A stretch of DNA of 64,000 bases, taken from the IMG/VR virus record IMGVR_UViG_3300047160_010630, positions 1-64,000 of that record; one strand, 5' to 3'. The position numbers were made by a program, and so were the translations under genes. Below the pieces are notes generated by a model that saw only the letters and a list, made by a program, of their open reading frames with translations, was not told where the DNA came from and did no database searches. The DNA comes from a virus. How positions within the stretch are numbered: position 1 is the stretch's first letter; each line of letters opens with the position of its first letter. Positions 1-64,000 of the stretch are shown here, piece by piece.

Positions 1-16
1 CGCGTCGCTGGACGAC

Positions 17-481
17 GTGGTCGGCGCCCTGCTGGACCGGCTGAGCGCGTACGCGAAGGCCGAGCAGCAGGTGCAGTTCTCGGAGCTGACGGCCGCGACC
101 CTCTACAGCGTCTCCGGCGCGTTCCTGGTCGACCCGGACACCGACCTGGCCGTCGCGCTGGGCGAGCGGGTCGTCGTGACGCTGGAGTTCCTGGAGAAGA
201 ACGGCGAGCTGCTGGCCGCCGCGTCGGCGGTGGCGGCGACCGGGGACCAGAGCGTCGCCCTGGCGCTGGAACTGTTGCTGGGCACGCTGGGCAGCGCGCT
301 GGTGGTGCCGCTGGGCCGGGCCGACTGCCCGCCGACGGTGCGCGTGGCGATGTGGCAGCTGGCCGCCGTCGCGCAGCGGGTCCGCGCCCTGTCCGAGGAG
401 GACTACGCGGACATGGCCGAGCTGGCGATCGATGCGGTGCTGGCCGTGGCGATGGCCCTGCCCGAGGCGGCAACGGCATGA
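17..481 (+). CDS. hypothetical protein (may start upstream of the window)
   Basis: GC3-rich codons; stop overlaps next ATG (ATGA at 478-481). Confidence 0.7.
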   Translation: MVGALLDRLSAYAKAEQQVQFSELTAATLYSVSGAFLVDPDTDLAVALGERVVVTLEFLEKNGELLAAASAVAATGDQSVALALELLLGTLGSALVVPLGRADCPPTVRVAMWQLAAVAQRVRALSEEDYADMAELAIDAVLAVAMALPEAATA

Positions 482-822
482 GCGGGACGACCCCGGCGCA
501 GCGGATCCGGGCGTGGCTGACCCACTCGGCGTACGTCTTCCGAACGGCCCGCGATCCGGATCTCGTCCACAAAGTCGGCCCGGTCGACGGGGCGTGGCAG
601 GAGCTGCGCCGCAGCGACCTTCAGGCGGCCCTGGACCGGCTGGACGCGATGGCGCTGGACGCCGTGGCCCGGGAGAAGCGGGTCCGCGCCATGGAGGGGG
701 ACGTCGCCCGGCTGCGCGCGCTCGAAATCGCGGGCGTCGACAACTGGGAGGGCTGGGACTACGCCATGGCGGTCCTGCGCGGCGAGGAGGACGACGGCCC
801 GGATGGCAGCACGCAAGGGTGA
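478..822 (+). CDS. hypothetical phage protein
   Basis: Coupled ATG at 478; LRALEIAGVDNWEGWDYA motif of a kind common in phage proteins. Confidence 0.75.
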   Translation: MSGTTPAQRIRAWLTHSAYVFRTARDPDLVHKVGPVDGAWQELRRSDLQAALDRLDAMALDAVAREKRVRAMEGDVARLRALEIAGVDNWEGWDYAMAVLRGEEDDGPDGSTQG

Positions 823-997
823 GGCCCACCACAAGGCGAAGCTCACGGACGACCTGGTGCGGGAGGTGCGCCGCCTGCGCAGGACCGAGGGGCTGAGCAT
901 CCAGCGGCTCTGCGAGCACATCGGCTGGCTGGTCGGTGTGCACACGATGGAGTCCGTGATCCAGCGCAGGACGTGGAAGCACGTCGAGGACGACTGA
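803..997 (+). CDS. small HTH-like DNA-binding protein
   Basis: GEAHHKAKLTDDLVREVR...VIQRRTWKHV resembles the C-terminal DNA-binding module of HNH endonucleases. Confidence 0.65.
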   Translation: MAARKGEAHHKAKLTDDLVREVRRLRRTEGLSIQRLCEHIGWLVGVHTMESVIQRRTWKHVEDD

Positions 998-1009
998 GAG
1001 GAAGAGGAA

Positions 1010-1588
1010 ATGAGCGAGAACGACACGCCGGTGCCCGACGAGGACAGCAGGCTGTCCTGGCTCCGTACCTGGGCCGCCACGACCATCTACGGCGAGGCCG
1101 CCGCCGAGGTGCTGGGGATCCTGGGCAGCGGGGACGCCGAGGAGCAGGACGAGCCCGAGGAGGAGAAGCCGCTGACCGAGGCGGACCTCCTGTTCACGCA
1201 GGAGGATCTGCGGATCGAGGCCGCCTACCAGCACGCGAACCTGGTCGCGGACCCGGACTTCACGGGGATCGGCGAGCTGCTGGAGGGGAACATGATCACG
1301 TCGCGTCCGGCGCTGGTGTGGGGCAACCTGTCCGACACGCAGTTCCGCATCGCCCAGGTCCGGGTCGCGGACCTGCTCGGCGGGGCTGCCGACACCGGCC
1401 GCTGGGCGGTGGACCTGGGCGTCGACGACCTGGAGCCGTGCAAGCACACGATCACGTTGACCGGCACGGACAAGACGGCGCGGATGCGCCTGCACCTGGC
1501 CTTTGACCCCGGCATGCCCGAGGATGTCCGGCAGGCGCTGGTGGTCGGCCTCGGGGCGGCCGCTGTCGAGCTGCTCGGCATCTCCTGA
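1010..1588 (+). CDS. hypothetical protein
   Basis: Strong RBS (GAGGAAGAGGAA); codon bias. Confidence 0.8.
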   Translation: MSENDTPVPDEDSRLSWLRTWAATTIYGEAAAEVLGILGSGDAEEQDEPEEEKPLTEADLLFTQEDLRIEAAYQHANLVADPDFTGIGELLEGNMITSRPALVWGNLSDTQFRIAQVRVADLLGGAADTGRWAVDLGVDDLEPCKHTITLTGTDKTARMRLHLAFDPGMPEDVRQALVVGLGAAAVELLGIS

Positions 1589-1589
1589 C

Positions 1590-1817
1590 GTGTGCTCTCT
1601 GTGCCGTCCCGAATACCTGGAGTCCTGCTACGTGTGCGGGCACCGCTTCCGCGCGTTCGAGTCGTTCTTCGTGGTGAAGCGGTTGATGGACCGGGACGGC
1701 ATCGAGAACCGCTGGGCCGGGGTGAAGTACGGGCGGTGCCAGGACTGCCCGCGACCGGCGCTGGAACTGGACCTGAGCTGGTTCGGTGAACTGAGAAGAA
1801 GAGGAAGAGGTTTCTGA
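1590..1817 (+). CDS. small Cys-rich (CxxC x3) protein
   Basis: GTG at 1590; CSLC, CYVC, CQDC; stop overlaps next ATG. Confidence 0.65.
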   Translation: MCSLCRPEYLESCYVCGHRFRAFESFFVVKRLMDRDGIENRWAGVKYGRCQDCPRPALELDLSWFGELRRRGRGF

Positions 1818-2158
1818 TGAACAAGGGCTACCTGATCGAGGCGGTCGCCAAGCGGCTCGGCACGACCGAGACCGAGGCGAAGAAGGCCATCAACGCGGTC
1901 CTGGAGGAGATCGGCCGTTCGCTGGTGCGGCGCGAGGACGTGGGCCTCACCGGCTTCGGCACGTTCACGGTGGCGGACCGGGCCGAGCGCCTGGCCCGCA
2001 ACCCGCAGACCGGTGAGCGGGTGGCGGTTCCGGCGACGGTCGTGGTCAAGTTCAAGGCCGGGCAGCGGCTGCTGGCGCACGTGCGCGGGGAGCTGACGGC
2101 CGCCGAGGACGGCCGGGTCACCGGCAAGGTGTCGCGGTTCACCCAGACGGTCCGGTGA
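1817..2158 (+). CDS. HU/IHF-family histone-like DNA-binding protein
   Basis: MNK..LIEAVA, GFGTFTV, ARNPQTGE, VKFKAG motifs. Confidence 0.93.
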   Translation: MNKGYLIEAVAKRLGTTETEAKKAINAVLEEIGRSLVRREDVGLTGFGTFTVADRAERLARNPQTGERVAVPATVVVKFKAGQRLLAHVRGELTAAEDGRVTGKVSRFTQTVR

Positions 2159-2466
2159 TCTGCGAGATCTGCGACCGGCAGCTCGTCTGGGGCGGTACGA
2201 GTGGAACTCTTCCGCATACGGAGGAGTTCCACGCCCAGGAACGGCGGCGTTGGCTGTATGGGGCCAAGCTGGCGCTGATCGGGAAGGTCGCCGTCCTGTC
2301 CGGGCACACGGTGACGATCCGGTTCACCGAGGTACTGTCGTGGACCGAATGCTCGTGCGGCTGGAAGAGCTATCTGTGGCCGGATTCTGGCCGTGCCAGC
2401 AGCCAGGGGCACACCCATCTCTTCGCTGAGGGCATGAAGGCTCTGGACAGCCCTGACGAGTCGTGA
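2155..2466 (+). CDS. hypothetical protein
   Basis: GTGA overlap; CxxC and CxC. Confidence 0.65.
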   Translation: MICEICDRQLVWGGTSGTLPHTEEFHAQERRRWLYGAKLALIGKVAVLSGHTVTIRFTEVLSWTECSCGWKSYLWPDSGRASSQGHTHLFAEGMKALDSPDES

Positions 2467-2472
2467 TATCCT
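2444..2472 (+). promoter_or_regulatory. sigma70/HrdB-like promoter
   Basis: TGGACA-N17-TATCCT upstream of the 2507 RBS. Confidence 0.6.
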
Positions 2473-2506
2473 CGTAGCACGAACGAGGAACAAGGAAGGA
2501 CACACC

Positions 2507-2716
2507 ATGAGCAGCAGCATCGAGATCGACAACCGGGGCACCGCCGAGGTGCCGTACGGCTACGTCTACCTCCAGGACACCCGGGTCGGCTTCGCCAAGG
2601 ACGGCGGGGTCTGGGAGACCTGGGGCTGGCCCGTCACCGACGCCCAGATCCTCGCCGCCACGGCGAAGCTGGACGAGGCCATGCCGGGCTGGAACGAGCC
2701 GAAGGACGCCGCCTGA
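2507..2716 (+). CDS. hypothetical protein
   Basis: RBS AAGGAAGGA; codon bias. Confidence 0.8.
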   Translation: MSSSIEIDNRGTAEVPYGYVYLQDTRVGFAKDGGVWETWGWPVTDAQILAATAKLDEAMPGWNEPKDAA

Positions 2717-3102
2717 TGAGCATCCACACCCACACCGAGGTCTTCTACGGCGTCAAGGTCGAGAAGCACATCCCGGCCGGGGAGAAGACGCTCGTGAGCG
2801 AGTGGCTGTCCGGCCACGCGCTCTGGGGAGAGCTGTACGAGCAGTTCGAGGACGAGGAGGTCGTCGCGCCGAACGTCCGCCGCTGGCTGGCCGGTGGCTA
2901 CAACAGCAAGGACGTGTACCTGGTCATCGACATCGATGGCCACCTGCCCAAGGCGCTGGAGCCGGGCGAGTCCCGGGAGATCGACGTGAGGTTCCAGAAC
3001 ATGTACTTGCCGTGGAACCACATCCTGCGGCAGGCGGCCGAGAGCCTCGGTCTGACTGTCATGCGCGGACCGTTCTGGTTCGTCGTCGCCGACGAGTCCT
3101 GA
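2716..3102 (+). CDS. hypothetical protein
   Basis: TGATG coupling. Confidence 0.8.
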   Translation: MSIHTHTEVFYGVKVEKHIPAGEKTLVSEWLSGHALWGELYEQFEDEEVVAPNVRRWLAGGYNSKDVYLVIDIDGHLPKALEPGESREIDVRFQNMYLPWNHILRQAAESLGLTVMRGPFWFVVADES

Positions 3103-3113
3103 GAGGAGGAGTC

Positions 3114-3332
3114 ATGAGCAAGCTGGAAGACCTGCTGGGCGAGCACACCGCCGAGAAGCAGTACGAGGTGCTGTGCGACCTGGCGGACAGGCTGTGCAAG
3201 CGCATGCAGGAATCGCACGCGTCCGAGGCCGAGAAGCGGGGCATGGGCAGCGCCCTGAGCTTCGTGCAGGGGTACGTGAACGGCTTCGCGCGGATCCAGG
3301 GCCTGGACGACGGCACGGAGGACGAGGACTGA
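3114..3332 (+). CDS. hypothetical protein (MSKLEDLL...)
   Basis: RBS GAGGAGGAG, ATG at 3114. Confidence 0.8.
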   Translation: MSKLEDLLGEHTAEKQYEVLCDLADRLCKRMQESHASEAEKRGMGSALSFVQGYVNGFARIQGLDDGTEDED

Positions 3333-3688
3333 TGGGTAGGTACTCCTACCCGGTCGGCCCCGGTGACGTCCGGGACATCAGCTTCCGCAGGCACCCCCAG
3401 AGGTTCGAAGGGGGCGGCGGAATGTGGTGGGTGGTCCTGGACGAGGAGCGGCTGGGCACGGTGGCCCATCTCCGTGGGGCAGGCTACGGCTGGGCCGCCT
3501 GCTCCTACAAGGACTACGACAAGATGACCGAGGAGCAGTGGAACTCGGTCGCCAAGCATGGCGTCGAGAAGCCGGAGGAGTTCCGGATTCCCGATCCGCT
3601 GCGCAAGGTGGACGGCTTTCGGACGCGCCTGGACGCCGGGCTCTATGTGATCCGACACTGGTACCCGGGAATGGAGGACTACGGCTGA
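3332..3688 (+). CDS. hypothetical protein (MGRYSYP...)
   Basis: TGATG coupling. Confidence 0.75.
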   Translation: MGRYSYPVGPGDVRDISFRRHPQRFEGGGGMWWVVLDEERLGTVAHLRGAGYGWAACSYKDYDKMTEEQWNSVAKHGVEKPEEFRIPDPLRKVDGFRTRLDAGLYVIRHWYPGMEDYG

Positions 3689-3939
3689 TGGCCGACTGGC
3701 ACCACCGCAAGGTGACGACCACGTACTTCGAGTACGTGGTCCCGGTCCCGGAGTGGAGGGCGGCCGGGGCCGACTGGAACCAGGTCCAGCAGGCCCTGAA
3801 CGAGGCTGTCCGGGGCTACCGGGTCGAGTACAAGCTGACCTCCCACCAGGAGCCGCCGGACGATGCCATCAAGGTGTGCATCGAGGGCGACGAGATCGTG
3901 ATCCGGTTCCGCGAGGACATCAGCAAGCTCACGTTCTGA
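3688..3939 (+). CDS. hypothetical protein (MADWHHRK...)
   Basis: TGATG coupling. Confidence 0.75.
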   Translation: MADWHHRKVTTTYFEYVVPVPEWRAAGADWNQVQQALNEAVRGYRVEYKLTSHQEPPDDAIKVCIEGDEIVIRFREDISKLTF

Positions 3940-3950
3940 GGAGGAGCACC

Positions 3951-4649
3951 GTGGAAGAGAATTTCCGCCTCTCGCGGAATGCCAAGAACAAGCACGACGT
4001 GGTGTACATCCCGCGCGTGAGGTACGTCAAGGCCGAGTCCGGGTCCGTGGAACTCGGCATGGACCGGGAAACGGTGGACGACCTGCACCACTACCTGGGC
4101 GAGTGGCTGGGAGTCTTCGAGGCCGACGAGGCCGAGGACGCCCGGCTGCTGGCCGACGAGGGCTTCGTGGAGAGCCTGGCACAGCTTCGTGTTGATCCGG
4201 AGGGCACTCTGGCGAAGACGCTGGACGGGGAACTGTGCGCGACGTGCGGGCACGCCGATGCGCACGACGGCGCGGGGATCGGCGTCTGCCGGGCGAAGAG
4301 CTGCGGCTGCGACGGTCCGGTGGCCGAAAACGCTAAGCCGACGGCCAAGGACGTCCTGCACCTGTGCGACCGCTGCCACGGGGAGGTCTACACCTTCCCG
4401 ACGAACCTGGTCAGCCTTGGCCAGCGTCTCCTGTCCCGAACGGACAGGTGGGCCTCGTTCACGTACACCGACCACGGTGGCGACGAGCTGCTGATCTCCG
4501 ACGACATCGGCCCCAAGGACGGTGAGGTCGGCGTGCACATCGTAACGCCGCCGGACGGCGTCTACATTCCCCTGAACGCCCTGGAGGCCGTGGTCGACGC
4601 GATCCGCGTGTCCGGCCTGCGCGCGGTGGAGGCGAACGAGAATGAGTGA
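3951..4649 (+). CDS. hypothetical Cys/His-containing protein
   Basis: RBS GAGGAGGAG, GTG at 3951. Confidence 0.75.
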   Translation: MEENFRLSRNAKNKHDVVYIPRVRYVKAESGSVELGMDRETVDDLHHYLGEWLGVFEADEAEDARLLADEGFVESLAQLRVDPEGTLAKTLDGELCATCGHADAHDGAGIGVCRAKSCGCDGPVAENAKPTAKDVLHLCDRCHGEVYTFPTNLVSLGQRLLSRTDRWASFTYTDHGGDELLISDDIGPKDGEVGVHIVTPPDGVYIPLNALEAVVDAIRVSGLRAVEANENE

Positions 4650-4806
4650 GCTGAACCGGCAGGCCATGTTGGACGCCATCGTCGTCCTCGCAACAGCGCT
4701 GATGGACTCCCTGCCCGGGGACAGCTGGCACGTCGCCCACGCGATCGTGCAGTGCGCCCGGGGCGAGATCACCCCGAAGGAGGCCCTGGAGGTGTTCGAA
4801 GAGTGA
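4642..4806 (+). CDS. hypothetical protein (MSELNRQAM...)
   Basis: Fills gap and overlaps both neighbours; below ORF-track cutoff. Confidence 0.6.
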   Translation: MSELNRQAMLDAIVVLATALMDSLPGDSWHVAHAIVQCARGEITPKEALEVFEE

Positions 4807-5048
4807 GTAGGAAGATCCCAACCTACGGCCCGCAGCGGGCGTGGTGGTACCGCAACTGGACCGGGTGGCCCGTCGTGTTCGGCGGCGATGAGTTCTGCAA
4901 CCGGACGATCGTCTTCCGGTTCGTGCCGACGCGCATCGCCCTGGTGGTCAACCTGGAGCGGCCCATGCGCAACCGGCCGTGCGACGAGTGCCGGGCCGAC
5001 ATGTCGCCGGACCAGGTACGGGCTATTGCGGGTGTCCACCGCTACTGA
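4803..5048 (+). CDS. hypothetical protein
   Basis: GTGA overlap. Confidence 0.65.
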   Translation: MSRKIPTYGPQRAWWYRNWTGWPVVFGGDEFCNRTIVFRFVPTRIALVVNLERPMRNRPCDECRADMSPDQVRAIAGVHRY

Positions 5049-5054
5049 TAGAGT
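5026..5054 (+). promoter_or_regulatory. sigma70-like promoter for the 5087 gene and probably array 1
   Basis: TTGCGG-N17-TAGAGT. Confidence 0.55.
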
Positions 5055-5086
5055 GTCACTCACGCCGACCAGGAAGAGGAAATCCG

Positions 5087-5413
5087 ATGCTGAAGACCGC
5101 CAGCCTTCGCGACCGCACCCGGGCCAACCGGGCCGCCGCCAAGATCCGCCGCGAGGGCGGCGGCACCCTGGCCACCCACTGCACCGCCAAGGGCCTACGG
5201 CGCCGCCAGGCCAAGTCGGTGGCCGGTTCCCTGCGTGACAAGGCCGAGAAGCTCGGCATCGCGGGCACGCCGGGCGTCTTCTTCCGGGGCGGCTCCAAGC
5301 ACGACGGCAGCCTCTACACCGGCGAAGAGGTCGCCCGGATGGCCCTGATCTACACACCGCGCATCGAGGCGTACAAGATCGTCGCTGCCGAACTGCGCCG
5401 ACTCGCCAACTGA
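5087..5413 (+). CDS. basic hypothetical protein directly upstream of array 1
   Basis: RBS AGGAAGAGGA; its TGA forms the first TGAC of the array. Confidence 0.8.
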   Translation: MLKTASLRDRTRANRAAAKIRREGGGTLATHCTAKGLRRRQAKSVAGSLRDKAEKLGIAGTPGVFFRGGSKHDGSLYTGEEVARMALIYTPRIEAYKIVAAELRRLAN

Positions 5414-6320
5414 CTAGCCACTCCTCGCCAGGCCCGTCCGACCCGAACGACTAGCCAGCACGGCCCTTGCCAGCCCACGCGACTACCCCATCCCGCCCCA
5501 GCCTTTTCTCCCCCCACGACTTTTCTGCCCCAGCCCGGCCCTCCGGCCCGTACGACCACCCATGGCACCTCGTTCCAGCCCGCACGACTACGCGCCCCGC
5601 GACCCCTCCTTCCATGCGACTATCCCGTGCGTCCGTCTCGCTTCGTACGACTTCCCCTGCCAACACGAGCCCAGCCGTCCCAGGACGACAACCCACTCCG
5701 CGCGACAACCCAATCCGGACCGCCTCCCTCCGTACCGGCTCCCCGACAAGCCGGAGCAACGCGTCCCTGGCCCACCCACGCGACTTCCCAGCGCAACGCA
5801 CGACTCCTCGGGCCCTACTACCATTCGAGGCTTTCTGCCCCGTACCGTTCGACATGTCGTCCCACTCCCACGCCCTTCAACCCCCATGACTGCCCGGCCC
5901 GGGACTAAACTCTCCGATTCTGACGACAGTACGTCCCGCAACGATTCTGCCGACAAGCCAATCCTCCCCGACCCTGCGCATACGACAGGCCAGTACGATC
6001 CCGTCCGAACCATACGACTAGCCAGTGCGTATGTATCTGCCCACCCCCTCACGACAAGCCAACCCATCCTTTCTCCGCCCGACCCAGCCCACGCCCAGCG
6101 ACTACCCCCGCCGAACCCCCGCTCACCGGGCCGTACGACAGGCCAACGCTAGCCAGCTCCACCCACGTGACAGGCCAAGCCCCTGCTCCGCACCTCCAGT
6201 CGACATGCCAATCCACGCCAGGCCGCCCCGAACGACAAGCCATTCCCCGCCCAGCCACCCCGCACGACAAGTCGGCCCGGAACGTAGTGGAACAATCCAC
6301 TTCTCACGACTTGCCTGATC
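5411..6320. repeat. array 1: about 26 units YGAC-NN-[NNC-NN]n-N with 5-nt periodicity; candidate guide-RNA array
   Basis: Unit starts 5411,5448,5480,5517,5553,5585,5617,5648,5686,5703,5744,5781,5818 (degenerate CTAC),5850,5887,5924,5951,5983,6015,6052,6099,6136,6168,6201,6233,6265,6307; 21 of 26 lengths fit 7+5n. Confidence 0.9.
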
Positions 6321-6339
6321 GAGCGTCAGGTGCTAAGCT
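6311..6339 (+). promoter_or_regulatory. sigma70-like promoter overlapping the last array unit
   Basis: TTGCCT-N17-TAAGCT. Confidence 0.55.
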
Positions 6340-6368
6340 CCTCTCAGGAACGAGGAAAGGAAAAGAAC

Positions 6369-7115
6369 ATGGCAGTTCCCACCACCGACGAGCTCTACGC
6401 ATTCTTCGCGGAGTACACCGCCAAGCACACCCGCTGCGCCTGGGCGCACGACAAGCTCTCCATCGTGGCCCGGCGGGGCTTCAGGACCACCACCCCGGCC
6501 GTCAACAAGCAGCTGGGCGCCCTGATCGACGAGGGGCGGCTGGTGGCCGTCAGTATCGGGCACACCGGCATGGTGTTCTGGGACGACGAGGCCGAGGACC
6601 CCGTGTCGCTGCCCCTCGCCTACCTGGACACCTCCTTCACCGGCACCAGCTACGACAAGAGCTACGGTCAGATCGTCCTGTCGAAGGACCGCAAGAACTG
6701 CGCCAACCTCTGGGCCAACGGGGTGCGGGACTTCTACATCCTGGACACCAAGTACGCTGAACTCCTGGAGTACTTCCGCGAGGTCGCGGAGCAGGAGAAG
6801 GCCGAGAAGAAGCAGAAGAAGACCGAGGAGCGCCTGGCGCTGCGCGCCGCCCTGGAGGAGGTCGCCCCGCAGGGGGACGGCATCGACCTGATCAAGGCGC
6901 TGGACGCCCTCCTGGGCGAGTCGGTCGTGGACGTCCGCATGTTCTCGTCGATGTCCCGGCCGGACGAGTCGTACCCGATCCTGTCGGTCAACATCCGCAA
7001 GGCGGCCGACGTGGGCCGGTTCCTGGAGATCCTGCGCTCCGGCCTGCCGAAGGCCGAGGAGCAGGTCGCCGACATCATCCGGATGCCCGCGCAGCGAGAG
7101 GACGGTGAGAAGTGA
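6369..7115 (+). CDS. hypothetical protein
   Basis: RBS GAGGAAAGGA, ATG at 6369. Confidence 0.85.
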   Translation: MAVPTTDELYAFFAEYTAKHTRCAWAHDKLSIVARRGFRTTTPAVNKQLGALIDEGRLVAVSIGHTGMVFWDDEAEDPVSLPLAYLDTSFTGTSYDKSYGQIVLSKDRKNCANLWANGVRDFYILDTKYAELLEYFREVAEQEKAEKKQKKTEERLALRAALEEVAPQGDGIDLIKALDALLGESVVDVRMFSSMSRPDESYPILSVNIRKAADVGRFLEILRSGLPKAEEQVADIIRMPAQREDGEK

Positions 7116-7231
7116 TGGGCGCCGTCGCCGCCGTGGGGGTCGTCCTCCTCTTCCTCTTCCTGATGTCCTTGAAGCCCAAGGACCCCAAGAAGTAACGTAA
7201 CCGGCCCCGGGCTGTAGACATGCCTGCTGTC

Positions 7232-7831
7232 TTAGTCCGGGGCTCGGCGATGGTACGACCAAGGCCTTCCGTTGCCCCTATTACGGCCCCTGTAGGTTGG
7301 CGTCAAGGCATGGCAATTGGGACATAGTACTTGAAGATTTTCTGGCCTGTGATCAGTTCCGTCACCATTGACGTGATTGATTTCCAAAATGGATTTACCG
7401 TCGATGGGATGAAAGGCAGAAAATGAGCAGGCCTGGCATTTATAGTCGGATTTCTCCAACAGATACCTTCTCACAGTGTCCGACAAAATGTAGGCGCCAC
7501 CCCCGGACCAACTGCCGTCCAGCCACTGCTGAACTCGTTCTGCTGATTTATATTTTATGCACAGCAGGTGGCAACCATTGCACCTCCTGGTTCTGCGGGA
7601 GCTGACCGTGGCACCGCAGTCGACACACTGGCTGAGGGCCTTGGCCGCCCTCTTAGGGTGTCTAGAGTTGTTGACCTTCGCGGCGCACGATCGGGAGCAG
7701 TACTTGCTAGTCTTACGATCGGGCTTGAACTCGCTCTGGCAGCTCTCTCGCTGACACTTCATAAGGTTGCTCGTTTCGAATGAGGATGATACCCTTGCAG
7801 AGGCAAGGTACACCGGATTCGATTGTACCAC
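7232..7831 (-). CDS. HNH homing endonuclease (true start may be about 7762)
   Basis: CQAC...LEINHVNGDGTDHRPENLQVLCPNCH; low GC; opposite strand. Confidence 0.9.
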   Translation of the reverse strand: MVQSNPVYLASARVSSSFETSNLMKCQRESCQSEFKPDRKTSKYCSRSCAAKVNNSRHPKRAAKALSQCVDCGATVSSRRTRRCNGCHLLCIKYKSAERVQQWLDGSWSGGGAYILSDTVRRYLLEKSDYKCQACSFSAFHPIDGKSILEINHVNGDGTDHRPENLQVLCPNCHALTPTYRGRNRGNGRPWSYHRRAPD

Positions 7832-7842
7832 AACTACACAGC

Positions 7843-7917
7843 GCGTCAGTACTGGCCTGGTCTTCTAAACCATGTGCGCATAACTGGACGATGCGGGTTC
7901 GAGTCCCGTCTGACGCA
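7843..7917 (+). ncRNA. D-armless tRNA-like RNA (Arg-like TCT loop)
   Basis: Acceptor GCGTCAG/CTGACGC, arm TGGT-CTTCTAA-ACCA, T arm GCGGG-TTCGAGT-CCCGT, no D stem. Confidence 0.65.
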
Positions 7918-7939
7918 CGCACAGCCCCCGGGCCCGCCA

Positions 7940-8023
7940 GTGGGACCGTACAGCCGATTCTAGAGCGGCGTCACAGTCCCCGGAGGTAGCGCGCGTATCG
8001 GGTTCGAATCCCGACGGGTCCAC
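7940..8023 (+). ncRNA. tRNA-like RNA (D-armless, possible CTA loop)
   Basis: GTGGGACCG/CGGGTCCAC stem, GCCG-A-TTCTAGA-G-CGGC arm, T arm TCGGG-TTCGAAT-CCCGA. Confidence 0.55.
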
Positions 8024-8070
8024 CTGACTCCATTCGGATTCAGGAATCGAACAGAAAGAGGAACCACCGC

Positions 8071-9627
8071 ATGACCGAGCAGAACCAGCCGAGCGACGAG
8101 CAGACCGCCGGTCTGTCCAACCTCCTCAAGGCTGCCGTCGCCAACGGCCTGGCGGCAGGCAACGGGCCGTCCGACCAGCTGGTGGGCAAGGCCGCCATCC
8201 TGTCCGTCCTGGCCCACCTCGGAGGCGGCCTGGTCGCCGAGGACGCCCTGGTCTTCAAGGGCACCAGCTTCGTCCTGCCGGAGCAGTACCGCGACCGCAT
8301 CCCGGAGGCCGTCGCGTTCCTGGCCGGGTGGCAGGAGCAGCAGGAAGCCGTCACGGACATGAAGCGGGAATTCCCGTACCGTCCGTACGACGTCGCCCAC
8401 GCCGCCCAGTCCGCCATGAAGACCATCTTCGGCTCCACCGGCACCGGCGTGGCGATCAAGCAGCTGTTCGGGGAGATCCCGCCGGAGTTCGTCTCCGTGT
8501 CCACCGGCGTGGACCAGACCACCCAGGTTCCGTGGAACCGGGTCAAGTTCGACATCGTCCAGGGGCACATCGACATCGGCTACGCCCACCACCGCGTCCA
8601 CGGCATCATCGGCCGCCTGACCGTCAAGGCCCCGCGCAAGTACCGCTCGGTGATCGAGGGCTTCTTCGCCGCCGTCGAGGCGGAGCTGAAGACCAACTCC
8701 ATCTACCGGGGCAAGGCCATCGTCCACGGCGGCTGGGACTCGATCCAGTTCCTGGACCTGGGCAAGGTCAAGCCCGAGAACGTCATCTACGGCGACACCG
8801 TGATGGCGGCCCTGGAGGCCCACCTGTGGGTGCCGATCCGGCACACCGAGCTGATGCGTGAGCTGGGCCAGCCGGTCAAGCGCACCGTCCTCCTGGAGGG
8901 ACCGTACGGTACCGGCAAGTCCCTGGCGGGCTACCTGACCGCCCAGCAGGCCGTCGCCAACGGCTGGACGTTCATCTTCGTCAAGCCCGGCGACGACCTC
9001 AACGAGGCCATGAACACGGCCAAGCTGTACGCCCCGGCCGTGGTGTTCTTCGAGGACATCGATGTCCTCCAGTCCAACGACCCGGAGGCCGTCTCCAAGC
9101 TGCTGGACAGCTTCGACGGCATCTCCGGCAAGGGCCAGGAGATCATCGTCGCCCTGACCACCAACAACCCGGGGCTCATCCACAAGGGCATGCTGCGGCC
9201 GGGCCGCCTGGACGCCCTGATCCACATCGCCGACCTGGACCGGGCCGGTGTCGAGAAGCTCATCCGGGCCAGCGTCCCGCCGGAGTACCTGGCGGACGAC
9301 GTGAACTACGGCGACGTGTTCGTGGCCTGCCGGGGCTACCTGCCCGCGTTCATCCGCGAGGTGGCCGCCCGCGCCTTCCGGTTCGCCATGGCCCGCGTCA
9401 ACGGCAAGCCGAACAAGCTGACCACCGGGGACTTCGAGGCGGCGGCGGGTGACCTGCGGGCCCAGTTCGACCTGATGACCGGCGCCCACGAGATCCAGCC
9501 GGACGAGGGCCTGAACAAGGCCTTCGAGAACGCCGTCCGGAGCGTCATGGGCAGCGCCGTCATCGCGGACAGCGACGGCGACCCGAACTACCAGATCAAC
9601 AAGTTCGTGTTCGACATCAAGAGCTGA
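8071..9627 (+). CDS. AAA+ ATPase
   Basis: Walker A GPYGTGKS, Walker B VVFFEDID, SRH LRPGRLD. Confidence 0.93.
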   Translation: MTEQNQPSDEQTAGLSNLLKAAVANGLAAGNGPSDQLVGKAAILSVLAHLGGGLVAEDALVFKGTSFVLPEQYRDRIPEAVAFLAGWQEQQEAVTDMKREFPYRPYDVAHAAQSAMKTIFGSTGTGVAIKQLFGEIPPEFVSVSTGVDQTTQVPWNRVKFDIVQGHIDIGYAHHRVHGIIGRLTVKAPRKYRSVIEGFFAAVEAELKTNSIYRGKAIVHGGWDSIQFLDLGKVKPENVIYGDTVMAALEAHLWVPIRHTELMRELGQPVKRTVLLEGPYGTGKSLAGYLTAQQAVANGWTFIFVKPGDDLNEAMNTAKLYAPAVVFFEDIDVLQSNDPEAVSKLLDSFDGISGKGQEIIVALTTNNPGLIHKGMLRPGRLDALIHIADLDRAGVEKLIRASVPPEYLADDVNYGDVFVACRGYLPAFIREVAARAFRFAMARVNGKPNKLTTGDFEAAAGDLRAQFDLMTGAHEIQPDEGLNKAFENAVRSVMGSAVIADSDGDPNYQINKFVFDIKS

Positions 9628-9666
9628 TCCGGCCACCGGTCCGGCGTTTTTCTGTACGATCGATGG

Positions 9667-10194
9667 GTGACCTACCCTCTGGAGAAGGCCAGGAAGCTGG
9701 CCTACGAGATCTTCGACCGGATGAAGGACTGGTCCGACGCGCCCTACACGGACCATCTGGAGGCCGTCTGCGCGGCCATGGAGCCGTACGACGAGGATCT
9801 CCAGGTGGTCGGCATGCTGCACAGCATCATGGAGCACACGGACTGGGACCCGGAAACCCTTCGATATGAAGGCCTGCCGGAGAAGTCGATCGACACATTG
9901 AAGGCGCTGACGCGCGACCGGCGGGCACAGCCGTGGGCCATGTACTTCCGGCAGGTCCGGGCCGACGAGGACGCCACGCTGGTGAAGATCGCCTGCACGG
10001 CGCACAACTACCGGGCGGAGCGGCTGGCGACCCGCAAGCTCCTCCAGCGCAGCGAGCGCCTGATCGCCCAGGGGTTCGCCCAGCGGCACCTGTGGACGGC
10101 CGCCTACGAGGACGACCTGCGGGACGTCCTGGAGGCCGTGCACCCCGGTCTGCTCATCCGCGTGGACCAGCTGAAGAAGGACGGAAAACTGTGA
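9667..10194 (+). CDS. HD-fold (SpoT/Mesh1-like) protein with degenerate active site
   Basis: PYTDHLEAV, LHSIMEHT (vs LHDxxEDT), VKIACTAHN (vs VKxADxxHN). Confidence 0.75.
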   Translation: MTYPLEKARKLAYEIFDRMKDWSDAPYTDHLEAVCAAMEPYDEDLQVVGMLHSIMEHTDWDPETLRYEGLPEKSIDTLKALTRDRRAQPWAMYFRQVRADEDATLVKIACTAHNYRAERLATRKLLQRSERLIAQGFAQRHLWTAAYEDDLRDVLEAVHPGLLIRVDQLKKDGKL

Positions 10195-10298
10195 ATGCGC
10201 CCGGCCCCGGCAAGCCCTGGCAGCCCCCGACCCCTGGCGACCCTCCCGGGGGCCGTCGGCCTGGGGACAGGCCGAGCGAGAGATACGCGGAATAAAAC

Positions 10299-10327
10299 TG
10301 GACACGGGTCCGGGGATCCGCTAACGT
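10299..10327 (+). promoter_or_regulatory. promoter of the Y-RNA/Ro60 operon
   Basis: TGGACA-N17-TAACGT. Confidence 0.65.
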
Positions 10328-10340
10328 AGTTCTTGTCAGC

Positions 10341-10414
10341 GCGGCAGGTGCGAAGACAGACCGGCTACTTCTTCTGGTGAAACTACGCCGGACGTCGTTA
10401 CGGATCTCTGCTGC
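10341..10414 (+). ncRNA. Y RNA-like 1 (short, no tRNA domain)
   Basis: GCGGCAG-GTGCGAAG...GGATCT-CTGCTGC terminal stem; CTACTTC motif. Confidence 0.75.
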
Positions 10415-10430
10415 ACGACCACTAGACTTC

Positions 10431-10564
10431 CTGTCCGGTGCGAACGGAATGCCTACTTCCATGGTAAGGACGAGGTCGGAGGTTCGATCCCTCCCAGGGG
10501 AGAAGTCCCCTGTAGCTCAGCGGGAGAGCGCGTAAAACGGCATTGCGGACTGGATCTCGGACAG
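10431..10564 (+). ncRNA. Y RNA-like 2 (YrlA-type permuted tRNA domain)
   Basis: CTGTCCG-GTGCGAA...GGATCT-CGGACAG; T arm precedes a closed acceptor hairpin and the D arm. Confidence 0.85.
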
Positions 10565-10573
10565 ATCAAACTT

Positions 10574-10715
10574 CATATCGGGTGCGAAGAGCCGGAGTTC
10601 TTCGAGGAACAAAGGGTCACTGGTTCAAGTCCAGTCCCGTCGACTGTCGGCGGGTAGCTCAGTCGGGTAGAGCACTTGTAAAAAATGACGCCGACTCGCC
10701 CGGATCTCCGATATG
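10574..10715 (+). ncRNA. Y RNA-like 3 (YrlA-type)
   Basis: CATATCGG-GTGCGAAG...GGATCT-CCGATATG; ACTGG-TTCAAGT-CCAGT then TAGCTCAGTCGGGTAGAGC. Confidence 0.85.
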
Positions 10716-10737
10716 GTCAGCATTGACAACTGAATAA

Positions 10738-10872
10738 GCGCCAGGTGCGCAGATGTTGGTTACTTCTTTCTGCAAAAAAGAGAACGCGGGTTCGAATCCC
10801 GTCGGGGTCCCAGGACCCTGTAGTGTAGCGGCCTAACACTTACGTCACCAACGTCGACTTGACCTCTGGCGC
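10738..10872 (+). ncRNA. Y RNA-like 4 (YrlA-type)
   Basis: GCGCCAG-GTGCG...GACCT-CTGGCGC; T arm, acceptor hairpin, D arm order. Confidence 0.85.
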
Positions 10873-10885
10873 ATCTCAGTTGCAC

Positions 10886-11024
10886 CTGCCAGGTGTGCTG
10901 AACGCAGATACTTCAATTTTACTAGGAATAAAAGGGTCCGGGTTCGAACCCCGGCAGGCCCGCAAGGGCCTGTGGTGTAATTGGCAGCACTAAAAGACTC
11001 TGCGATCGACTGGATCTCTGGCAG
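10886..11024 (+). ncRNA. Y RNA-like 5 (YrlA-type)
   Basis: CTGCCAG-GTGTG...GGATCT-CTGGCAG; CAGGCCC-GCAA-GGGCCTG closed acceptor. Confidence 0.85.
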
Positions 11025-11036
11025 ACCCAACCCGTA

Positions 11037-11110
11037 CCACCAGGTGCGAAGGCCCCCGGCTACTTCTTTTGGTGAATCTACGCCGGAACGCCGAATCTGA
11101 TCTCTGGTGG
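11037..11110 (+). ncRNA. Y RNA-like 6 (short, paralog of unit 1)
   Basis: CCACCAG-GTGCGAAG...GATCT-CTGGTGG; shares CCGGCTACTTCTTyTGGTGAAwCTACGCCGGA with unit 1. Confidence 0.75.
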
Positions 11111-11113
11111 ACA

Positions 11114-11186
11114 TGCCCTGTAGCTCAATAGGAAGAGCACTCCCGATGCGGGGGAGAGAAGGCGGTTCGAATCCGTCCTTGGGCAC
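11114..11186 (+). tRNA. atypical or pseudo-tRNA (loop GATGCGG, nominal anticodon TGC)
   Basis: Cloverleaf with normal D and T arms, but no U33 and an imperfect acceptor stem. Confidence 0.55.
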
Positions 11187-11240
11187 TCACAGCCTCACCA
11201 GTGGCTCCGAACTGGTGCGAAAGGAAGAGAGGAATAGATC

Positions 11241-12911
11241 GTGGCACGCTACAACCAGAAGGCAGTCCGACCGGCCACCCAGCACGTGATGGCGACGACC
11301 AGCCAGACCGCCAGCACCGCGACCAAGACCTTCGAGGGTGCTCCCGGCTTCGCCAAGGACGCCAAGACCGAGCTGTTCCTGCGCGGCGCCGGTGCATTCG
11401 CCGGTCAGAACAAGTTCTACGAGACCGGCGACACGCACGACCAGCGCATGATCGAGCTGGCCCGCACGCTCGCCGTGACCGAGGACGGCTGGAACTGGCT
11501 CAACGGGTTCCTGCCGTGGCTGCGCGGCGAGGGCAACATGCGGACCTCCGCGCTGATCATCGCCGTGGAGTCGGTCAAGGCCCGCCTGGACGCCAAGCTG
11601 GCGAGCCCGCGCGGACACACCCACCGGGCGCTGCTGGACTCGGTCATGCAGCGTGCCGACGAGCCGGGCGAGATGCTGGCCTACTGGACCAGCACGTACG
11701 GCCGGTCCGTCCCGAAGCCGGTCAAGCGTGCCGTCGCCGACGCGGCGCAGCGGCTGTACAACGAGTACGCGCTGCTCAAGTACGACAGCGACGCCAAGGG
11801 GTACCGCTTCGGCGACGTCCTGGAGCTGACCCACCCGTCCCCGGCGGACAGCAAGCCGTGGCAGGGCGACCTGTTCCGGTACGCCATCGACCGGCGCCAC
11901 AACCGCAGCGACATCGCCGTCCCGGAGAGCCTGCGGACCGTCCAGGCCCGCAAGGCGCTGATGGAGGTGCCGGTCGACCAGCGGCGGGCCGTCGTGGTCG
12001 ACGGCCAGCACGGCATGCAGCGTCTCGCCGGTGCGGGCATGACGTGGGAGGCGCTGGCCGGGTGGCTCCAGGGTCCGATGGACGCCGACGCGTGGAAGGC
12101 CATCATCCCGAACATGGGGACGATGGCACTGGTCCGCAACCTGCGCAACTTCGACGAGGCCAAGGTCGACAACGCCGTGGCCCGCAAGGTCGCCGACAAG
12201 ATCGCCGACCCGGACGAGGTGAAGCGGTCGCGTCAGCTGCCGTTCCGGTACTTCTCCGCGTACAAGAACGTGTCCTCGCTGCGGTGGGGGCAGGCGCTGG
12301 AGGAGGCACTGGGGCACTCGCTGGCCAACGTCCCATCGCTGGACGGCCGGACGCTGATCCTGGTCGACCGCTCGCCGTCGATGTTCCCGGGGTACTTCTT
12401 CTCCACGAAGAACACCTCGGACATCTCGCTGGCGGACAAGGCGGCCGTCTTCGGCTCCGCCCTGGCCCTGCGCGCCGAGAACCCGACCCTGGTCGAGTTC
12501 GGCGGCACCAGCAAGGAGGTCGCCGTTCCGAAGGGCGGCAGCGTCCTGAAGATGGTGGAGTCGTTCGGCCGGAGCGACGGTACGGACATCCCGTCCGCCG
12601 TCCGGAGCTTCTACCGGCGCGGGCACCACACCCGGGTCGTCATCATCACCGATGAGCAGACCCAGCCGGGCTGGCTGTCGTCCAACATGGACCACTACGG
12701 GGGCTCGAAGCCGGTCCAGATCGACGATCTGATCGACAAGAGCGTCCCGGTGTACATGTGGAACTTGGCCGGGTACTCGAACGGTGCCATGCAGTCCGGC
12801 ACCGGCAACCGGCACCTCATGGGCGGTCTCCAGGACAGCTCGTTCCGGATGATCCCCATGATCGAGAAGGCGTCCGCGTCTCGCTGGCCGTGGGAGTCGG
12901 AGAAGAAGTGA
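11241..12911 (+). CDS. Ro60/TROVE-domain RNA-binding protein (Rsr-like)
   Basis: TROVE motifs (TWEAL, MALVRNLRN, SRQLPFRY) plus vWA MIDAS (LVDRSPSM, GTD, ITDEQ). Confidence 0.93.
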   Translation: MARYNQKAVRPATQHVMATTSQTASTATKTFEGAPGFAKDAKTELFLRGAGAFAGQNKFYETGDTHDQRMIELARTLAVTEDGWNWLNGFLPWLRGEGNMRTSALIIAVESVKARLDAKLASPRGHTHRALLDSVMQRADEPGEMLAYWTSTYGRSVPKPVKRAVADAAQRLYNEYALLKYDSDAKGYRFGDVLELTHPSPADSKPWQGDLFRYAIDRRHNRSDIAVPESLRTVQARKALMEVPVDQRRAVVVDGQHGMQRLAGAGMTWEALAGWLQGPMDADAWKAIIPNMGTMALVRNLRNFDEAKVDNAVARKVADKIADPDEVKRSRQLPFRYFSAYKNVSSLRWGQALEEALGHSLANVPSLDGRTLILVDRSPSMFPGYFFSTKNTSDISLADKAAVFGSALALRAENPTLVEFGGTSKEVAVPKGGSVLKMVESFGRSDGTDIPSAVRSFYRRGHHTRVVIITDEQTQPGWLSSNMDHYGGSKPVQIDDLIDKSVPVYMWNLAGYSNGAMQSGTGNRHLMGGLQDSSFRMIPMIEKASASRWPWESEKK

Positions 12912-13039
12912 CGGTCCACGTCACCTGGGAGGGGGTCCTCGCCTTCGTCGGCGCGGGGGCCCTCTCCCTCTATGTCCTGCGGGCTCTCTACGGGCTCGTC
13001 ACGCTCTGGCTGTTCACGCGCAAGATGAGGGGGAAGTAG
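12908..13039 (+). CDS. small membrane protein
   Basis: GTGA overlap; hydrophobic. Confidence 0.6.
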   Translation: MTVHVTWEGVLAFVGAGALSLYVLRALYGLVTLWLFTRKMRGK

Positions 13040-13041
13040 CC

Positions 13042-13593
13042 GTGGAGATCCATTTCGATACTGAGTTCCTCCACGAGGAGGATCAGAACTGGCTGCTCAG
13101 TCTCGGGATGGTCAAGGAGACCGGCGAAACCTACTACGCCGTCAACGCCGACATGCCGTGGCCCCGTGTCAAGAGGCACCACTGGGTGGGGAAGAACATC
13201 TGGCCGCTCTTTCCCCGGACGTTGTCGACGACCGGCTTCGAGTCACTGGATCTCGATCATGCGGACGTCAAGTCGGAGCAGGTGATCAAGCAGGAGGTCT
13301 TCCAGTTCATCACCGGCTCCCCGAACCCGTCGCTCTGGGGCTGGTACCCCTCGCACGACTATGTCCTCGTGGCCCGTCTGCTCGGTCTTTGGCCCATGAC
13401 GCCCCTGTGGTTCCCGCAGCGGCCCAACGACGTGGCCCAGGAGTGGGAGCGGCTGGGCTGCCCGCCCATGCCGGAGCAGCCTGTCGGGAACCATCACTCC
13501 CTGGAGGACGCGAAGTTCTGCCTCTTCCGACGGATCTGGCTGAAGGAGTACGAGCGGCAGAGGGCTCTGGACCCCGGCCGGGTGAAGGGGTAG
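13042..13593 (+). CDS. 3'-5' exoribonuclease, DEDDh (Rv2179c/DUF5051-like)
   Basis: FDTEF, W..WYPSHDYV, HHSLEDAK. Confidence 0.85.
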   Translation: MEIHFDTEFLHEEDQNWLLSLGMVKETGETYYAVNADMPWPRVKRHHWVGKNIWPLFPRTLSTTGFESLDLDHADVKSEQVIKQEVFQFITGSPNPSLWGWYPSHDYVLVARLLGLWPMTPLWFPQRPNDVAQEWERLGCPPMPEQPVGNHHSLEDAKFCLFRRIWLKEYERQRALDPGRVKG

Positions 13594-13603
13594 CCTTCCC
13601 TCC

Positions 13604-13744
13604 ATGGACGAGAACACCGCCACTGAACCGGCCCAACGGCCCGAGCGCGTGCCGCTGGCCGACCTGGCAGAGCAGGCCGACGACTTCTTCCGCGCCATCG
13701 GCGACACAACCGTTCCGGTGGCGGCCTTCAACAGCTCCATCTGA
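13604..13744 (+). CDS. small hypothetical protein
   Basis: ATG at 13604; fills gap. Confidence 0.5.
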   Translation: MDENTATEPAQRPERVPLADLAEQADDFFRAIGDTTVPVAAFNSSI

Positions 13745-13767
13745 CCGACCCGAGCGAGGAAACAGGA

Positions 13768-14088
13768 ATGGACAGTACCGAGGACTGGGACCTGGTCGGC
13801 ACGTTCGATCTCGGGCCGGTCAAGACGCACGGGCCGTCGGCTTGTGCCGGAACGCACTGCTGCGTCCACAACCCGTCCGATCATCCCATGAATTCGTGGC
13901 CGATGACCTTCGACCCGCAGAAGATGTACCTGGCCCTGCGGATGTGTCCGCACGAGTACGGGCACCCGGACCCGGACTCCCTGCGGTTCCACGCGCTTCA
14001 CCCGCGCGTCAGCGACGGCACCCTCATGTGGATGGCGCTCCACCAGTGCGACGGGTGCTGCTTCGCGCCCGACCCCACGCCTATGTAG
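13768..14088 (+). CDS. Cys/His-rich hypothetical protein
   Basis: CCVHNPSDH, CPHEYGHPDPD, HQCDGCC. Confidence 0.8.
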   Translation: MDSTEDWDLVGTFDLGPVKTHGPSACAGTHCCVHNPSDHPMNSWPMTFDPQKMYLALRMCPHEYGHPDPDSLRFHALHPRVSDGTLMWMALHQCDGCCFAPDPTPM

Positions 14089-14104
14089 AGGAAAGGAAAA
14101 GGAA

Positions 14105-14362
14105 GTGCTGCACGCTCTCGCTCCCTACTGGAGCTACATCCTCGCGCCGTTCGGCCTCGCCGGTATGATCATGACCGGCAAGAAGAACCGCTGGGGATGG
14201 GCCCTGAGCATCGCCACCCAGGTTCTCCGGCTGACGTACGGGGTCCAGACCAAGCAGTGGGGGTTCCTCCCCGGCTCGGCCGCCTACATGTTCGTGTACA
14301 TCCGAAACTTCATCCTCTGGAAGCCCAAGGTGCAGACCGACGATGAGCGACCGGCAGCGTGA
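14105..14362 (+). CDS. small 3-TM membrane protein (PnuC-half-like)
   Basis: Hydrophobic helices; KKNRWGW motif. Confidence 0.7.
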   Translation: MLHALAPYWSYILAPFGLAGMIMTGKKNRWGWALSIATQVLRLTYGVQTKQWGFLPGSAAYMFVYIRNFILWKPKVQTDDERPAA

Positions 14363-14516
14363 GCTGTACCAGGCCGTACGGTACAGCCTGGAGACGTCCA
14401 TGGAACCGTCCGACGCCGACAAGGCCGTGGTAACGCTGGACGCCCTCGTCCAGCAGGTCAAGGCCGACGTCGTGAAGGCCGTGGTTGTGCGGCTGACCGA
14501 GGGGCTGGTAGACTGA
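14343..14516 (+). CDS. hypothetical protein
   Basis: ATG at 14343; codon bias. Confidence 0.55.
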   Translation: MSDRQRELYQAVRYSLETSMEPSDADKAVVTLDALVQQVKADVVKAVVVRLTEGLVD

Positions 14517-14542
14517 CCACCAGAACAAGGAAGGAGGAAAAA

Positions 14543-14857
14543 GTGAGCTCATTGAACGCATTCTGCTTGCTGGCCACTGCCCTGGGGACGGCCACGGTGG
14601 CCACGGCGGGCCTGTACCTCAAGTTCTTGTCGGTCCGCACCGTGCACCTGCTTCTCGGAGCCGCGAACACCGTGAGTGCTGCTGTGCATCTGTGGGTGAC
14701 GCACAACGAGATGCTGGCCCTGGCCTGTTCCGCCCTGGCCGCTGCCAGCTTCTGGATTTGGTGGAACAAGGGTGGCGGCGACGATACGAAGCGTCGGCTG
14801 CGCAGCGCCCTCAAGAAGTTCGTCCCCGCGCGGCGCACGGCGCCCGCCACCCCGTAG
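14543..14857 (+). CDS. membrane protein
   Basis: Strong RBS; hydrophobic. Confidence 0.75.
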   Translation: MSSLNAFCLLATALGTATVATAGLYLKFLSVRTVHLLLGAANTVSAAVHLWVTHNEMLALACSALAAASFWIWWNKGGGDDTKRRLRSALKKFVPARRTAPATP

Positions 14858-14895
14858 AATGTACGTGCACGACTAAGTCAAGAAGGGGGCTGAGC

Positions 14896-15084
14896 ATGGA
14901 AGAGTGGGTCTACCTCGAAGAGGTGCTGGAGTACGACGAGCAGGGATCGGCCCCCGTGAGATACGCAAGACTCCTGTGGAGCGCGCTGAAGATCGTCTTC
15001 ATCGCCGTCGGCATCTCGGTGGCCGCCGCGCTGCTCACCATCGGTGCACTATCGGTGTGGCTGTACGCGATGCTCAACACCTGA
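14896..15084 (+). CDS. small membrane protein
   Basis: ATG at 14896; C-terminal TM. Confidence 0.65.
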   Translation: MEEWVYLEEVLEYDEQGSAPVRYARLLWSALKIVFIAVGISVAAALLTIGALSVWLYAMLNT

Positions 15085-15142
15085 CTGGACATCATGTTCC
15101 TCCCCTGGTAAGCTGGTAGCAGGAAAGGGGGAAGGAACCCAG

Positions 15143-15265
15143 ATGAACGAGAATGTCGCGTTACGTAACGACGCTGCACCCGGAGACGGCTGCCTCATGA
15201 TCACCGCGATCGGAGCTGTTGTCCTGATCGCGCTGGCGGTGCTCCTCGGAGTGCTCGCCCTGTAA
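15143..15265 (+). CDS. small membrane protein
   Basis: RBS GGAAGGA; TM helix. Confidence 0.6.
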   Translation: MNENVALRNDAAPGDGCLMITAIGAVVLIALAVLLGVLAL

Positions 15266-15349
15266 GCTCCCCGGCACGGACTGAAGTGCACAGTCCGAGC
15301 ACGGGTGACTGCAAGACCGCCGGGCCCCCTGATCAAGGGCCCGGCACCC

Positions 15350-15422
15350 GCCGGATTACCTCAGTTGGCAGAGGATCTGATTCGTAATCAGACTGTCGTC
15401 GGTTCGATTCCGACATCCGGCT
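15350..15422 (+). tRNA. tRNA-Thr(CGT)
   Basis: GCCGGAT/ATCCGGC acceptor; TCTGA-TTCGTAA-TCAGA. Confidence 0.9.
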
Positions 15423-15543
15423 CGCCGGTGCCTGCGGAAACCCTTACTCCGCTCGGTCACCAGGAGGCCAACGTCGATGACCCGCGTGGCGGCTCTCTCG
15501 ATGCAAGATCCTGGTGAGGCGGTAGTAGGTCGCCCCCGGGTTC

Positions 15544-15617
15544 GCCCCTTTAGCTCAGATGGCCAGGGTACCGCTCTTGTAAAGCGGGGGTCGTCGGTTC
15601 GAACCCGACAGGGGGCT
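15544..15617 (+). tRNA. tRNA-Thr(TGT)
   Basis: GCCCCTT/AGGGGGC acceptor; CCGCT-CTTGTAA-AGCGG. Confidence 0.9.
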
Positions 15618-15725
15618 CGGCGGTACAGGTACACAGGCCCTATTAAGAGGCGGGCCGGGCACCCAGGCACAGTCGGCCCATTGATCGCCTGTACTGCTCA
15701 CAGGAACCAAGAGAACGGAAGAGGA

Positions 15726-16289
15726 ATGCGCGACTACCTCCGAGACATGAGCGAGTACCTGGGCGAGGTGGTGCCGGAAGGCGAGTACGTCGCCCAACTG
15801 GTCGCCCAGAACATCGTCAACGTCCTGCTGGAGGAGGACAAGGACCTGCTCATCGGATGGCTCACGCTGAAGGCCCCGGCCATCCTGACGGACGTCATCG
15901 TCCGCCGGTCCAACGGCCGTCGGCACACGCTGAAGATCCACCGGCAGCGGGACGAATTCTCCCAGGCGGCGGAGAAGTACGAGAAGGACCGCGACCCCGC
16001 CCACCTACGGCCCTTCACCTTCGAATACGTGGTCAGTTCCGACAACCTTCGAAGGAAAGTCGGCCAGATGACGGCCGGGGACTGCCTTTTCGTCGCCGAC
16101 ATGTACGACGACCTGGCCCGCAACGCCAAGATGCGCTCCGCCTTCCACCGGGCCGTCGCCCGGCGCCTGGCCCCAGGCCAGACGGTGGAGGATGCGTTCA
16201 CCGAAGAGGCCTACCTGCGGATGTACCACTCCATCGTCGGAGGCGGCCCGACCACGGCCGTGTCGCCCCCGAAGGCCCTGCCCTCCTGA
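15726..16289 (+). CDS. helical hypothetical protein; candidate partner of the Cas7-like protein
   Basis: RBS GGAAGAGGA, ATG at 15726; its TGA begins array 2. Confidence 0.8.
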   Translation: MRDYLRDMSEYLGEVVPEGEYVAQLVAQNIVNVLLEEDKDLLIGWLTLKAPAILTDVIVRRSNGRRHTLKIHRQRDEFSQAAEKYEKDRDPAHLRPFTFEYVVSSDNLRRKVGQMTAGDCLFVADMYDDLARNAKMRSAFHRAVARRLAPGQTVEDAFTEEAYLRMYHSIVGGGPTTAVSPPKALPS

Positions 16290-16582
16290 CTACCCGCCAC
16301 GGCACGGCTCCGCTCAGTTCCGACCGCATGACTTCCCTGTTCTTCCCACCGCCACCCACCGCATCCGACTATCCGCTGCATTCCCACCCGACCCGCCCGA
16401 CTACCCTTCGCGCGCCCAACCCACCCGGCCCACCCGGCTGACTACCTTTTTCACTCCCAGCCCACCCAGCCGACTACCCCTTCCTGTGCCGCCCCTCCCA
16501 ACCCCGACGACTTGCCGTGGTGTCCTCACTCTTCCCGCTCCGCCCGACATCCCGGTCCATACCGTCCCTGCCGACCAACCGT
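16287..16582. repeat. array 2: 8 units YGAC-NN-[NNC-NN]n-N
   Basis: Unit starts 16287,16329,16366,16398,16439,16471,16508,16545,16572; lengths 42,37,32,41,32,37,37,27. Confidence 0.92.
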
Positions 16583-16602
16583 CTAACAGATAAGGAACAG
16601 AT

Positions 16603-17313
16603 ATGACCAGCGTTTTCGCCAGCAGGATGCACCTCGCGTGGCCGCACCGCTTCGAGGGCACCCTGCACGTGCGCAACATCGCCGGTGGCACCCCCTCGGA
16701 CCCGAAGGTTGCCGAGGGCTGGCTGCGGACCAAGCTCACCGACAACCGGGACGACCTGATCCGCGAGAAGGTCGCCGAGGTCATGGTGGAGCGCGGCATC
16801 TCCGTGGAGGAGGCCGCCACCGAAGTCGACCTCCTCAAGCACCTCAACGGCTTCAAGAAGGACGACACCGGCCTCCTCCTGGACGGTCGCTGCCTCATGG
16901 CGGGTATCAAGGAGGGCGCCAACATCGCCCGCGCCTCCGGCAAGCTCAAGGACCGCTGGGGCCTCACCAAGAAGGGCGTGCTGGGCTTCGTCGCCGAGCA
17001 CATCGTCGTCGTGGAGGAAGTCCTCCATCTCTACGTCCCGGAGGAGGACGGCACCAAGCGCTACCTCACCACGCCGGACACCGTGGTCACCTCGTTCCCG
17101 AAGAACCCCCGGACCAACCAGACCGGGATCCAGCACACCGAGGTCGTCCTGGACGCCTTCCTGGACTTCACCGTCCTGACCGACTGGGAGTTCACGGACG
17201 ACGAGTGGGCTATGCTCTGGCTGACCGCCGAGCAGCAGGGTGTCGGTGCCAGTCGGTCCCAGAGCTACGGCCGGTACGAGGTCACCCGCTGGGACAAGGT
17301 GAAGACCGCCTGA
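16603..17313 (+). CDS. stand-alone Cas7/RAMP-like (RRM fold) protein
   Basis: FEGTLHVRNIAGG first strand, LLLDGRCLMAGIKE (cf. IPGSSLKG), TEVV..FLDFTV, C-terminal G-rich loop GVGASRSQSYGRYEV. Confidence 0.8.
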   Translation: MTSVFASRMHLAWPHRFEGTLHVRNIAGGTPSDPKVAEGWLRTKLTDNRDDLIREKVAEVMVERGISVEEAATEVDLLKHLNGFKKDDTGLLLDGRCLMAGIKEGANIARASGKLKDRWGLTKKGVLGFVAEHIVVVEEVLHLYVPEEDGTKRYLTTPDTVVTSFPKNPRTNQTGIQHTEVVLDAFLDFTVLTDWEFTDDEWAMLWLTAEQQGVGASRSQSYGRYEVTRWDKVKTA

Positions 17314-17375
17314 TCTGGCGCAGGAGGCCCGGTCTGAGGTACACTAGGTAGAGGCAACCAGGAAGGAGGAAAGAA

Positions 17376-17552
17376 ATGGTCTTCATCAAGCTCGCTGCCC
17401 GCAAGGCGTGCGCCATCATGTTCGTCTTCGCGCTGGTGTACGCGATGTTCAACCTGGGGTCCAACGTCCCCTGCGGCATCCTCATGGTCTCCATGGCCGC
17501 CCTCTACCTGATGATCGGCAATCCCCGGAAGAGCTCCGGCAAGAAGCGCTGA
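17376..17552 (+). CDS. 58-aa 2-TM membrane protein, paralog 1
   Basis: RBS GGAGGA; ends IGNPRKSSGKKR. Confidence 0.75.
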   Translation: MVFIKLAARKACAIMFVFALVYAMFNLGSNVPCGILMVSMAALYLMIGNPRKSSGKKR

Positions 17553-17593
17553 TCCAGCGAACACCCCCCTCAGGAACCAGGAAAGAAGGAAAC

Positions 17594-17770
17594 ATGGTCT
17601 TCCTCAAGACTGTCGCCCGCACCGTGTTCATCGCCCTGTTCTTCCTCGCGCTGGCGAACGACTTCGCCCACCCGAGGAACTACATCGCCTGGGGCATCAT
17701 CATGACCGTGTCCGGGTTCTTCTACCTGGCGATCGGCAATCCCCGGAAGGGTTCCGGCAAGAAGCGCTGA
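17594..17770 (+). CDS. 58-aa 2-TM membrane protein, paralog 2
   Basis: Ends IGNPRKGSGKKR. Confidence 0.75.
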   Translation: MVFLKTVARTVFIALFFLALANDFAHPRNYIAWGIIMTVSGFFYLAIGNPRKGSGKKR

Positions 17771-17785
17771 TCCGCTACACTGGCG

Positions 17786-17822
17786 AAGCCCGCTCAGTAA
17801 TCCCCCTACTGAGCGGGCTTTT
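17786..17822 (+). terminator. intrinsic terminator
   Basis: AAGCCCGCTCAGTA...TACTGAGCGGGCTT-TT. Confidence 0.8.
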
Positions 17823-17951
17823 CCACGTACGCTGGGAGGTACCGGCAGACCTCTTGCCGATCTTGATCGGTTATCCTGGAATTCCTGGGCAATAGCACAC
17901 TGTACAGCAGGGGAGAACCGCCACCAGAAGCATCGGAGAGGACGCCGCGTA

Positions 17952-19160
17952 GTGAGTGCGACCACCCAGCCCGTTTCCCGCACGTCCGGACCTGTCCCCC
18001 CGACGCTCAACCTGCGCACCCTCCTGATGATCCGCGCGCTCCTCCTGGCCCGGGTCCTGTGGCTGCCCGCCGCTGCCTACGGGCTCAGCGCCGTCACCCA
18101 TATCGGCCTCCTATGGCTCATGCTGAAGCCCGGCCGGTACTGGGGCCCCGGAGTGGCCGACAACCTGACGGCCTGGGACGGCCGCCTCCTCCTCCAGATC
18201 GCCCAGCACGGCTACCCGGACAGCTTCACCTACACACCGGACGGCAAGCTGACCGGCAACAACCTGTCCTTCATGCCGCTCTACCCGGCGCTGGTGTCGT
18301 TCGTCCACGACGTGACCGGCCTCGGGTTCGCCTGGAGCGGACTGGTGGTGTCCCACCTGTCCTTCGTCGCCCTGCTGGCCGTGGTCAACAGCCTCTTCGG
18401 CCTGATGTACGGGCGCCGCATGGCTGCCGTCGCCACGGTCCTCGTGGCCTGCGCCCAGCCCATGGGCCTGGTCTTCCTCATGAGCTACACGGAGTCGCTC
18501 TTCACCGCGCTGGCGCTGGGGACCTTGCTGGCGGTGTTCCGGCGCCGCTGGATCCTGTCCGGCGTCCTGGCCTCCCTGGCCGGGCTGACGCGCCCGACCG
18601 GCGTGGCCGTCACTGTGGCGCTGGCGGCCGGGGTCCTGTCCTACTTGGTGTGGCGGCGCCGGGTGGCCGTGCGCCCGCTGGTCGGCCTCGCGCTCGGCTG
18701 CGTGGGGCTGCCGTCCTACCTGGCCTGGGTGGGGCTGCGCGTGGGCCCGCTGAACGCCTGGTTCACGATCCAGGAGGCCGGGTGGGGGACGCACTGGGAC
18801 AACGGCCACGGCGTGTACCGCCTGCTCCGCGACGCCTTCACGCAGTCCGACGGCTGGGTGATGATCAGCACCGCCGTCCTGATCACCGTGATCTTCACGC
18901 TCACGCTGGGGGCCTGGCGCAGCACGTGGATGCCGCTGGCAGTGTACGGCGTCATGGTGGTCGTCATGACGTTCGGGCAGAGCAACTACTACCACTGCAA
19001 GCTGCGGCTGCTGCTGCCGGTGGTCGTCCTCGTCGTCCCGGTCTCGCTCGCCCTGGCGAAAGCCCGCCGGACGACGGTGGTGACCTGCATCGTGCTGGGG
19101 ACGCTTTTCAGCTCCTGGTACGGGGCCTACATGCTGACCGTCTGGCAGTACACGATCTGA
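17952..19160 (+). CDS. GT-C mannosyltransferase-like membrane protein (PIG-V/Mannosyl_trans2-like)
   Basis: WDG..LQIAQHGY, FMPLYP, SYTESLF, LTRPTG; many TM helices. Confidence 0.85.
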   Translation: MSATTQPVSRTSGPVPPTLNLRTLLMIRALLLARVLWLPAAAYGLSAVTHIGLLWLMLKPGRYWGPGVADNLTAWDGRLLLQIAQHGYPDSFTYTPDGKLTGNNLSFMPLYPALVSFVHDVTGLGFAWSGLVVSHLSFVALLAVVNSLFGLMYGRRMAAVATVLVACAQPMGLVFLMSYTESLFTALALGTLLAVFRRRWILSGVLASLAGLTRPTGVAVTVALAAGVLSYLVWRRRVAVRPLVGLALGCVGLPSYLAWVGLRVGPLNAWFTIQEAGWGTHWDNGHGVYRLLRDAFTQSDGWVMISTAVLITVIFTLTLGAWRSTWMPLAVYGVMVVVMTFGQSNYYHCKLRLLLPVVVLVVPVSLALAKARRTTVVTCIVLGTLFSSWYGAYMLTVWQYTI

Positions 19161-19200
19161 GAAGTTTGTACACCGTAATATTCGGTGTTATAGTGCCCGC

Positions 19201-19851
19201 ATGGGAGATCACCACGAACCTGGGACTGTACGGCACAGCCTGGTGCAGACGGTCTACCGTTCCTGGGTCTTGAACGAACTCCTGGAGGACGAGGTCCACG
19301 AACCCGCCAGCCGGACATCCGGCGGCGGGTTGCGGCACGTCGCCGGAGGGTCCAAGCCGCCGTGGAACTCCCAGGCCGCCCACCTCGTCATGGACCTCCA
19401 TGCGAAGGCCAGGGACTTCGAGGCGTCGCTGAACTACCAGGTCTGCGGACGCTACCCGGTCCGTGGGGTGTCCAGCCGCAGCACGTGGCTGGCCCTGTAC
19501 CACCTGACCGACCTCATGGAGGCCGTGGCCGACCGCGAGGTCACCGTCGTCCTGGTCGGCCTGCGGGGCTGGACCGGACAGGCCGAGGTCGTCCTGGGCC
19601 AGGCCGAGCCCGTCCGGCGCCTGCCCCGGGAGTTCGGCCAGGCCGAGCAGGTGTGTATGTGGTGCGGCTACAAGACCCTGCGGTGCTACAGCGCCACCGG
19701 GTCGGTCTTCTGTGTCAATCCGGAATGCTTCGACGCCGACGGCGAGAAACCGAAGGCGACGATCCACGTCGATGAGGCCGGTGGCCTCACCCTTCTCTGG
19801 CAGGACGGCGCGCACCGCATTCCCGTCCCCATCAGAGAGGAGGCCGCGTGA
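19201..19851 (+). CDS. hypothetical Zn-finger protein
   Basis: GSKPPWN, CMWC...CVNPEC. Confidence 0.75.
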   Translation: MGDHHEPGTVRHSLVQTVYRSWVLNELLEDEVHEPASRTSGGGLRHVAGGSKPPWNSQAAHLVMDLHAKARDFEASLNYQVCGRYPVRGVSSRSTWLALYHLTDLMEAVADREVTVVLVGLRGWTGQAEVVLGQAEPVRRLPREFGQAEQVCMWCGYKTLRCYSATGSVFCVNPECFDADGEKPKATIHVDEAGGLTLLWQDGAHRIPVPIREEAA

Positions 19852-20114
19852 ACAGCCGAGGCTGGACCTCACGGGGCCTGAAAACCGTGGGGGATGACCC
19901 GAAATTGTGGACGGTGGCCCAAGCGGCCTGCCTCCTCGGGCCCCCCAACCTGTCCGTACGCGAAGTGCGGAATCTGGTCCACATCTTCAATATCGAGCCG
20001 GTCGGAAAACGCCGCGTCACCGCCGAGGGACAGAGCGGCCGACACGCTCGGGTGTACGAGGCCGGTGAATTCATCCGGGCCTACGACGCAATCCAGAGAA
20101 CGGCTGACCTATGA
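19848..20114 (+). CDS. putative HTH DNA-binding protein
   Basis: LWTVAQAA.., GRHARVY. Confidence 0.65.
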   Translation: MNSRGWTSRGLKTVGDDPKLWTVAQAACLLGPPNLSVREVRNLVHIFNIEPVGKRRVTAEGQSGRHARVYEAGEFIRAYDAIQRTADL

Positions 20115-20392
20115 TCCCTTGCATCGGACGGATCGTCCACTACCAGAGCCACGGATCGGCAGACGGAACGTACGCGTCCGAGTGCCGGGCCGCTGTCATT
20201 ACGGCCCTGTGCGACCTCGAAGAGGGCCTGCGCCAGGAGTTCGGGGAGCACTGCCTGTCCCTGGCCGTGCTGAATCCGGAGGGGATGTTCTTCAAGCAGT
20301 GCGTCCCCCTGGACGAGACCAACAAGTTCGGCGGTTCGTGGCACTGGCCCGAGCGCCTTGAGACAGGAGAAGACTATGGCCGCCCTTGCTGA
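20111..20392 (+). CDS. hypothetical protein
   Basis: GRIVHY...RAAVIT...WHWPER pattern. Confidence 0.8.
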   Translation: MIPCIGRIVHYQSHGSADGTYASECRAAVITALCDLEEGLRQEFGEHCLSLAVLNPEGMFFKQCVPLDETNKFGGSWHWPERLETGEDYGRPC

Positions 20393-20720
20393 GAAGCTCC
20401 ACTCGTTCTTCACCCGCCTGCGCGGCGGTGTCGACGTCGCCGCCCACGACGTGGAGGAGGTGGTCGCGGAGGTGACCACCCACCTCAACGAGACCATCCT
20501 CCCGGCGATCGAGAACACGCTCACCGAGATCCTCCCGGCCGCCGTGCAGAAGGCGATCGCCGACGCCCTGTCGGCCGAGCGGGGCGAGGCCGCGCGCATC
20601 GCCGCCAAGCTGGAGGAGGTCTACAAGAAGATCGTGGAGGAGCACGGCGCCGACACCGCGAACACGGCCATGGCGCAGGCCATGGCCCCCGAGGCCCCTG
20701 CCGAGGCTCCGGCGGTCTGA
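20376..20720 (+). CDS. hypothetical protein
   Basis: RBS AGGAG, ATG at 20376. Confidence 0.8.
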   Translation: MAALAEKLHSFFTRLRGGVDVAAHDVEEVVAEVTTHLNETILPAIENTLTEILPAAVQKAIADALSAERGEAARIAAKLEEVYKKIVEEHGADTANTAMAQAMAPEAPAEAPAV

Positions 20721-20728
20721 TCTTCCTG

Positions 20729-20764
20729 AGAAACCGCCCCCGATCTGTTCGGGGGCGGTTTTTC
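20729..20764 (+). terminator. intrinsic terminator
   Basis: AAAACCGCCCCCGA-TCTGT-TCGGGGGCGGTTTTT. Confidence 0.85.
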
Positions 20765-20880
20765 GTGTCCGGACGGTGGTTGATCTACGATCATTGCTGT
20801 GTATAATGCTGACGAGGGGTGTAGTGCGTCTACATCCCTTTTTCGTTTTCGTACGCACTGACACCGAGGTGGTGGTTCCC

Positions 20881-21405
20881 GTGGCAGAGAACAGCGGAGG
20901 AGACGCCTACCTTCTCCCCCTCCCCCGGCCGGGTATCTCGTTCACCTACCGGTCCAAGGACCGCGACGCCGAGGCCGCCCGCCTCAAGGCGCAGGGAATG
21001 ACGCTCAAGGAGATCGCCACCCGCCTGCACATGGACGGGGACGAGCACCGCGCCGCCGCCTCCATCAAGCGGGCGCTGGGCACCATGGCACGCTTCGCCA
21101 GCGACGAGATCCGGCTCATGGAGCTGCGCAGCCTGGACGAGCTGGAATGGGTGGCCTGGAAGACCCTCCAGAGCAGCCACGTGGTGATCTCCCAGGGCAA
21201 GATCGTCCGCGACGAGGACGGCTCGCCGCTGGACGACGACCGGTTCGTCCTCGAAGTGGTGGACCGGATCCTCAAGATCAAGGAGCGCCGGGCCAAGCTG
21301 TGGGGCCTGGACGCGCCGACCCGTTCCGAGGTCGTGACGATCGACTCGATCGAGTCCGAGATCACCAAGCTGGAGCAGGAGCTGGCCGCCAGCCGCCGAA
21401 GCTAG
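20881..21405 (+). CDS. terminase small subunit (putative)
   Basis: HTH, RRAKLWGLDAP motif, directly upstream of TerL. Confidence 0.75.
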   Translation: MAENSGGDAYLLPLPRPGISFTYRSKDRDAEAARLKAQGMTLKEIATRLHMDGDEHRAAASIKRALGTMARFASDEIRLMELRSLDELEWVAWKTLQSSHVVISQGKIVRDEDGSPLDDDRFVLEVVDRILKIKERRAKLWGLDAPTRSEVVTIDSIESEITKLEQELAASRRS

Positions 21406-21414
21406 GAGACGTCG

Positions 21415-23070
21415 ATGGAACTGGAGAACCGGGGATTCTACGAAGTCCAGAATTCCCTGTCCGAGCAGAAGCTGGAAAAGCTCCGGCGCCTCAAGGAACT
21501 CCAGGACGAGCTGAGCAAGCTGAGCACCGGGGCGTCCTCCTACTACGACGATCCGGTGGGGTTCGCCCGGGACTGTGTCCATTGGGGGGAGCGCCAGCTG
21601 GCCCCCTACCAGGCCGACGTGATGACGCTGCTCCAGAAGGACCGCCGCGTGGCCGTCCGGGCCCCGCGCGGTACCGGCAAGAGCACGACGGCCGCCCTGA
21701 CGGTCCTGTGGTTCGCGGTCACGCGCGACGCGTCCATGGTGGACTGGAAGGTGGTCACAACCGCTGGCTCATGGAGTCAGTTGTGCAACTACCTCTGGCC
21801 GGAGATCAAGAAGTGGGCCGGAAAGCTCAAGTGGGACCTGGTCCGCGACGGAAAACCGTTCAGCCAGCTCGAACTCCAGAATCTCAGCCTGCGCCTTCGC
21901 TACGGCTCGGCATTCGCCGCAGCCTCCTCCAACCCCCATCTCATCGAAGGTGCGCACGCCGACAGCCTCTTGGTGCTGTTCGACGAGTCCAAGGCCATTC
22001 CGGCCGAGACGTTCGATGCGATCGAAGGTGCCTTCACCGGAACCGGTGAGGTCTTCACCCTGGCGGTCTCCACCCCTGGAGCGCCCCAAGGCCGTTTCTA
22101 CGACATGCACAGCGACCGGGTGAAGTTCCGGGACTGGACGGCCAAGCACATCACCCTGGACGAGACGCTGGCTATCGGCCAGATCTCCCAGAGCTGGGTG
22201 GAGCAGCGCCGGATCCAGTGGGGCGAGCAGAGTGCCCTTTACCAGAACCACGTGCTCGGCGAGTTCTACGCCGGTGAAGAGGACAGCATCATTCCGCTGT
22301 CCTGGGTGGAGGCCGCCGTCGAGCGGTGGCAGGAATGGGATGCCAATGGGCGGCCGGATCCGGGAAAGCCGCACACGGTCGGGGTCGACGTGGCCCGCAG
22401 CGGTACCGACAAAACCGTGCTGGCACTGCGGCAGGGAAATGTCCTCACCGAGCTTCGGGCGTTCTCCGTGGCGGACACCATGGTCACCACCGGCCGGGTG
22501 AAGGCCGTCCTGGACGCCGACGAGAACTGCACGGCCATCGTGGACGTCATCGGCATCGGCGCCGGTGTCCTGGACCGCCTGCGGGAGCAGAACTGCAAGG
22601 TCCAGGCGTTCAACGCCGCTGCCCGCAGCAACAAGCGCGACAAGACCAATGAGATCGGGTTCCTGAACACCCGGGCCGCCGCCTGGTGGAGCTTGCGCGA
22701 ACTTCTCGATCCGTCTGCCGGTTCGGACATCTGCCTGCCGCCGAACGACGACATGCTGGGGGACCTCACCGCCTTGAAGATGGGCGAGCTGATGTCCGGC
22801 GGTAAGATGAAGCTGGAGTCCAAGGATTCCCTGCGGAAGCGGATCGGCCGGTCCACCGACCACGGCGATGCCGTCGTCCAGGCTTTCTGGTCGCAGCACG
22901 GAAACTGGCACGAGGCCTACGGAACCGCCCACTGCAACGCCTGCGGGCGGGGCTTCCTTATCGTGGCGGATGGTGTGCGAAGGACGTCGTGCCCGTTCTG
23001 CCGGTCCGCACTGTCGGACGAATTCGATGCGGTCGAAGAGGAGTTGAGCGATGCCGCTGCCGGATCCTGA
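21415..23070 (+). CDS. terminase large subunit
   Basis: APRGTGKS, LFDES, STP, GVDVARSGTD, STDHGDA. Confidence 0.95.
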   Translation: MELENRGFYEVQNSLSEQKLEKLRRLKELQDELSKLSTGASSYYDDPVGFARDCVHWGERQLAPYQADVMTLLQKDRRVAVRAPRGTGKSTTAALTVLWFAVTRDASMVDWKVVTTAGSWSQLCNYLWPEIKKWAGKLKWDLVRDGKPFSQLELQNLSLRLRYGSAFAAASSNPHLIEGAHADSLLVLFDESKAIPAETFDAIEGAFTGTGEVFTLAVSTPGAPQGRFYDMHSDRVKFRDWTAKHITLDETLAIGQISQSWVEQRRIQWGEQSALYQNHVLGEFYAGEEDSIIPLSWVEAAVERWQEWDANGRPDPGKPHTVGVDVARSGTDKTVLALRQGNVLTELRAFSVADTMVTTGRVKAVLDADENCTAIVDVIGIGAGVLDRLREQNCKVQAFNAAARSNKRDKTNEIGFLNTRAAAWWSLRELLDPSAGSDICLPPNDDMLGDLTALKMGELMSGGKMKLESKDSLRKRIGRSTDHGDAVVQAFWSQHGNWHEAYGTAHCNACGRGFLIVADGVRRTSCPFCRSALSDEFDAVEEELSDAAAGS

Positions 23071-23455
23071 GAATCTTCTCTTCGAGTGGACCAGCCATTT
23101 CCGGCACTTCGGGTTCGACGGCGCTCGGAGCGAGTCCCTGGCCCGGCAGGTCAGGGATTTCATCTTCGCCAACGAACCGTTGATGCTGCCGCGCGAGCTG
23201 TCCCCCGAGGAGAAGGCGGACGCCCGCGACATCTTCGAGGGCAAGGTCAAGGACCGGCAGGCGTGCCTGCACTGCGCCGGGCTCCACCCCCAGGTTGCTG
23301 GATTGGTCCCCGAGCAGCAGCCGTGCCCGAGGATCAAGCGGATCAAGCGGCACACGGACGCCACGACGATCCTGGATGTGGAGTACTGGCCGAACGGTGA
23401 GTGGGAATCCGACGTGGTGTTCCCCGGAGATGTCTACGAGGACAGCGATCAGTGA
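23051..23455 (+). CDS. hypothetical protein
   Basis: CLHCAGLH, CPRI. Confidence 0.75.
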   Translation: MPLPDPENLLFEWTSHFRHFGFDGARSESLARQVRDFIFANEPLMLPRELSPEEKADARDIFEGKVKDRQACLHCAGLHPQVAGLVPEQQPCPRIKRIKRHTDATTILDVEYWPNGEWESDVVFPGDVYEDSDQ

Positions 23456-23772
23456 TTTTCACGTGCGAGGCCGCCGGTAACGAGTTCCCCGTGATCACCT
23501 CCCTGGTCAACCCCGCCACCGGAACCGAGGTCGTGGTGGACCCGCCGTACCAGTGGCAGGACATGCGGGAACTCGGAGCATTCCTCACCCATTTCGAACG
23601 GTATTGCGTGTCCGGGTGGCGCCTTGGGGGATTCGACCCGACGTCGATATCCTCGCAGAACTGGCTCCCGAAGGTGACGCTGGACATCCCGGACGTGGCG
23701 GTCGAGCGGACGACCGATCAGGGCAGTACCGAGGTTGCGGTGCCCGGAAGTAAACAGCGCCGCGAAAAATAG
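23452..23772 (+). CDS. hypothetical protein
   Basis: GTGA overlap. Confidence 0.7.
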   Translation: MIFTCEAAGNEFPVITSLVNPATGTEVVVDPPYQWQDMRELGAFLTHFERYCVSGWRLGGFDPTSISSQNWLPKVTLDIPDVAVERTTDQGSTEVAVPGSKQRREK

Positions 23773-23866
23773 GGGTTGCGGGCGCCGTCCGACGTGGTAG
23801 TATGTATACGCGGCGAGAACTCAGTTCGTGCGCTGCACTCCGTAGAGGCATCACTCTGCGGCGGAC

Positions 23867-25411
23867 ATGCCGCCCGATACCGCACCCTGGAGCCATACGA
23901 CTTGGTATAGCGGCCTAGGAGCCCCGGACTACGACTTCGGTCATGACGGGGACTACTACGTAGACACAGAGGCGGTCACCCTCTACGGACCCAAGGCCAA
24001 CAGCGCCTGGGACGGTGGACGCCCCTTCCCCTCCTGGTCCGGCGCGCACGAGATGACGCGCGACCCCGGACCGGACGACGACGCGAACCACGGGCACATG
24101 TTTCACCACGTGTGGTGGAACACCGTCACCGACGAGTGGTTCGTCAACATGGGCGCCGACCCCGGCAATGCCGTCTGGGAGCGCGTCGAAGCCGATCCCC
24201 CACCGGGATTCCCCGCGCACCGTCACCGGCGACGCCACCACAGGCGCCACCACGCCGACGGTCGCCGCCACATGCCGCACCACAGCAGCCCGGTCGCCAT
24301 GCCGTACGCCGGAGACCCGGCAACACCCACTAAGGAGAATATGGAGTGCAACCAGTCTGCCCCGATCCTGCCCGTGGTCACCACGCTGCGGGATGAGACC
24401 TGGGGCGGCCGTGGCTGGGGCCGTGACGGCTGGTGCCGTGACGACCGTGGCTGGGGCTACGCGGAGAACTTCCTGTTCTCCGAGCGCGGTCAGCGCGACA
24501 CCGACCGCGAGGTCAACCGTTCGTTCGAGGGTCTGCGCCGCGACATTTTCACCGTCGGCGACCGCCTGGGCGACGGCCAGCGCGCCACCGACATGAATGT
24601 CGACACCAACGGCCGCTTCCTGACCCAGGAGGTCCAGGGCGTCGACCGGGACGTGCTGCTCGGCTTCCGCGCCGCGTCCAACGAGCAGGAGCAGATCGCC
24701 CGGTTCCTGGCCGCCCGCAACGAGCGCACCGAGGACAAGGTCGAGGCCACCCGGGACATCCTGGGCACCGCCATCGGCGCTGTTCGCGACCGCGTGACCG
24801 AGGTCCGGGGCGAGGTCCGCGAGGCCGCCCTGCGCAACGAGCTGGAGACCCTCAAGGCCAAGTGCGAACTCCAGCGGGACATCAGCGAGGACGGCCAGAA
24901 GACCCGCGCGCTGATCGACCGCCGGGAGGAGCGCCGCCTGGAGGACCGCATCCGGGAGCTGGAGCTGCTCGCCCTGCGCCACCGCGACGGCCGCGACCGG
25001 GACCGGGACGACCACCACCGCGAGCTGCGGGACATCGACCGCAACCAGAACCGCAACACCGTCGTGGTCAACGACAGCAACAGCAGCACCAACCGCAACG
25101 CCAACGAGAACCTCCAGTTCCAGCTGCTGCTGGAGGAGGCGCGTCGGCGTCGTCGGGATGACGACTGCTGCGGCGGTGGCGGCTGTGGCCACCACCACGG
25201 CGACCGGGTGATCTTCGCCCAGGCGCAGGCGCAGGACCAGCGCCAGGCGCAGGGCCAGGAGCAGTCGGACCGGATCAACATCAACATCCGGAACACCGCC
25301 GAGGAGGACCGCAACAGCCGCAACCGGAACCGTCGCGTCGTCTTCGTCGATGACGACGACGACCGCTTCACCAGCCGTGGCGGCGAGCGCGACCCGCGCA
25401 TGTCGGTGTGA
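23867..25411 (+). CDS. hypothetical protein with a probable internal in-frame start at 24341
   Basis: TAAGGAG RBS before ATG 24341; coiled-coil and R/D-rich C-terminus. Confidence 0.7.
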   Translation: MPPDTAPWSHTTWYSGLGAPDYDFGHDGDYYVDTEAVTLYGPKANSAWDGGRPFPSWSGAHEMTRDPGPDDDANHGHMFHHVWWNTVTDEWFVNMGADPGNAVWERVEADPPPGFPAHRHRRRHHRRHHADGRRHMPHHSSPVAMPYAGDPATPTKENMECNQSAPILPVVTTLRDETWGGRGWGRDGWCRDDRGWGYAENFLFSERGQRDTDREVNRSFEGLRRDIFTVGDRLGDGQRATDMNVDTNGRFLTQEVQGVDRDVLLGFRAASNEQEQIARFLAARNERTEDKVEATRDILGTAIGAVRDRVTEVRGEVREAALRNELETLKAKCELQRDISEDGQKTRALIDRREERRLEDRIRELELLALRHRDGRDRDRDDHHRELRDIDRNQNRNTVVVNDSNSSTNRNANENLQFQLLLEEARRRRRDDDCCGGGGCGHHHGDRVIFAQAQAQDQRQAQGQEQSDRININIRNTAEEDRNSRNRNRRVVFVDDDDDRFTSRGGERDPRMSV

Positions 25412-25785
25412 AGGCGCAGGCAGAGGAGAAGGAGAAGGAGGCGCCCACCGTGGCTCTCGTAGTTGATCTCGCCTTTGCGTCGACCGCTGACAGCACCGTC
25501 AGTGACGACACCTGGACCTCCCTCCTGGGCGGCCCCAAGACCATCACCGGCCTGGGCTTCAACGTCCAGATCCTTGGCTACGTCCTCAACCTGGACAGCA
25601 GCAATGTGGACATCCGCATCGTTGTTGACGGTACCGAGGTCGTCAAGGGATCGCCGGACGCGCCCCTGATGTACGTCATCAACCTGGGAATCGGCACGCA
25701 CACCGTCGACTTCCAGGCCAAGGCCCACGATGAGAACCCCACCGCCGGTCCTCGCGGTCTGACCGTGCTTGATCTCGGCGTCTGA
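25408..25785 (+). CDS. hypothetical beta-rich protein
   Basis: Codon bias. Confidence 0.7.
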   Translation: MKAQAEEKEKEAPTVALVVDLAFASTADSTVSDDTWTSLLGGPKTITGLGFNVQILGYVLNLDSSNVDIRIVVDGTEVVKGSPDAPLMYVINLGIGTHTVDFQAKAHDENPTAGPRGLTVLDLGV

Positions 25786-25857
25786 CAAACACACGACGGA
25801 GCACGGACTGCTGGTAGTCCGTGCTCCGTCGTTTTTATGGGACGAAAGGGATGAACT

Positions 25858-26238
25858 GTGGGGTCGCTCGCCAATCCGCTGTCGATTGCACTGGCTGTCG
25901 GGTCCCAGTTCGTCCAGAACTACCAGATCAAGAACCCTGACGGTTCGCTGGCGAACATCGGCAGCAGCACGTTCGAATTCGTGGTCCGGACCGATCCCAG
26001 TCAGCCGTCCACGGTGACTCCGGTATTCTCCGTTACCACGGTGGCGTCGCCGTCCGGTAGTATTAGTATCAATACTGTCACCTCCACGGTGACGGTGACA
26101 GTGTTCCCGGTGGCGACCGCCCTGTTGTCCCAGGCTGTGGGTACGTACTACTACACCCTCTGGGAGAACCAGGGGACCACGTCGGCAATGGCGGTGTTCT
26201 CCGGAACGGCTTTCGCCCAGTTCGTCGCACAACCGTAG
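25858..26238 (+). CDS. Ig-like/BppU-like virion protein (putative)
   Basis: Beta-rich; GTYYYTL; upstream of portal. Confidence 0.65.
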   Translation: MGSLANPLSIALAVGSQFVQNYQIKNPDGSLANIGSSTFEFVVRTDPSQPSTVTPVFSVTTVASPSGSISINTVTSTVTVTVFPVATALLSQAVGTYYYTLWENQGTTSAMAVFSGTAFAQFVAQP

Positions 26239-26257
26239 GCACAGATTTCCTAGGGGG

Positions 26258-29200
26258 GTGGCCGTGGCCTCGCGCGGTTCCATTATCAGCAGCTTCAAGG
26301 CCATCCCGTCCGGTTCGCGGACCAACTCCATGGGCCAGGGAATGGGCGCCTCCCCGTACTTCGGCGGCTACTCGCCCATGGTCGGCCAGCTGGACACGGG
26401 CCAGGCCGAGGGCACCTGGACCAACGCCTACCGGATGACGCTGCCGCGCCCGGCCGACGACTTCACCAACGGCGCCTTCGGCCCGTTCAGCCCGATCCTG
26501 CCGGTGCCGGTCGACGCGCCGATGGAGGGGTCGGACTTCGCCGACCTGCGCCGGTACGAGTACCAGACCGGCTGGAACCTTCCCACCGGCCTGCCGGGCA
26601 GTGAGGGCCTCAAGCTGGCCTCGTTCGCCACGCTGAAGACGCTGAGCCGCCTGTATTCCGTGGCCCGTGCCTGCATCGAGCTGCGCAAGAAGGAGATCAT
26701 CGGCCTGGAGTGGGACATCATGCCCACCCCGGAGGCCGTCAAGTCGATGCGTGGTTCGCACAAGGCCATCCGTGATTTCGCCAGCCGACGTGCGGCGGCC
26801 ATGAAGTTCTTCCGGAATCCAGATCCGGACTACTTCACGTGGAACACGTGGCTGGACGCCGTCCTGGAGGAGATCTTCGTCACGGACGCGCTCTCCGTCG
26901 TCATCCGGCGCAAGTGGGACAAGAAGAACAAGAGCGGCCTGCTGGGCAGCAATCTGGACTGCCTGGAGCTGGTGGACGGGGCGACCATCCGGCCGCTGCG
27001 CGACCTGCACGGTGCCGCGCCCAGGCCTCCGGCCCCGGCCTACCAGCAGTACCTGTTCGGTGTCCCCCGATCCGACATCTGGAAGATCATCAACGACCAG
27101 GACGTGGAAGAGGGCGGCCTGGCCGGATCCGAGTACAACAACTACCGGGTCAACCAGCTCCTCTACATGCCGACCGTGTCCATGCGTGACACCCCGTACG
27201 GCATGCCGCCGGTCGAACGGGCGCTGATCCCGGTCATGACCGGCCTCCAGCGGCAGAAGTTCCAGAACGACTTCTTCGGCGAGGGCACTGTCCCGGCGGT
27301 CTACATCTCGCCCGGCGGCGCCAACAACAGTATGACGCCGAACCAGATCCGGGAACTCCAGGACGCGCTGAACGCCATTGCCGGTGACCCGGCCTGGAAG
27401 CACAAGATCATCGTCCTCCCGGCCGACTCCAAGGTGCAGCCGCAGCGCCCGCACCCGATCGCCGACCAGTTCGACGAGATCATCATGAGCCAGGTCACCA
27501 TGGCGTTCGACGTCATGCCCACGGAGATCGGAATTGTTCCGAAGGTCACGACGGCGGTCTCCCCGGGCGCGGCACGGACTCTTTCCAAGGAGTCCCAGTC
27601 CGTCCACGACCGGAAGTCGACCAAGGCGTTCCTGAAATTCCTCTCGGACATCCCGAACTATATCCTCCAGATCCTGTGCGGTCAGGACGACATGAGGTTC
27701 GTGTTCGAAGGGATGGAGTCGACCGAGGCCGAGGAGACCAAGACCAAGACCCTGGTCACCCAGGTCAGCGCCGGAATCAAGTCCATCGACGAGGCGCGCG
27801 AGGCGCTCAACCTCCAGCCCTGGGGGCTGCACGAGACCGCCGAGCCCGGCTGGGCCACGCCCGGCGCCGGGTTCATCCCGCTCACCGAGGCCACCATGGC
27901 CCGGCAGACCGGCTACGCGGAAGGGCCTGTCTTCCAGGCTCCGGCGAAGCAGCCGACCCAGCAGCCCGCCACGGCGGCCAGCGGTCAGAGCGCCTCCGTG
28001 CCGTCCATCAAGCCGTCCCCGGCCTCGGTGGCGGCCAAGCCGTCGGCGCCCAAGCCGTCGGCCCCGGCACGGCCCACGGCGCCGCGCAACAAGCCCCCAG
28101 CAGCGCCCACGGGCAGGACAGTGGCCTCGGGGTCGAAGAAGCCGCCGTCGGCGGCCTCCACGACCCGCAAGAAGCCGGGGCAGAGCCAGTCCATCGCCTC
28201 CAACGGGTCGAACGTCAGCGCGGTCGGCCGCAAGCCGTCCACGAAGGTCGCCCTGGTCCTGGACAGCGCGGCGTCGCACGCGCGGCTCCAGGAGCTGGAG
28301 GCCCTGACCCGCATGGCGGCCAGGAAGGGCCGCTCGCTGCGGGACTGGGAGCCGCGCCACCTGGACGCGGAAACAATGGTGGAGATCGGGTTCTTCGAGT
28401 CCTCCGGGATTCCGCTGGCCGACTCCGTCATGCTGGTCAAGCAGCGCCGCACGGTCTCCCTGGGCGGCCAGGTGCGCTGGATCGAAGGGCCGGTCGAGCA
28501 GCGGTACGTCCCGGCCGGTGGCGGCGGTCCCTTCCAAACCCCGCACGACGTCAACGACATCCAGTTCCTTCCCGAGGACACCGGGAGCAGCCCGCGCTCG
28601 CGCCTGCACCTGGCCCCCGAGCCGGTCGGCAACCAGTCGACCCGTGGCCCCCGTGGGACCAATCCCGGAGCGTCGCGGCCGTTTCCCCGGATCCCGGACA
28701 CCGGCCAGTGGCCGGAAGGCGGGATCGGGACCGGCCAGCCGCCGGTGGCCGGTGTCGGCAACCGCGTCAAGAAGGCCGACACGGCGGATGAGGTCTACCA
28801 GCAGCTGCTCAAGAACTTCCCGCCGGAAGCCATTGAGTGGGTGCGCGAAGCCGACTGGATCGGACCTGTTCGCGTGCCCCTGGACGACATCGATTTCGAC
28901 GACAAGGAAAGCTGGGCGACAGCGCACCAGATGGACCACGTCAAGGAGTTCGAGAAGAAGATCGAGGCCGGGAACCCGCCGGACCCGGGTATCGGCATCA
29001 CCCGGCCGGGCCACCGCCGGATCCGGCTCGTGGACGGGCACCACCGGACCACGGCCTACCAGCAGCTGGGAATGCCCGCGCTCCTGTACGTCGGGGCCGT
29101 CAAGGACGACGCCGACATGCGCTGGTCCGAGACCCACTCGTACCAGGTCCACCAGGGCGACGACCCGTCCAACAAGATGTTCGGCGGCCCGGCGGGAATG

Positions 29201-29362
29201 GGCCCCACCGTCCCCAAGGCGGCCGTCCTCTACCGCCCCAGCGACGATCCCCACATCCGCTGCGGCACGTGCAGCATGTACATCGACCCCGAACGGTGCT
29301 CACTGGTCGTCGGTAGGATCAAGCCCGACGACGTGTGCAACGAATGGGAGTCCCGTGAGTGA
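26258..29362 (+). CDS. portal protein with C-terminal ParB-like and HiPIP-like extensions
   Basis: Portal motifs (LVDGATIRP, PYGMPPVE, FFGEGTVP, SIDEAREAL); LVDGHHR; CGTC..C..CNEW. Confidence 0.88.
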   Translation: MAVASRGSIISSFKAIPSGSRTNSMGQGMGASPYFGGYSPMVGQLDTGQAEGTWTNAYRMTLPRPADDFTNGAFGPFSPILPVPVDAPMEGSDFADLRRYEYQTGWNLPTGLPGSEGLKLASFATLKTLSRLYSVARACIELRKKEIIGLEWDIMPTPEAVKSMRGSHKAIRDFASRRAAAMKFFRNPDPDYFTWNTWLDAVLEEIFVTDALSVVIRRKWDKKNKSGLLGSNLDCLELVDGATIRPLRDLHGAAPRPPAPAYQQYLFGVPRSDIWKIINDQDVEEGGLAGSEYNNYRVNQLLYMPTVSMRDTPYGMPPVERALIPVMTGLQRQKFQNDFFGEGTVPAVYISPGGANNSMTPNQIRELQDALNAIAGDPAWKHKIIVLPADSKVQPQRPHPIADQFDEIIMSQVTMAFDVMPTEIGIVPKVTTAVSPGAARTLSKESQSVHDRKSTKAFLKFLSDIPNYILQILCGQDDMRFVFEGMESTEAEETKTKTLVTQVSAGIKSIDEAREALNLQPWGLHETAEPGWATPGAGFIPLTEATMARQTGYAEGPVFQAPAKQPTQQPATAASGQSASVPSIKPSPASVAAKPSAPKPSAPARPTAPRNKPPAAPTGRTVASGSKKPPSAASTTRKKPGQSQSIASNGSNVSAVGRKPSTKVALVLDSAASHARLQELEALTRMAARKGRSLRDWEPRHLDAETMVEIGFFESSGIPLADSVMLVKQRRTVSLGGQVRWIEGPVEQRYVPAGGGGPFQTPHDVNDIQFLPEDTGSSPRSRLHLAPEPVGNQSTRGPRGTNPGASRPFPRIPDTGQWPEGGIGTGQPPVAGVGNRVKKADTADEVYQQLLKNFPPEAIEWVREADWIGPVRVPLDDIDFDDKESWATAHQMDHVKEFEKKIEAGNPPDPGIGITRPGHRRIRLVDGHHRTTAYQQLGMPALLYVGAVKDDADMRWSETHSYQVHQGDDPSNKMFGGPAGMGPTVPKAAVLYRPSDDPHIRCGTCSMYIDPERCSLVVGRIKPDDVCNEWESRE

Positions 29363-29612
29363 CAAGGACAAGCCCAAGAAAAAGGGCAAGGGCAAGAAGT
29401 CCGAGATCGGCAAGGCCCTCACCGATGTCGCCGATGCGCTGAACACGCTGTACAGCCTCGGGGAGCAGGTGGACATCAAGTTCGGCATCTTCATCACCGA
29501 CTACGCGTACCTGGTGTACGGCAACGACGACAAGTGGTCGGTGAAGATGAAGGTGGGCGAAGCTCCGGAGTGGTGGGACGGCACCCCTCCGGCCATTCCC
29601 GACGACGAGTGA
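29355..29612 (+). CDS. hypothetical protein
   Basis: GTG at 29355; codon bias. Confidence 0.7.
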   Translation: MSDKDKPKKKGKGKKSEIGKALTDVADALNTLYSLGEQVDIKFGIFITDYAYLVYGNDDKWSVKMKVGEAPEWWDGTPPAIPDDE

Positions 29613-29621
29613 GGATCATCT

Positions 29622-29810
29622 GTGAATACCTATTCCGTCGTGTACTTCTTGCCGGGCTCATCGTCCCAGGCCGGGCCTGCGGTCACCGTCCAGGCTTATG
29701 ACTTCGTCATCGAGGACGGCTTCATCACGTTCATCACCAACCAGAACCACGCACTGTTCGCCGTCCCTGTCGCCCTCAATCCCGTGGTGACCCAGACGGC
29801 TGCTGGCTGA
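29622..29810 (+). CDS. hypothetical protein
   Basis: RBS GAGGA. Confidence 0.7.
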   Translation: MNTYSVVYFLPGSSSQAGPAVTVQAYDFVIEDGFITFITNQNHALFAVPVALNPVVTQTAAG

Positions 29811-29821
29811 CAGGAGCTGTT

Positions 29822-32761
29822 ATGGCTGCGACACTCACGCACGAGGGCAACCTCCTCTACTTCTCGGTCCCTTTCGAGAAGCAGGAGACGGCCGACGGAA
29901 ACGTCATTGTCTACGGTAAGTGCACGGACTACACGCTGGACTCCGACCTCCAGCGAATCGACGTGGAGTGGTCGGAGAAGGCCCTCCAGGAGTGGATGGA
30001 CAGCGGACCGAACATCCGCGTCCAGCACCAGTCCCAGCGGGATCCGGCCGGTGTCGGAATCAGCATCGACTACACGCCGGACGGCCACTATCTGAAGGCC
30101 CTGATCGTGGAGCCGGTGGCCAAGGATCTGGTCAAGTGCGGTGCCCTGCGAGCGTTCTCGGTGGGCATCTCGCGGCCAGTCATCGACCGGGACCCGGCCG
30201 GTGTCGCCAAGAACGGCATTATCCGTGGCAACGACCAGACGGAGATCGCCGAGGTCTCCATTGTCGACCGGCCCGCCAATCCTTCGTGCGGTTTCAAGAT
30301 GACCAAGAAGTCCCAGGACGGATTCTCCGTGAAGTCGTTCGGGGACGTCCAGGACTTGATCGCCAAGGGGAGTACGGGTACTATTGCCGACGAGGGGACA
30401 ACTGTCTCCAAGTCGGCCGACACCGTTGCCGTGGACCTCCCCCGCGACGTCTCGGTCTCCTTCTCGCCGACCGACCTGGCCAAGCTCCTGGAGCACCGCA
30501 AGGTCGCCGAAGAGCGTGTCATCGCCGGTGAGATCGCCGAGAAGCGCAGCATGGACCCCGACGTGGGCGGCGGCGTGGACCGTGACAAGATCCCGGGCAA
30601 GGACTTCGCCGGTCGCAACCGCAGCTTCCCGATCGTCACCCCCGGCGACGTCAGCGATGCCGCCTCCTCGATCGGCCGCGCCGGTTCGGGCAACTTCTCC
30701 GGCGACCAGCTGAAGCGGAACATCATCCGCATCGCCCGGCGTAAGGGCCCGTCGTTCGTTTCCGAACTTCCTGAGGCATGGAAGGAAGAGATGAGCGGCA
30801 AGAAGTCGGCCGAGAAGGCGAAGAAGGGCGGCAAGAAGCCCGCCTTCGAAGGCGCACACGAGGCGTTCAGCTCCGAGCACCAGAACGGGGAGCACGACAC
30901 CGAGGGCAAGCCCGTCGGCAAGAAGAAGCGCATGGCCAAGAAGACCCACGTCCCCGGCCACGAGGCCGAGGCCGTGCCGGACGTGACCAAGAAGCCGCTG
31001 CCGACGCCCATGCCGACGCCCGACGACAAGATGCCGAAGAAGAAGGGCAAGAAGGTCGTCAAGGGGAAGGTCAAGCTCCCCAAGAAGAAGACCGGCAAGC
31101 TCGTCCCGATCGCCGCCATGAAGGGCAAGACCAAGGTCCAGTGCCCCGGCTGCGGTGCGGTCGTCCACGACAAGCACAACTTCTGCCCGGAGTGCGGCAA
31201 GAAGCTCCCGGCCGACGCCCGGGTGATCGACAAGAACCACGACTACCGGTGCCTGGGCTGCGACTACGAACTCGACAAGGGCGAGCAGTTCTGCCCCGGA
31301 TGCGGAAAGAAGAATCCCGGATACCTCCCGGAGGCGGATACCAAGGTGAAGACTCAGAAGGGCAAGAAGGGCCGCAGCCCGGGTGCCGGTGTCACCGGGC
31401 GCGGCGCGGCCGACATCAAGGGCCTTCCCGCCCACCGGGAGCCGGACGGCGAGGCCGTGGAGGCGTTCGAGCACGACGCGTCCCTGGAGGACGGCGACGA
31501 GTCGCGCAAGGCCGTCGACATCGCGCTGCATCTGAAGTCGCTGGGCGTCCCGGAGAACCTGGGAGCGCTGCACGACCTCACCTGCGCGGCCTACCACCCG
31601 GCGTCGGCGGACAAGGCCCACCCGGGCGCCAGCATCGCCGGGATCGACACCGCGTGGTGGCAGCAGAAGGCACTCGACATGGCGGCGTCGGCCCCCATGG
31701 ACGAGGCGCGCGAGGCCGCTCAGCTGTGGCAGACCGCCATCGCGCTGAAGAATGCGGACCCGGTGGAGATCGCGGAGATCCGTGGCGACATGCACAAGTC
31801 GTTCCAGGACGCCAACCCGGGCCCGGGAAGCGCTCCGCAGCCGGGAATGCTGTGTGCCGGGGACTTCAAGCGCCCCTATCTCACCGAGGGCCGCGCCAAC
31901 CCGGGCACCGGGTACGGTGGTCCGCACACGTTCAACCGGTTCGGCCACGACATCGAGGCGTCCGATTTCGAGCGGGGCCACCTCGATGCCGGACACGCTG
32001 CCGATTCGCCTGCGAACAAGGGCGCCGCGCCGATCATCGAACCCGCCCCGCTGCCGCCGGGCATGAGCCGCACCTTCTACCGCAACGCGTCGCGGGATGC
32101 CGCGCGTTCGGCCATGGGCGCCATGCACGACCACATCGCCCAGACCTTCCCGGACCTGTGCCCGATGGAAGGCCCCGGAAAGGGCGGCGAGCCTGCCGAG
32201 GGCGCGCGACCGGTCCCGGTTCCCGGCAGCGCCAACAAGAGCAAGAAGGGCGGGAAGACCGTGGCGAAGACCAAGAAGGAGCCCGTGGCGGAGAAGTCCG
32301 CCAAGAGCGCCAAGGACACCAAGAAGCCGGTCGTCAAGGACGCGACGAGCAAGAAGACCGTCGTGACCAAGAGCGCCGCCGTCGACTCCAAGCTGGTCAA
32401 GGCCGCCGTGGCTGAGGCCACCGGGCCGCTGGCCGACAAGGTGAAGTCGGTCGTCAAGCAGCTCAAGGACGCCCAGCGGCGCAACAAGAAGCTTCAGGCC
32501 CGGTTCGACAAGCTCGGATCGCTGCCTGACCCGCGCGAGGCCCCGTTCAAGGGCATCGCGCAGCAGACCCCATCGTCGCTCAGCAAGTCGGCGAAGGCGC
32601 TTCCGGCCGGAGCGCGCAGTGTCGCCGAGTACGCCGAACAGGTGAAGCTGAACGAGATCCGCGCCATGCAGGAGCAGGCGCGCAGTCACGACTCAGCGGA
32701 GCGGGAAGCTGCCTGGAACGTGCTCATGAAGATGGGTGGATTGCCCACGATGAACAAGTAG
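29822..32761 (+). CDS. capsid maturation protease/scaffold fusion with zinc ribbons
   Basis: HK97-type protease motifs (NIRVQH, AFSVG, EVSIVDRPANP); four CxxC; coiled-coil C-terminus. Confidence 0.88.
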   Translation: MAATLTHEGNLLYFSVPFEKQETADGNVIVYGKCTDYTLDSDLQRIDVEWSEKALQEWMDSGPNIRVQHQSQRDPAGVGISIDYTPDGHYLKALIVEPVAKDLVKCGALRAFSVGISRPVIDRDPAGVAKNGIIRGNDQTEIAEVSIVDRPANPSCGFKMTKKSQDGFSVKSFGDVQDLIAKGSTGTIADEGTTVSKSADTVAVDLPRDVSVSFSPTDLAKLLEHRKVAEERVIAGEIAEKRSMDPDVGGGVDRDKIPGKDFAGRNRSFPIVTPGDVSDAASSIGRAGSGNFSGDQLKRNIIRIARRKGPSFVSELPEAWKEEMSGKKSAEKAKKGGKKPAFEGAHEAFSSEHQNGEHDTEGKPVGKKKRMAKKTHVPGHEAEAVPDVTKKPLPTPMPTPDDKMPKKKGKKVVKGKVKLPKKKTGKLVPIAAMKGKTKVQCPGCGAVVHDKHNFCPECGKKLPADARVIDKNHDYRCLGCDYELDKGEQFCPGCGKKNPGYLPEADTKVKTQKGKKGRSPGAGVTGRGAADIKGLPAHREPDGEAVEAFEHDASLEDGDESRKAVDIALHLKSLGVPENLGALHDLTCAAYHPASADKAHPGASIAGIDTAWWQQKALDMAASAPMDEAREAAQLWQTAIALKNADPVEIAEIRGDMHKSFQDANPGPGSAPQPGMLCAGDFKRPYLTEGRANPGTGYGGPHTFNRFGHDIEASDFERGHLDAGHAADSPANKGAAPIIEPAPLPPGMSRTFYRNASRDAARSAMGAMHDHIAQTFPDLCPMEGPGKGGEPAEGARPVPVPGSANKSKKGGKTVAKTKKEPVAEKSAKSAKDTKKPVVKDATSKKTVVTKSAAVDSKLVKAAVAEATGPLADKVKSVVKQLKDAQRRNKKLQARFDKLGSLPDPREAPFKGIAQQTPSSLSKSAKALPAGARSVAEYAEQVKLNEIRAMQEQARSHDSAEREAAWNVLMKMGGLPTMNK

Positions 32762-32785
32762 TTCCAACCGAGAAAGGAGTGACTC

Positions 32786-33478
32786 ATGGCTCAGATTGAG
32801 GACACTCTTAACCCGACCGTGGGGAGTGCCACCCGCGAGGCCGCGTCCGAGGCTGGCCGGTATGATCGCTCCGGCGACATGCTCAAGGCCAAGATGACCA
32901 ACCTGGTCAAGGGCGCCGGTTTTGTGGGCAACGGCAACCAGGGTCTGACCGACCCGGTCCAGATCACCACCAAGGCCACGCAGGCCACCATGGACCTGCG
33001 GGCCGAGACCTACCGAGGCTTTCGCAACAAGGCCGACGTGGTCAAGGGTCTGAACCCGACCTTCCTGAACCAGTTCGGCAACCTGAAGACCGCGCTGACC
33101 GCTCCGTCGATGAGCGAGACTCTTCAGCAGATCGTGACGGCGGTCGGAAGCCCGGACCTGACCCGTAGCTTCACTGCGGGCAACCTCGGTGTGGGCACGG
33201 TGAGCGGCCTCGTGCCGTTCGACCTGCTGGCGCCGTCGCGCCTGATCTACCCGATGTACACCGTGCTGCGCAACAAGCTCCCCCGCCCGGCGGGTCAGGG
33301 TACGTCGCGCATCGCGAAGGTCTTCACCGGTATCTCCGGCTCGCAGACCGGCGGTCAGGGCGTCATCGACGTGTCGATCCCCGAGCTGGTGCAGTCCGGC
33401 GGAACTATGGCGTCCACCCAGTGGCCGCTGAACCTGCCGGGAACCGGTTCGCAGACCGAGGTTACGCTCAACGTCCCT
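32786..33478 (+). CDS. major capsid protein, exon 1
   Basis: Follows scaffold; LRNKLPR motif; frame continues in exon 2. Confidence 0.85.
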
Positions 33479-34672
33479 CACGAAAAGTAGGGGCCTCACA
33501 CGGTGACGTGCGAGTGAATAACCGCGCTATATCGGCGGAGGTCCTCCACCCGGAGCCGAATCGGGACATGGATAACGCCGAGGCAACCTTGAGGCTGAGA
33601 TCAATCAGCCAAAGAGAGAGTCCGTAACGACTACACGCGCGGGATCTGGTACGATAGGTACATGGTAAGAATCAAGGGTCAACAACCTCTCACGGGCGAC
33701 GAGAAGTGCAGCATCGTTCAGCAGTACGTCGCTGGCGCTACACTCAGGGGTCTGGCCGGTGAGTATCGCAGGTCGATCAACACGATACGATCGGTGATCG
33801 CATCGTCCGGTGTTCCGATCAAAGCGAGAGGATATGGGGACCCTCGGGTTCAGGAAGCTGCACTGGCCGCTAGAGGTCATGAATCATTGACTGATAGCGA
33901 CAAGCAGGACATTATTCGTCGATACGCAGACGGCGAACTGCTTACCGAACTTTGCAAGGAGTACGGTCGAGCGAAATCAACTCTGAAGGATATCCTCACC
34001 GAGTCAGGTATTACACTGAGGTCGCGAGGGTACCAGAAGGGCACCGTCTGGCACGATGAATGGCGGAAGTCTCACTGGGAGAGCACTCATACTGACGAGT
34101 TTCGTCAAAAGTCACGTGAGAATCTTCTTGAACGTCTGCCGTCCATGCGAGGCCCGGCTGTAAACACACCGATCGAACGTCGTTTGCACGACGCGCTTAA
34201 GAAGGTCGGCATTGGATTCAGCACGCAGCAACCGTTCCTGGGTCGCTATCTTGTTGATATATTGATTCATCAACAACCTATCATCATTGAAGCAGACGGA
34301 GCCCAACATTACCTCCCTGACGCCAAGGAGAGGGATGCGGCACGGGATGCCGCTCTAACGCAGGCTGGGTATCGGGTGTTTCGGTTTACCGGAAGCGAGA
34401 TTAACAAAGACTCGATGGCATGCATTCATCATGTCGTTGATGAGTGTAATCTTGTCCCAGATGAAGAGCCTGTGTTTGACATCCGAACGTCACTTCCTAG
34501 CCCGATGAAGGGGCGTAAGCATACGCCCGAAACTCGTGCCAAGATGAGTGAAGCTGCAAAGCGCCGTTGGCAATCCAGATCATGACATAGTCTGTTCTGC
34601 ACGCAATGGTAAAGGTGCAGAGATCGGCAGAAATGACCGGTCCCACTGTATTACAGTGAGTAACAATAAAAG
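33479..34672 (+). mobile_element. group I intron in the major capsid gene
   Basis: 5' exon ends in U, intron ends in G; P7 pair CGTAACGACTA / GACATAGTCTG; splicing gives NVP|YRFFGLTES. Confidence 0.88.
33662..34585 (+). CDS. intron-encoded endonuclease (DUF559/Vsr-like with HTH and NUMOD3)
   Basis: YLVD, IEADGAQH, DAARDAAL..GYRVFRF; KGRKHTPETRAKMS. Confidence 0.88.
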   Translation: MVRIKGQQPLTGDEKCSIVQQYVAGATLRGLAGEYRRSINTIRSVIASSGVPIKARGYGDPRVQEAALAARGHESLTDSDKQDIIRRYADGELLTELCKEYGRAKSTLKDILTESGITLRSRGYQKGTVWHDEWRKSHWESTHTDEFRQKSRENLLERLPSMRGPAVNTPIERRLHDALKKVGIGFSTQQPFLGRYLVDILIHQQPIIIEADGAQHYLPDAKERDAARDAALTQAGYRVFRFTGSEINKDSMACIHHVVDECNLVPDEEPVFDIRTSLPSPMKGRKHTPETRAKMSEAAKRRWQSRS

Positions 34673-35806
34673 TACCGCTTTTTCGGCCTTACGGAATCGC
34701 TTTCTTGGCTCGCACAGTTCGCGGGCCAAGGATTCGAGGACATTTCTGCCCTCGCCAACCTCATTCTCCTCCAGGAAATGATGCTGGGCGAGGAATACAT
34801 GATGCTCGCGGGCTCCAGCACCACGCTGGCCGCCCCGACCGTCATCGGCCTCACCGCCCGCACCGCCGGATCCGGTGAGACCACCGTCGGTGTCAACGCG
34901 AACTTCACCGTTCTCGTGACCGGCACCAACTACTACGGCGAGACCGTGGCGGGTGCGTCCACTACGATCGCCACCACCGCCGGTCAGGTGGTCGATGTCA
35001 CCATCGGCCCCCAGCCCGGTATCCAGCAGTACAACATCTACGTCTCGACCAACGCGGCCCCGACGCGGGCCAACGCGTGGCTGGTGAAGTCGGGCGTGGG
35101 TGGTGTCCGGTACACCGTTCAGGGCACCCTGCCGACCACGGGCACCAACCCGCCGGTCGGTGACAGCGGTACGGGCACCAACACCCGCATGGAAGGCATC
35201 ATCCCGACGCTGACCGGCAAGTCGGCGGCCTCGGGCATCTACCCGGCCAACTGGCAGGGTGGCTACGTCAACCAGTCGGTGGGCACCCACCTGTCCTACA
35301 ACGCCATCTACACCGCCCTCCAGGGCCTGTGGAACGGCGCGCAGGGCGCGGGCAACAACCCGGGCGCGTTCCGTGCGGACCCGGCGGAGATCATCGGTGA
35401 GGGTGGCGACATCATGCGCCTCTCGAACGACGTGATCTCGCAGGGTTCGGCCACCAACTACCGTCTGTTCCTGGAGCAGCCGGACGTGGGCGGCGTCAAG
35501 GTCGGCGCGGCGGTGTCGGAGTTCCAGAACCCGATCACCCGGTCGATCCTGAAGATGGTCGTGCACCCCTGGCTGACCCAGGGTACGGCCATGCTGATGA
35601 CCTACCAGCTCCCGCAGACGTGGACGAACGTTGCCAACGCGTGGGAAATGACGGTCGTTCAGGACTATGTCAGTATCGCGTGGCCCGTCATTGACGCGAC
35701 CTTCCGGTACAGCATCTTCCTGTACGGCGCGCTGGTCGGTCACGCCCCGCAGTATTCTGGCATCTTGCAGGGACTCCAGGTTACGGATGTAACACCCTTT
35801 TCGTAG
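34673..35806 (+). CDS. major capsid protein, exon 2 (spliced product 608 aa)
   Basis: In frame with the 34778 ORF; VHPWLTQGT motif. Confidence 0.85.
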   Translation, partial: YRFFGLTESLSWLAQFAGQGFEDISALANLILLQEMMLGEEYMMLAGSSTTLAAPTVIGLTARTAGSGETTVGVNANFTVLVTGTNYYGETVAGASTTIATTAGQVVDVTIGPQPGIQQYNIYVSTNAAPTRANAWLVKSGVGGVRYTVQGTLPTTGTNPPVGDSGTGTNTRMEGIIPTLTGKSAASGIYPANWQGGYVNQSVGTHLSYNAIYTALQGLWNGAQGAGNNPGAFRADPAEIIGEGGDIMRLSNDVISQGSATNYRLFLEQPDVGGVKVGAAVSEFQNPITRSILKMVVHPWLTQGTAMLMTYQLPQTWTNVANAWEMTVVQDYVSIAWPVIDATFRYSIFLYGALVGHAPQYSGILQGLQVTDVTPFS

Positions 35807-35848
35807 ACGAACTGTACACCCTAGAGAAACTGTACTAGACTCTGGGGT

Positions 35849-36949
35849 ATGCAGAACGAAGCGAAGAAGCAGCGTCGGACTACCCCAGCGGACCGGGAGG
35901 AGATGGTCCGGATGTACGCCTCCGGCGCATCCACGACGGTCATCTCCCGGACGCTGGGGTTCTCCGAGCCATCGATCAACTACCAGCTCAGGAAGGCTGG
36001 CGTAACTCTGCGCTCGCCTCGGGAGCAGTCTTCACAGACCCCGCAGCATGTCGAAGATCAGATCATCGACATGTACATGGCCGGAGTGTTGTGGCCGGAT
36101 ATCGTCGCGGAGACCGGCGGTCCCACGTCCGAGAAGACCCTGTACAACATCCTCAAGCGTCGCGGTCTGCCTCCTCAGCGCTATCAGAGCCTGACCCCGG
36201 ACGACCGCGAGGAGCTGGTGTCCCTGTTCACTCAGGGTGACAGCTACGAGGCAATCTCGAAGACTATGGAACTCCCTGAACGGTACGTGCGACATTTCTT
36301 CAGGGAGGACGAGCCGTCGGTCTTCCGGGACATCGACACCCCCGAGAAGGCTTACTGGCTTGGATTCATCACCGCCGACGGAACCATCGTCGGGATTCGA
36401 CCGGGAAACCTTCGCGTCGAAGTCACCCTAAAGGGTTCGGACAGCGAGCATTTGGAGAATCTGAACAGATTCACGAGTAATACTCGTGACCTTAAGCACT
36501 ATGAGGCTGAGACGATCTCCGAAGGTGTTCGTCCCTACGCCAGGTTCGTCGTGTCTAATAGGGCTGTCGTAGCGGATCTGCTACGAGGCGGTGTACACCC
36601 CAACAAAACTGGACGTGAGAAGCCCTGGGATGGTCCTGAGCATCTGATGCGCCACTACTGGCGAGGGGTTATCGACGGTGACGGATCGATCTACGACTCC
36701 CACAGGAGCCCTACCCCGAGCGTAGTGCTTGTCGGGTCCGAGGATCTGTGTTCCGCCTTCTTGCTGTGGGCCAACAAGGTTTGTGGTACGAAAACTAGGG
36801 TCCAGACTGATCTTCGCAGCCCTAATCACTACAGGGCTTCCGTGGGCGGTAACCGGCAGGTTCAAGAACTGGTCCACGAGCTGTACCGCGACTGCGACAC
36901 GTTCCTCCGGCGCAAGATGGGCCGTGCTCAGCGGATCTGTAAATTCTGA
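35849..36949 (+). CDS. free-standing LAGLIDADG homing endonuclease with N-terminal HTHs
   Basis: AYWLGFITADG and YWRGVIDGDG; TGTACA-N17-TAGACT promoter suggests a leaderless mRNA. Confidence 0.9.
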   Translation: MQNEAKKQRRTTPADREEMVRMYASGASTTVISRTLGFSEPSINYQLRKAGVTLRSPREQSSQTPQHVEDQIIDMYMAGVLWPDIVAETGGPTSEKTLYNILKRRGLPPQRYQSLTPDDREELVSLFTQGDSYEAISKTMELPERYVRHFFREDEPSVFRDIDTPEKAYWLGFITADGTIVGIRPGNLRVEVTLKGSDSEHLENLNRFTSNTRDLKHYEAETISEGVRPYARFVVSNRAVVADLLRGGVHPNKTGREKPWDGPEHLMRHYWRGVIDGDGSIYDSHRSPTPSVVLVGSEDLCSAFLLWANKVCGTKTRVQTDLRSPNHYRASVGGNRQVQELVHELYRDCDTFLRRKMGRAQRICKF

Positions 36950-36968
36950 TGCTCAACTAGGAGAAAAC

Positions 36969-37319
36969 ATGGCCCTCTACAGCGCCACGCTTCAGACCAC
37001 TAACGTCGGCACCGCCGCCATTGCGGTGCTCAATCCGGGTGCTGCTCCGTACGGCAACGGAACGATCGCGACCCTCGTCGGTCCGATCAAGGATCCGATC
37101 ATCACGAACACCGGCCAGGCCACCGTCTTCCTCGGTCAGTCCGGCGTCACCGCCGCTCTCGGCCTCCCGCTCGCTCCGGGTGCCAGCATCACCTACAACG
37201 GCTTCACCACGCCGGTCTCGGTCACGGGCAACACCGGTCAGTCGCTGTTCGCCATCTGCGCCTCCGGAACCAGTTCGACCGTCCTCTGCGGTCCGGCGAC
37301 CGTCAACGCCAACGTCTGA
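36969..37319 (+). CDS. small virion protein
   Basis: RBS AGGAG; similar to 37340 (GQSxVTAxxGLPLxPG). Confidence 0.8.
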   Translation: MALYSATLQTTNVGTAAIAVLNPGAAPYGNGTIATLVGPIKDPIITNTGQATVFLGQSGVTAALGLPLAPGASITYNGFTTPVSVTGNTGQSLFAICASGTSSTVLCGPATVNANV

Positions 37320-37339
37320 TCACCGAGAAGGAGGCCAGG

Positions 37340-37618
37340 GTGGCGCAGAATGCCCCACTGAACCAGAAGGTCGGGAACGTGGTCGGCACGACCGCCACCC
37401 TGGTCTACCGGCCCGTGGGATCCAACGATTCCGTCACGCTCATCAACGAGGGCCGGGACACCGCCTACATCGGCCAGTCGGCGGTGACAGCTACCACCGG
37501 CTTGCCGCTGGTCCCCGGGGACCGGCTCACGATTCAGCGGGTGCCGTTCCCGATCTACGCGGTGGGATTCGCCAGTTCAGGTGCTCCATTCGTCAGCGTC
37601 GTTGCAGGTGTGAGATAA
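37340..37618 (+). CDS. small virion protein
   Basis: Paralog of 36969. Confidence 0.8.
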   Translation: MAQNAPLNQKVGNVVGTTATLVYRPVGSNDSVTLINEGRDTAYIGQSAVTATTGLPLVPGDRLTIQRVPFPIYAVGFASSGAPFVSVVAGVR

Positions 37619-37631
37619 GGTGAGGTGACGT

Positions 37632-38309
37632 ATGACTACGCCGAATTCTATCGGACTTCGCTCCGGAGTACTTCAGCCGCCCGGAACGGCCTTCGATCAG
37701 GCCAATCCGGTCTTTGACGGGCCGGTCACCTTCACCAGCAACAGCTCGCTCACCGTCGATGGCAACATGGTCGTCAACGGTACGTACAACGTGCCGTCTC
37801 TCACGCTGAATCAGCCGACCGTCAACGGTGGAACGATCACCAATTCCGCTTTCAATAGCGGGATCACTCTCGCCCCCGGTTCTTCCGTGTCCTACAACGG
37901 GGCCATCTCCACGGGAACGAATGGGGTGGTCGCTGAAGCCTTCGGGGCCGGTGGACCGGCCGCCACTGAAGCGCAGATTGTGTTGGGTGGAGCGTGCCCC
38001 CCGGGGTCGACCATCACCTCGGTAAGTGGTCATGACCTAGGGGGCAGCTTTACCATTCGCGCTACGTCCGCAAGTGGGACGCCGGGTGGCGCCATTTTCA
38101 CGTTCACGTTCTCCAGCCCCATGCCCTCTGTCCCCAAGGCGATCTATCTATCGTCTTTCGATCTCTCCTCAAACACTTCGTACGTAAGCTCGATCTTCGA
38201 TTCCACAAGATCGATCGTTTCCACGACTGGGTACACCCTGGACAGCATCAACGGGGGGTTCTTCGGAAGCGGTCGTCTCTGGTCCTTCTACTATATGGTC
38301 CTTTTTTAG
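37632..38309 (+). CDS. Ser/Thr/Gly-rich virion protein A
   Basis: Paralog of 39607. Confidence 0.8.
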   Translation: MTTPNSIGLRSGVLQPPGTAFDQANPVFDGPVTFTSNSSLTVDGNMVVNGTYNVPSLTLNQPTVNGGTITNSAFNSGITLAPGSSVSYNGAISTGTNGVVAEAFGAGGPAATEAQIVLGGACPPGSTITSVSGHDLGGSFTIRATSASGTPGGAIFTFTFSSPMPSVPKAIYLSSFDLSSNTSYVSSIFDSTRSIVSTTGYTLDSINGGFFGSGRLWSFYYMVLF

Positions 38310-38324
38310 GAGGGGTGTGGCCTC

Positions 38325-38948
38325 ATGTCTCTTCAGGGAAGAACGCCACCGCCTGGCGTAAGGTCCATCCAGTCGGGAGTGGTCTTCGACGCACCGGCGG
38401 TAATTGAGTCCACCGGTGCTCTGGTGTACAACGGCGACCTTACGTCCACCACGCCAGTGACGCAGACCGGCGGTGTCTTTTCCGGATCCACGTCTAACGC
38501 AACGGTCAACGGCGTAACCACGGTCAACTCTGCGCAGTTCAACACGACCTTCCCGACGCTTCCGGCAGGAAACCTCACTGTAGGCAGCTTGACCTCTCGG
38601 TACATTGTCGGATCTGGAACGCCTACTCTGACGCTGGGGGTAGCTTGGGCGACCGGGTCGACTATCACGTCGTCAACACTTACAGATCTTTGGGGGAGCT
38701 TCACAGGAACTGCCGCTGCTAACTCTACTGCTACGGGCAACTCCTCAGCGTTCACCGTGACGTTCTCGTCAGCACTTCCGTCAGCACCTGTGTCGGCTTT
38801 CGCGTACGGGGCTAGCACAAATGGCACCGCTGGGTTCTGGGTCAAGGTCGGTTCTCTCTCCACCACCTCCGTGACGTTCAACTCGGTGAACAATACCCGG
38901 TTCATCAGCTCCGCAGTTTACAACTTCAATTATTTCATCTTCCTGTAG
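38325..38948 (+). CDS. Ser/Thr/Gly-rich virion protein B
   Basis: Paralog of 40285. Confidence 0.8.
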   Translation: MSLQGRTPPPGVRSIQSGVVFDAPAVIESTGALVYNGDLTSTTPVTQTGGVFSGSTSNATVNGVTTVNSAQFNTTFPTLPAGNLTVGSLTSRYIVGSGTPTLTLGVAWATGSTITSSTLTDLWGSFTGTAAANSTATGNSSAFTVTFSSALPSAPVSAFAYGASTNGTAGFWVKVGSLSTTSVTFNSVNNTRFISSAVYNFNYFIFL

Positions 38949-38952
38949 GAGG

Positions 38953-39597
38953 GTGGCTGTGGTCTCTATTCCCGGCACGGCGGCAGGCCCTGGGACCGTC
39001 TTTGTGCAGTCCTCGGTCGTGTTCGACGATACCGTTACGTTCTCCAAGGGTTCTGACGTTACGTTCATCGGACCCCTGTTGCCTAGAGGGGGCATCACCG
39101 CCAACGGGCCTGTGAACAGCTCGGGCCCTGTCGTCCTCAACCAGCCCATCATGGCGGGGAACACCACCCTCACCAACAACACGTACGCGGGCACGACGAC
39201 GGTGTCCCCTTCCGCCACACTGTCCGTGGAAGGACTTACGACCCGTTATCTGCAAGGACCCGCTGCCGCAGTTCCCACCATCACCTTGGGTCCGGGATTC
39301 TCGCCGGGGTCCACGATTACCTCGTTCACGGGGCACGACACGGCAGGAAATTTCACCGTATCGATCCCCACCACCAGCACTGTGCCAGCGAATTCAACCC
39401 TATTCACCATTACTTTCTCCCAAGCGCTGGCCGCCGCCCCGTCGATATTTTTCCTTACTATAGTGTACAACACAAACACGCTCGGCGGATATTACATCCC
39501 AGAGACCCTCACAGCTGGATCCGCATCCTTCATCTCGTCCGGTGGCACCTCTTTCAATAACGGCACAGTCAATATCTACTACGCCTTCCTTCTGTGA
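38953..39597 (+). CDS. Ser/Thr/Gly-rich virion protein C
   Basis: Paralog of 40924. Confidence 0.8.
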   Translation: MAVVSIPGTAAGPGTVFVQSSVVFDDTVTFSKGSDVTFIGPLLPRGGITANGPVNSSGPVVLNQPIMAGNTTLTNNTYAGTTTVSPSATLSVEGLTTRYLQGPAAAVPTITLGPGFSPGSTITSFTGHDTAGNFTVSIPTTSTVPANSTLFTITFSQALAAAPSIFFLTIVYNTNTLGGYYIPETLTAGSASFISSGGTSFNNGTVNIYYAFLL

Positions 39598-39606
39598 GGT
39601 CGGGAG

Positions 39607-40281
39607 ATGCCGACACCTAGTCCCGCCCTGCCTCCCGGTATTTCGGCGCCTCCGGGTACCACCCTGGTCACGTCGCCGCACTACTTCGACGGTCCGGTCC
39701 TGGTCACAGCTGACGCCTCATTCACCGTGAACGGACCCACGGTCGTCAACGGCGCGTACACCACGACGACGACGGCCACAACCCTCGCTCCCGAGTACCG
39801 TGGTGCCACGCTCAACACGCCCACGCTCATCGACGGGGTCATCTTTCTCGAAAACACATCGACGAGCTTCGACGGCACCATCGATCTAGGCACCCAGGGC
39901 GCGTTCGCGCGGCACTTCAAGGGCGGGGGACCGGCTGCCACCACATCCCAGGTAAGTCTGGGAACCGCCTTCGCGGCGGGGTCGACGGTCAACACCGTCA
40001 CCGGTACCGATCTGAACGGTAGGATTCAGGTCACCTCGGCCACCGGGACCACCCCACCTGGTGCCGTCACCGCCTTCACGTTCACGTTCTCCAGCCCGCT
40101 GCCGTCAGCTCCGAGGGCCATCATGGTCAAGTCGTACAACACCACGACGCAGAGCAGTCCGTTCAGTCTGCTACAGACGTTCACCGCGTCCTCGACCAGC
40201 ATCATCGTAAACGCGATTCCCAGCTACAGCTACAGCAGCAGTGTGGCGCAATGGACGTTCTTCTACCTGTTCCTCCTCTAG
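39607..40281 (+). CDS. Ser/Thr/Gly-rich virion protein A'
   Basis: GGPAAT and FTFTFSSP shared with A. Confidence 0.8.
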   Translation: MPTPSPALPPGISAPPGTTLVTSPHYFDGPVLVTADASFTVNGPTVVNGAYTTTTTATTLAPEYRGATLNTPTLIDGVIFLENTSTSFDGTIDLGTQGAFARHFKGGGPAATTSQVSLGTAFAAGSTVNTVTGTDLNGRIQVTSATGTTPPGAVTAFTFTFSSPLPSAPRAIMVKSYNTTTQSSPFSLLQTFTASSTSIIVNAIPSYSYSSSVAQWTFFYLFLL

Positions 40282-40284
40282 GGC

Positions 40285-40920
40285 GTGGTCATGGCGTATC
40301 AGAGCTTCCAGGGGAGGCAGCCGGAGCCCGGCGCGTCCACGACCGCCGCCCCCACGATCTTCAACAACTCCGTGGTCATCTCAACCAATGGCTCCCTCAC
40401 GTGCAACGGTGACGTGAACGCGGCGATCAGCCAGGTGACCACCGGCTCGGTCATCACCGGCACCCAGACGAACCTGATGCTCACGGGCCCGACACGCGTC
40501 TCCTCGGCTACCTTCAGTACGGCGTTCCCGACCTTTCCGTCAGAGGACCTGGTCACCACCGGTGGCATCGTCACCCGATTCCTCGTGGGAAGCGGCACCC
40601 CGAGTGTCACCCTCGGTACTGCCTTCTCCAACAACGCCAGCGTCTCCGGCACATCGACCCTCACCGATCTGTGGGGCAGGGTCAACATCGCCACCACCGG
40701 TGTTGGCGGGGTCGCCAACGGCACCGGCCTGCGGGTGACGTTCTCGGCACCACTGCCCACGGCCCCCGTAGCTGCGATCTCCTACGCGTCCAGCGGCTCG
40801 GCTGCGGGCGATTGGCACGTCGCCGGTGACATGACCACCACCTACGTGCAGTTCAACGCCGTCAACGGGCAGATCTTCAAGCAGAACAGCTTCTCGTTCA
40901 ACTACTTCATCTTCCTGTAG
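40285..40920 (+). CDS. Ser/Thr/Gly-rich virion protein B'
   Basis: GSGTP, TLTDLWG and FNYFIFL shared with B. Confidence 0.8.
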   Translation: MVMAYQSFQGRQPEPGASTTAAPTIFNNSVVISTNGSLTCNGDVNAAISQVTTGSVITGTQTNLMLTGPTRVSSATFSTAFPTFPSEDLVTTGGIVTRFLVGSGTPSVTLGTAFSNNASVSGTSTLTDLWGRVNIATTGVGGVANGTGLRVTFSAPLPTAPVAAISYASSGSAAGDWHVAGDMTTTYVQFNAVNGQIFKQNSFSFNYFIFL

Positions 40921-40923
40921 GGG

Positions 40924-41568
40924 GTGCCGGTCGCCGTGGCCTCGAACTTCTCCGGACTATCCGCCCCACCCGGCAGCAGCCTCGTGGATTCGAAGACGCT
41001 GTTCGACAACGCGGTGACGTTCACCGTCACCGCTCCGGCGACGTTCATCGGTCCGCTGAACACACCCGGCGGGATCACCCTGAACGGTCCGACGAGCAAC
41101 ACGAACGTGGGGGTCATCAGCAACGCCCTCCTCACCAACGGTACGACTGTCAACAACGGCGTGTTCAACGGTGACACGGTGGTCCAGGACAATGTCACGT
41201 TCACCACCAACGGCTTGCGTAGCCGGTACATCGAGATCAACTCGATGCTGCCGACCATCAACCTGGGGAACGCGTTCGGGTTGGGTTCCACCGTTACCAA
41301 TATGATCGGGCACGATCTGGCCGGTAGCTTCACGGTCTCCGCCACGAACGGCGCCGCAGTGGCGGGTGGAGAGCTCTTCACCGTCCTCTTCTCCTCGACG
41401 CTTCCCGGTGTTCCGGTGACCGTACTCGTTCAGGGATATTCGGGGACGACATCCGGATCGTGGTTCTATCCCAGCACGACCAGTGACACGTTCGCCACAG
41501 TTCTGGCGACCTCGGGGACGACGCTGACCAACGGCACGTACACCATCCACTACGTCTTTCTCCTGTAG
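40924..41568 (+). CDS. Ser/Thr/Gly-rich virion protein C'
   Basis: GHDxAGxFTVS and YxFLL shared with C. Confidence 0.8.
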   Translation: MPVAVASNFSGLSAPPGSSLVDSKTLFDNAVTFTVTAPATFIGPLNTPGGITLNGPTSNTNVGVISNALLTNGTTVNNGVFNGDTVVQDNVTFTTNGLRSRYIEINSMLPTINLGNAFGLGSTVTNMIGHDLAGSFTVSATNGAAVAGGELFTVLFSSTLPGVPVTVLVQGYSGTTSGSWFYPSTTSDTFATVLATSGTTLTNGTYTIHYVFLL

Positions 41569-41577
41569 GGTGATGCT

Positions 41578-41865
41578 ATGAGTACGAAGGTTCAGCTTCC
41601 ACCCGGTTGTTACGGCTTCGACTGCAAGGACGGTACAAAGTACACCGGCCGTCCGGGCGGTTCGGTCACCGTTTCCGACCGTCATGCGAAGGCCCTCAAC
41701 CAGAGCCAGTTCGGCGGGGATGCCAACCTGGTGGGAAATGTCGGCCGGGTGTCGTTCGGCACGAAGAAGACCCGGGTGTGCGCACCGTGCGGTGGGCGCC
41801 GGTGGAATGCCTGGAACGAGACCTGCCCGAGGTGTGGGGAGCCCTGCGAACTCGTGGAGGACTGA
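41578..41865 (+). CDS. zinc-ribbon protein
   Basis: CAPC...CPRCG. Confidence 0.75.
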   Translation: MSTKVQLPPGCYGFDCKDGTKYTGRPGGSVTVSDRHAKALNQSQFGGDANLVGNVGRVSFGTKKTRVCAPCGGRRWNAWNETCPRCGEPCELVED

Positions 41866-42149
41866 TGGGCATCAGCGTCTTCCAGGCGCAGGCACCGGCG
41901 GCAGCTGTCGGCGTGGCTGTCAAGCTGTGCGACCTCCCACCGGGACCGGCGACGATCGTTCTGTCCGCCGACGACATCGGTGCGGTAGTCGGCACTCACG
42001 CGGATGTTGTACCGGCCACGGGAGCGATCATCACACCGTCAAGCCCGTTGGTGTTCGAGGTGGCACGCGGCTCGATCGAACACTCCCTGTACGTCATCGG
42101 GCGGACCGTCGGTGGAGCTGTGTCGGCCATCGTCTCCACACCCAACTGA
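41865..42149 (+). CDS. small virion protein (STPN family 1)
   Basis: MGI..., VKLxDLPxGP, ends STPN. Confidence 0.8.
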   Translation: MGISVFQAQAPAAAVGVAVKLCDLPPGPATIVLSADDIGAVVGTHADVVPATGAIITPSSPLVFEVARGSIEHSLYVIGRTVGGAVSAIVSTPN

Positions 42150-42158
42150 GAGGTCGCC

Positions 42159-42452
42159 ATGGGAATTCGTGTCTATCAGGTGGGAGTTCCTGATAACACC
42201 TCCGGCACCGTTCCGGCCGTCAAGCTGGTTGATCTACCGGTGGGCCCCGCGTCGATCGCTCTATCCATCGACGATACGTCAGCGGTGTGCGTCGGCACGA
42301 ACTCAGATGTGAACAGGTTGACTGGGGCGATCATCACACCGAGTTCTCCCATCTACATCTCGATATACCCTGGATCGGCCAGGCAGACGCTCTACGCGGT
42401 GTCTCGCGGAGGGCCCGGAGCGGTATCCGCGATCATCTCTACCCCGAACTGA
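42159..42452 (+). CDS. small virion protein (STPN family 2)
   Basis: Paralog. Confidence 0.8.
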   Translation: MGIRVYQVGVPDNTSGTVPAVKLVDLPVGPASIALSIDDTSAVCVGTNSDVNRLTGAIITPSSPIYISIYPGSARQTLYAVSRGGPGAVSAIISTPN

Positions 42453-42466
42453 GCTGCGGAGGAATT

Positions 42467-42778
42467 GTGGGTATCCGAGTCGCTCAGGTCACCAATCCAC
42501 CGGCCACGCCACCGGCTGTCAAGCTGATCGATCTACCGCCCGGTCCTGGGTACGTTGTCATAGCCAATGAGGGCTCGATCGTGGGTGGCGTGTCCTACGG
42601 CGTCCACCCGGATCTGCAACCGGCTGGCGCAACTTCCGGGGGCGGAGCGGTGATCCCTCCGAACTCTTCCGTCAGTTTCCTTCTGTACCCCGGAGGATCC
42701 GGGCAGACGTTGTACATCATCGCCAACGGTGCGGCTACCAATGCTTCTGTGTCCGTCACGGTGTCCACCCCCAACTGA
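42467..42778 (+). CDS. small virion protein (STPN family 3)
   Basis: RBS GGAGG, GTG at 42467; paralog. Confidence 0.8.
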   Translation: MGIRVAQVTNPPATPPAVKLIDLPPGPGYVVIANEGSIVGGVSYGVHPDLQPAGATSGGGAVIPPNSSVSFLLYPGGSGQTLYIIANGAATNASVSVTVSTPN

Positions 42779-42821
42779 CCGCTGACGCTGCGCGCCGAAC
42801 GATACTAAGGACAGATAATTC

Positions 42822-43562
42822 GTGACCGTAATTACTCCGGGCTCGCTCACCAAGGTTGTCGATTCGGTAACCGTTCCCGCAGGGGCGACTAATTTCGTTC
42901 TTGCGGAGTTCGAGTTCCCCTCTGCCTCGGCTGACTTTGTGTACCAGGTTCAGATGTCCGAGGCTCCGCACAATGTCGGCAGTCTCCTCCTCACGGCCAG
43001 CGGAAGTGTTGATCGAGTCAACTACTTCGGTCCCGTGAACAACAGCGGCGTGTACCTGTCCAACACCTCGGTAGAGTTGTCGGGTGAGATCAGAGGGCTG
43101 TACCAGAGTTTTCAGTTTCTGATCAGCAACCCGGATACGATCGACCACGTCCTCAACGTCTGGGTCCTGGGGTCCCCGTCCGCGTCCGCCGGACCGGTCG
43201 CCCCCGCCCCGGTCACCCTCTACACGGAGTCGCCGACCGCCCGGACGTCCAGCGGCGCCAGCAACGCCTTCACGTGGCCCAGCGGCGTCTCCCAGGTGTT
43301 CGTCGGGGTCAACGTCACCGCGTTCGCCAGGGCGCCGCACGACGCGCTCACCGTCACGCTCCAGCAGGAGGACGCCAACGGCGTGTTCCAGGACATCGGA
43401 AGCAGCGCCGAGATCAACGAGACCGGGACGACCGTCTTCTCCGTCGGGACGGGGCTGGACAACGGTCAGATGATCGTGGCCGGAGGCACCTACCGGTTCC
43501 TCTGGACCGTCGCAGGAAGTCCGTCCGCCTTGTCGTTCCAGGTCGGTATCACCGGGCGCTGA
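42822..43562 (+). CDS. beta-rich virion protein
   Basis: RBS AAGGA. Confidence 0.75.
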   Translation: MTVITPGSLTKVVDSVTVPAGATNFVLAEFEFPSASADFVYQVQMSEAPHNVGSLLLTASGSVDRVNYFGPVNNSGVYLSNTSVELSGEIRGLYQSFQFLISNPDTIDHVLNVWVLGSPSASAGPVAPAPVTLYTESPTARTSSGASNAFTWPSGVSQVFVGVNVTAFARAPHDALTVTLQQEDANGVFQDIGSSAEINETGTTVFSVGTGLDNGQMIVAGGTYRFLWTVAGSPSALSFQVGITGR

Positions 43563-43592
43563 AAACGCCCATCAATTAACAAGGAGACGCAT

Positions 43593-44210
43593 ATGACCGT
43601 GCATTCCCGCAGCGATGTTGTTGCGGTGACCATTTCTCCGGCGCACGGAGGCTGCGGACGCGTTCACAGCCGACCCGTCGTCGCGGGAGCACCGGCCCGC
43701 CTCTGGGCCCTGGACTGTGCGGACGGCTGCGAGGACGTGCTGCGGCACGACCCTCTGTGGGCGCCCACGGTCACCACCATTCCCGAGACCCCGGACGAGG
43801 CCGCCACCCGCGAGGACGCCGAGAAGCGCGGCCAGATCGAGCAGGCCAAGAACACGACGGCCGCGCTCCAGGATCTCGCCAACCTCAAGGATCTTCCGCA
43901 GGCGCTGAGCCAGGCGCTGCTGGTCGCGTTCGGCGGCCAGAACCCGCAGGCCGTGGAGGAGCCCCAACTCCTCTGCAAGAACGGGCACGCGAACAAGCCG
44001 ACCGGCCGTTTCTGTGCCGAGTGCGGCACCTCTCTCAAGGAGCCGGTGAGCGCGACCGGCACGGACAATGCTCCGGCCGACGACGCCGCTCCCGACCTTG
44101 AGTCGATGAGCATCAACGAGCTTCGAGAACTTGCCAAGAGTATGGGTGTGAAGACCGCCCGCTCCAAGGACGATCAGATCACCGCTATCCGGGATTCTCT
44201 CGGCAAGTAG
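43593..44210 (+). CDS. protein with zinc ribbon and C-terminal Rho-N/HeH-like domain
   Basis: FCAECG; LESMSINELRELAKSMGV...KDDQITAI. Confidence 0.8.
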   Translation: MTVHSRSDVVAVTISPAHGGCGRVHSRPVVAGAPARLWALDCADGCEDVLRHDPLWAPTVTTIPETPDEAATREDAEKRGQIEQAKNTTAALQDLANLKDLPQALSQALLVAFGGQNPQAVEEPQLLCKNGHANKPTGRFCAECGTSLKEPVSATGTDNAPADDAAPDLESMSINELRELAKSMGVKTARSKDDQITAIRDSLGK

Positions 44211-44235
44211 CCGAGGTCCCTGACGGGAGGTCGGC

Positions 44236-44388
44236 ATGGCACGAGGACGACACACTTGCACGTTGTGTTGTCGACGAAGTCGTCCTCCCGTCAATCATTG
44301 CGCAGACTGCGGGCAACCGTTCTGCGACCGGCACGGAACCTGGTCGGAAGACCGGTGGGTCTGTTTGAGATGTACACGTCGAAAGTGA
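44236..44388 (+). CDS. 50-aa Cys-rich zinc finger
   Basis: RBS GGAGG; CTLC, CADC, CDRH, CLRC. Confidence 0.6.
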   Translation: MARGRHTCTLCCRRSRPPVNHCADCGQPFCDRHGTWSEDRWVCLRCTRRK

Positions 44389-44418
44389 TGCACATAAAAA
44401 CTGTGCTATCATAACCTT

Positions 44419-45192
44419 ATGGTTGATCGTGCGTGCTCTTTTCCTGAGTGCAGCAGGCCGCACAAGGGTCGGGGTTACTGTCAGAGCCATCTGAAGATGG
44501 TGCGCAACGGGGTCCCTCTGCGGCCTATAAGGGATCAAGTCGTCAGAAATAGCTATACCTACGATCACGAATTCTTCTCTTCTGTAAACACAGAAGAGAA
44601 GGCTTACTGGCTGGGGTTCATTACCGCTGACGGATGTATTTCGGATACCGGTGATAGCAGGTTTCTCAGCATTAGGCTTCAAGACAGGGACCATGACCAT
44701 CTCGTCAAATTTTGTCGGTCTCTGAAATCTAACCGCCCGGTCCTTCGGTCTCCGGGCGTGTCCTATATGTCTGTGAGCTCTCGCCAAATAATTGATGATC
44801 TCATCTCCCTGGGGGTCACTCCGAGAAAGAGCCTTACGGCCGCTCCGTGGTCATCTGCTTCTCCGGAGTTGGCACGGCACTATATCCGGGGATTGTTCGA
44901 CGGGGACGGGTTCCTTCACAGGGAGAAGCGGGGCGGCTGGGCAGCAGGATTCGGATCGGGCAGACGGCTATTGGTAGAATTCTTCGCCGCGTACGGGATT
45001 ATCGCAACTGGGTCTACTGCAAAAATTCGAACAGCTTTCACCTCGGCGGGCAACGAATTCTTCGACTGGCGCGTGAACGGTGTCAAGGTAACCGGCAATC
45101 TGATCTCCTGGTTGTATAAGGACACGTCGATGTATTTGGATCGAAAAAAGTCCTTGGCAGACGAACTTATTGGTTCCCAGGAGCCCGATTAG
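44419..45192 (+). CDS. free-standing LAGLIDADG homing endonuclease
   Basis: AYWLGFITADG and YIRGLFDGDG; low GC. Confidence 0.9.
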   Translation: MVDRACSFPECSRPHKGRGYCQSHLKMVRNGVPLRPIRDQVVRNSYTYDHEFFSSVNTEEKAYWLGFITADGCISDTGDSRFLSIRLQDRDHDHLVKFCRSLKSNRPVLRSPGVSYMSVSSRQIIDDLISLGVTPRKSLTAAPWSSASPELARHYIRGLFDGDGFLHREKRGGWAAGFGSGRRLLVEFFAAYGIIATGSTAKIRTAFTSAGNEFFDWRVNGVKVTGNLISWLYKDTSMYLDRKKSLADELIGSQEPD

Positions 45193-45219
45193 TACCACCT
45201 TTAGGGGGTGATTCATACA

Positions 45220-46173
45220 ATGCCCTTCGGTAGCGCGTACATTTCGCCGTCCATGCTCACAACCGCCCCTACCGGGTTCCCGTGGTCCATAATTCCTTTC
45301 CCAAAAGCGACCAGCGCCCAGCAGCTGGCGGAGCAGACCAACATTTGTTGGAGAGCCACCTCTACTATCGACGGCTATTGTTTATAGGGCAACCAGGTCC
45401 TGCGCTCCACCATCAACAACGAGAACATTTCCGGCCCGGGGAACTACCGCGTCAATATCCAGAACGGCACGGGCAACGTCCGCATGATCCTGCGCCGCTG
45501 GCCGGTGATGCAGATCGTCGCCGTCCAGGTGGCCAACAACGCGGTGTTCCCCCGGCAGTGGCGCAATGTGCCGACCGGGCTGTTCGACGTCGAGCACCCG
45601 GTCCTCGGTGTGTACACGAACACCGCGCCGACGTCCAGTGCCGACGGCGGCCAGTCGATTCTGATCGCTCCCGGCTACGCGGACTGGAGCAATGGGCGTG
45701 ACGGCTTCCGGTTCCTGGTCTCCTACCTGAACGGCTGGCCGCACACCGGCCTGGTGACGGCTTCCACGGCCGGGACGACGACGCTGTCCGTGGACGACGT
45801 CACCGGCTGGGCCGGGGCCTTCGGGACCATCTACGACGGCGCGCAGACGGAGACGTTCGAGGCCGTCAGCGTGACGGCGACGGCGCCGCTGAGCCTGCCG
45901 AACAACGTGGGGACGGTGCAGACGGGCCCGGGGACCGTCACCTTGAGTTCCCCGCTCCTGTACGCGCACCCGGTCGGCACGATCGTCACCTCCCTGCCGG
46001 GCAGCGTCATCTGGGCGACCATTCTGGCCGCCACTGCCCAGGCGCTGGAATCGGGTGCCACCAGTGTCAGTATCCAGAACATTCCTGGGTCGCTGACCAC
46101 GGGTGGGCACGGTATCGCGGATATCAAGACGGAGTACGAACTGCTGCTCGATCCGTATCGCCGCGTGATATGA
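45220..46173 (+). CDS. putative head-to-tail adaptor, interrupted by in-frame TAG at 45385-45387
   Basis: ATG 45220 is in frame with the 45484 ORF; IDGYC-L*G-NQVLRST; ends LLDPYRRVI. Confidence 0.7.
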
Positions 46174-46217
46174 TATGTTACTTGCGTACAGCTCAGGATT
46201 CGTGTACTGTAAGAAAC

Positions 46218-46982
46218 ATGAGTGAACGATTCTGCTCTGTCGCAGACTGCCCCAACCCGAAGCTCAACAACACTCCTGTGGGCCCTCTGTGCTCCAAGCA
46301 CTACCAGCGATACCGGCGCCGGGGGTCCGTAGATTCGGTCGCCAAGCCGCACGCCTACACAAAGAAGATCACGGGAGCCCCCTGCACCGTGGGAGAGTGC
46401 ACGAATCCCGTCGTTGTTCGGGGAATGTGTGGCGCCCACTATCAGCGCAACGTCAAGCATGGTAATCCCAGTACGCTTCTGCTGGACCGTAGCCGCACCC
46501 CCGAAGAACGGTTCTGGTCGTTCGTCGACAAGAATGGCCCTGAAGCGTTCCACTCGCAGACCGGAAAGCCCATCGGAAAGTGTTGGAACTGGTCCGGAGG
46601 GGTCTCCGATGGATATGGGATGTTGTGGCTCAACAAGAAAAACATCCACGCGCACAGATTCTCTTACCGGTTGTATCGGGGAGCTACTCCTGACGGCCTG
46701 GAGCTGGACCACCTGTGCAGGAACCGGTCCTGTTCGAACCCGGCGCACCTTGAGCCAGTCACCCACAAGGAGAATGTGCGTCGGGGGGAATCCCCAAGCG
46801 CCGTGGCGCGCCGTACTAAGCGGTGCAAGATCGGGCACGAGTACGAGCCTTCGTCAGGTCCTGGCCCCCGGGGCTGTCAGACGTGCAGGTACTGGCACAC
46901 TGAGGCGCACAACGCCAAGATCCGCAACCGCCCCTTCGAGCAGCTCGCGCTGTTCCCGGTCAGTTGGGTGAGAACCGAATAG
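46218..46982 (+). CDS. HNH homing endonuclease
   Basis: RFWSFVDK, CWNW, AHRFSY, LDHLCRNRSCSNPAHLEPVT; TTGCGT-N17-TACTGT promoter just upstream. Confidence 0.92.
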   Translation: MSERFCSVADCPNPKLNNTPVGPLCSKHYQRYRRRGSVDSVAKPHAYTKKITGAPCTVGECTNPVVVRGMCGAHYQRNVKHGNPSTLLLDRSRTPEERFWSFVDKNGPEAFHSQTGKPIGKCWNWSGGVSDGYGMLWLNKKNIHAHRFSYRLYRGATPDGLELDHLCRNRSCSNPAHLEPVTHKENVRRGESPSAVARRTKRCKIGHEYEPSSGPGPRGCQTCRYWHTEAHNAKIRNRPFEQLALFPVSWVRTE

Positions 46983-47043
46983 AAAAATTAGAAACCCGGT
47001 CCACTCAGGGCCGGGTTTCTTCATGCACCGAGGGGGTCCACCC

Positions 47044-47211
47044 GTGGCCACGTACAAACCTCCCCGCCACCTCAGGGGCGGTATACACGCCCGTACGCTC
47101 ACGGCGCGCCAGCAGCACCGCCGCTCCGGGGCGAAGAAGACCCTCACCCGGCGGATCAACGCGAAGCTGTTCCGGGGACGCACGGTCAACGCGCCCCGGC
47201 ACCGGTGGTAA
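47044..47211 (+). CDS. small Arg-rich protein
   Basis: GTG at 47044 after GAGGGGG. Confidence 0.55.
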   Translation: MATYKPPRHLRGGIHARTLTARQQHRRSGAKKTLTRRINAKLFRGRTVNAPRHRW

Positions 47212-47221
47212 CAGAGAGTAG

Positions 47222-47722
47222 GTGAGCCTGTTGCCGCTGAATTCTGTGCAGCAGTACGTAGCCAATCAGATCAACGGGATCCAGGTCCCGACCATTCCGC
47301 AGCCGATCGAGGCGTTCATCACGCCACCTGCCATGGAGGCCCCCAACGGCCCCAAGGCGTACATCTGGGGCGCCCGCAACCGGGGCCGACGGCAGACGAT
47401 GCCGCGCGGTATCGCCCCGGCCGCCGGATTCAAGCGGCTCGACTGGACCGTGGACATCTACCTGATCTACGAGACCCTGGCGGACGATCCGATGATCGAC
47501 CAGGACTTCCCGCTCATCATCGACGCCGTCCTCACCAAGCTGTGGACGACGACGATGCCGGTGTTCATCACCGACCCGGTCACGGAGCAGGTGTCCCAGA
47601 TCCAGTCGGTCGGCGAGGAGTGGAACCTGGAGTACCCGCCGGAGCGCACCCCCTCTACTTTGCGTACGGTCTGGTACTCGTCACGGATCGCCATGGACAT
47701 TCTGGAGATTGTGCAGGCATGA
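47222..47722 (+). CDS. tail terminator/neck protein (putative)
   Basis: Position and size. Confidence 0.7.
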   Translation: MSLLPLNSVQQYVANQINGIQVPTIPQPIEAFITPPAMEAPNGPKAYIWGARNRGRRQTMPRGIAPAAGFKRLDWTVDIYLIYETLADDPMIDQDFPLIIDAVLTKLWTTTMPVFITDPVTEQVSQIQSVGEEWNLEYPPERTPSTLRTVWYSSRIAMDILEIVQA

Positions 47723-48165
47723 GCGCTTCACTGGAATTCGACGGCTCGGACCTCGGGGTCTTCAAGAGGATCAGCTTCGCCCGCGCGGTGTCCCGGTGGA
47801 TCGAAGAGGTGTCCCCGGAGATCGAGGAGTCCATCAAGAACGAGGCCCCGAAGCGGACCGGCGCACTCAAGGACTCCATCACCCACCGGAAGAGCTTCGG
47901 CTTCTCCGGCGTGGCGGTGGAGTACGGCAGCCGCCTCCCCTACGCCAGTTATGTGGAGGAGGGGACTCCGCCGCATATCATCCGTGCGCGGAACGTCAAG
48001 AATCTTCGGTTCCAGGGGCGCAGCGGGGACATCGTCTACGCGCCCTACGTGAATCACCCGGGAACCCGTCCCAATCCGTTCTCGCAGCGGGCCGTGGAGC
48101 GGATCCTGCCGGAGCTTCAGTCCCGCTTCGCAGAAGATGTCGAGAGCGAATTCCGAAAGGCGTGA
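47719..48165 (+). CDS. HK97 gp10-like neck protein
   Basis: APKRTGALKDSI, YASYVEEGT, HPGTRPNPF. Confidence 0.85.
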   Translation: MSASLEFDGSDLGVFKRISFARAVSRWIEEVSPEIEESIKNEAPKRTGALKDSITHRKSFGFSGVAVEYGSRLPYASYVEEGTPPHIIRARNVKNLRFQGRSGDIVYAPYVNHPGTRPNPFSQRAVERILPELQSRFAEDVESEFRKA

Positions 48166-48168
48166 TGT

Positions 48169-48435
48169 ATGCGGCTGCGGTACACGGGGTCCCACCCTGT
48201 CACCCTGATGATCCAGGGCATGGAAGTCGATTCCGGCGGCGAGGTGGACGTCCCGGACGAGCTGGCGGAAACATTCCTGCGGCGGGGGGACTTCGTCCCT
48301 GTCCCGGGAGCGGACCTGGCCCTCGCCGGAGAACGGATGCCGGAGGTCCGCCACCAGGACATGGCGCCGGTTGCGGACATGTCGCACATGATGCTCGGCG
48401 GCCAGGAGCCTGTCGCTGAAATCGAAGCTGTCTAA
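48169..48435 (+). CDS. hypothetical protein
   Basis: Position before the major tail gene. Confidence 0.7.
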   Translation: MRLRYTGSHPVTLMIQGMEVDSGGEVDVPDELAETFLRRGDFVPVPGADLALAGERMPEVRHQDMAPVADMSHMMLGGQEPVAEIEAV

Positions 48436-48443
48436 GGAGCGGT

Positions 48444-49880
48444 ATGGCCTTCCCCACGATTACCGAGCGCTACGGGTCGCTTTCCGCTACCGGCCTGGCG
48501 AAGGAAGCGACTTTCGGTGTGCCGGTCGCGGCCACCACCTTCCTGCCGATGACCGGCAATACGATGGAGATGGACCCCGGGTGGTTCTCTCCGCACGTGA
48601 TGCAGGCGGCTCGCGACCTCCAGATCTACAACCTGTACGGCGAGTACAAGTTCCACGGCGCGCTTTCCGGGCCGCTGTTCCCGTCGAACGCCATCGCCCT
48701 GCTGGTGGCCTCCATCGGGCAGGACAACGCGGTCGGCACCGGTATCTTCGGCACGCCGGTCACGCCGACGTCGACCACGTCCAGCGTCTCCACCGTGGCC
48801 GGTGCCACGACGATCACGGTGACGTCGCCCACGGGTTTCGCCACCAACCAGGAAATCCTGATCGACACCGGCCAGCTCCTGGAGGTCCGCAAGATCTCCG
48901 GTGTCGCCGGGTCGGTCATCACCGTGGCCGATGCCCTGTTCTTCGCGCATCCGAGTGGTGCCACCGTCTCCACGGCGACCACGACCACGCTGAGCGCCCC
49001 GTCGATCGTCGGTGCGACGACGGTCACGGTCACGTCGGCCACCGGCATCGTGCAGAACTCGTTCGTCCAGATCGACGTCAACAGTGTCACCGGTACGACG
49101 ACGTCCGAGGTGCGCCGGGTCACCAACGTGGCGACCAACACACTGACGCTGGACACGGCGCTGGTCTACGCCCACGCGAGCGGCGCCCAGGTCGTCCTGG
49201 TGACCACTCCGTACACGCACACCATCACCCAGCAGAACAGCCTGCCGTCGCTGACGGTGGAGAAGAACCTCGGTTCCTTCCAGAGCCTTCAGTTCGCCGG
49301 GTGCAAGGTCAACAAGTTCGACGTGAAGGCACCGACCGGGAACAACCCGGTGGACATCACGGCGGACATGATGGGCCAGTCGGTGCTGTCGCTGACCACG
49401 CCGACGGCCGTGACGGTGACCAGCGAGTCTCCGTTCGTGTTCGCGGAGGCCGTGCTCACCGCTTTCGGCAACACCCGATTCGACGCGCGCAACATCACGA
49501 TGTCGATCGAGAACGGTCTGAAGGAGACCTACACCTATTCCGGGAACCACGGGCCGAGCTTCATCACGCCGGTCACCGTTCACGGTATGGGGTCGTTCGA
49601 CGTGGTGTGGTCCAGCCTGACGGATGCTACGTACGGTGACTTCACCAAGATGGTGAACGGAACGCTGGGCTCGCTGATCTTCTCGGTCATCCACCCGGCG
49701 AGCGCCGGGACGGTGACGTTCTTCCACCCGCAGATCGTTCTGAATAAGTTCGTGAACGACGTGAAGATGGAAGATGTAATTTTGTCTACGATGAACTACG
49801 AGGCTACGCGTCCCGTATCCGGCAACAACCAATTCACGGTCCAGGCCTACGTCTCGAACCAGACCTACCTGTCATATTAA
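48444..49880 (+). CDS. major tail (tube) protein with duplicated beta insert
   Basis: KEATFG, PSLTVEK, FAGCKVN; position. Confidence 0.85.
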   Translation: MAFPTITERYGSLSATGLAKEATFGVPVAATTFLPMTGNTMEMDPGWFSPHVMQAARDLQIYNLYGEYKFHGALSGPLFPSNAIALLVASIGQDNAVGTGIFGTPVTPTSTTSSVSTVAGATTITVTSPTGFATNQEILIDTGQLLEVRKISGVAGSVITVADALFFAHPSGATVSTATTTTLSAPSIVGATTVTVTSATGIVQNSFVQIDVNSVTGTTTSEVRRVTNVATNTLTLDTALVYAHASGAQVVLVTTPYTHTITQQNSLPSLTVEKNLGSFQSLQFAGCKVNKFDVKAPTGNNPVDITADMMGQSVLSLTTPTAVTVTSESPFVFAEAVLTAFGNTRFDARNITMSIENGLKETYTYSGNHGPSFITPVTVHGMGSFDVVWSSLTDATYGDFTKMVNGTLGSLIFSVIHPASAGTVTFFHPQIVLNKFVNDVKMEDVILSTMNYEATRPVSGNNQFTVQAYVSNQTYLSY

Positions 49881-49901
49881 TCACACCAGAAAGAGGCAGC
49901 G

Positions 49902-50315
49902 ATGGGATTCCTCTCGGCCTTCGGCGACGTTAAGCGCATCACCCTCGACAAGGAGCGCGGCTACTGGGTCGACCTCAAGGAGCACGTCAGCCAGGGCGAT
50001 CGGGAGACCGCCCAGCGGTCCCTGGAGTCGGTGGTGGTGGTCGACGGGAAGACCAACATCTCCCCGGACGTCACCACGTGGCGCGAGCAGATGGTCCTGG
50101 CCACCATCGCCGGGTGGAACCTGGACGACGACAACGGCATCTGGCCCATCACCCTGGACAGTGTCAAGCGGCTGCCGGGAACGGTCTTCGACATGCTGTG
50201 GGTGGAGGTCGAGAAGCTGGGCGAGATCCGTAAGGGTACCGCCCAGCAGGAATTTCGTGATGGAACTGTCGGCGGCGATCAGGATGGGGACGCCGGGTCC
50301 TCCGGTGCTCGGTAG
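49902..50315 (+). CDS. tail assembly chaperone
   Basis: Between major tail and tape measure genes; IAGWNLDD. Confidence 0.85.
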   Translation: MGFLSAFGDVKRITLDKERGYWVDLKEHVSQGDRETAQRSLESVVVVDGKTNISPDVTTWREQMVLATIAGWNLDDDNGIWPITLDSVKRLPGTVFDMLWVEVEKLGEIRKGTAQQEFRDGTVGGDQDGDAGSSGAR

Positions 50316-50460
50316 GTTCCTGCTGCGCCGGATGTTCTGGAAAGAGCTGGGGATGCGCGAGGCGGATGTTCTCGCGCTCCCGGCGCAGGAGATCGACGAC
50401 TACGTCCTCATCTTCCAGATGATCCAGCGTGAAGAGCAGAACCGAAACCGGAGGTCGTGA
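50254..50460 (+). CDS. tail assembly chaperone extension (+1 frame)
   Basis: Overlapping ORF ending at the tape-measure start. Confidence 0.7.
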   Translation, partial: FVMELSAAIRMGTPGPPVLGRFLLRRMFWKELGMREADVLALPAQEIDDYVLIFQMIQREEQNRNRRS

Positions 50461-53327
50461 TGGCTGGTCTCACCGAGTTCACCGTCATGGCGATCATCGA
50501 CGCCCAGGACAAGGCCTCCCGCGTCCTGGACAAGGTCATCTCCACGGTGGAGGAACTCGGCTCCGTCATGGACAAGACGGCCGAGGACGTCAAGGCCGCC
50601 GCCGACTCCATCGACGACAGCCTGCTCAAGACCGCCAGCGGCGCCGACGCCCTGGCTCTGGCCAACGACCGGGTGACAGCTTCGGAGGCCAAGCTGACGC
50701 TGGCCACGCAGGAGCAGGCCGCCGCTGAAGACCTGCTCCGGGAAGCCCGCGCCACGGGTGCGAGCGATGCGGAGCTGATCGCCGGTGAGCAGCTCCTGGC
50801 CAACGCCGAGCGCGACACGGCCAAAGCGGCGGCCGAGCTTGAGGCGGCGCAGATCCGGGTCAACGAGATCACCAAGCTCCGGACCGAGTCCACCCGGGAG
50901 CTGGCGGTTGCGGAGGAGGAGTCCTCCACGGCCAGCAGCGGTATTGCTGGGGCGGCGCTGGCCGTGGCCGCAGGGTATGCCATCGCCGGTGCCGCCACGG
51001 TGAAGTCGGCGGCCGACTTCCAGACGGCTACGACGCACCTGGTCACAGATGCGGGCGAGTCCGGCGACAAGATCGCCTGGGTCTCCCAGCAGATGATCGA
51101 CATGGCCTCCCAGGTCGGCTTCACGGCGACGGAGCTGGCCAATGGTATGTACCACATCGAGTCTGCCGGTATCCACGGGGCGAAGGGCGTCGACGTCCTG
51201 CGGGTCGCTGCCGAAGGCGCGAAAGTCGGCGGCGCCGACCTGGACACGGTGACCAAGACGCTGGCCGGTACGATGGCCGCGTACGGCAAGGATTCCCTCG
51301 CCGACGCCATCAAGTTCACGAACGAACTTATCGCGACCACGTCCCAGGGTGACGTCCGCCTGCAAGACCTGACGACGACACTCGGCAACGTCGTCCCGAT
51401 TGCGGCTGCTGCCGGAATCACTTTCGACCAGGTCGGCGGCGCGATTGCCACCATGACCACGCAGAACATGACGGCCGCGCAGGCGTCGCAGAACCTGGCC
51501 CACTTCATTCAGTCCCTGGAACGCCCCAACGGTGTGCAGATCCAGCAGATGCAGGCGCTCGGACTGACGCAGGAGGATGTGTCAAAGTCCCTGGCCGGTC
51601 CCGGAGGACTTGTCGGCACGGTCGAAATGCTGACGGACGCCATTTCCAAGCACACCAAAAACGGACAGGTCTTCATCAACACCTTGCAGAACTCGGAGAC
51701 CGCTGCCCACGCCGCCAATATCATGCTCGCGAACATGGATCCGACGTTGCGGAATCTTTCCAACGAGCTGGTCAGTGGGGCTATTAATACCAAGGACTAC
51801 GAGAAGGCCACCAGGGAAATGGGCCCAACGGCGACCAAGCAGGGGTCGCAGTTCCTGAGCCTCAACGAGAAGATGGGCGCCTTCAACAAGCTCCTGGCGA
51901 ACGGCAGCGGGGAGTCGGAGAACTTTAATACGGCCATGTCCAACCTCACCGGCGGACAGATCGGTCTCCGGACGGCGCTCATGCTGTCCGCCCAGGGCGG
52001 CGACTACTTCTCTGAGTCGGTCAACGAGATCGCCAAGGCCGGGAACGAGGGCGGCGGGGCGGTCAAGAACTGGGACACGATCCAGAAGACGTTCAACCAG
52101 AAGCTGTCCGAGGCGAAGGCGTACCTGGATTCCCTGGCCATCACCATCGGCCAGAAGATCATCCCGTGGATCGAGAAGCTGGGCGAGAAGCTCGCACCGG
52201 TCGTGGAGTGGCTGGGCAAGAACAAGACCGTGGTCGAAGCCCTGGCCATCGGCCTGGGCGGTGTCCTGCTCACGGCCATCGGTGTGATCACCATTGCGCT
52301 GGCCGCCCTGGCGATCCCGATCATCGCCGTCGGCGCACTCGTCATACTGCTGAAGAAGGCCTGGGACGAGTTGGCGAAGTGGTTCGAGGACCACAAGTCG
52401 ACGTTCGTCGAAGCCTGGGACTACGTCGTGAAGAAGTTCGACGAGCTGACGAAGTGGCTTGACGAGCACGTGATCAAGTGGGCCAAGGAGCAGTTCGCGG
52501 ACTTCCTGACGTGGTGGCACGCGCACGCGTCCGAGATCTCCACCGTCTGGAAGATCGTGTGGGGCGAGATCCTGGTCGTTCTCGAAGTAGCATGGGGAAA
52601 TATCAAGGCCGTCCTCATGTTCCTGTCGGCTTTCTGGGTGGTCATCTGGGGCGGTATCAAAGACTTCCTGAAGCTGATCTGGGACGAGGTTTCCGGAATC
52701 ATCAAGTCTGCGCTCCATTTCATCGAAGGAATCATCGGCATCGGTCTCGACCTCATCACGGGGCACTGGAGCAAGGCGTGGAGCGACCTCGGCCAGACGG
52801 TCGTGAACTTTCTGACCGACGGCCAGGACATCATCGTCAACTTCTTCAAGGATGCCGACAAACTCCTGGTCGACGCCGGAAAGAACATCGTCAAGGGCCT
52901 CGTCAACGGGTTCAAGTCGGCCATGGGCAGCATCAACGACTCACTCGGCAGTATCGCCAGCACCATCAAGAGCTACTTTCCCTGGTCACCGGCTAAGAAG
53001 GGCCCCCTTTCAGGGAGCGGGGCCATCGAGATCGCCGGAAAGAACATCGGGACACTGCTGGCCTCCGGCATGCACGATTCGGTGACTACGGTGGCCAGGG
53101 CGTCCAGCAGGCTCGCCGGAGCGGCGGGGATCAACGTCGGCGCCGGGTTCGGCGCGGGCGGACTGGCGGCCGTCGGGCCGGGCGTCGGCGGCGGCGGGGG
53201 CATCGTGATCGACATGCGCGGGTCCCAGCTCATGTCCAACCAGGACATGGACATCTTCGTGGACCGCGTGGGTCGGCGTCTCGCGACCCGTATTCTGCCT
53301 GCGGGTGGGGTCAGAATCAGGTCGTAG
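50460..53327 (+). CDS. tape measure protein
   Basis: Long Ala-rich helical protein, Trp repeats, SPAKKGPLS. Confidence 0.93.
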   Translation: MAGLTEFTVMAIIDAQDKASRVLDKVISTVEELGSVMDKTAEDVKAAADSIDDSLLKTASGADALALANDRVTASEAKLTLATQEQAAAEDLLREARATGASDAELIAGEQLLANAERDTAKAAAELEAAQIRVNEITKLRTESTRELAVAEEESSTASSGIAGAALAVAAGYAIAGAATVKSAADFQTATTHLVTDAGESGDKIAWVSQQMIDMASQVGFTATELANGMYHIESAGIHGAKGVDVLRVAAEGAKVGGADLDTVTKTLAGTMAAYGKDSLADAIKFTNELIATTSQGDVRLQDLTTTLGNVVPIAAAAGITFDQVGGAIATMTTQNMTAAQASQNLAHFIQSLERPNGVQIQQMQALGLTQEDVSKSLAGPGGLVGTVEMLTDAISKHTKNGQVFINTLQNSETAAHAANIMLANMDPTLRNLSNELVSGAINTKDYEKATREMGPTATKQGSQFLSLNEKMGAFNKLLANGSGESENFNTAMSNLTGGQIGLRTALMLSAQGGDYFSESVNEIAKAGNEGGGAVKNWDTIQKTFNQKLSEAKAYLDSLAITIGQKIIPWIEKLGEKLAPVVEWLGKNKTVVEALAIGLGGVLLTAIGVITIALAALAIPIIAVGALVILLKKAWDELAKWFEDHKSTFVEAWDYVVKKFDELTKWLDEHVIKWAKEQFADFLTWWHAHASEISTVWKIVWGEILVVLEVAWGNIKAVLMFLSAFWVVIWGGIKDFLKLIWDEVSGIIKSALHFIEGIIGIGLDLITGHWSKAWSDLGQTVVNFLTDGQDIIVNFFKDADKLLVDAGKNIVKGLVNGFKSAMGSINDSLGSIASTIKSYFPWSPAKKGPLSGSGAIEIAGKNIGTLLASGMHDSVTTVARASSRLAGAAGINVGAGFGAGGLAAVGPGVGGGGGIVIDMRGSQLMSNQDMDIFVDRVGRRLATRILPAGGVRIRS

Positions 53328-53348
53328 AACCGGCAAGGAGACGCATTC

Positions 53349-54734
53349 GTGGCCATTATTACGCCGAGCCTCACGATCACCATCACACCTCCCGGCGGAT
53401 CCCCTATCGATTACTCGACCAGGCTGATGTGGGGTGGCGGCAGCGGCGGAATGACCATCACCCAGAACTTCGGCCGCCAGGGTGATACGGCGACGTTCTT
53501 CCTGATGGACCAGACCACCGGGGCACCGGACTTCGTCATCCCGGTGTTCAGCCAGGTGAAGATCGTGGACAACACGGCCGGTGGGGTGACGATCTTCGCC
53601 GGGGTCGTCAACAACCCGTCCCTGATCCTGGACGGCCCCACCAGGAACGAGTGGCAGTGCCAGTGCACGGACTACGCGTTCTACGCAGACAACTCGATCG
53701 TCCAGGGGACGTTCATCGGGCAGACGGTGGACCAGATCGTCGTGGCCCTGACCCAGCAGGCCAACTGCGGGATCACGGCCGCGACGATCGCCAACGGCGG
53801 GTTCGTGGCCCCTGGCCCGCAGCTGCCCAGCTACGTGTCCAACTACACCACGCTGTCCGGAGCGTGGCGGCGCCTGGCCCAGCTGGCCGGTCAGGTCACC
53901 CCGTACGGCTGGTACGTGGACGAGAACCGGAACCTGCACTTCTACGACGCCACGACCGCGCAGAACTCCGGCGTGACGTTCACGACGAGTCCGACGAATT
54001 CCGGTTCCCTGACCGAGGGCCACCTGGATTTCGACAACTTCTCCTACGAATGGGACGGGCAGTCGGTCCGCAACCGGATCCTGGTCCAGGGGGCGAACCA
54101 GGCCATCAAGTTCGGGACCATTACCAATCCTGCGACCGACACCTGGCAGTCCAACGGGACCCAGTCCTCGTGGCCCCTGCGGTTCACGGTGACCGGGTCC
54201 CCGGTGCTGGCTGTCAACGGGACCCAGGTCGCCGTGACGCCGGTCAGTGCGGGCCAGACCAGCACGGCGCCCTGGCAGATCGCCCAGAACAGCGTCGGCG
54301 CGTGGTTCCTGATTGCGGCCTCGGTACCTCCGGCCGGGCAGAAGATCCAGCTCTGGTACGACTACCTGGTGCCGGTCGTCGCGCAGGCGAACGATTTCGG
54401 GTCGCAGAGCCTGTACACCGGTCCGAACGGCGGTGTGTTCGCCGAGTACATCTCCGACACGTCCTTGACGACGGTTCCCATGGCGCTGGCGCGGGCCATG
54501 CGGGAGAGGACCGAGTACGCGTTCGCCGTGGAGCGGATGAACTTCTCGACGACCGAGGATTGGCTGGGATGGATCCGGGCTGGTCAGACGTGTACGATCA
54601 TCAACAGGTTCGTGCCCGATGCGAGGACCAGTTACAGCCCCGGCATCAATGGCACGTTCATCATCATCGGGAATTCGGTCCAGTTCGGAGCGGGCGGTTT
54701 CCGTAAGATGCAGTTGACGGCGGTCAGGATCTAG
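53349..54734 (+). CDS. minor tail protein
   Basis: Follows tape measure; WYVDENRNLHFY. Confidence 0.8.
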   Translation: MAIITPSLTITITPPGGSPIDYSTRLMWGGGSGGMTITQNFGRQGDTATFFLMDQTTGAPDFVIPVFSQVKIVDNTAGGVTIFAGVVNNPSLILDGPTRNEWQCQCTDYAFYADNSIVQGTFIGQTVDQIVVALTQQANCGITAATIANGGFVAPGPQLPSYVSNYTTLSGAWRRLAQLAGQVTPYGWYVDENRNLHFYDATTAQNSGVTFTTSPTNSGSLTEGHLDFDNFSYEWDGQSVRNRILVQGANQAIKFGTITNPATDTWQSNGTQSSWPLRFTVTGSPVLAVNGTQVAVTPVSAGQTSTAPWQIAQNSVGAWFLIAASVPPAGQKIQLWYDYLVPVVAQANDFGSQSLYTGPNGGVFAEYISDTSLTTVPMALARAMRERTEYAFAVERMNFSTTEDWLGWIRAGQTCTIINRFVPDARTSYSPGINGTFIIIGNSVQFGAGGFRKMQLTAVRI

Positions 54735-54744
54735 GGGCGGTGCG

Positions 54745-54954
54745 ATGCCGGGAGTGTTTCGACCGTACACGATTGTCGATGTCCTAGGTACGATCAACGA
54801 GCAATCCGTTGCCGCTCAGGGCGCCATCGTCACCGGACAGGGATTCTTCGCGCAGACCAACGAGAACTTCACGTCCCACGACACGATGACGACCGTGGTG
54901 CGCACCAATCCGACGTACGACAACGGAACCTGGGGCACGCTCACATGGAACTGA
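54745..54954 (+). CDS. small tail protein
   Basis: Position. Confidence 0.65.
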   Translation: MPGVFRPYTIVDVLGTINEQSVAAQGAIVTGQGFFAQTNENFTSHDTMTTVVRTNPTYDNGTWGTLTWN

Positions 54955-55487
54955 CAGGCGGTGCGCAGTTCGGGATCCACGGCCACCTCTCCCTCACCGT
55001 GCTGGACGAGGACGAGAACGTGGTGGATTTCCGTGAGGGCGACAACATCATGTGCACCAACGGACTCACGGCCATTGTGAACGCCCTGGTGTGGTCGGGC
55101 GTCCAGGACCAGGCGAACGCGCTCGGGCTGACCTCCCCGACCTACCTGACGCCGCTGTGGGGGGCGGTCGGCTCCGGCGCGGGCACGGTCGCGGCGTCGG
55201 ACACGCTGCTCTTCGCCGAGCTGGGCCGCGAGACGGTGGGCGCCGGTGCGACGTCCCCGGCCACGCCCAGCATTAATGCGCAGGCGACGTGGCTGTTCTA
55301 CTTCCCGTCGCCGCCTGTGACGTGGACGGTGACGGAGGCCGGTGTGTTCGCCAACGGATCGTCCAACCCAGCCACGGTGGTCACCGCCGGAACCCTGCTG
55401 GACCACTGGGCTTTCGCTCCGTCGGTCACCGTGTCGACGTCCAACACGCTGATCCTCCAGGCGACCTTCACGATTGCGGGGGTGTGA
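54945..55487 (+). CDS. minor tail protein
   Basis: DTLLFAELGR, TEAGVF motifs. Confidence 0.8.
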   Translation: MELTGGAQFGIHGHLSLTVLDEDENVVDFREGDNIMCTNGLTAIVNALVWSGVQDQANALGLTSPTYLTPLWGAVGSGAGTVAASDTLLFAELGRETVGAGATSPATPSINAQATWLFYFPSPPVTWTVTEAGVFANGSSNPATVVTAGTLLDHWAFAPSVTVSTSNTLILQATFTIAGV

Positions 55488-55488
55488 C

Positions 55489-56238
55489 GTGCCGACGACA
55501 CCCAACTGGCAGGCGGCCACCAGCGGTTCTCCCGCGCAGGCCGCGCACGTCAACCAGTTCCTCGGCACCCATGCGACCACGCTCCTCTACGCCGGTGTGC
55601 AGCGGTCCGCGCAGACCACGGCCGGAACGGGTAGTACGTCCACGAACGGTACCTGGCTCGCGCAATCCTTCACGACCGCCGTCGGCCAGACTGCTATCGG
55701 GTACGTGCTCATCCAACTGGACCCGAACACCGGCCTGGGGTCCAACCTGGCGCCCACCACGGTATCCCTCTACGCCAACTCGGCGGGTGCCCCGACCGGT
55801 GCGGCCCTCGTGTCGGCAACGGTGACCGCAGAGTACGGGTTCTTCGGGCCGATCAACCTGTTCGTGCCGATGCCCATCACCGGCCTGACGGCCAGCACGA
55901 CGTACTGGATTGTCGCCACCGCTGCGGGCAACGCGTCGTTCAGCTACTCCTGGAACCGGTCCAACCAGACGAGCGGCGCGTCCACGTCCGCCAACGGCAC
56001 GACGTGGGTGGCACAGACGTACGGCTTCCTGTACCAGGTGTTCGACCAGACGGCCAGCGGACTGCTCCAGGGCACCTGGGAGGACGCGGGGGCCCGGTGG
56101 ACGTGGCGTAGCTACGCCACCCCGAGCAACAGGATCACCGCGACCACCGAGTACACCGCCGGTCAGACCACCGCCGGGTATCTCCAGTCGAACCGCAGCT
56201 ATACGTACACCAACAACCTTTTGACAGGAATCAGCTGA
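55489..56238 (+). CDS. minor tail protein
   Basis: GTG at 55489; N-terminus (PTTPNW) similar to 56736. Confidence 0.8.
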   Translation: MPTTPNWQAATSGSPAQAAHVNQFLGTHATTLLYAGVQRSAQTTAGTGSTSTNGTWLAQSFTTAVGQTAIGYVLIQLDPNTGLGSNLAPTTVSLYANSAGAPTGAALVSATVTAEYGFFGPINLFVPMPITGLTASTTYWIVATAAGNASFSYSWNRSNQTSGASTSANGTTWVAQTYGFLYQVFDQTASGLLQGTWEDAGARWTWRSYATPSNRITATTEYTAGQTTAGYLQSNRSYTYTNNLLTGIS

Positions 56239-56723
56239 TGGCCGATACAGCTGCTGTTCTCGCCCTGGTGCAGTCGCAGTTCGCGGTCAACAAGCCGTCG
56301 TTCTTCGGGTACCAGAACACCGTCCAGTCACTGGCCAACACTGCCTGGACACCCCTCAGCATCGACGCCAGCGTGGACGACAACTACGCCGGGCATTCCA
56401 ACTCGACCAACAACTCACGGTACACGGCCCAGGTGGCGGCTACCTACAGGGTGAGCGGATGCTACGCCCCGGCGGCGAACGCCACAGGGTTCCGTGCGGT
56501 GCGGCTCATCAAGAACGGCAGTACGATCCTTTTGGGCAGCGGCCTGTACTCGCCGCCCATCAGCGGGGCGGAGATCGGCGTCCCCACGCCTTCCGCCTTG
56601 GTAGCTCTGGCCGTGGGGGACTACGTCGAAGTGCAGGGATGGCAGAGCTCCGGAGGAAACCTGAACACCATCCTCGACGTTGATCTGCGATGCAGCTTCA
56701 CCGTCACGTTTGAGCACTTCTAA
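56238..56723 (+). CDS. C1q/TNF-like minor tail protein
   Basis: SRYTAQVAATY, LAVGDYVEV..WQSSG. Confidence 0.75.
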   Translation: MADTAAVLALVQSQFAVNKPSFFGYQNTVQSLANTAWTPLSIDASVDDNYAGHSNSTNNSRYTAQVAATYRVSGCYAPAANATGFRAVRLIKNGSTILLGSGLYSPPISGAEIGVPTPSALVALAVGDYVEVQGWQSSGGNLNTILDVDLRCSFTVTFEHF

Positions 56724-56735
56724 TCCGAGGTCACG

Positions 56736-59108
56736 ATGCCTACCACCCCATCCTGGGAACCGGCCCGGAACGGCATTCCCGGCGACCCCAACGCCGTCAA
56801 CCACGCCAGCCAGATCGACCAGATGCTCGGCGTCCACGGCATCACGCCGGTCTACACCGGGAGCAGGGTGGTCACCCCTGCCGGGAACTACTCCAACCTC
56901 CTGAACTTCACCACGGCGACGGACGTGTCCCAGCCGTTCACGATGTCGGGGACATCCATCGGCCGGGTCGTCCTCCCGGTCGTTCCCGTGGGCCAGGGGG
57001 CCGACCTCACCGTGTCCCTCTACCCCGACAGCTCGGGGAACCCCAACCTGAGCAATCTGCTGGCGTCGACCCACATTCCTGCCGCTTGGATCGGGCAGAC
57101 CACCGCAAATGGAAGTTCCCCCGTAGCGGGTCCATTGGGCGCGCCACACACGAACACATGGTACTTCACCGGCACACGAACAACTCAGCCCTACGTTCCT
57201 CCTGCGAACTCCTCCTTCGGCGCCACCGGATCCCCGTCCGTGGCGACGTCCGGCAACTTCTTCATCTTCGCGGGCGGTTTCAGCCTCACCGGCAGCAATC
57301 TGTCGTCCGTGGTCGCCACGGCGAGGTGGCAGGGAGCGGGTAGTGTCACGCTGCCCATCGCGCAGCCGTCCCTCCCCGTGGCCACATGGCTGGCCGGTGT
57401 CGGGACGACGACCAACGCCGTCATCGTGGCCGGTGGGGTGACCGGGTCGACGACGACGACGGCAAACGTGTGGGTCGCCAGCTGGGACCCCAACGTCGGA
57501 ACCATCGGGACGTGGAGCGCCCAGACAGCGCTACCCACCGCCATCAACTACCCGGCCGTGGCCACCAGCGGCGCCAATGTCTACGTCATCGGCGGCGATA
57601 CGACCACGCCGGGGAATGCCAACGTCAGCACCGTCTACTCGACCGTCATCACCAACGGCCAGACGTCGGCCTGGGCCCAGCAACCGTCTCTGCCGCAGCA
57701 GTTGAAGAGCTGCCTGGTCGGGGTCCTCAACGGCTGGCTCATCGTGGCCGGTGGCATCAACAACGCCGGGAACACTGTCACCTCCACGTACTACTCGAAG
57801 ATCAACGCCGACGGTTCCCTCAGTCAGTGGCTCACCGGCCCGGTGATGGTGCAGGACGGCGGCGCCACCCTCCCCGGCGCGCAGACGGCGCTTACGAACA
57901 ACGCCTTCATGGTCGTCAGTGCCAACAGCACCGTCTCCGGTGGGACCAGCGTCCAGCTTCTGGGGGTCACCTCCAACGGGGTGGCCGATCACTGGAATTC
58001 TTACACGTACTTCTCGGGCGGCGGCACCGTAACGGAGTTCACCGCCGCGTTCCCGCTGGGTGACGGAACCTGGAATCTCATCAACATCAACACAGACGGC
58101 GGCAACCAGTTCATCGACAGCTCGGTGATACTGCCGTCAACCCTGGTCTCCGTACCGTTGAGTGCCACGGGCCTCACGTCGGGCGGCACGTACCACGTGG
58201 TCCTCCAGCAGGCGAACAGCCGGACCGCCTCGGACTACCTGCTGTACACCACCCTGGACACGTTCGCCATGGGTGTCGGGAACTACGGGCTCAAGTCGCC
58301 CAGGCATGCCAATACGTGGACCGTCATCCTGGGTACCACTCCCTCGGCCGCACGTGTCTCCGTCCCCCTGGCCGTGTTCAACAATGCCCCGAGCAGCGGT
58401 AGCGGTAGCAATATCGTCCACACCTGGGAAGACCCTTCCGCTACCGGTAGCGCTGCTACCAACAAGACCGCTGCTCGGGCCTCCACCATCTTCTACAACA
58501 GCCAGTACTCCCTGCCGTACGGGGCCATGGAGGCGACCGCCGGTCCCAACGACGCCCAGAACGTCAATCCGACATTCGCCACGGGCGTCGGCGACTGGAC
58601 GGCGCACAACGGCACGTTCACCCAGTCCAGTGCCCAGGTGCAGGGCGGCTTCGCGTTCTCCGGCCTGCTGACCCCGACCGGCGGCAACCCCACCGCCAGC
58701 GCGACCAGCGGCCTCATCACCATCACGCCGGTGGCGCCGCTGTTCTCCAACGCCCAGTGGTTCATGGTGAACGGCTGGGTGTACTCGCCGACCGGCTGGG
58801 CCACGACGTCCCTCAGCGTGGACTGGTACACGGCGGCCTCGGTGTTCATCTCCACGAGCAGCAACGTCCAGTCGGTCGCCGCTGCGACGTGGACGAACTT
58901 GGTCAACTTCTTCCAGGCTCCGGCCACCGCGCGGTTCGCTTCCATCAATGTCGTGGAGTCCGGGACTCCCGGGGCGACGAACCTCCTGTACACGTCGAAT
59001 GTGACCTTCTCGCTGGCGCCGGAACTCACGCCGGTCTTCGCCGACGTGGCGCAGGTCACCTACGGCAGCGCCCCGTATCCGCCTACGGGGGTCGTTCAGC
59101 TCACCTGA
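56736..59108 (+). CDS. tail fibre/receptor-binding protein (Kelch-like repeats plus CBM-like domain)
   Basis: Repeated hhhAGG...W Kelch pattern; NPTFATGVGDW. Confidence 0.8.
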   Translation: MPTTPSWEPARNGIPGDPNAVNHASQIDQMLGVHGITPVYTGSRVVTPAGNYSNLLNFTTATDVSQPFTMSGTSIGRVVLPVVPVGQGADLTVSLYPDSSGNPNLSNLLASTHIPAAWIGQTTANGSSPVAGPLGAPHTNTWYFTGTRTTQPYVPPANSSFGATGSPSVATSGNFFIFAGGFSLTGSNLSSVVATARWQGAGSVTLPIAQPSLPVATWLAGVGTTTNAVIVAGGVTGSTTTTANVWVASWDPNVGTIGTWSAQTALPTAINYPAVATSGANVYVIGGDTTTPGNANVSTVYSTVITNGQTSAWAQQPSLPQQLKSCLVGVLNGWLIVAGGINNAGNTVTSTYYSKINADGSLSQWLTGPVMVQDGGATLPGAQTALTNNAFMVVSANSTVSGGTSVQLLGVTSNGVADHWNSYTYFSGGGTVTEFTAAFPLGDGTWNLININTDGGNQFIDSSVILPSTLVSVPLSATGLTSGGTYHVVLQQANSRTASDYLLYTTLDTFAMGVGNYGLKSPRHANTWTVILGTTPSAARVSVPLAVFNNAPSSGSGSNIVHTWEDPSATGSAATNKTAARASTIFYNSQYSLPYGAMEATAGPNDAQNVNPTFATGVGDWTAHNGTFTQSSAQVQGGFAFSGLLTPTGGNPTASATSGLITITPVAPLFSNAQWFMVNGWVYSPTGWATTSLSVDWYTAASVFISTSSNVQSVAAATWTNLVNFFQAPATARFASINVVESGTPGATNLLYTSNVTFSLAPELTPVFADVAQVTYGSAPYPPTGVVQLT

Positions 59109-59120
59109 CCAGGGAAAGGC

Positions 59121-59444
59121 GTGCACATGTCCGAGAACGGCGACAACGGGCACGGGAGCAGCGGGAGCGTCAGCTACAGCATCAAGGAGCTGCTCGACGG
59201 CATCAAGACCTCGATCGACCGCCTGTACGGGAAGCTGGACACCAAGGCGGACCGGTCCGAGGTGCTGGAGCTGTCGCGGCAGATCAGCCAGGAGAGCAAG
59301 CGCGTGGATGCCCTGGAGACCACGTACCGGGTCGAGACGAAGTCCGAGTCCGACCACAAGGAGTGGACGAAGTGGCTGATCCCGGCGCTGATTGCTGTGG
59401 CGATGCTCGGGGTGAGCATTATCCAACTGTTCGGAAAGAGGTAG
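59121..59444 (+). CDS. coiled-coil protein with C-terminal TM (holin-like)
   Basis: Lysis-cassette position. Confidence 0.65.
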   Translation: MHMSENGDNGHGSSGSVSYSIKELLDGIKTSIDRLYGKLDTKADRSEVLELSRQISQESKRVDALETTYRVETKSESDHKEWTKWLIPALIAVAMLGVSIIQLFGKR

Positions 59445-59446
59445 GC

Positions 59447-59890
59447 ATGCCCGACGACAAGGTGGTGGCGGCGCACGTCCAGCCGCATTCGAGCCACTAC
59501 AACGTCCATTTCCCGGAGCACGGTTCCCGTGAAGGGGATCCGCACTACAAGGATTTCCATCACTACCACGAGACCGCCAAGCGCGATCCGGAACTCTACC
59601 AGTGCGCGGTCGGCAAGCGGCGCGGGGACTTCTCGGACTGCACGCTGGACCTTCCGCTGGAGCTGCACCACACGCACATCGAATGGGCGCTCCAAAACGG
59701 CGTGGACCTGGCCTTGATGGAGCACCAGTACCCCGGCGTGTCGAACGCGGAGGAGCTGGGGGCCTGGGTGGAAAGCGGATCTAATTTGTCTTTTTATTGC
59801 CAATTCCATCACCGAGGTCACGGTGGCGCCCACGTGGCCAGCGCGAGTGACTTCGAGGGCCAGCATTTCGTCAAGAAGATGATTTCGTAG
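59447..59890 (+). CDS. His-rich HNH-like protein
   Basis: LELHH...NL..YCQFHHRG. Confidence 0.7.
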   Translation: MPDDKVVAAHVQPHSSHYNVHFPEHGSREGDPHYKDFHHYHETAKRDPELYQCAVGKRRGDFSDCTLDLPLELHHTHIEWALQNGVDLALMEHQYPGVSNAEELGAWVESGSNLSFYCQFHHRGHGGAHVASASDFEGQHFVKKMIS

Positions 59891-59922
59891 CGTTCTAAGC
59901 ACACGAACTAAGGAGACTATCT

Positions 59923-60708
59923 GTGCACCTCGTTACTCGCACTGAGTGGGGAGCCCCCGCCGAGACCCCCGCCGCCGACATGGCGACCGCGCAGGGCGTG
60001 AAGATCCACTGGATCGGCGGTCCGTACACCACCCCGGCACAGCACGGCCCGGAATGCGACGCTGAAGTCCGCGCCATCCGGCAGGAGCACCTGTCCAATC
60101 CCGACCAGCACTGGGTGGACATCGCCTACAACTTCGTCGTGTGCCAGCACGGGGTGGTCTACGAGGCTCGTGGTCTGCGCAAGGAGAGCGGCGCCAACGG
60201 TGATCAGCCGCTCAACAAGAAGGACTACGCGATCTGCGGGGTCCAGGGGACCAACGAGCAGCTCTCCGACGGCCTCAAGGGCGGCCTGCGGGACGCGATC
60301 GAGTACATGCAGGCCAACGGCGCCGGTCCGGAGATCCTCGCGCACCGTGACGGTTACAGCACCGACTGTCCGGGTGACGAGCTGTACGCCTGGGTCCACG
60401 CGGGTGCTCCGCGTCCCGGCGGTGTGCCGTCGCCTGCCCCGTCGCCCGCTCCGTCACACGAGCCCGCCCCCTCCTGGCCGGGCCGCTATCTGCGCAACGA
60501 CCCCGGCCAGGCGATGATGCACGGCGATGACGTGCGTGACTGGCAGCAGCGGATGCACGACCGGGGCTGGGCTATCGCGGTCGACGGCTGGTACGGCCCG
60601 TCCAGCGCCCACGTCTGCGGCCAGTTCCAGGCCGAGAAGGGCCTGACAGTCGACCAGGTCGTGGGACCGGTCACCTGGGCCGCTGCCTGGACGACGCCGG
60701 TCAGCTGA
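59923..60708 (+). CDS. endolysin: N-acetylmuramoyl-L-alanine amidase plus PG-binding domain
   Basis: IHW, DIAYN, AHRD..STDCPG; VDGWYGP, FQAEKGLTVD. Confidence 0.92.
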   Translation: MHLVTRTEWGAPAETPAADMATAQGVKIHWIGGPYTTPAQHGPECDAEVRAIRQEHLSNPDQHWVDIAYNFVVCQHGVVYEARGLRKESGANGDQPLNKKDYAICGVQGTNEQLSDGLKGGLRDAIEYMQANGAGPEILAHRDGYSTDCPGDELYAWVHAGAPRPGGVPSPAPSPAPSHEPAPSWPGRYLRNDPGQAMMHGDDVRDWQQRMHDRGWAIAVDGWYGPSSAHVCGQFQAEKGLTVDQVVGPVTWAAAWTTPVS

Positions 60709-61258
60709 CCAGGGCCATGCCGGGGATGTGCGTGGGGGAGACGGAGCCGACGCCGGGCGGGAGCAGGGTGATCTCGATGGGCTTCGCCGTGGCGAACGCG
60801 GCGACGTCCGCCGTGTTCACCTCCACCGTCTCGTGGCGGCCGGTGGCCGGGTTGCGCTGGGTGACCTTGCCGGTCAGCGGCTCCTTGGCCCAGTCGTGCC
60901 GCAGCTGGGCGACGTCGATCGCCTCGGTGGCGTCGCTGACGTGCGGGTCGGCCGCGTCGAACATGGCGAACGAGACGCGCTGCTCGTTGGTCCAGGCCGC
61001 GTCGATGGCCATCTGGAGACGGTTCTCCAGGTCGGCGATCTGGTCCCGGAGGTGGACCTCGTTGACGAGCAGGTCCCGGACGGTGTCCTCCATCCGGTTG
61101 TAGTCTTCCTGGACCTTGTTCTTCTGGATCTCCAGGAGGGCGATGTGCGAGCGCTCCTGCTCCAGTTCGCGCAGGAGCTGGCGCACGCGGCGTCGGCTGC
61201 GCTCGGGCGGGTTCTCGATGCGCAGGAGCTGCGCGACGGCCTTGATTCGGGGGTTCAC
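60701..61258 (-). CDS. coiled-coil hypothetical protein
   Basis: GTG at 61258 with RBS GAGGAAAGGA. Confidence 0.75.
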   Translation of the reverse strand: MNPRIKAVAQLLRIENPPERSRRRVRQLLRELEQERSHIALLEIQKNKVQEDYNRMEDTVRDLLVNEVHLRDQIADLENRLQMAIDAAWTNEQRVSFAMFDAADPHVSDATEAIDVAQLRHDWAKEPLTGKVTQRNPATGRHETVEVNTADVAAFATAKPIEITLLPPGVGSVSPTHIPGMALVS

Positions 61259-61299
61259 GCGGTCTGTTCCTTTCCTCGTTCGTGTGTGATCATCACAGT

Positions 61300-61335
61300 A
61301 CACGCCCCCGCTTGCTGCTGCAAGCGGGGGCGTGT
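61300..61335. terminator. hairpin terminator
   Basis: ACACGCCCCCGCTTGC...GCAAGCGGGGGCGTGT. Confidence 0.7.
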
Positions 61336-61346
61336 TCGTGTTTGGG

Positions 61347-61604
61347 TCAGCTGCCGTTACCGGCGTTGCGTCGCTCGGTGTCGTCACCCTGCGAGGCCGG
61401 AGGGTTGCCGAAGACCCGGTTGGCCTGGCGCTGGGCCTGGATCTGGTTGGAGGTGTGGACGGCGTCGTTCTCGGCCTTGGCGAAGTCGTCGGCCCCGCCG
61501 ACGGACAGGTAGTCCTGCCGGTCGGCGGCGGCTCCCTGGTTCATCCGCTGCTCGAAGGCACCGGAGCCCGGGTCCGGGTCACTGTTCCTCTTGAAGAGAC
61601 CCAT
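61347..61604 (-). CDS. hypothetical protein
   Basis: RBS, ATG at 61604. Confidence 0.7.
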   Translation of the reverse strand: MGLFKRNSDPDPGSGAFEQRMNQGAAADRQDYLSVGGADDFAKAENDAVHTSNQIQAQRQANRVFGNPPASQGDDTERRNAGNGS

Positions 61605-61644
61605 TTCCTTGTTCCTTTCTGCGCTGGGTAGAATCTCCACCCTG

Positions 61645-61727
61645 TGTGCTCGGAGGGAGTCGAACCCTCACGTCTCTTGGACGCCGGTACTTGAAGCCGG
61701 TGCGTCTGCCTGTTTCGCCACGAGCAC
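61645..61727 (-). tRNA. tRNA-Leu(CAA)
   Basis: Cloverleaf with long variable arm; loop TTCAAGT. Confidence 0.85.
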
Positions 61728-61778
61728 TCAGCAGAGGGTAGAGGTAACGCTCCCCGAGCCTTTCAGCTCCCCAGATTT

Positions 61779-62165
61779 TCAAGACCTGTTTGCACCTTGT
61801 GCGGTACCCTCTATATGTGTGACTGTTTTACCGTGATGGTCACTTGAATTGAGTATTACTACACGATTTTCTGGAACTATATAAACTGCCAGAAGATCTG
61901 ATTTATTTCCGTCGAACTTTATTACTCTTGTCTCATTTGTATTGTGTCGTACTGATTTAAGCTGTACGGCATAGCTCTTTTTGGATCCTTTGTAGGAGGT
62001 GCTTTTAACCTCTACTCTGGAAAGGATTCCTTCTTTAACTACTACCATGTCAAAGTTCGCATTACCAAAAACTGGTAGATAAACATCGTAACCTTGACGC
62101 ACGAATTCATGTGCTACGGCTGCTTCTCCGAGTCTACCCTTCTTTACTGTGTTCACGCGTCTCAT
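61779..62165 (-). CDS. PD-(D/E)XK endonuclease inserted in the tRNA cluster
   Basis: GRLGE, FDMVV, RVEVKS; very low GC. Confidence 0.88.
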   Translation of the reverse strand: MRRVNTVKKGRLGEAAVAHEFVRQGYDVYLPVFGNANFDMVVVKEGILSRVEVKSTSYKGSKKSYAVQLKSVRHNTNETRVIKFDGNKSDLLAVYIVPENRVVILNSSDHHGKTVTHIEGTAQGANRS

Positions 62166-62177
62166 AATACAATAAAG

Positions 62178-62248
62178 AACGGACGACGGGAATCGAACCC
62201 GCACCTCCAGCGTGGAAGGCTGGGGCACTGCCGTTATGCAACGTCCGC
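62178..62248 (-). tRNA. tRNA-Gly(TCC)
   Basis: CCAGC-CTTCCAC-GCTGG. Confidence 0.88.
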
Positions 62249-62249
62249 G

Positions 62250-62332
62250 TGGAAGTGGAGGGAATTGAACCCCCGAGCCCGAAGGATCCGGTTTACAGCC
62301 GGACGCAACCAGCCAACAGTTGCCTCACTTCC
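62250..62332 (-). tRNA. tRNA-Tyr(GTA)
   Basis: TCCGG-CTGTAAA-CCGGA. Confidence 0.88.
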
Positions 62333-62337
62333 AACAG

Positions 62338-62411
62338 GGTGACCTACGGGAATCGAACCCGCAACCTTCGGTGCCACAGACCGACGCTCTGCCAATTGAG
62401 CTAAGGCCACC
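62338..62411 (-). tRNA. tRNA-His(GTG)
   Basis: TCGGT-CTGTGGC-ACCGA; G-1 present. Confidence 0.92.
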
Positions 62412-62438
62412 ATTGCCGGTGTACTGCATGAATCGTAG

Positions 62439-62512
62439 TGGCGGGGACAGGATTTGAACCTGCGACCTACGGGTTATGAGCCCGCCGAGCTACCGAGCTG
62501 CTCCACCCCGCT
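62439..62512 (-). tRNA. tRNA-fMet(CAT)
   Basis: GCGGG-CTCATAA-CCCGT; 1:72 mismatch. Confidence 0.92.
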
Positions 62513-62575
62513 CCTACGAGCTTAGCAGGTCGCCGCGCCCGGCGCCCGGAGTTCCGGGCGCCGGGCCACCGGCTG

Positions 62576-63190
62576 TCAGATCTTCTGGGGCTCCGCGTCA
62601 CCGGCGTCGTGCGCCGGGGCGTCGGTCTTCTCGGCGGTGTCCTCGGTCGCCGTCGCAGCGGCCAGCGCCTCGGCGACGACGGCCCGCACGAGCACCTTCA
62701 GGGTGCGGCGATGCGCGCGGTCCGACGTGACGCTGTGGCCGAACCAGGTGTACAGCGCCTTCTCCGCCTCGGTCGGCGACTCGGCCTCCGGCAGCACCCC
62801 GGCGCGCTGGGCGGCCCGGACGTACCGGTCCCAGTCGGAGCACCAGCTCTTGGCAGCGGCCAGCTGGTCCAGCTCGTCCAGGGTGGCGGGGAGGATCTTG
62901 AAGACCTCCTCGGCATGCTCCGAGAAGTCGCGGAGGTTCTCGGCGATGTACCTGACCAGCGGGTCCTCGGACTCCTTCAGCTTGTCCCAGGCGCCCCGGC
63001 GGACCTCTCGCGCGGTCGTGCTGTTGACCTGCTGGCAGGCGTCGCGGTAGTTGCGGAAGGTGTAGTCGCTCCAGTTGTTCTCGGTGCCGTAGTCCTCGCG
63101 GTACTTGGCGGCGATCGCGTCCAGCTTCTCGCGGATCTGCTCGGGGGTGATGGTGACGGCGGCGAAGTACGCCTCGATCTCGGGGAGCAT
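62576..63190 (-). CDS. hypothetical protein
   Basis: RBS GAGGA; codon bias. Confidence 0.85.
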   Translation of the reverse strand: MLPEIEAYFAAVTITPEQIREKLDAIAAKYREDYGTENNWSDYTFRNYRDACQQVNSTTAREVRRGAWDKLKESEDPLVRYIAENLRDFSEHAEEVFKILPATLDELDQLAAAKSWCSDWDRYVRAAQRAGVLPEAESPTEAEKALYTWFGHSVTSDRAHRRTLKVLVRAVVAEALAAATATEDTAEKTDAPAHDAGDAEPQKI

Positions 63191-63328
63191 CCTGTTCCTC
63201 TTTCTTCTCTTCCTGGTTCCTGCCCTCGTGGGCCGGTGAGAAGAACACTACGCAGGACCTGACCCGCCGTCAACCCCCGACCGGGAACCGCCCCCGGGCC
63301 GTGTGCCCGGAGGCGGTGCGCTCTTCCT

Positions 63329-64000
63329 TTAGAAGGGGAGGCCGCCGTTGTCGAACGGCAGCGCCGGGGGAGCGGTGTCCTGGGGCGCCTCGTCCTGCGG
63401 CTCCTCCTCCTCCTCCTCGGCCTTGTCCTCGTCCAGGACGTCGTACTTCTGCGGAGGCTCGTACTCGGCCTCTTCCTCTTCCTCTTCCTCCTTGGTGGAG
63501 TCCGCGACCGGCTGCGGCTGGGCGACCGGCTGCGGCTGGACAGCGGGCTGGGGCTGTGCCATCATCGGCTGCGGGGAAGCTGACGGGGCGCCAGAAGCCG
63601 TGCCGGTTCCGGGAGCCTTCACGTTCTTGAGCTTGCTACGGGTCTGCCCCTGCCACTCGTCCTCCTCGACCTCGATCTGGCAGGCCTTGCCGATCAGGTC
63701 GTTGGCGACCTTCTCCATGGAGGGATCGGTCCCGAAGTAGGCGCCGTTCAGGCCGAGTGCCGCCATGTGCCGGAAGAAGAATCCGAGCGCGATGGCGCTG
63801 TCCGGGCTGATGGTGAAGGTGTTGGGCATCGGCTTGCCCTGGAACGGACCCGAGGTGATCTTGAAGACGGCCTTGATCTGGTCCTTGCCGTTGCTGTTCT
63901 TGGTGTGGCTGGCCTTGGTGATGACCGCGTCGTAGGTCCCCTTGGGGATCGTGACGAACCCGGCGTCCTCGGCGGCCTTCTGGAGATCCTTCCAGGAGTA
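63329..64000 (-). CDS. SSB-like/DUF669 protein (5' truncated by window edge)
   Basis: IPKGTYDAVI..., acidic tail ending GGLPF. Confidence 0.75.
   Translation of the reverse strand, partial: YSWKDLQKAAEDAGFVTIPKGTYDAVITKASHTKNSNGKDQIKAVFKITSGPFQGKPMPNTFTISPDSAIALGFFFRHMAALGLNGAYFGTDPSMEKVANDLIGKACQIEVEEDEWQGQTRSKLKNVKAPGTGTASGAPSASPQPMMAQPQPAVQPQPVAQPQPVADSTKEEEEEEEAEYEPPQKYDVLDEDKAEEEEEEPQDEAPQDTAPPALPFDNGGLPF

What the first reader, a model, noticed from the sequence alone, without database searches (positions are those of the whole stretch)
5411..6320. Larger orphan array of about 26 units with the same grammar, 10 kb away
Seen: 900 bp of C-rich, apparently non-coding DNA with YGAC spacings of 37,32,37,36,32,32,31,38,17,41,37,37,32,37,37,27,32,32,37,47,37,32,33,32,32,42 (21 of 26 fit 7+5n). 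No two units are identical, so this is not a simple tandem repeat: the register is kept while the NN positions vary. Inference: a trans-acting guide reservoir for the protein at 16603, giving about 34 guides in total. It probably shares a transcript with the 5087 gene from the promoter at 5026.
Basis: partly seen in the sequence, partly recalled or inferred. Interest (0 to 1): 0.9.

Follow-up and report, generated by a model that had tools for sequence, protein, structure and literature searches.

The report
Orphan VIPR guide-RNA array, C-rich type
The 900-bp C-rich stretch is a real, non-coding array of about 26 five-base-step units, best read as a remote ("orphan") guide-RNA array of the phage's own VIPR system, a CRISPR-related RNA-guided DNA silencer first described in 2026 preprints, here in an actinophage branch whose code seems to be built on C instead of G.

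Summary
Window 5411-6310 is non-coding and strongly C-rich. It follows the grammar YGAC + (NNsCC)n + NNN: 19 of 26 spacings are 2 mod 5, and the lag-5 autocorrelation has z = 5.3.

The same grammar fills the gap just upstream of the 236-aa gene at 16603. That protein is a Cas7-like RAMP and a remote homologue of the SUSP1 Vipr family (hhalign 88.7%).

In 78 viral contigs that encode a homologue, 52 carry such an array next to the gene. In 37 there is also a conserved 187-aa partner gene. Some have remote arrays too.

This matches VIPR systems (Vipr + vap + pentamer vrRNAs) and the "solo/orphan vrRNAs" already in print.

Differences from the characterised type II system:
- the fixed letters are sCC on the vipr strand, not GGY;
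- units are short (6-7 NN);
- units are separated by a 7-nt CGAC mark instead of a structured tail;
- the two G-reading loop residues of SUSP1 Vipr are replaced.

The functional RNA strand is unproven; I put about 0.75 on the C-rich sense strand. No targets were found.

This scan has already met the same C-rich clade on other DNA, so this is a known kind in a modestly new variant.

The parts
5026..5054 (+). Promoter-like site TTGCGG-17 nt-TAGAGT upstream of gene 5087; candidate start of a transcript that runs into the array.
   Evidence: Read from the sequence. The strict consensus scan did not call it. Inference only.
5087..5413 (+). 108-aa gene of unknown function (phrog_10890). Its TGA stop (5411-5413) is the first three letters of the first TGAC anchor.
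   Evidence: GC3-rich ORF with a Shine-Dalgarno site.
5411..6310 (+). Orphan VIPR-type array. It has 27 YGAC anchors and 26 units, mostly of 32 or 37 nt. Each unit is (N)YGAC-WW followed by (sCC-NN) x5-6. That gives roughly 170 variable NN dinucleotides in all.
   Evidence: Same grammar as 722 units in 52 Vipr-linked viral loci.
6311..6339 (+). Promoter-like site TTGCCT-17 nt-TAAGCT for the next gene. It overlaps the last, degenerate unit.
   Evidence: Read from the sequence. Not called by the strict scan.
6369..7115 (+). 248-aa gene of unknown function downstream of the array. No link to the VIPR module was shown.
   Evidence: Searches gave no family and no relatives.
15726..16289 (+). 187-aa helical accessory gene (vap-like). 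Its stop codon overlaps the first TGAC of the second array.
   Evidence: A homologue lies upstream of vipr on the same strand in 37 of 78 loci. The fold is helical with no match in the PDB.
16287..16602 (+). Vipr-adjacent array of about 8 units with the same grammar. It runs into the Shine-Dalgarno site of the vipr gene.
16603..17313 (+). Divergent Vipr protein: 236 aa, Cas7-like single-RRM RAMP, G-rich loop GVGASRSQSYGRY. It is the only copy in the 108-kb record.

Best explanation
The stretch is a non-coding array of VIPR guide RNAs (vrRNAs) that lies 10 kb from the phage's single vipr gene and is used by that protein in trans.

Proposed mechanism, by analogy with the characterised SUSP1 system:
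1. The array is transcribed, most likely as the C-rich sense strand together with gene 5087.
2. Vipr protomers bind one pentamer each. They hold the fixed sCC letters and expose the two variable letters (NN).
3. The CGAC-WW mark, which adds 2 nt every 5-6 pentamers (about one turn of the six-subunit Vipr helix), delimits or nucleates units of 6-7 NN. That is 12-14 informative bases per unit.
4. Each unit guides the filament to double-stranded DNA that carries those dinucleotides at a gapped spacing, probably in rival phages, prophages or host defence genes, and silences transcription there.

The orphan array roughly quadruples the phage's guide repertoire, from about 8 to about 34 units.

Shown here: the grammar, its statistics, the homology of the protein, and the gene-array association across many loci.

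Inferred: transcription, the strand, processing at CGAC, binding, the skip rule and the targets.
For: (1) The grammar and its statistics are.

(2) The same grammar abuts the 16603 gene.

(3) The 16603 protein folds with confidence (pLDDT 85). Its best structural matches are Cas7/Csm3 subunits (E 1e-6). Its C-terminal loop has the RAMP form G-h-G-x5-G-h-G. A profile of its family aligns with the SUSP1 Vipr family at 88.7% probability, E 2.6e-6, over 126 columns. The PDB chain 'SUSP1 Vipr protein' is among its best sequence hits.

(4) A pattern search for the array found it in many viral contigs, and 14 of those have the protein next to it.

(5) The reverse, unbiased test was a protein search of viral contigs. 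It gave 78 loci, 52 of them with a 5-nt-periodic skewed array within about 1.5 kb. Some arrays lie 2.5-7 kb away.

(6) The most distant homologue, L136, has textbook GGC/NN arrays with tails. This ties the family to canonical VIPR.

(7) The scaffold is conserved while the NN content is near-uniform (about 4 bits per dinucleotide). The NN content is unique to this phage. Whole units are gained and lost between related arrays.

(8) The published properties of VIPR and of solo vrRNAs come.

(9) Evidence for the C-rich strand:
- C is on the vipr strand in all but one locus with this grammar, whereas in SUSP1 the GG strand is the vipr strand.
- Arrays run straight into the Shine-Dalgarno site and start codon of the next gene, so that strand must be transcribed.
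- In L117 the three inverted or remote arrays each have a -10 box and a shared leader on the C-rich 5' side.
- The residues that read G1 and G2 in SUSP1 Vipr (D177, W178) are A and S here.
Against: - There is no expression data. No RNA run holds this DNA.
- No natural target was found in the phage itself, in 1.87 Mb of related contigs, in viral contigs, or convincingly in 401 Streptomyces genomes.
- Units carry only 12-14 informative bases, fewer than the 18-32 of the characterised vrRNAs.
- There is no structured 3' tail.
- All published motifs I could read place G, not C, at the fixed positions, so the functional RNA could be the opposite strand.
- Homology to Vipr is remote (about 21% identity over the aligned part).
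- The promoter and terminator scans across 66 arrays were uninformative.
Confidence: 0.8

Rival explanations
1. It is the same VIPR array, but the functional vrRNAs come from the opposite, G-rich strand. They would be (GGs-NN)n with a GTCG mark, that is, the published 'NNNGG' type, transcribed antisense to the neighbouring genes.
For: - Every vrRNA motif named in the first VIPR paper ends in G: YNNGG, NNNGG, YNNNG, NNNNG.
- On the minus strand the order 'two strong letters, one weak letter, NN' matches GGY/NN exactly.
- In L117 the G-rich strand is the vipr strand.
- A few weak terminator-like hairpins lie on the G-rich 3' side.
Against: - The C-rich strand is co-oriented with vipr in about 50 loci against 1.
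- There is no room for an antisense promoter between the arrays and the next gene's Shine-Dalgarno site.
- The L117 leaders and -10 boxes sit on the C-rich 5' side.
- The weak position would be mostly purine, whereas the SUSP1 pocket excludes purines.
- The G-contacting residues are not conserved.
- Non-GG motifs have already been reported.
Confidence: 0.17
2. It is a C-rich, G-poor untranslated RNA that serves as a Rho loading (rut) or anti-termination region, or as a long regulatory leader or trailer, with no guide function.
For: There are 900 nt of untranslated sequence with C far above G, lying between two co-directional genes.
Against: - Rho sites need no exact 5-nt register, no CGAC mark and no hypervariable dinucleotides.
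- The array is tied to a RAMP gene in dozens of loci, including arrays at the ends of operons and inverted ones.
Confidence: 0.02
3. It is a set of DNA-level binding sites (iterons, an origin or a partition site) for a phage DNA-binding protein.
For: There are many copies of a short motif at roughly 3 to 3.5 helical turns.
Against: - The strand asymmetry extends through the spacers.
- No Rep or Par gene is associated with it.
- The conserved neighbour is an RNA-binding RAMP.
- The phase is 5 nt, not 10-11.
Confidence: 0.01

Closest known systems
Type II VIPR of Escherichia phage SUSP1 (Vipr + vap1 + four vrRNAs; bioRxiv 10.64898/2026.04.26.720920 and .720927)
   Same: - A lone Cas7-like RAMP.
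- A small accessory gene.
- Non-coding arrays of 5-nt steps with three constrained and two hypervariable letters.
- A phage setting.
- The loop arginine (R179 equivalent) and the FGR(F/Y) motif are kept.
   Different: - The fixed letters are sCC on the vipr strand, whereas SUSP1 has GGY on the vipr strand.
- Units have 6-7 NN rather than 9-16.
- There is no pseudoknot tail and no promoter for each RNA; a 7-nt CGAC-WW mark takes their place.
- The protein is 236 aa against 195 aa.
- D177 and W178 are replaced.
- The accessory protein has an unrelated helical fold.
Solo/orphan vrRNAs (bioRxiv 10.64898/2026.10.15.759431)
   Same: Guide genes sit away from, or without, a vipr gene and act in trans.
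   Different: The published cases are 1-2 canonical vrRNAs in vipr-less Enterobacteriaceae phages and satellites. Here a 26-unit array sits in a phage that keeps its own vipr.
'Staggered' vrRNA arrays (fig. S18 legend of the first VIPR paper) and the non-canonical pentamer motifs found with a genomic language model (bioRxiv 10.64898/2026.10.21.760802)
   Same: Units are back to back without tails. Fixed trinucleotides other than GGY are linked to Vipr-like folds.
   Different: The motifs named in the text are GAC, CAC, WGT and TGH, each repeated about 10 times. I could not see the figures, so I cannot say whether sCC with a CGAC mark is among them.
Class 1 CRISPR Cas7-crRNA backbones
   Same: A RAMP fold with a G-rich loop and thumb that polymerises along a guide RNA.
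   Different: - There are no long identical repeats, no spacers and no cas1/cas2.
- The period is 5 nt, not 6.
- The variable information is gapped.
TIGR-Tas arrays
   Same: A small phage-borne guide array with short periodic structure.
   Different: TIGR arrays have an 18-nt period and a Nop-domain protein. Neither is present here.

Membership tests
VIPR system | A Vipr protein: a minimal RAMP (RRM core, G-rich loop, thumb) related to the published Vipr proteins | tested here: met
   Foldseek best hits are Cas7/Csm3, E 1e-6. hhalign against the SUSP1 Vipr family gives 88.7%, E 2.6e-6. The protein lies at 16603-17313, outside the finding's coordinates.
VIPR system | vrRNA region made of tandem pentamers with three constrained and two hypervariable positions | tested here: met
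   Lag-5 z = 5.3. Position 5 is C in about 90% of pentamers, and positions 1-2 are near-uniform.
VIPR system | Constrained letters are GGY (or a published variant ending in G) on the transcribed strand | tested here: inconclusive
   The sense strand reads sCC and the antisense strand reads GGs. The strand is unproven.
VIPR system | An array lies next to the vipr gene | tested here: met
   This holds for the second array (16287-16602) and for 52 of 78 homologous loci. The array under study is 10 kb away, that is, orphan.
VIPR system | A conserved accessory (vap) gene | tested here: met
   A 187-aa gene lies upstream in 37 of 78 loci. Its fold matches nothing, so it cannot be equated with vap1-6.
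VIPR system (type II) | An invariant structured 3' tail after 9-16 repeats | tested here: not met
   Units have 5-7 repeats and only a 7-nt CGAC mark. There was no Rfam hit.
VIPR system | Small RNAs are expressed and bound by Vipr | not testable with these tools
   No RNA run holds this DNA.
VIPR system | Guides match natural targets by the 1-nt skip rule | tested here: inconclusive
   There was no excess over controls. The units are too short for a clean search.
CRISPR array | Near-identical direct repeats of 25-40 nt alternating with unique spacers | tested here: not met
   Only a 4-9-nt core recurs. TRF finds no such array.
TIGR-Tas | An 18-nt periodic array and a Nop-domain protein | tested here: not met
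   The period is 5 nt. The partner protein is a RAMP.

The most novel reading that the evidence does not exclude
This actinophage branch of VIPR uses a cytosine-based code. A sense-strand vrRNA precursor of sCC-NN pentamers is read by a Vipr whose two guanine-reading loop residues have been replaced. The precursor is organised as long arrays of one-helical-turn guides (6-7 NN) set off by a CGAC-WW mark, and remote arrays multiply the repertoire. If so, the protein-RNA recognition code of VIPR is itself evolvable, and very short gapped guides are enough for function.
Probability: 0.5. Interest if true: 0.6.

Novelty: new variant of a known kind. Interest (0 to 1): 0.45.

Why it matters
VIPR is a newly described RNA-guided DNA-recognition system. 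It has been proposed as an ancestor of CRISPR effector proteins and as a compact programmable tool.

A large, well-populated actinophage clade has more than 1,200 protein clusters, and dozens of its loci carry arrays. In this clade the fixed scaffold letters, the base-reading residues and the array architecture all differ from the characterised system. That gives a natural experiment on how Vipr reads its RNA.

It also shows that phages can keep big guide arrays far from the effector gene.

For this particular window the practical value is annotation: 900 bp of 'junk' becomes about 26 candidate guides.

Tried and rejected
- **Coding region:** rejected. There is no 3-base periodicity and no GC3 bias.
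- **Simple tandem repeat:** TRF finds only two short local duplications.
- **Known RNA families and tRNAs in the array:** none.
- **DNA similarity to deposited phages:** none. The flanking proteins have almost no relatives.
- **Ro60-bearing Streptomyces phages Alone3 and GiJojo:** different architecture and no such array.
- **G-rich region at 95.2-96.0 kb of the record:** different repeats, unrelated.
- **RNA evidence:** no RNA holder is listed for this DNA. Laying four soil-metagenome DNA runs gave only low-depth identical contigs and nothing usable on variation.
- **Promoter and terminator scans:** uninformative both on the window and across 66 arrays in both orientations.
- **Target searches:**
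  - Own genome, skips 0-3: one hit each.
  - 1.87 Mb of fetched loci: 3 hits at skip 1, against 0-3 in shuffled controls.
  - Viral contigs, 18-base guide of unit 6052: none.
  - 401 Streptomyces genomes, 16-base guide of unit 5703: 5 hits against 1 control hit. Four of them are one conserved motif (KKGAPVGP) of a zinc alcohol dehydrogenase, which I read as chance.
- **Codon-phase likelihood of the NN letters:** no better than uniform.
- **Guides shared with other phages:** none.
- **Stop codon of the upstream gene overlapping the first TGAC:** seen in only 14 of 37 loci, so it is not a rule.
- **vap fold:** no structural match.
- **Atlas search for the 248-aa neighbour:** nothing usable.
- **First genome-contig scan with the single protein:** found nothing. 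The profile scan found 18 actinobacterial loci.

Full report
**What is there.**
Window 5411-6310 lies between a 108-aa gene (5087-5413) and a 248-aa gene (6369-7115), both on the + strand. It is 66% G+C with a GC skew of -0.40 and has no 3-base periodicity.

It contains 27 YGAC anchors. After each anchor come pentamers whose fifth letter is almost always C and whose fourth letter is mostly C. The third letter is weakly C/G/T, and the first two letters are close to uniform. Three further letters then lead into the next YGAC.

Units are therefore 7+5n long, mostly 32 or 37 nt. I count 19 of 26 spacings in that class (p = 8e-9).

Against Markov simulations the lag-5 identity (z 5.3), the lag-32 identity (z 6.7) and the motif counts are far outside chance. 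The motif CGACWWSCC occurs 14 times against 0.19 expected.

Only one other place in the 108-kb record has this signal: 16287-16602, about 8 units.

**The partner protein.**
The second array ends at the Shine-Dalgarno site of a 236-aa gene (16603-17313). The protein has no Pfam or PHROG family but more than 1,255 relatives, all unnamed, in phage contigs and actinobacterial genomes.

With an alignment of relatives it folds confidently (pLDDT 85). Its best structural matches are Cas7 family subunits of type VII and type III CRISPR complexes (E 1e-6). Its C-terminal loop has the RAMP signature.

A sequence profile weakly hit the PDB chain named 'SUSP1 Vipr protein'. That led to the 2026 preprints on VIPR systems.

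I fetched SUSP1, collected its Vipr family and compared the two profiles. The result was 88.7% probability, E 2.6e-6, over 126 columns. The alignment covers helix 1, the thumb region and the G-rich loop.

**Association, tested both ways.**
A degenerate DNA pattern made of three consecutive units found 54 viral contigs. About 16 of them had C-rich, 5-nt-periodic arrays. In 14 of these a homologue of the 236-aa protein lay next to the array on the same strand.

In the other direction, a protein-profile scan returned 78 viral loci, and 52 had such an array within about 1.5 kb of the gene. Arrays lie between a conserved 187-aa gene and vipr, or downstream of vipr, or upstream of both. In L091, L117, L119 and L132 they also lie 2.5-7 kb away.

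The 187-aa gene (window 15726-16289) is upstream of vipr in 37 of 78 loci. It is helical and matches no solved fold.

A logo of 722 units from 52 loci reproduces the window's grammar. The mark is usually one base longer elsewhere, with spacings of 3 mod 5, than in this phage, where they are 2 mod 5.

The most distant homologue, L136 (24% identity), has textbook GGC-NN arrays with tails on the vipr strand. This links the family to canonical VIPR.

**Guide-like behaviour.**
- Related arrays (L012, L055, L018) share flanks and many units but differ by gain or loss of whole units.
- The NN letters carry close to 4 bits per dinucleotide in a 66% G+C genome.
- No unit of this phage shares its NN string with any of 385 units from other loci.

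**Which strand is the RNA?**
In SUSP1 the GG-rich strand is the vipr strand. Here the CC-rich strand is the vipr strand in every locus with this grammar except L117.

Arrays run without a gap into the ribosome-binding site and start codon of the next gene, which is vipr or another gene. That strand must therefore be transcribed, and an antisense promoter has no room.

In L117 the arrays are inverted relative to vipr. Each of its three arrays has a -10 box and a related leader on the C-rich 5' side. One has a good divergent promoter (TTGCGG-16-TATCAT) that points into the array as C-rich RNA.

The SUSP1 residues that read the two guanines (D177, W178) are alanine and serine in this family, while the following arginine is kept. 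Non-GG motifs are already reported for other Vipr-like clades.

Against this, every motif named in the first paper ends in G. The simple promoter and terminator scans did not help. I put 0.75 on the C-rich strand.

**Targets.**
None was found. With 12-14 informative bases per unit, the searches open to me have little power. The one apparent cluster is a dehydrogenase motif in four Streptomyces genomes, which I treat as chance.

**Verdict.**
The stretch is an orphan array of a VIPR system. The kind is in print, including solo vrRNAs, and this scan has already reported the same C-rich actinophage clade on other DNA.

What is not in the texts I could read:
- the sCC scaffold on the sense strand;
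- the short units delimited by CGAC;
- a 26-unit remote array in a phage that keeps its own vipr.

Expression, strand, processing, binding and targets all remain to be shown.

Noticed in passing
L117:1-3000 and 6900-7630: This is the one viral locus where arrays of this grammar are inverted relative to vipr. All three arrays carry a related leader and a -10 box on the C-rich 5' side. The vap-vipr operon ends in a classic hairpin followed by a T-run, shared with the convergent array.
   Followed up: partly
L136:3600-5260: The most distant homologue of the window's Vipr (24% identity) is flanked by canonical GGC-NN vrRNAs of about 14 repeats, each with a short tail, on the vipr strand.
   Followed up: partly
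L058 (PP395641.1 37.7-39.0 kb): The record named Microcystis phage Mae-JY09 is 72% G+C at this locus. It carries this actinophage-type Vipr followed by a C-rich CGAC array and a strong terminal hairpin. The host label looks doubtful.
   Followed up: no
window 11241-12911 and 11115-11186: A Ro60/TROVE-like RNA-binding protein (PF05731, phrog_850) lies just after a tRNA-Ala. The AT-richer stretch at 10.3-11.1 kb upstream may hold its Y-RNA-like partners, as another note on this genome suggests.
   Followed up: no
outside the window: G000 C1 95,300-95,800: A non-coding region holds several different short repeats: (CTCTCC)n, three copies of GTAACCCTT, (AGT)n and TA-rich palindromes. It may be a genome end or an origin. 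It is unrelated to the pentamer arrays.
   Followed up: no
window 7232-7831 (-), 8071-9627, 9667-10194: An HNH endonuclease lies on the opposite strand. It is followed by an AAA ATPase (phrog_10440) and an HD-type phosphohydrolase-like gene.
   Followed up: no
ends of arrays in L033, L056, L119, L132 and window 6290-6300: Arrays often end with the words ATCCACAAAGGAG, which supply the ribosome-binding site of the next gene. The window's orphan array keeps only AATCCAC.
   Followed up: no
window 5261 / 6580: One soil-metagenome contig (run X3) joins 5261 to 6580 with 33 unrelated letters between. This may be a relative with different content in place of the array. It is a single low-depth contig.
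   Followed up: no
L157, L159, L160 (Streptomyces chromosomes): The 16-base gapped guide of unit 5703 spells KKGAPVGP at the N-terminus of a zinc alcohol dehydrogenase in four Streptomyces species, with the skipped bases at wobble positions. It is probably chance.
   Followed up: partly

Follow-up and report, generated by a model that had tools for sequence, protein, structure and literature searches.

The 64,000-nucleotide stretch of viral DNA analyzed in this study (the window) encodes a 236-aa RAMP protein that, judged by sequence profiles, belongs to the Vipr superfamily, and it carries two non-coding arrays built in five-nucleotide steps. The locus is a member of the published VIPR superfamily and no new kind of system, and it is probably best explained as a VIPR-family RNA-guided DNA-binding system of a high-GC actinophage with a C-rich guide strand. 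Compared to type II systems, the actinobacterial and actinophage clade that it represents differs in its triplet, guide length, array layout and accessory gene, and probably also in guide strand and end structure. The clade may already be among the seven types of preprint 10.64898/2026.04.26.720920.

As described in the accessible parts of three preprints of 2026, VIPR systems are phage systems in which a minimal RAMP, Vipr, is combined with an accessory gene, vap, and with vrRNAs composed of GGY/NN pentamers (bioRxiv 10.64898/2026.04.26.720920, 10.64898/2026.04.26.720927, 10.64898/2026.10.15.759431). They recognize double-stranded DNA through the NN pairs, skipping one base from each pair to the next, and they silence rival elements (10.64898/2026.04.26.720920, 10.64898/2026.04.26.720927), and the systems characterized in those parts are two proteobacterial type II systems, from Escherichia phage SUSP1 and a Pseudomonas fulva prophage. 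In SUSP1 (NC_028808), vipr (28474-29061, encoding the protein of PDB entry 36pp) and vap1 (28031-28471) both lie on the minus strand, and YNNGG repeats are found upstream and downstream on the gene strand, which is the G-rich strand. The initial annotation of the window had likened the locus to viral systems of this kind, and its account was accurate: the system exists and is described as stated there (10.64898/2026.04.26.720920, 10.64898/2026.04.26.720927).

The virus record from which the window was taken is 108 kb long, with 65.5% G+C and an estimated completeness of 88% (CheckV). The module consists of a 187-aa ORF, a C-rich tract and the 236-aa ORF, in this order and all on the plus strand (Table 1), flanked by two tRNA-Thr genes on one side and two small membrane-protein genes on the other. 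The intergenic stretch between the two ORFs (16290-16602, 313 nt) contains 48% C and 17% G. The initial annotation had placed and described this three-part module correctly in every point that could be checked, and the absence it reported of cas1, other cas genes and direct repeats extends to the 108-kb record: no Cas1 was found there, the 236-aa protein is the only RAMP, and Tandem Repeats Finder saw no CRISPR-like array. A vipr gene with one accessory gene in a viral context (tRNAs, phage surroundings), free of cas genes and of a CRISPR array, is the two-gene phage module of VIPR. Two further skewed tracts of the record (95621-95828 and 103819-103939) were examined and are not arrays.

Table 1. 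Features of the vipr locus and of the second array in the window
Feature	Position	Strand	Basis
vap-like accessory gene, 187 aa, helical	15726..16289	+	conserved upstream gene; AF2
guide array 1 (putative), eight units of 27-42 nt	16287..16590	+	YGAC split, pentamer grammar
vipr gene, 236-aa Cas7-like RAMP, G-loop GVGASRSQSYGRY	16603..17313	+	AF2, Foldseek, VIA-align, hhalign
guide array 2 (putative), ~30 units, no vipr adjoining	5399..6312	+	same grammar as array 1

The 236-aa ORF ends in the G-rich loop GVGASRSQSYGRYEV, one of the features for which the initial annotation had called it a RAMP protein, and the RAMP fold was recovered by structure prediction. An AlphaFold2 model built on 37 homologs (pLDDT 81.5) was compared to the PDB with Foldseek, where the best matches were type VII Cas7, Csm3 and Cmr4 (E ~1e-5), and with VIA-align, where CRISPR RAMPs filled the best 26 rows and Csm3 was the best match (Z 10.6, rmsd 4.0 over 159 residues). 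Among the viral structures of BFVD, the closest to the model were solo phage RAMPs. Neither Pfam nor PHROGs held a family for the 236-aa or the 187-aa protein, and sequence profile searches against the PDB were empty for Vipr and yielded just noise for the vap-like protein. The protein is filed in the Vipr superfamily because of its profile-profile alignment to the SUSP1 Viprs: with 53 diverse members of the window family set against 25 Viprs of the SUSP1 clade, hhalign gave 92.3% probability (E 5.6e-7), and the 127 aligned columns take in helix-1, the thumb and the G-loop. A shallower, single-sequence comparison was not significant. On the strength of the profile alignment, the new non-CRISPR RNA-guided system proposed in the initial annotation becomes a clade of a published superfamily. 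The window protein shares with VIPR the solo minimal RAMP with its RRM core, thumb and G-loop, and it is approximately 40 residues longer than SUSP1 Vipr.

The likeness to CRISPR systems is one of fold. The Cas7 backbone subunits (Csm3, Cmr4, type VII Cas7 and Csf2) have the same fold (Z 8-10.6) and a G-rich loop, while their sequence identity to the window protein is only 8-14%. Polymerization along a guide with periodic base flipping is established for Cas7, where the footprint is 6 nt compared to 5 nt here. The record contains no Cas5, Cas6, Cas8, Cas10, Cas11, Cas1 or repeat-spacer array, and in place of the one contiguous spacer of class 1 CRISPR effectors there are many short steps.

Homologs of the window protein (E <= 1e-3) number 1255 and form 444 clusters when grouped at 50% identity; they come from Streptomyces, Streptacidiphilus, Nocardiopsis, Actinomadura and Streptosporangium, and from numerous IMG/VR contigs. 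A total of 39 homologous loci were found in IMG/VR. The vipr gene and the array are kept together in approximately 50 related loci, while the NN content differs everywhere, and in most of 53 loci the 400 nt before vipr are about 50% C and contain several CGACT motifs; homologs thus do sit beside similar arrays. In a few loci the array lies 3' of vipr, as in Microcystis phage Mae-JY09, which was also the sole tblastn match among GenBank phages (30% identity); megablast of the locus against GenBank phages matched tRNAs only. Apparent G-rich tracts in two related loci (L022 and L024) proved to be the vap-like coding region. The helical partner gene described in the initial annotation is conserved as well: by tblastn it was found in 33 other related loci, on the vipr strand and ahead of both the array and vipr. 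Its 187-aa product is predicted to be almost entirely helical, with long helices (AF2 pLDDT 86), and has no fold match in the PDB and no similarity to SUSP1 vap1.

Split at YGAC, array 1 falls into units of 42, 37, 32, 41, 32, 37, 37 and 27 nt; a recount agreed with the initial annotation that 7 of the 8 lengths fit 7+5n. Each unit reads YGAC(T/A)N followed by 4-7 pentamers of the form c-c-C-N-N, in which the 6-nt handle is CGACTA or closely resembles it. Of the 42 pentamers, 90% have C at position 3 (P = 5e-8, given a local C content of 51%); C also predominates at positions 1-2, and base usage at positions 4-5 is nearly uniform. The same grammar is found in array 2, where 88% of the 134 pentamers have C at position 3 (P = 8e-24), the units are mostly 27, 32, 37 or 42 nt long, and 16 of 30 have a length of 5n+2 (P = 5e-5). 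The proteins encoded on either side of array 2 show no relation to vap or vipr, and the idea that their genes are vap/vipr paralogs was rejected. Together the two arrays comprise approximately 38 candidate guides, and several guides per locus with further arrays elsewhere in the genome are also a trait of VIPR, as are non-coding arrays of 5-nt steps in which a constant triplet is followed by two hypervariable bases.

Across the clade, 275 unique units from about 50 related loci follow the grammar CGACUN, then (c-c-C-N-N)n, so that the YGAC mark, the near-invariant third C and the two free bases noted in the initial annotation for eight units recur clade-wide. The handle has the consensus C(.91)-G-A-C-T-N. 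Within the pentamers, conservation of the third C is 87-93%, the two positions before it are 52-80% C, and the NN positions carry approximately 0 bits. Unit lengths peak at 33, 38, 43, 48 and 53 nt, compared to which the window units (5n+2) are one base shorter, and the last C in the period-5 series of a unit coincides with the first C of the CGACT that follows. Because the same grammar recurs in these 275 units and in the second array, the pattern is not due to chance. Array 1 folded no better than its shuffles, whichever strand was taken (z 0.12 and -0.51), and no Rfam family, the hammerhead included, matched it. An open frame of 133 aa spans array 1, which could suggest that the tract is coding, for example as the proline-rich ORF 16192-16593. 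However, C-rich DNA yields open frames by composition alone, the tract is not conserved as a protein among relatives, and unit lengths of 5n+2 or 5n+3 with a period of 5 nt cannot be reconciled with a reading frame; the coding interpretation was rejected on this last ground and has next to no probability.

The gapped targeting code put forward in the initial annotation found matches at chance level for the window's own guides and gained support from one guide of a relative. Searched against their own 108-kb record with skips of 0-3, the window guides gave as many matches as shuffles, and the guide TG-TT-AC-CA-AC-AT gave 18 matches in 301 Streptomyces genomes compared to 13 for a backwards control. 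The guide at 6265 corresponds to the Walker A motif GGVG(K/N)TS and matched more than 116 viral contigs, mostly in P-loop ORFs; no site with at least 12 of its 14 bases was present in the phage's own genome, and the motif was rejected as its target because it is too common. Clade guides gave no excess of matches when 149 of them were compared to all the related loci gathered, or when 202 were compared to vipr genes. Two near-perfect skip-1 matches lie inside the vipr genes of other loci, which is at chance level.

The 1334 NN pairs of the clade are best fitted by codon positions 1-2 of both strands (logL -3676), compared to -3699 for a uniform model, -3741 for all frames, and -3819 and -4086 for the frames that include the wobble position. 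Five long guides were scanned against IMG/VR for exact skip-1 matches, of which four (12, 10, 9 and 9 pairs) gave 0, 0, 2 and 1 uninformative matches. The fifth, a 9-pair guide from a Streptosporangium prophage, gave 5 matches, compared to 1 for the same pattern read backwards. All five are in phase with the peptide AGEIDLIV(D/E), the skipped base falling on the wobble position, and four belong to genes for DnaB-like helicases in high-GC phages (DnaB_C, E 1e-77). A guide that matches an essential gene of a rival phage in this manner would be a further likeness of the clade to VIPR. While this match rests on one guide of a relative among the five scanned, the clade sequences do lend support to the published skip-1 code.

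These patterns also bear on whether the C-rich tracts could be DNA-level or incidental elements, such as iterons, i-motif or G-quadruplex DNA or an expression-tuning leader, with the RAMP having some other RNA partner. Target searches at chance for the window units would be expected of such elements, as would an array 2 with no vipr adjoining; however, arrays without an adjoining vipr have been published for VIPR, in the accessible part of preprint 10.64898/2026.10.15.759431. One invariant base and two free ones, repeated in a strict register of 5 nt, are what the published vrRNA grammar prescribes, which counts against DNA-level elements, as do the linkage of the arrays to vipr in approximately 50 loci with different NN content everywhere, the use of NN pairs like codon positions 1-2, and the guide that spells a DnaB motif in phase. 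An explanation at the level of DNA is therefore very improbable.

The guide RNA is likely to be the C-rich strand, as several features of the sequences suggest. The initial annotation had observed that this strand is co-oriented with the genes and punctuated by GAC and might mark a distinct variant, and both features hold throughout the clade. The units lie on the vipr strand in 279 of 296 cases, compared to SUSP1, where the genes run with the G-rich strand instead. In both window arrays, as in 7 related loci, the first handle incorporates the TGA stop of the upstream gene: in array 1, the handle TGAC contains the stop of the 187-aa gene, and array 2 starts at the stop of ORF 4979-5413. At the other end, the final handle of array 1 (CGACCA) sits just before the RBS, array 2 ends at the RBS of a gene that starts near 6363, and the last handle is 4-35 nt from the vipr start in most loci. 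Since the arrays fill the space from gene to gene, an antisense transcript would find no room for a promoter or terminator. In Mae-JY09, the array 3' of vipr shares the strand of the gene, and a hairpin comes after the array. Scans for consensus promoters and terminators yielded nothing useful on either strand in this high-GC DNA.

The protein points in the same direction. In SUSP1 Vipr, G1 and G2 are contacted by H17, D177, R138 and W178, the last of which stacks on G2, and R179 holds the pyrimidine Y3 just 5' of NN (10.64898/2026.04.26.720927). In the hhalign columns, D177 corresponds to A216, W178 to S217 and R138 to T179 of the window protein, so that the type II G1/G2 contact residues are not found at these three positions, while R179 is kept as R218, invariant in the window family; H17 lies outside the aligned columns. 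On the C-rich strand, the invariant base of each pentamer is a pyrimidine just 5' of NN. It is fairly likely that the guides of the clade have the form 5'-CGACUN-(c-c-C-N-N)n on the gene strand and are cut from the operon transcript, with the G pockets swapped and the pyrimidine pocket and NN display kept.

The same VIPR system could instead use the G-rich minus strand, in which case the guides would read 5'-(N-N-G-g-g)n-UAGUCG-3', with repeats followed by a very short 3' tail whose last G is the first G of the next guide, and the arrays would be antisense to vap and vipr. In the accessible parts of the preprints, every characterized VIPR has G-based guides with a 3' tail (10.64898/2026.04.26.720920, 10.64898/2026.04.26.720927). 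The triplet variants listed in the accessible part of one of them (NNNGG, YNNNG and NNNNG) are all G-based, and 'staggered' abutting arrays with a 1-nt overlap are described there as well (10.64898/2026.04.26.720920); the G-g-g of the other strand could be written as the NNNGG variant, and the C series that ends on the first C of the next CGACT amounts to such an overlap in the 275 units. Rare flipped arrays in three loci (L045, L046 and L051) are bordered by a spacer of 110-136 nt next to their CGACT side and by a hairpin at the opposite end, which favors the C-rich strand. L045 carries one array in each orientation between co-oriented genes. The upstream array of L045 is G-rich on the strand of both flanking genes, which favors the minus strand, although with two orientations one array must be antisense whichever strand is the RNA. 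Against the minus strand, about 94% of units would be antisense to the genes between which they are wedged, with a stop codon inside the first handle and only 4-35 nt to the next start, and in L051 a hairpin and T-rich run that end the upstream gene stand directly before the array. In addition, the Y3 slot of a minus-strand guide would mostly hold G, a purine, yet the arginine of the pyrimidine pocket is conserved while the G1/G2 readers D177, W178 and R138 are replaced, and runs of GGGNN would presumably be prone to G-quadruplex folding. A guide on the minus strand is accordingly judged unlikely, although far from negligible.

Several further differences set the window apart from type II VIPR. 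Where type II has GGY, the triplet of the window reads c-c-C along the gene strand and G-g-g along the opposite one, and only one base per pentamer is near-invariant. In place of the structured or pseudoknotted 3' tail of about 40 nt, there is a 6-nt CGACUN punctuation, and only this handle was found between the window units. A guide would have 4-7 pentamers (5-12 in relatives) compared to 9-16 in type II, and would specify only 8-14 bases compared to 18-32, a small number for a target to be unique. The units abut without spacers, and their C-rich strand has the orientation of the genes and takes up the whole stretch from stop codon to RBS.

If the C-rich strand is the guide, the components computed here can be assembled into a working model, in which the RNA strand, its processing, the skip rule and the targets would follow the VIPR family. 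The system would comprise Vipr, the clade-specific accessory gene and the two arrays. It is likely that vap, array and vipr are co-transcribed as one C-rich RNA that is cut at or near each CGACU to give guides of 27-42 nt, 5'-CGACUN-(c-c-C-N-N)4-7, and that the invariant C occupies the pyrimidine pocket (that of Y3 in SUSP1) while the two G pockets have been remodeled. Vipr protomers would polymerize on the guide, one per pentamer, each holding the constant triplet and presenting two free bases. Successive NN pairs would read double-stranded DNA with one base skipped between them, which fits codon periodicity, and the bound Vipr-guide complex may silence genes of rival phages or other mobile elements. 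The initial annotation had likewise proposed one pentamer per subunit, the constant triplet as the grip and the NN pairs as a gapped code, a scheme that matches published VIPR and may by analogy apply to this locus.

If the guide is the G-rich strand, the locus would be an ordinary further member of VIPR, with only its antisense, gene-embedded layout worthy of attention. If the C-based guide is correct, the protein-RNA 'handle' of a guide class would be rewritable in nature, and a crRNA-like 5' tag would stand in place of the 3' tail. A large actinobacterial clade with another constant triplet, another guide polarity or end structure, very short abutting guides and an unrelated accessory gene would show how far the noncontiguous code can vary, and it would supply a second, orthogonal pair of protein and guide with which repression could be programmed in Streptomyces and other high-GC hosts. 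Such a clade would also be relevant to the proposal that the crRNA 5' handle and Cas7 descend from systems of this kind.

The guide units of the phage are not confined to the array beside vipr, the gene for the Cas7-like RAMP protein. A second, larger array lies 10 kb from vipr (Table), beginning at the TGA stop of the open reading frame at 4979-5413 and ending at the ribosome binding site of a gene that starts near 6363. Many of its units open with a semi-conserved pentamer, GCCAA or GCCAG. Just upstream of the VIPR module, on the same strand, are two of the eight tRNA genes in the window, and directly 3' of vipr a tandem pair of paralogs encodes 58-aa hydrophobic proteins. Each of the two genes is preceded by a purine-rich ribosome binding site, and each product starts MVF(I/L)K and ends IGNPRK.SGKKR.

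Table. Coordinates of arrays, guides, match sites and neighboring genes
Feature	Sequence	Coordinates	Remarks
Guide array 2	window	5399-6312	~30 units; CGAC(T/A)N + (c-c-C-N-N)n, as in array 1
Walker A guide	window	6265-6306	
tRNA-Thr (CGT and TGT)	window	15350-15423 and 15544-15618	
58-aa paralogs	window	17376-17552 and ~17595-17770	
Prophage guide	L008 (Streptosporangium)	2552-2604	
Match sites in vipr	L002; L018	~3102-3122; 3133-3155	
Subclade array regions	L045	1800-2570 and 3939-4424	
	L046	2550-2870	
	L051	2100-2440	
vipr homolog locus	Mae-JY09 (L054, PP395641.1)	37713-38976	

In one guide of array 2, the free-base pairs GG GG GT GG AA AC TC correspond to the Walker A motif GGVG(K/N)TS. 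Its matches in IMG/VR are mostly proteins of ~750 aa with the conserved stretch VLASAGGVGKTS, or proteins whose Walker A, KGGVGKTS, resembles that of ParA-type ATPases; no near match to this guide was found in the phage's own genome. The Streptosporangium prophage guide has matches in four loci (L077, L078, L079 and L080); its fifth match, L076, falls inside a short open reading frame. When successive pairs were read with one base skipped between them, a guide from L028 (14/14) and one from L042 (15/16) matched sites within vipr genes of other loci. These two matches are attributed to chance, since matches in vipr genes, taken over all guides together, showed no excess over shuffles.

Microcystis phage Mae-JY09 is the sole deposited phage with a vipr homolog (30% identity), and its record is annotated as hypothetical proteins. 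In its high-G+C DNA, a C-rich CGACTACCC array of ~380 nt lies 3' of the homolog on the same strand, followed by a perfect hairpin. A subclade at 43-45% identity (L045, L046 and L051) carries arrays upstream of vipr that are reverse-oriented and have a conserved ~110-136-nt spacer, and L045 has two arrays, one in each orientation. This subclade, with the two orientations of L045, is a natural test case for whether the guide RNA comes from the C-rich gene strand or the G-rich opposite strand.
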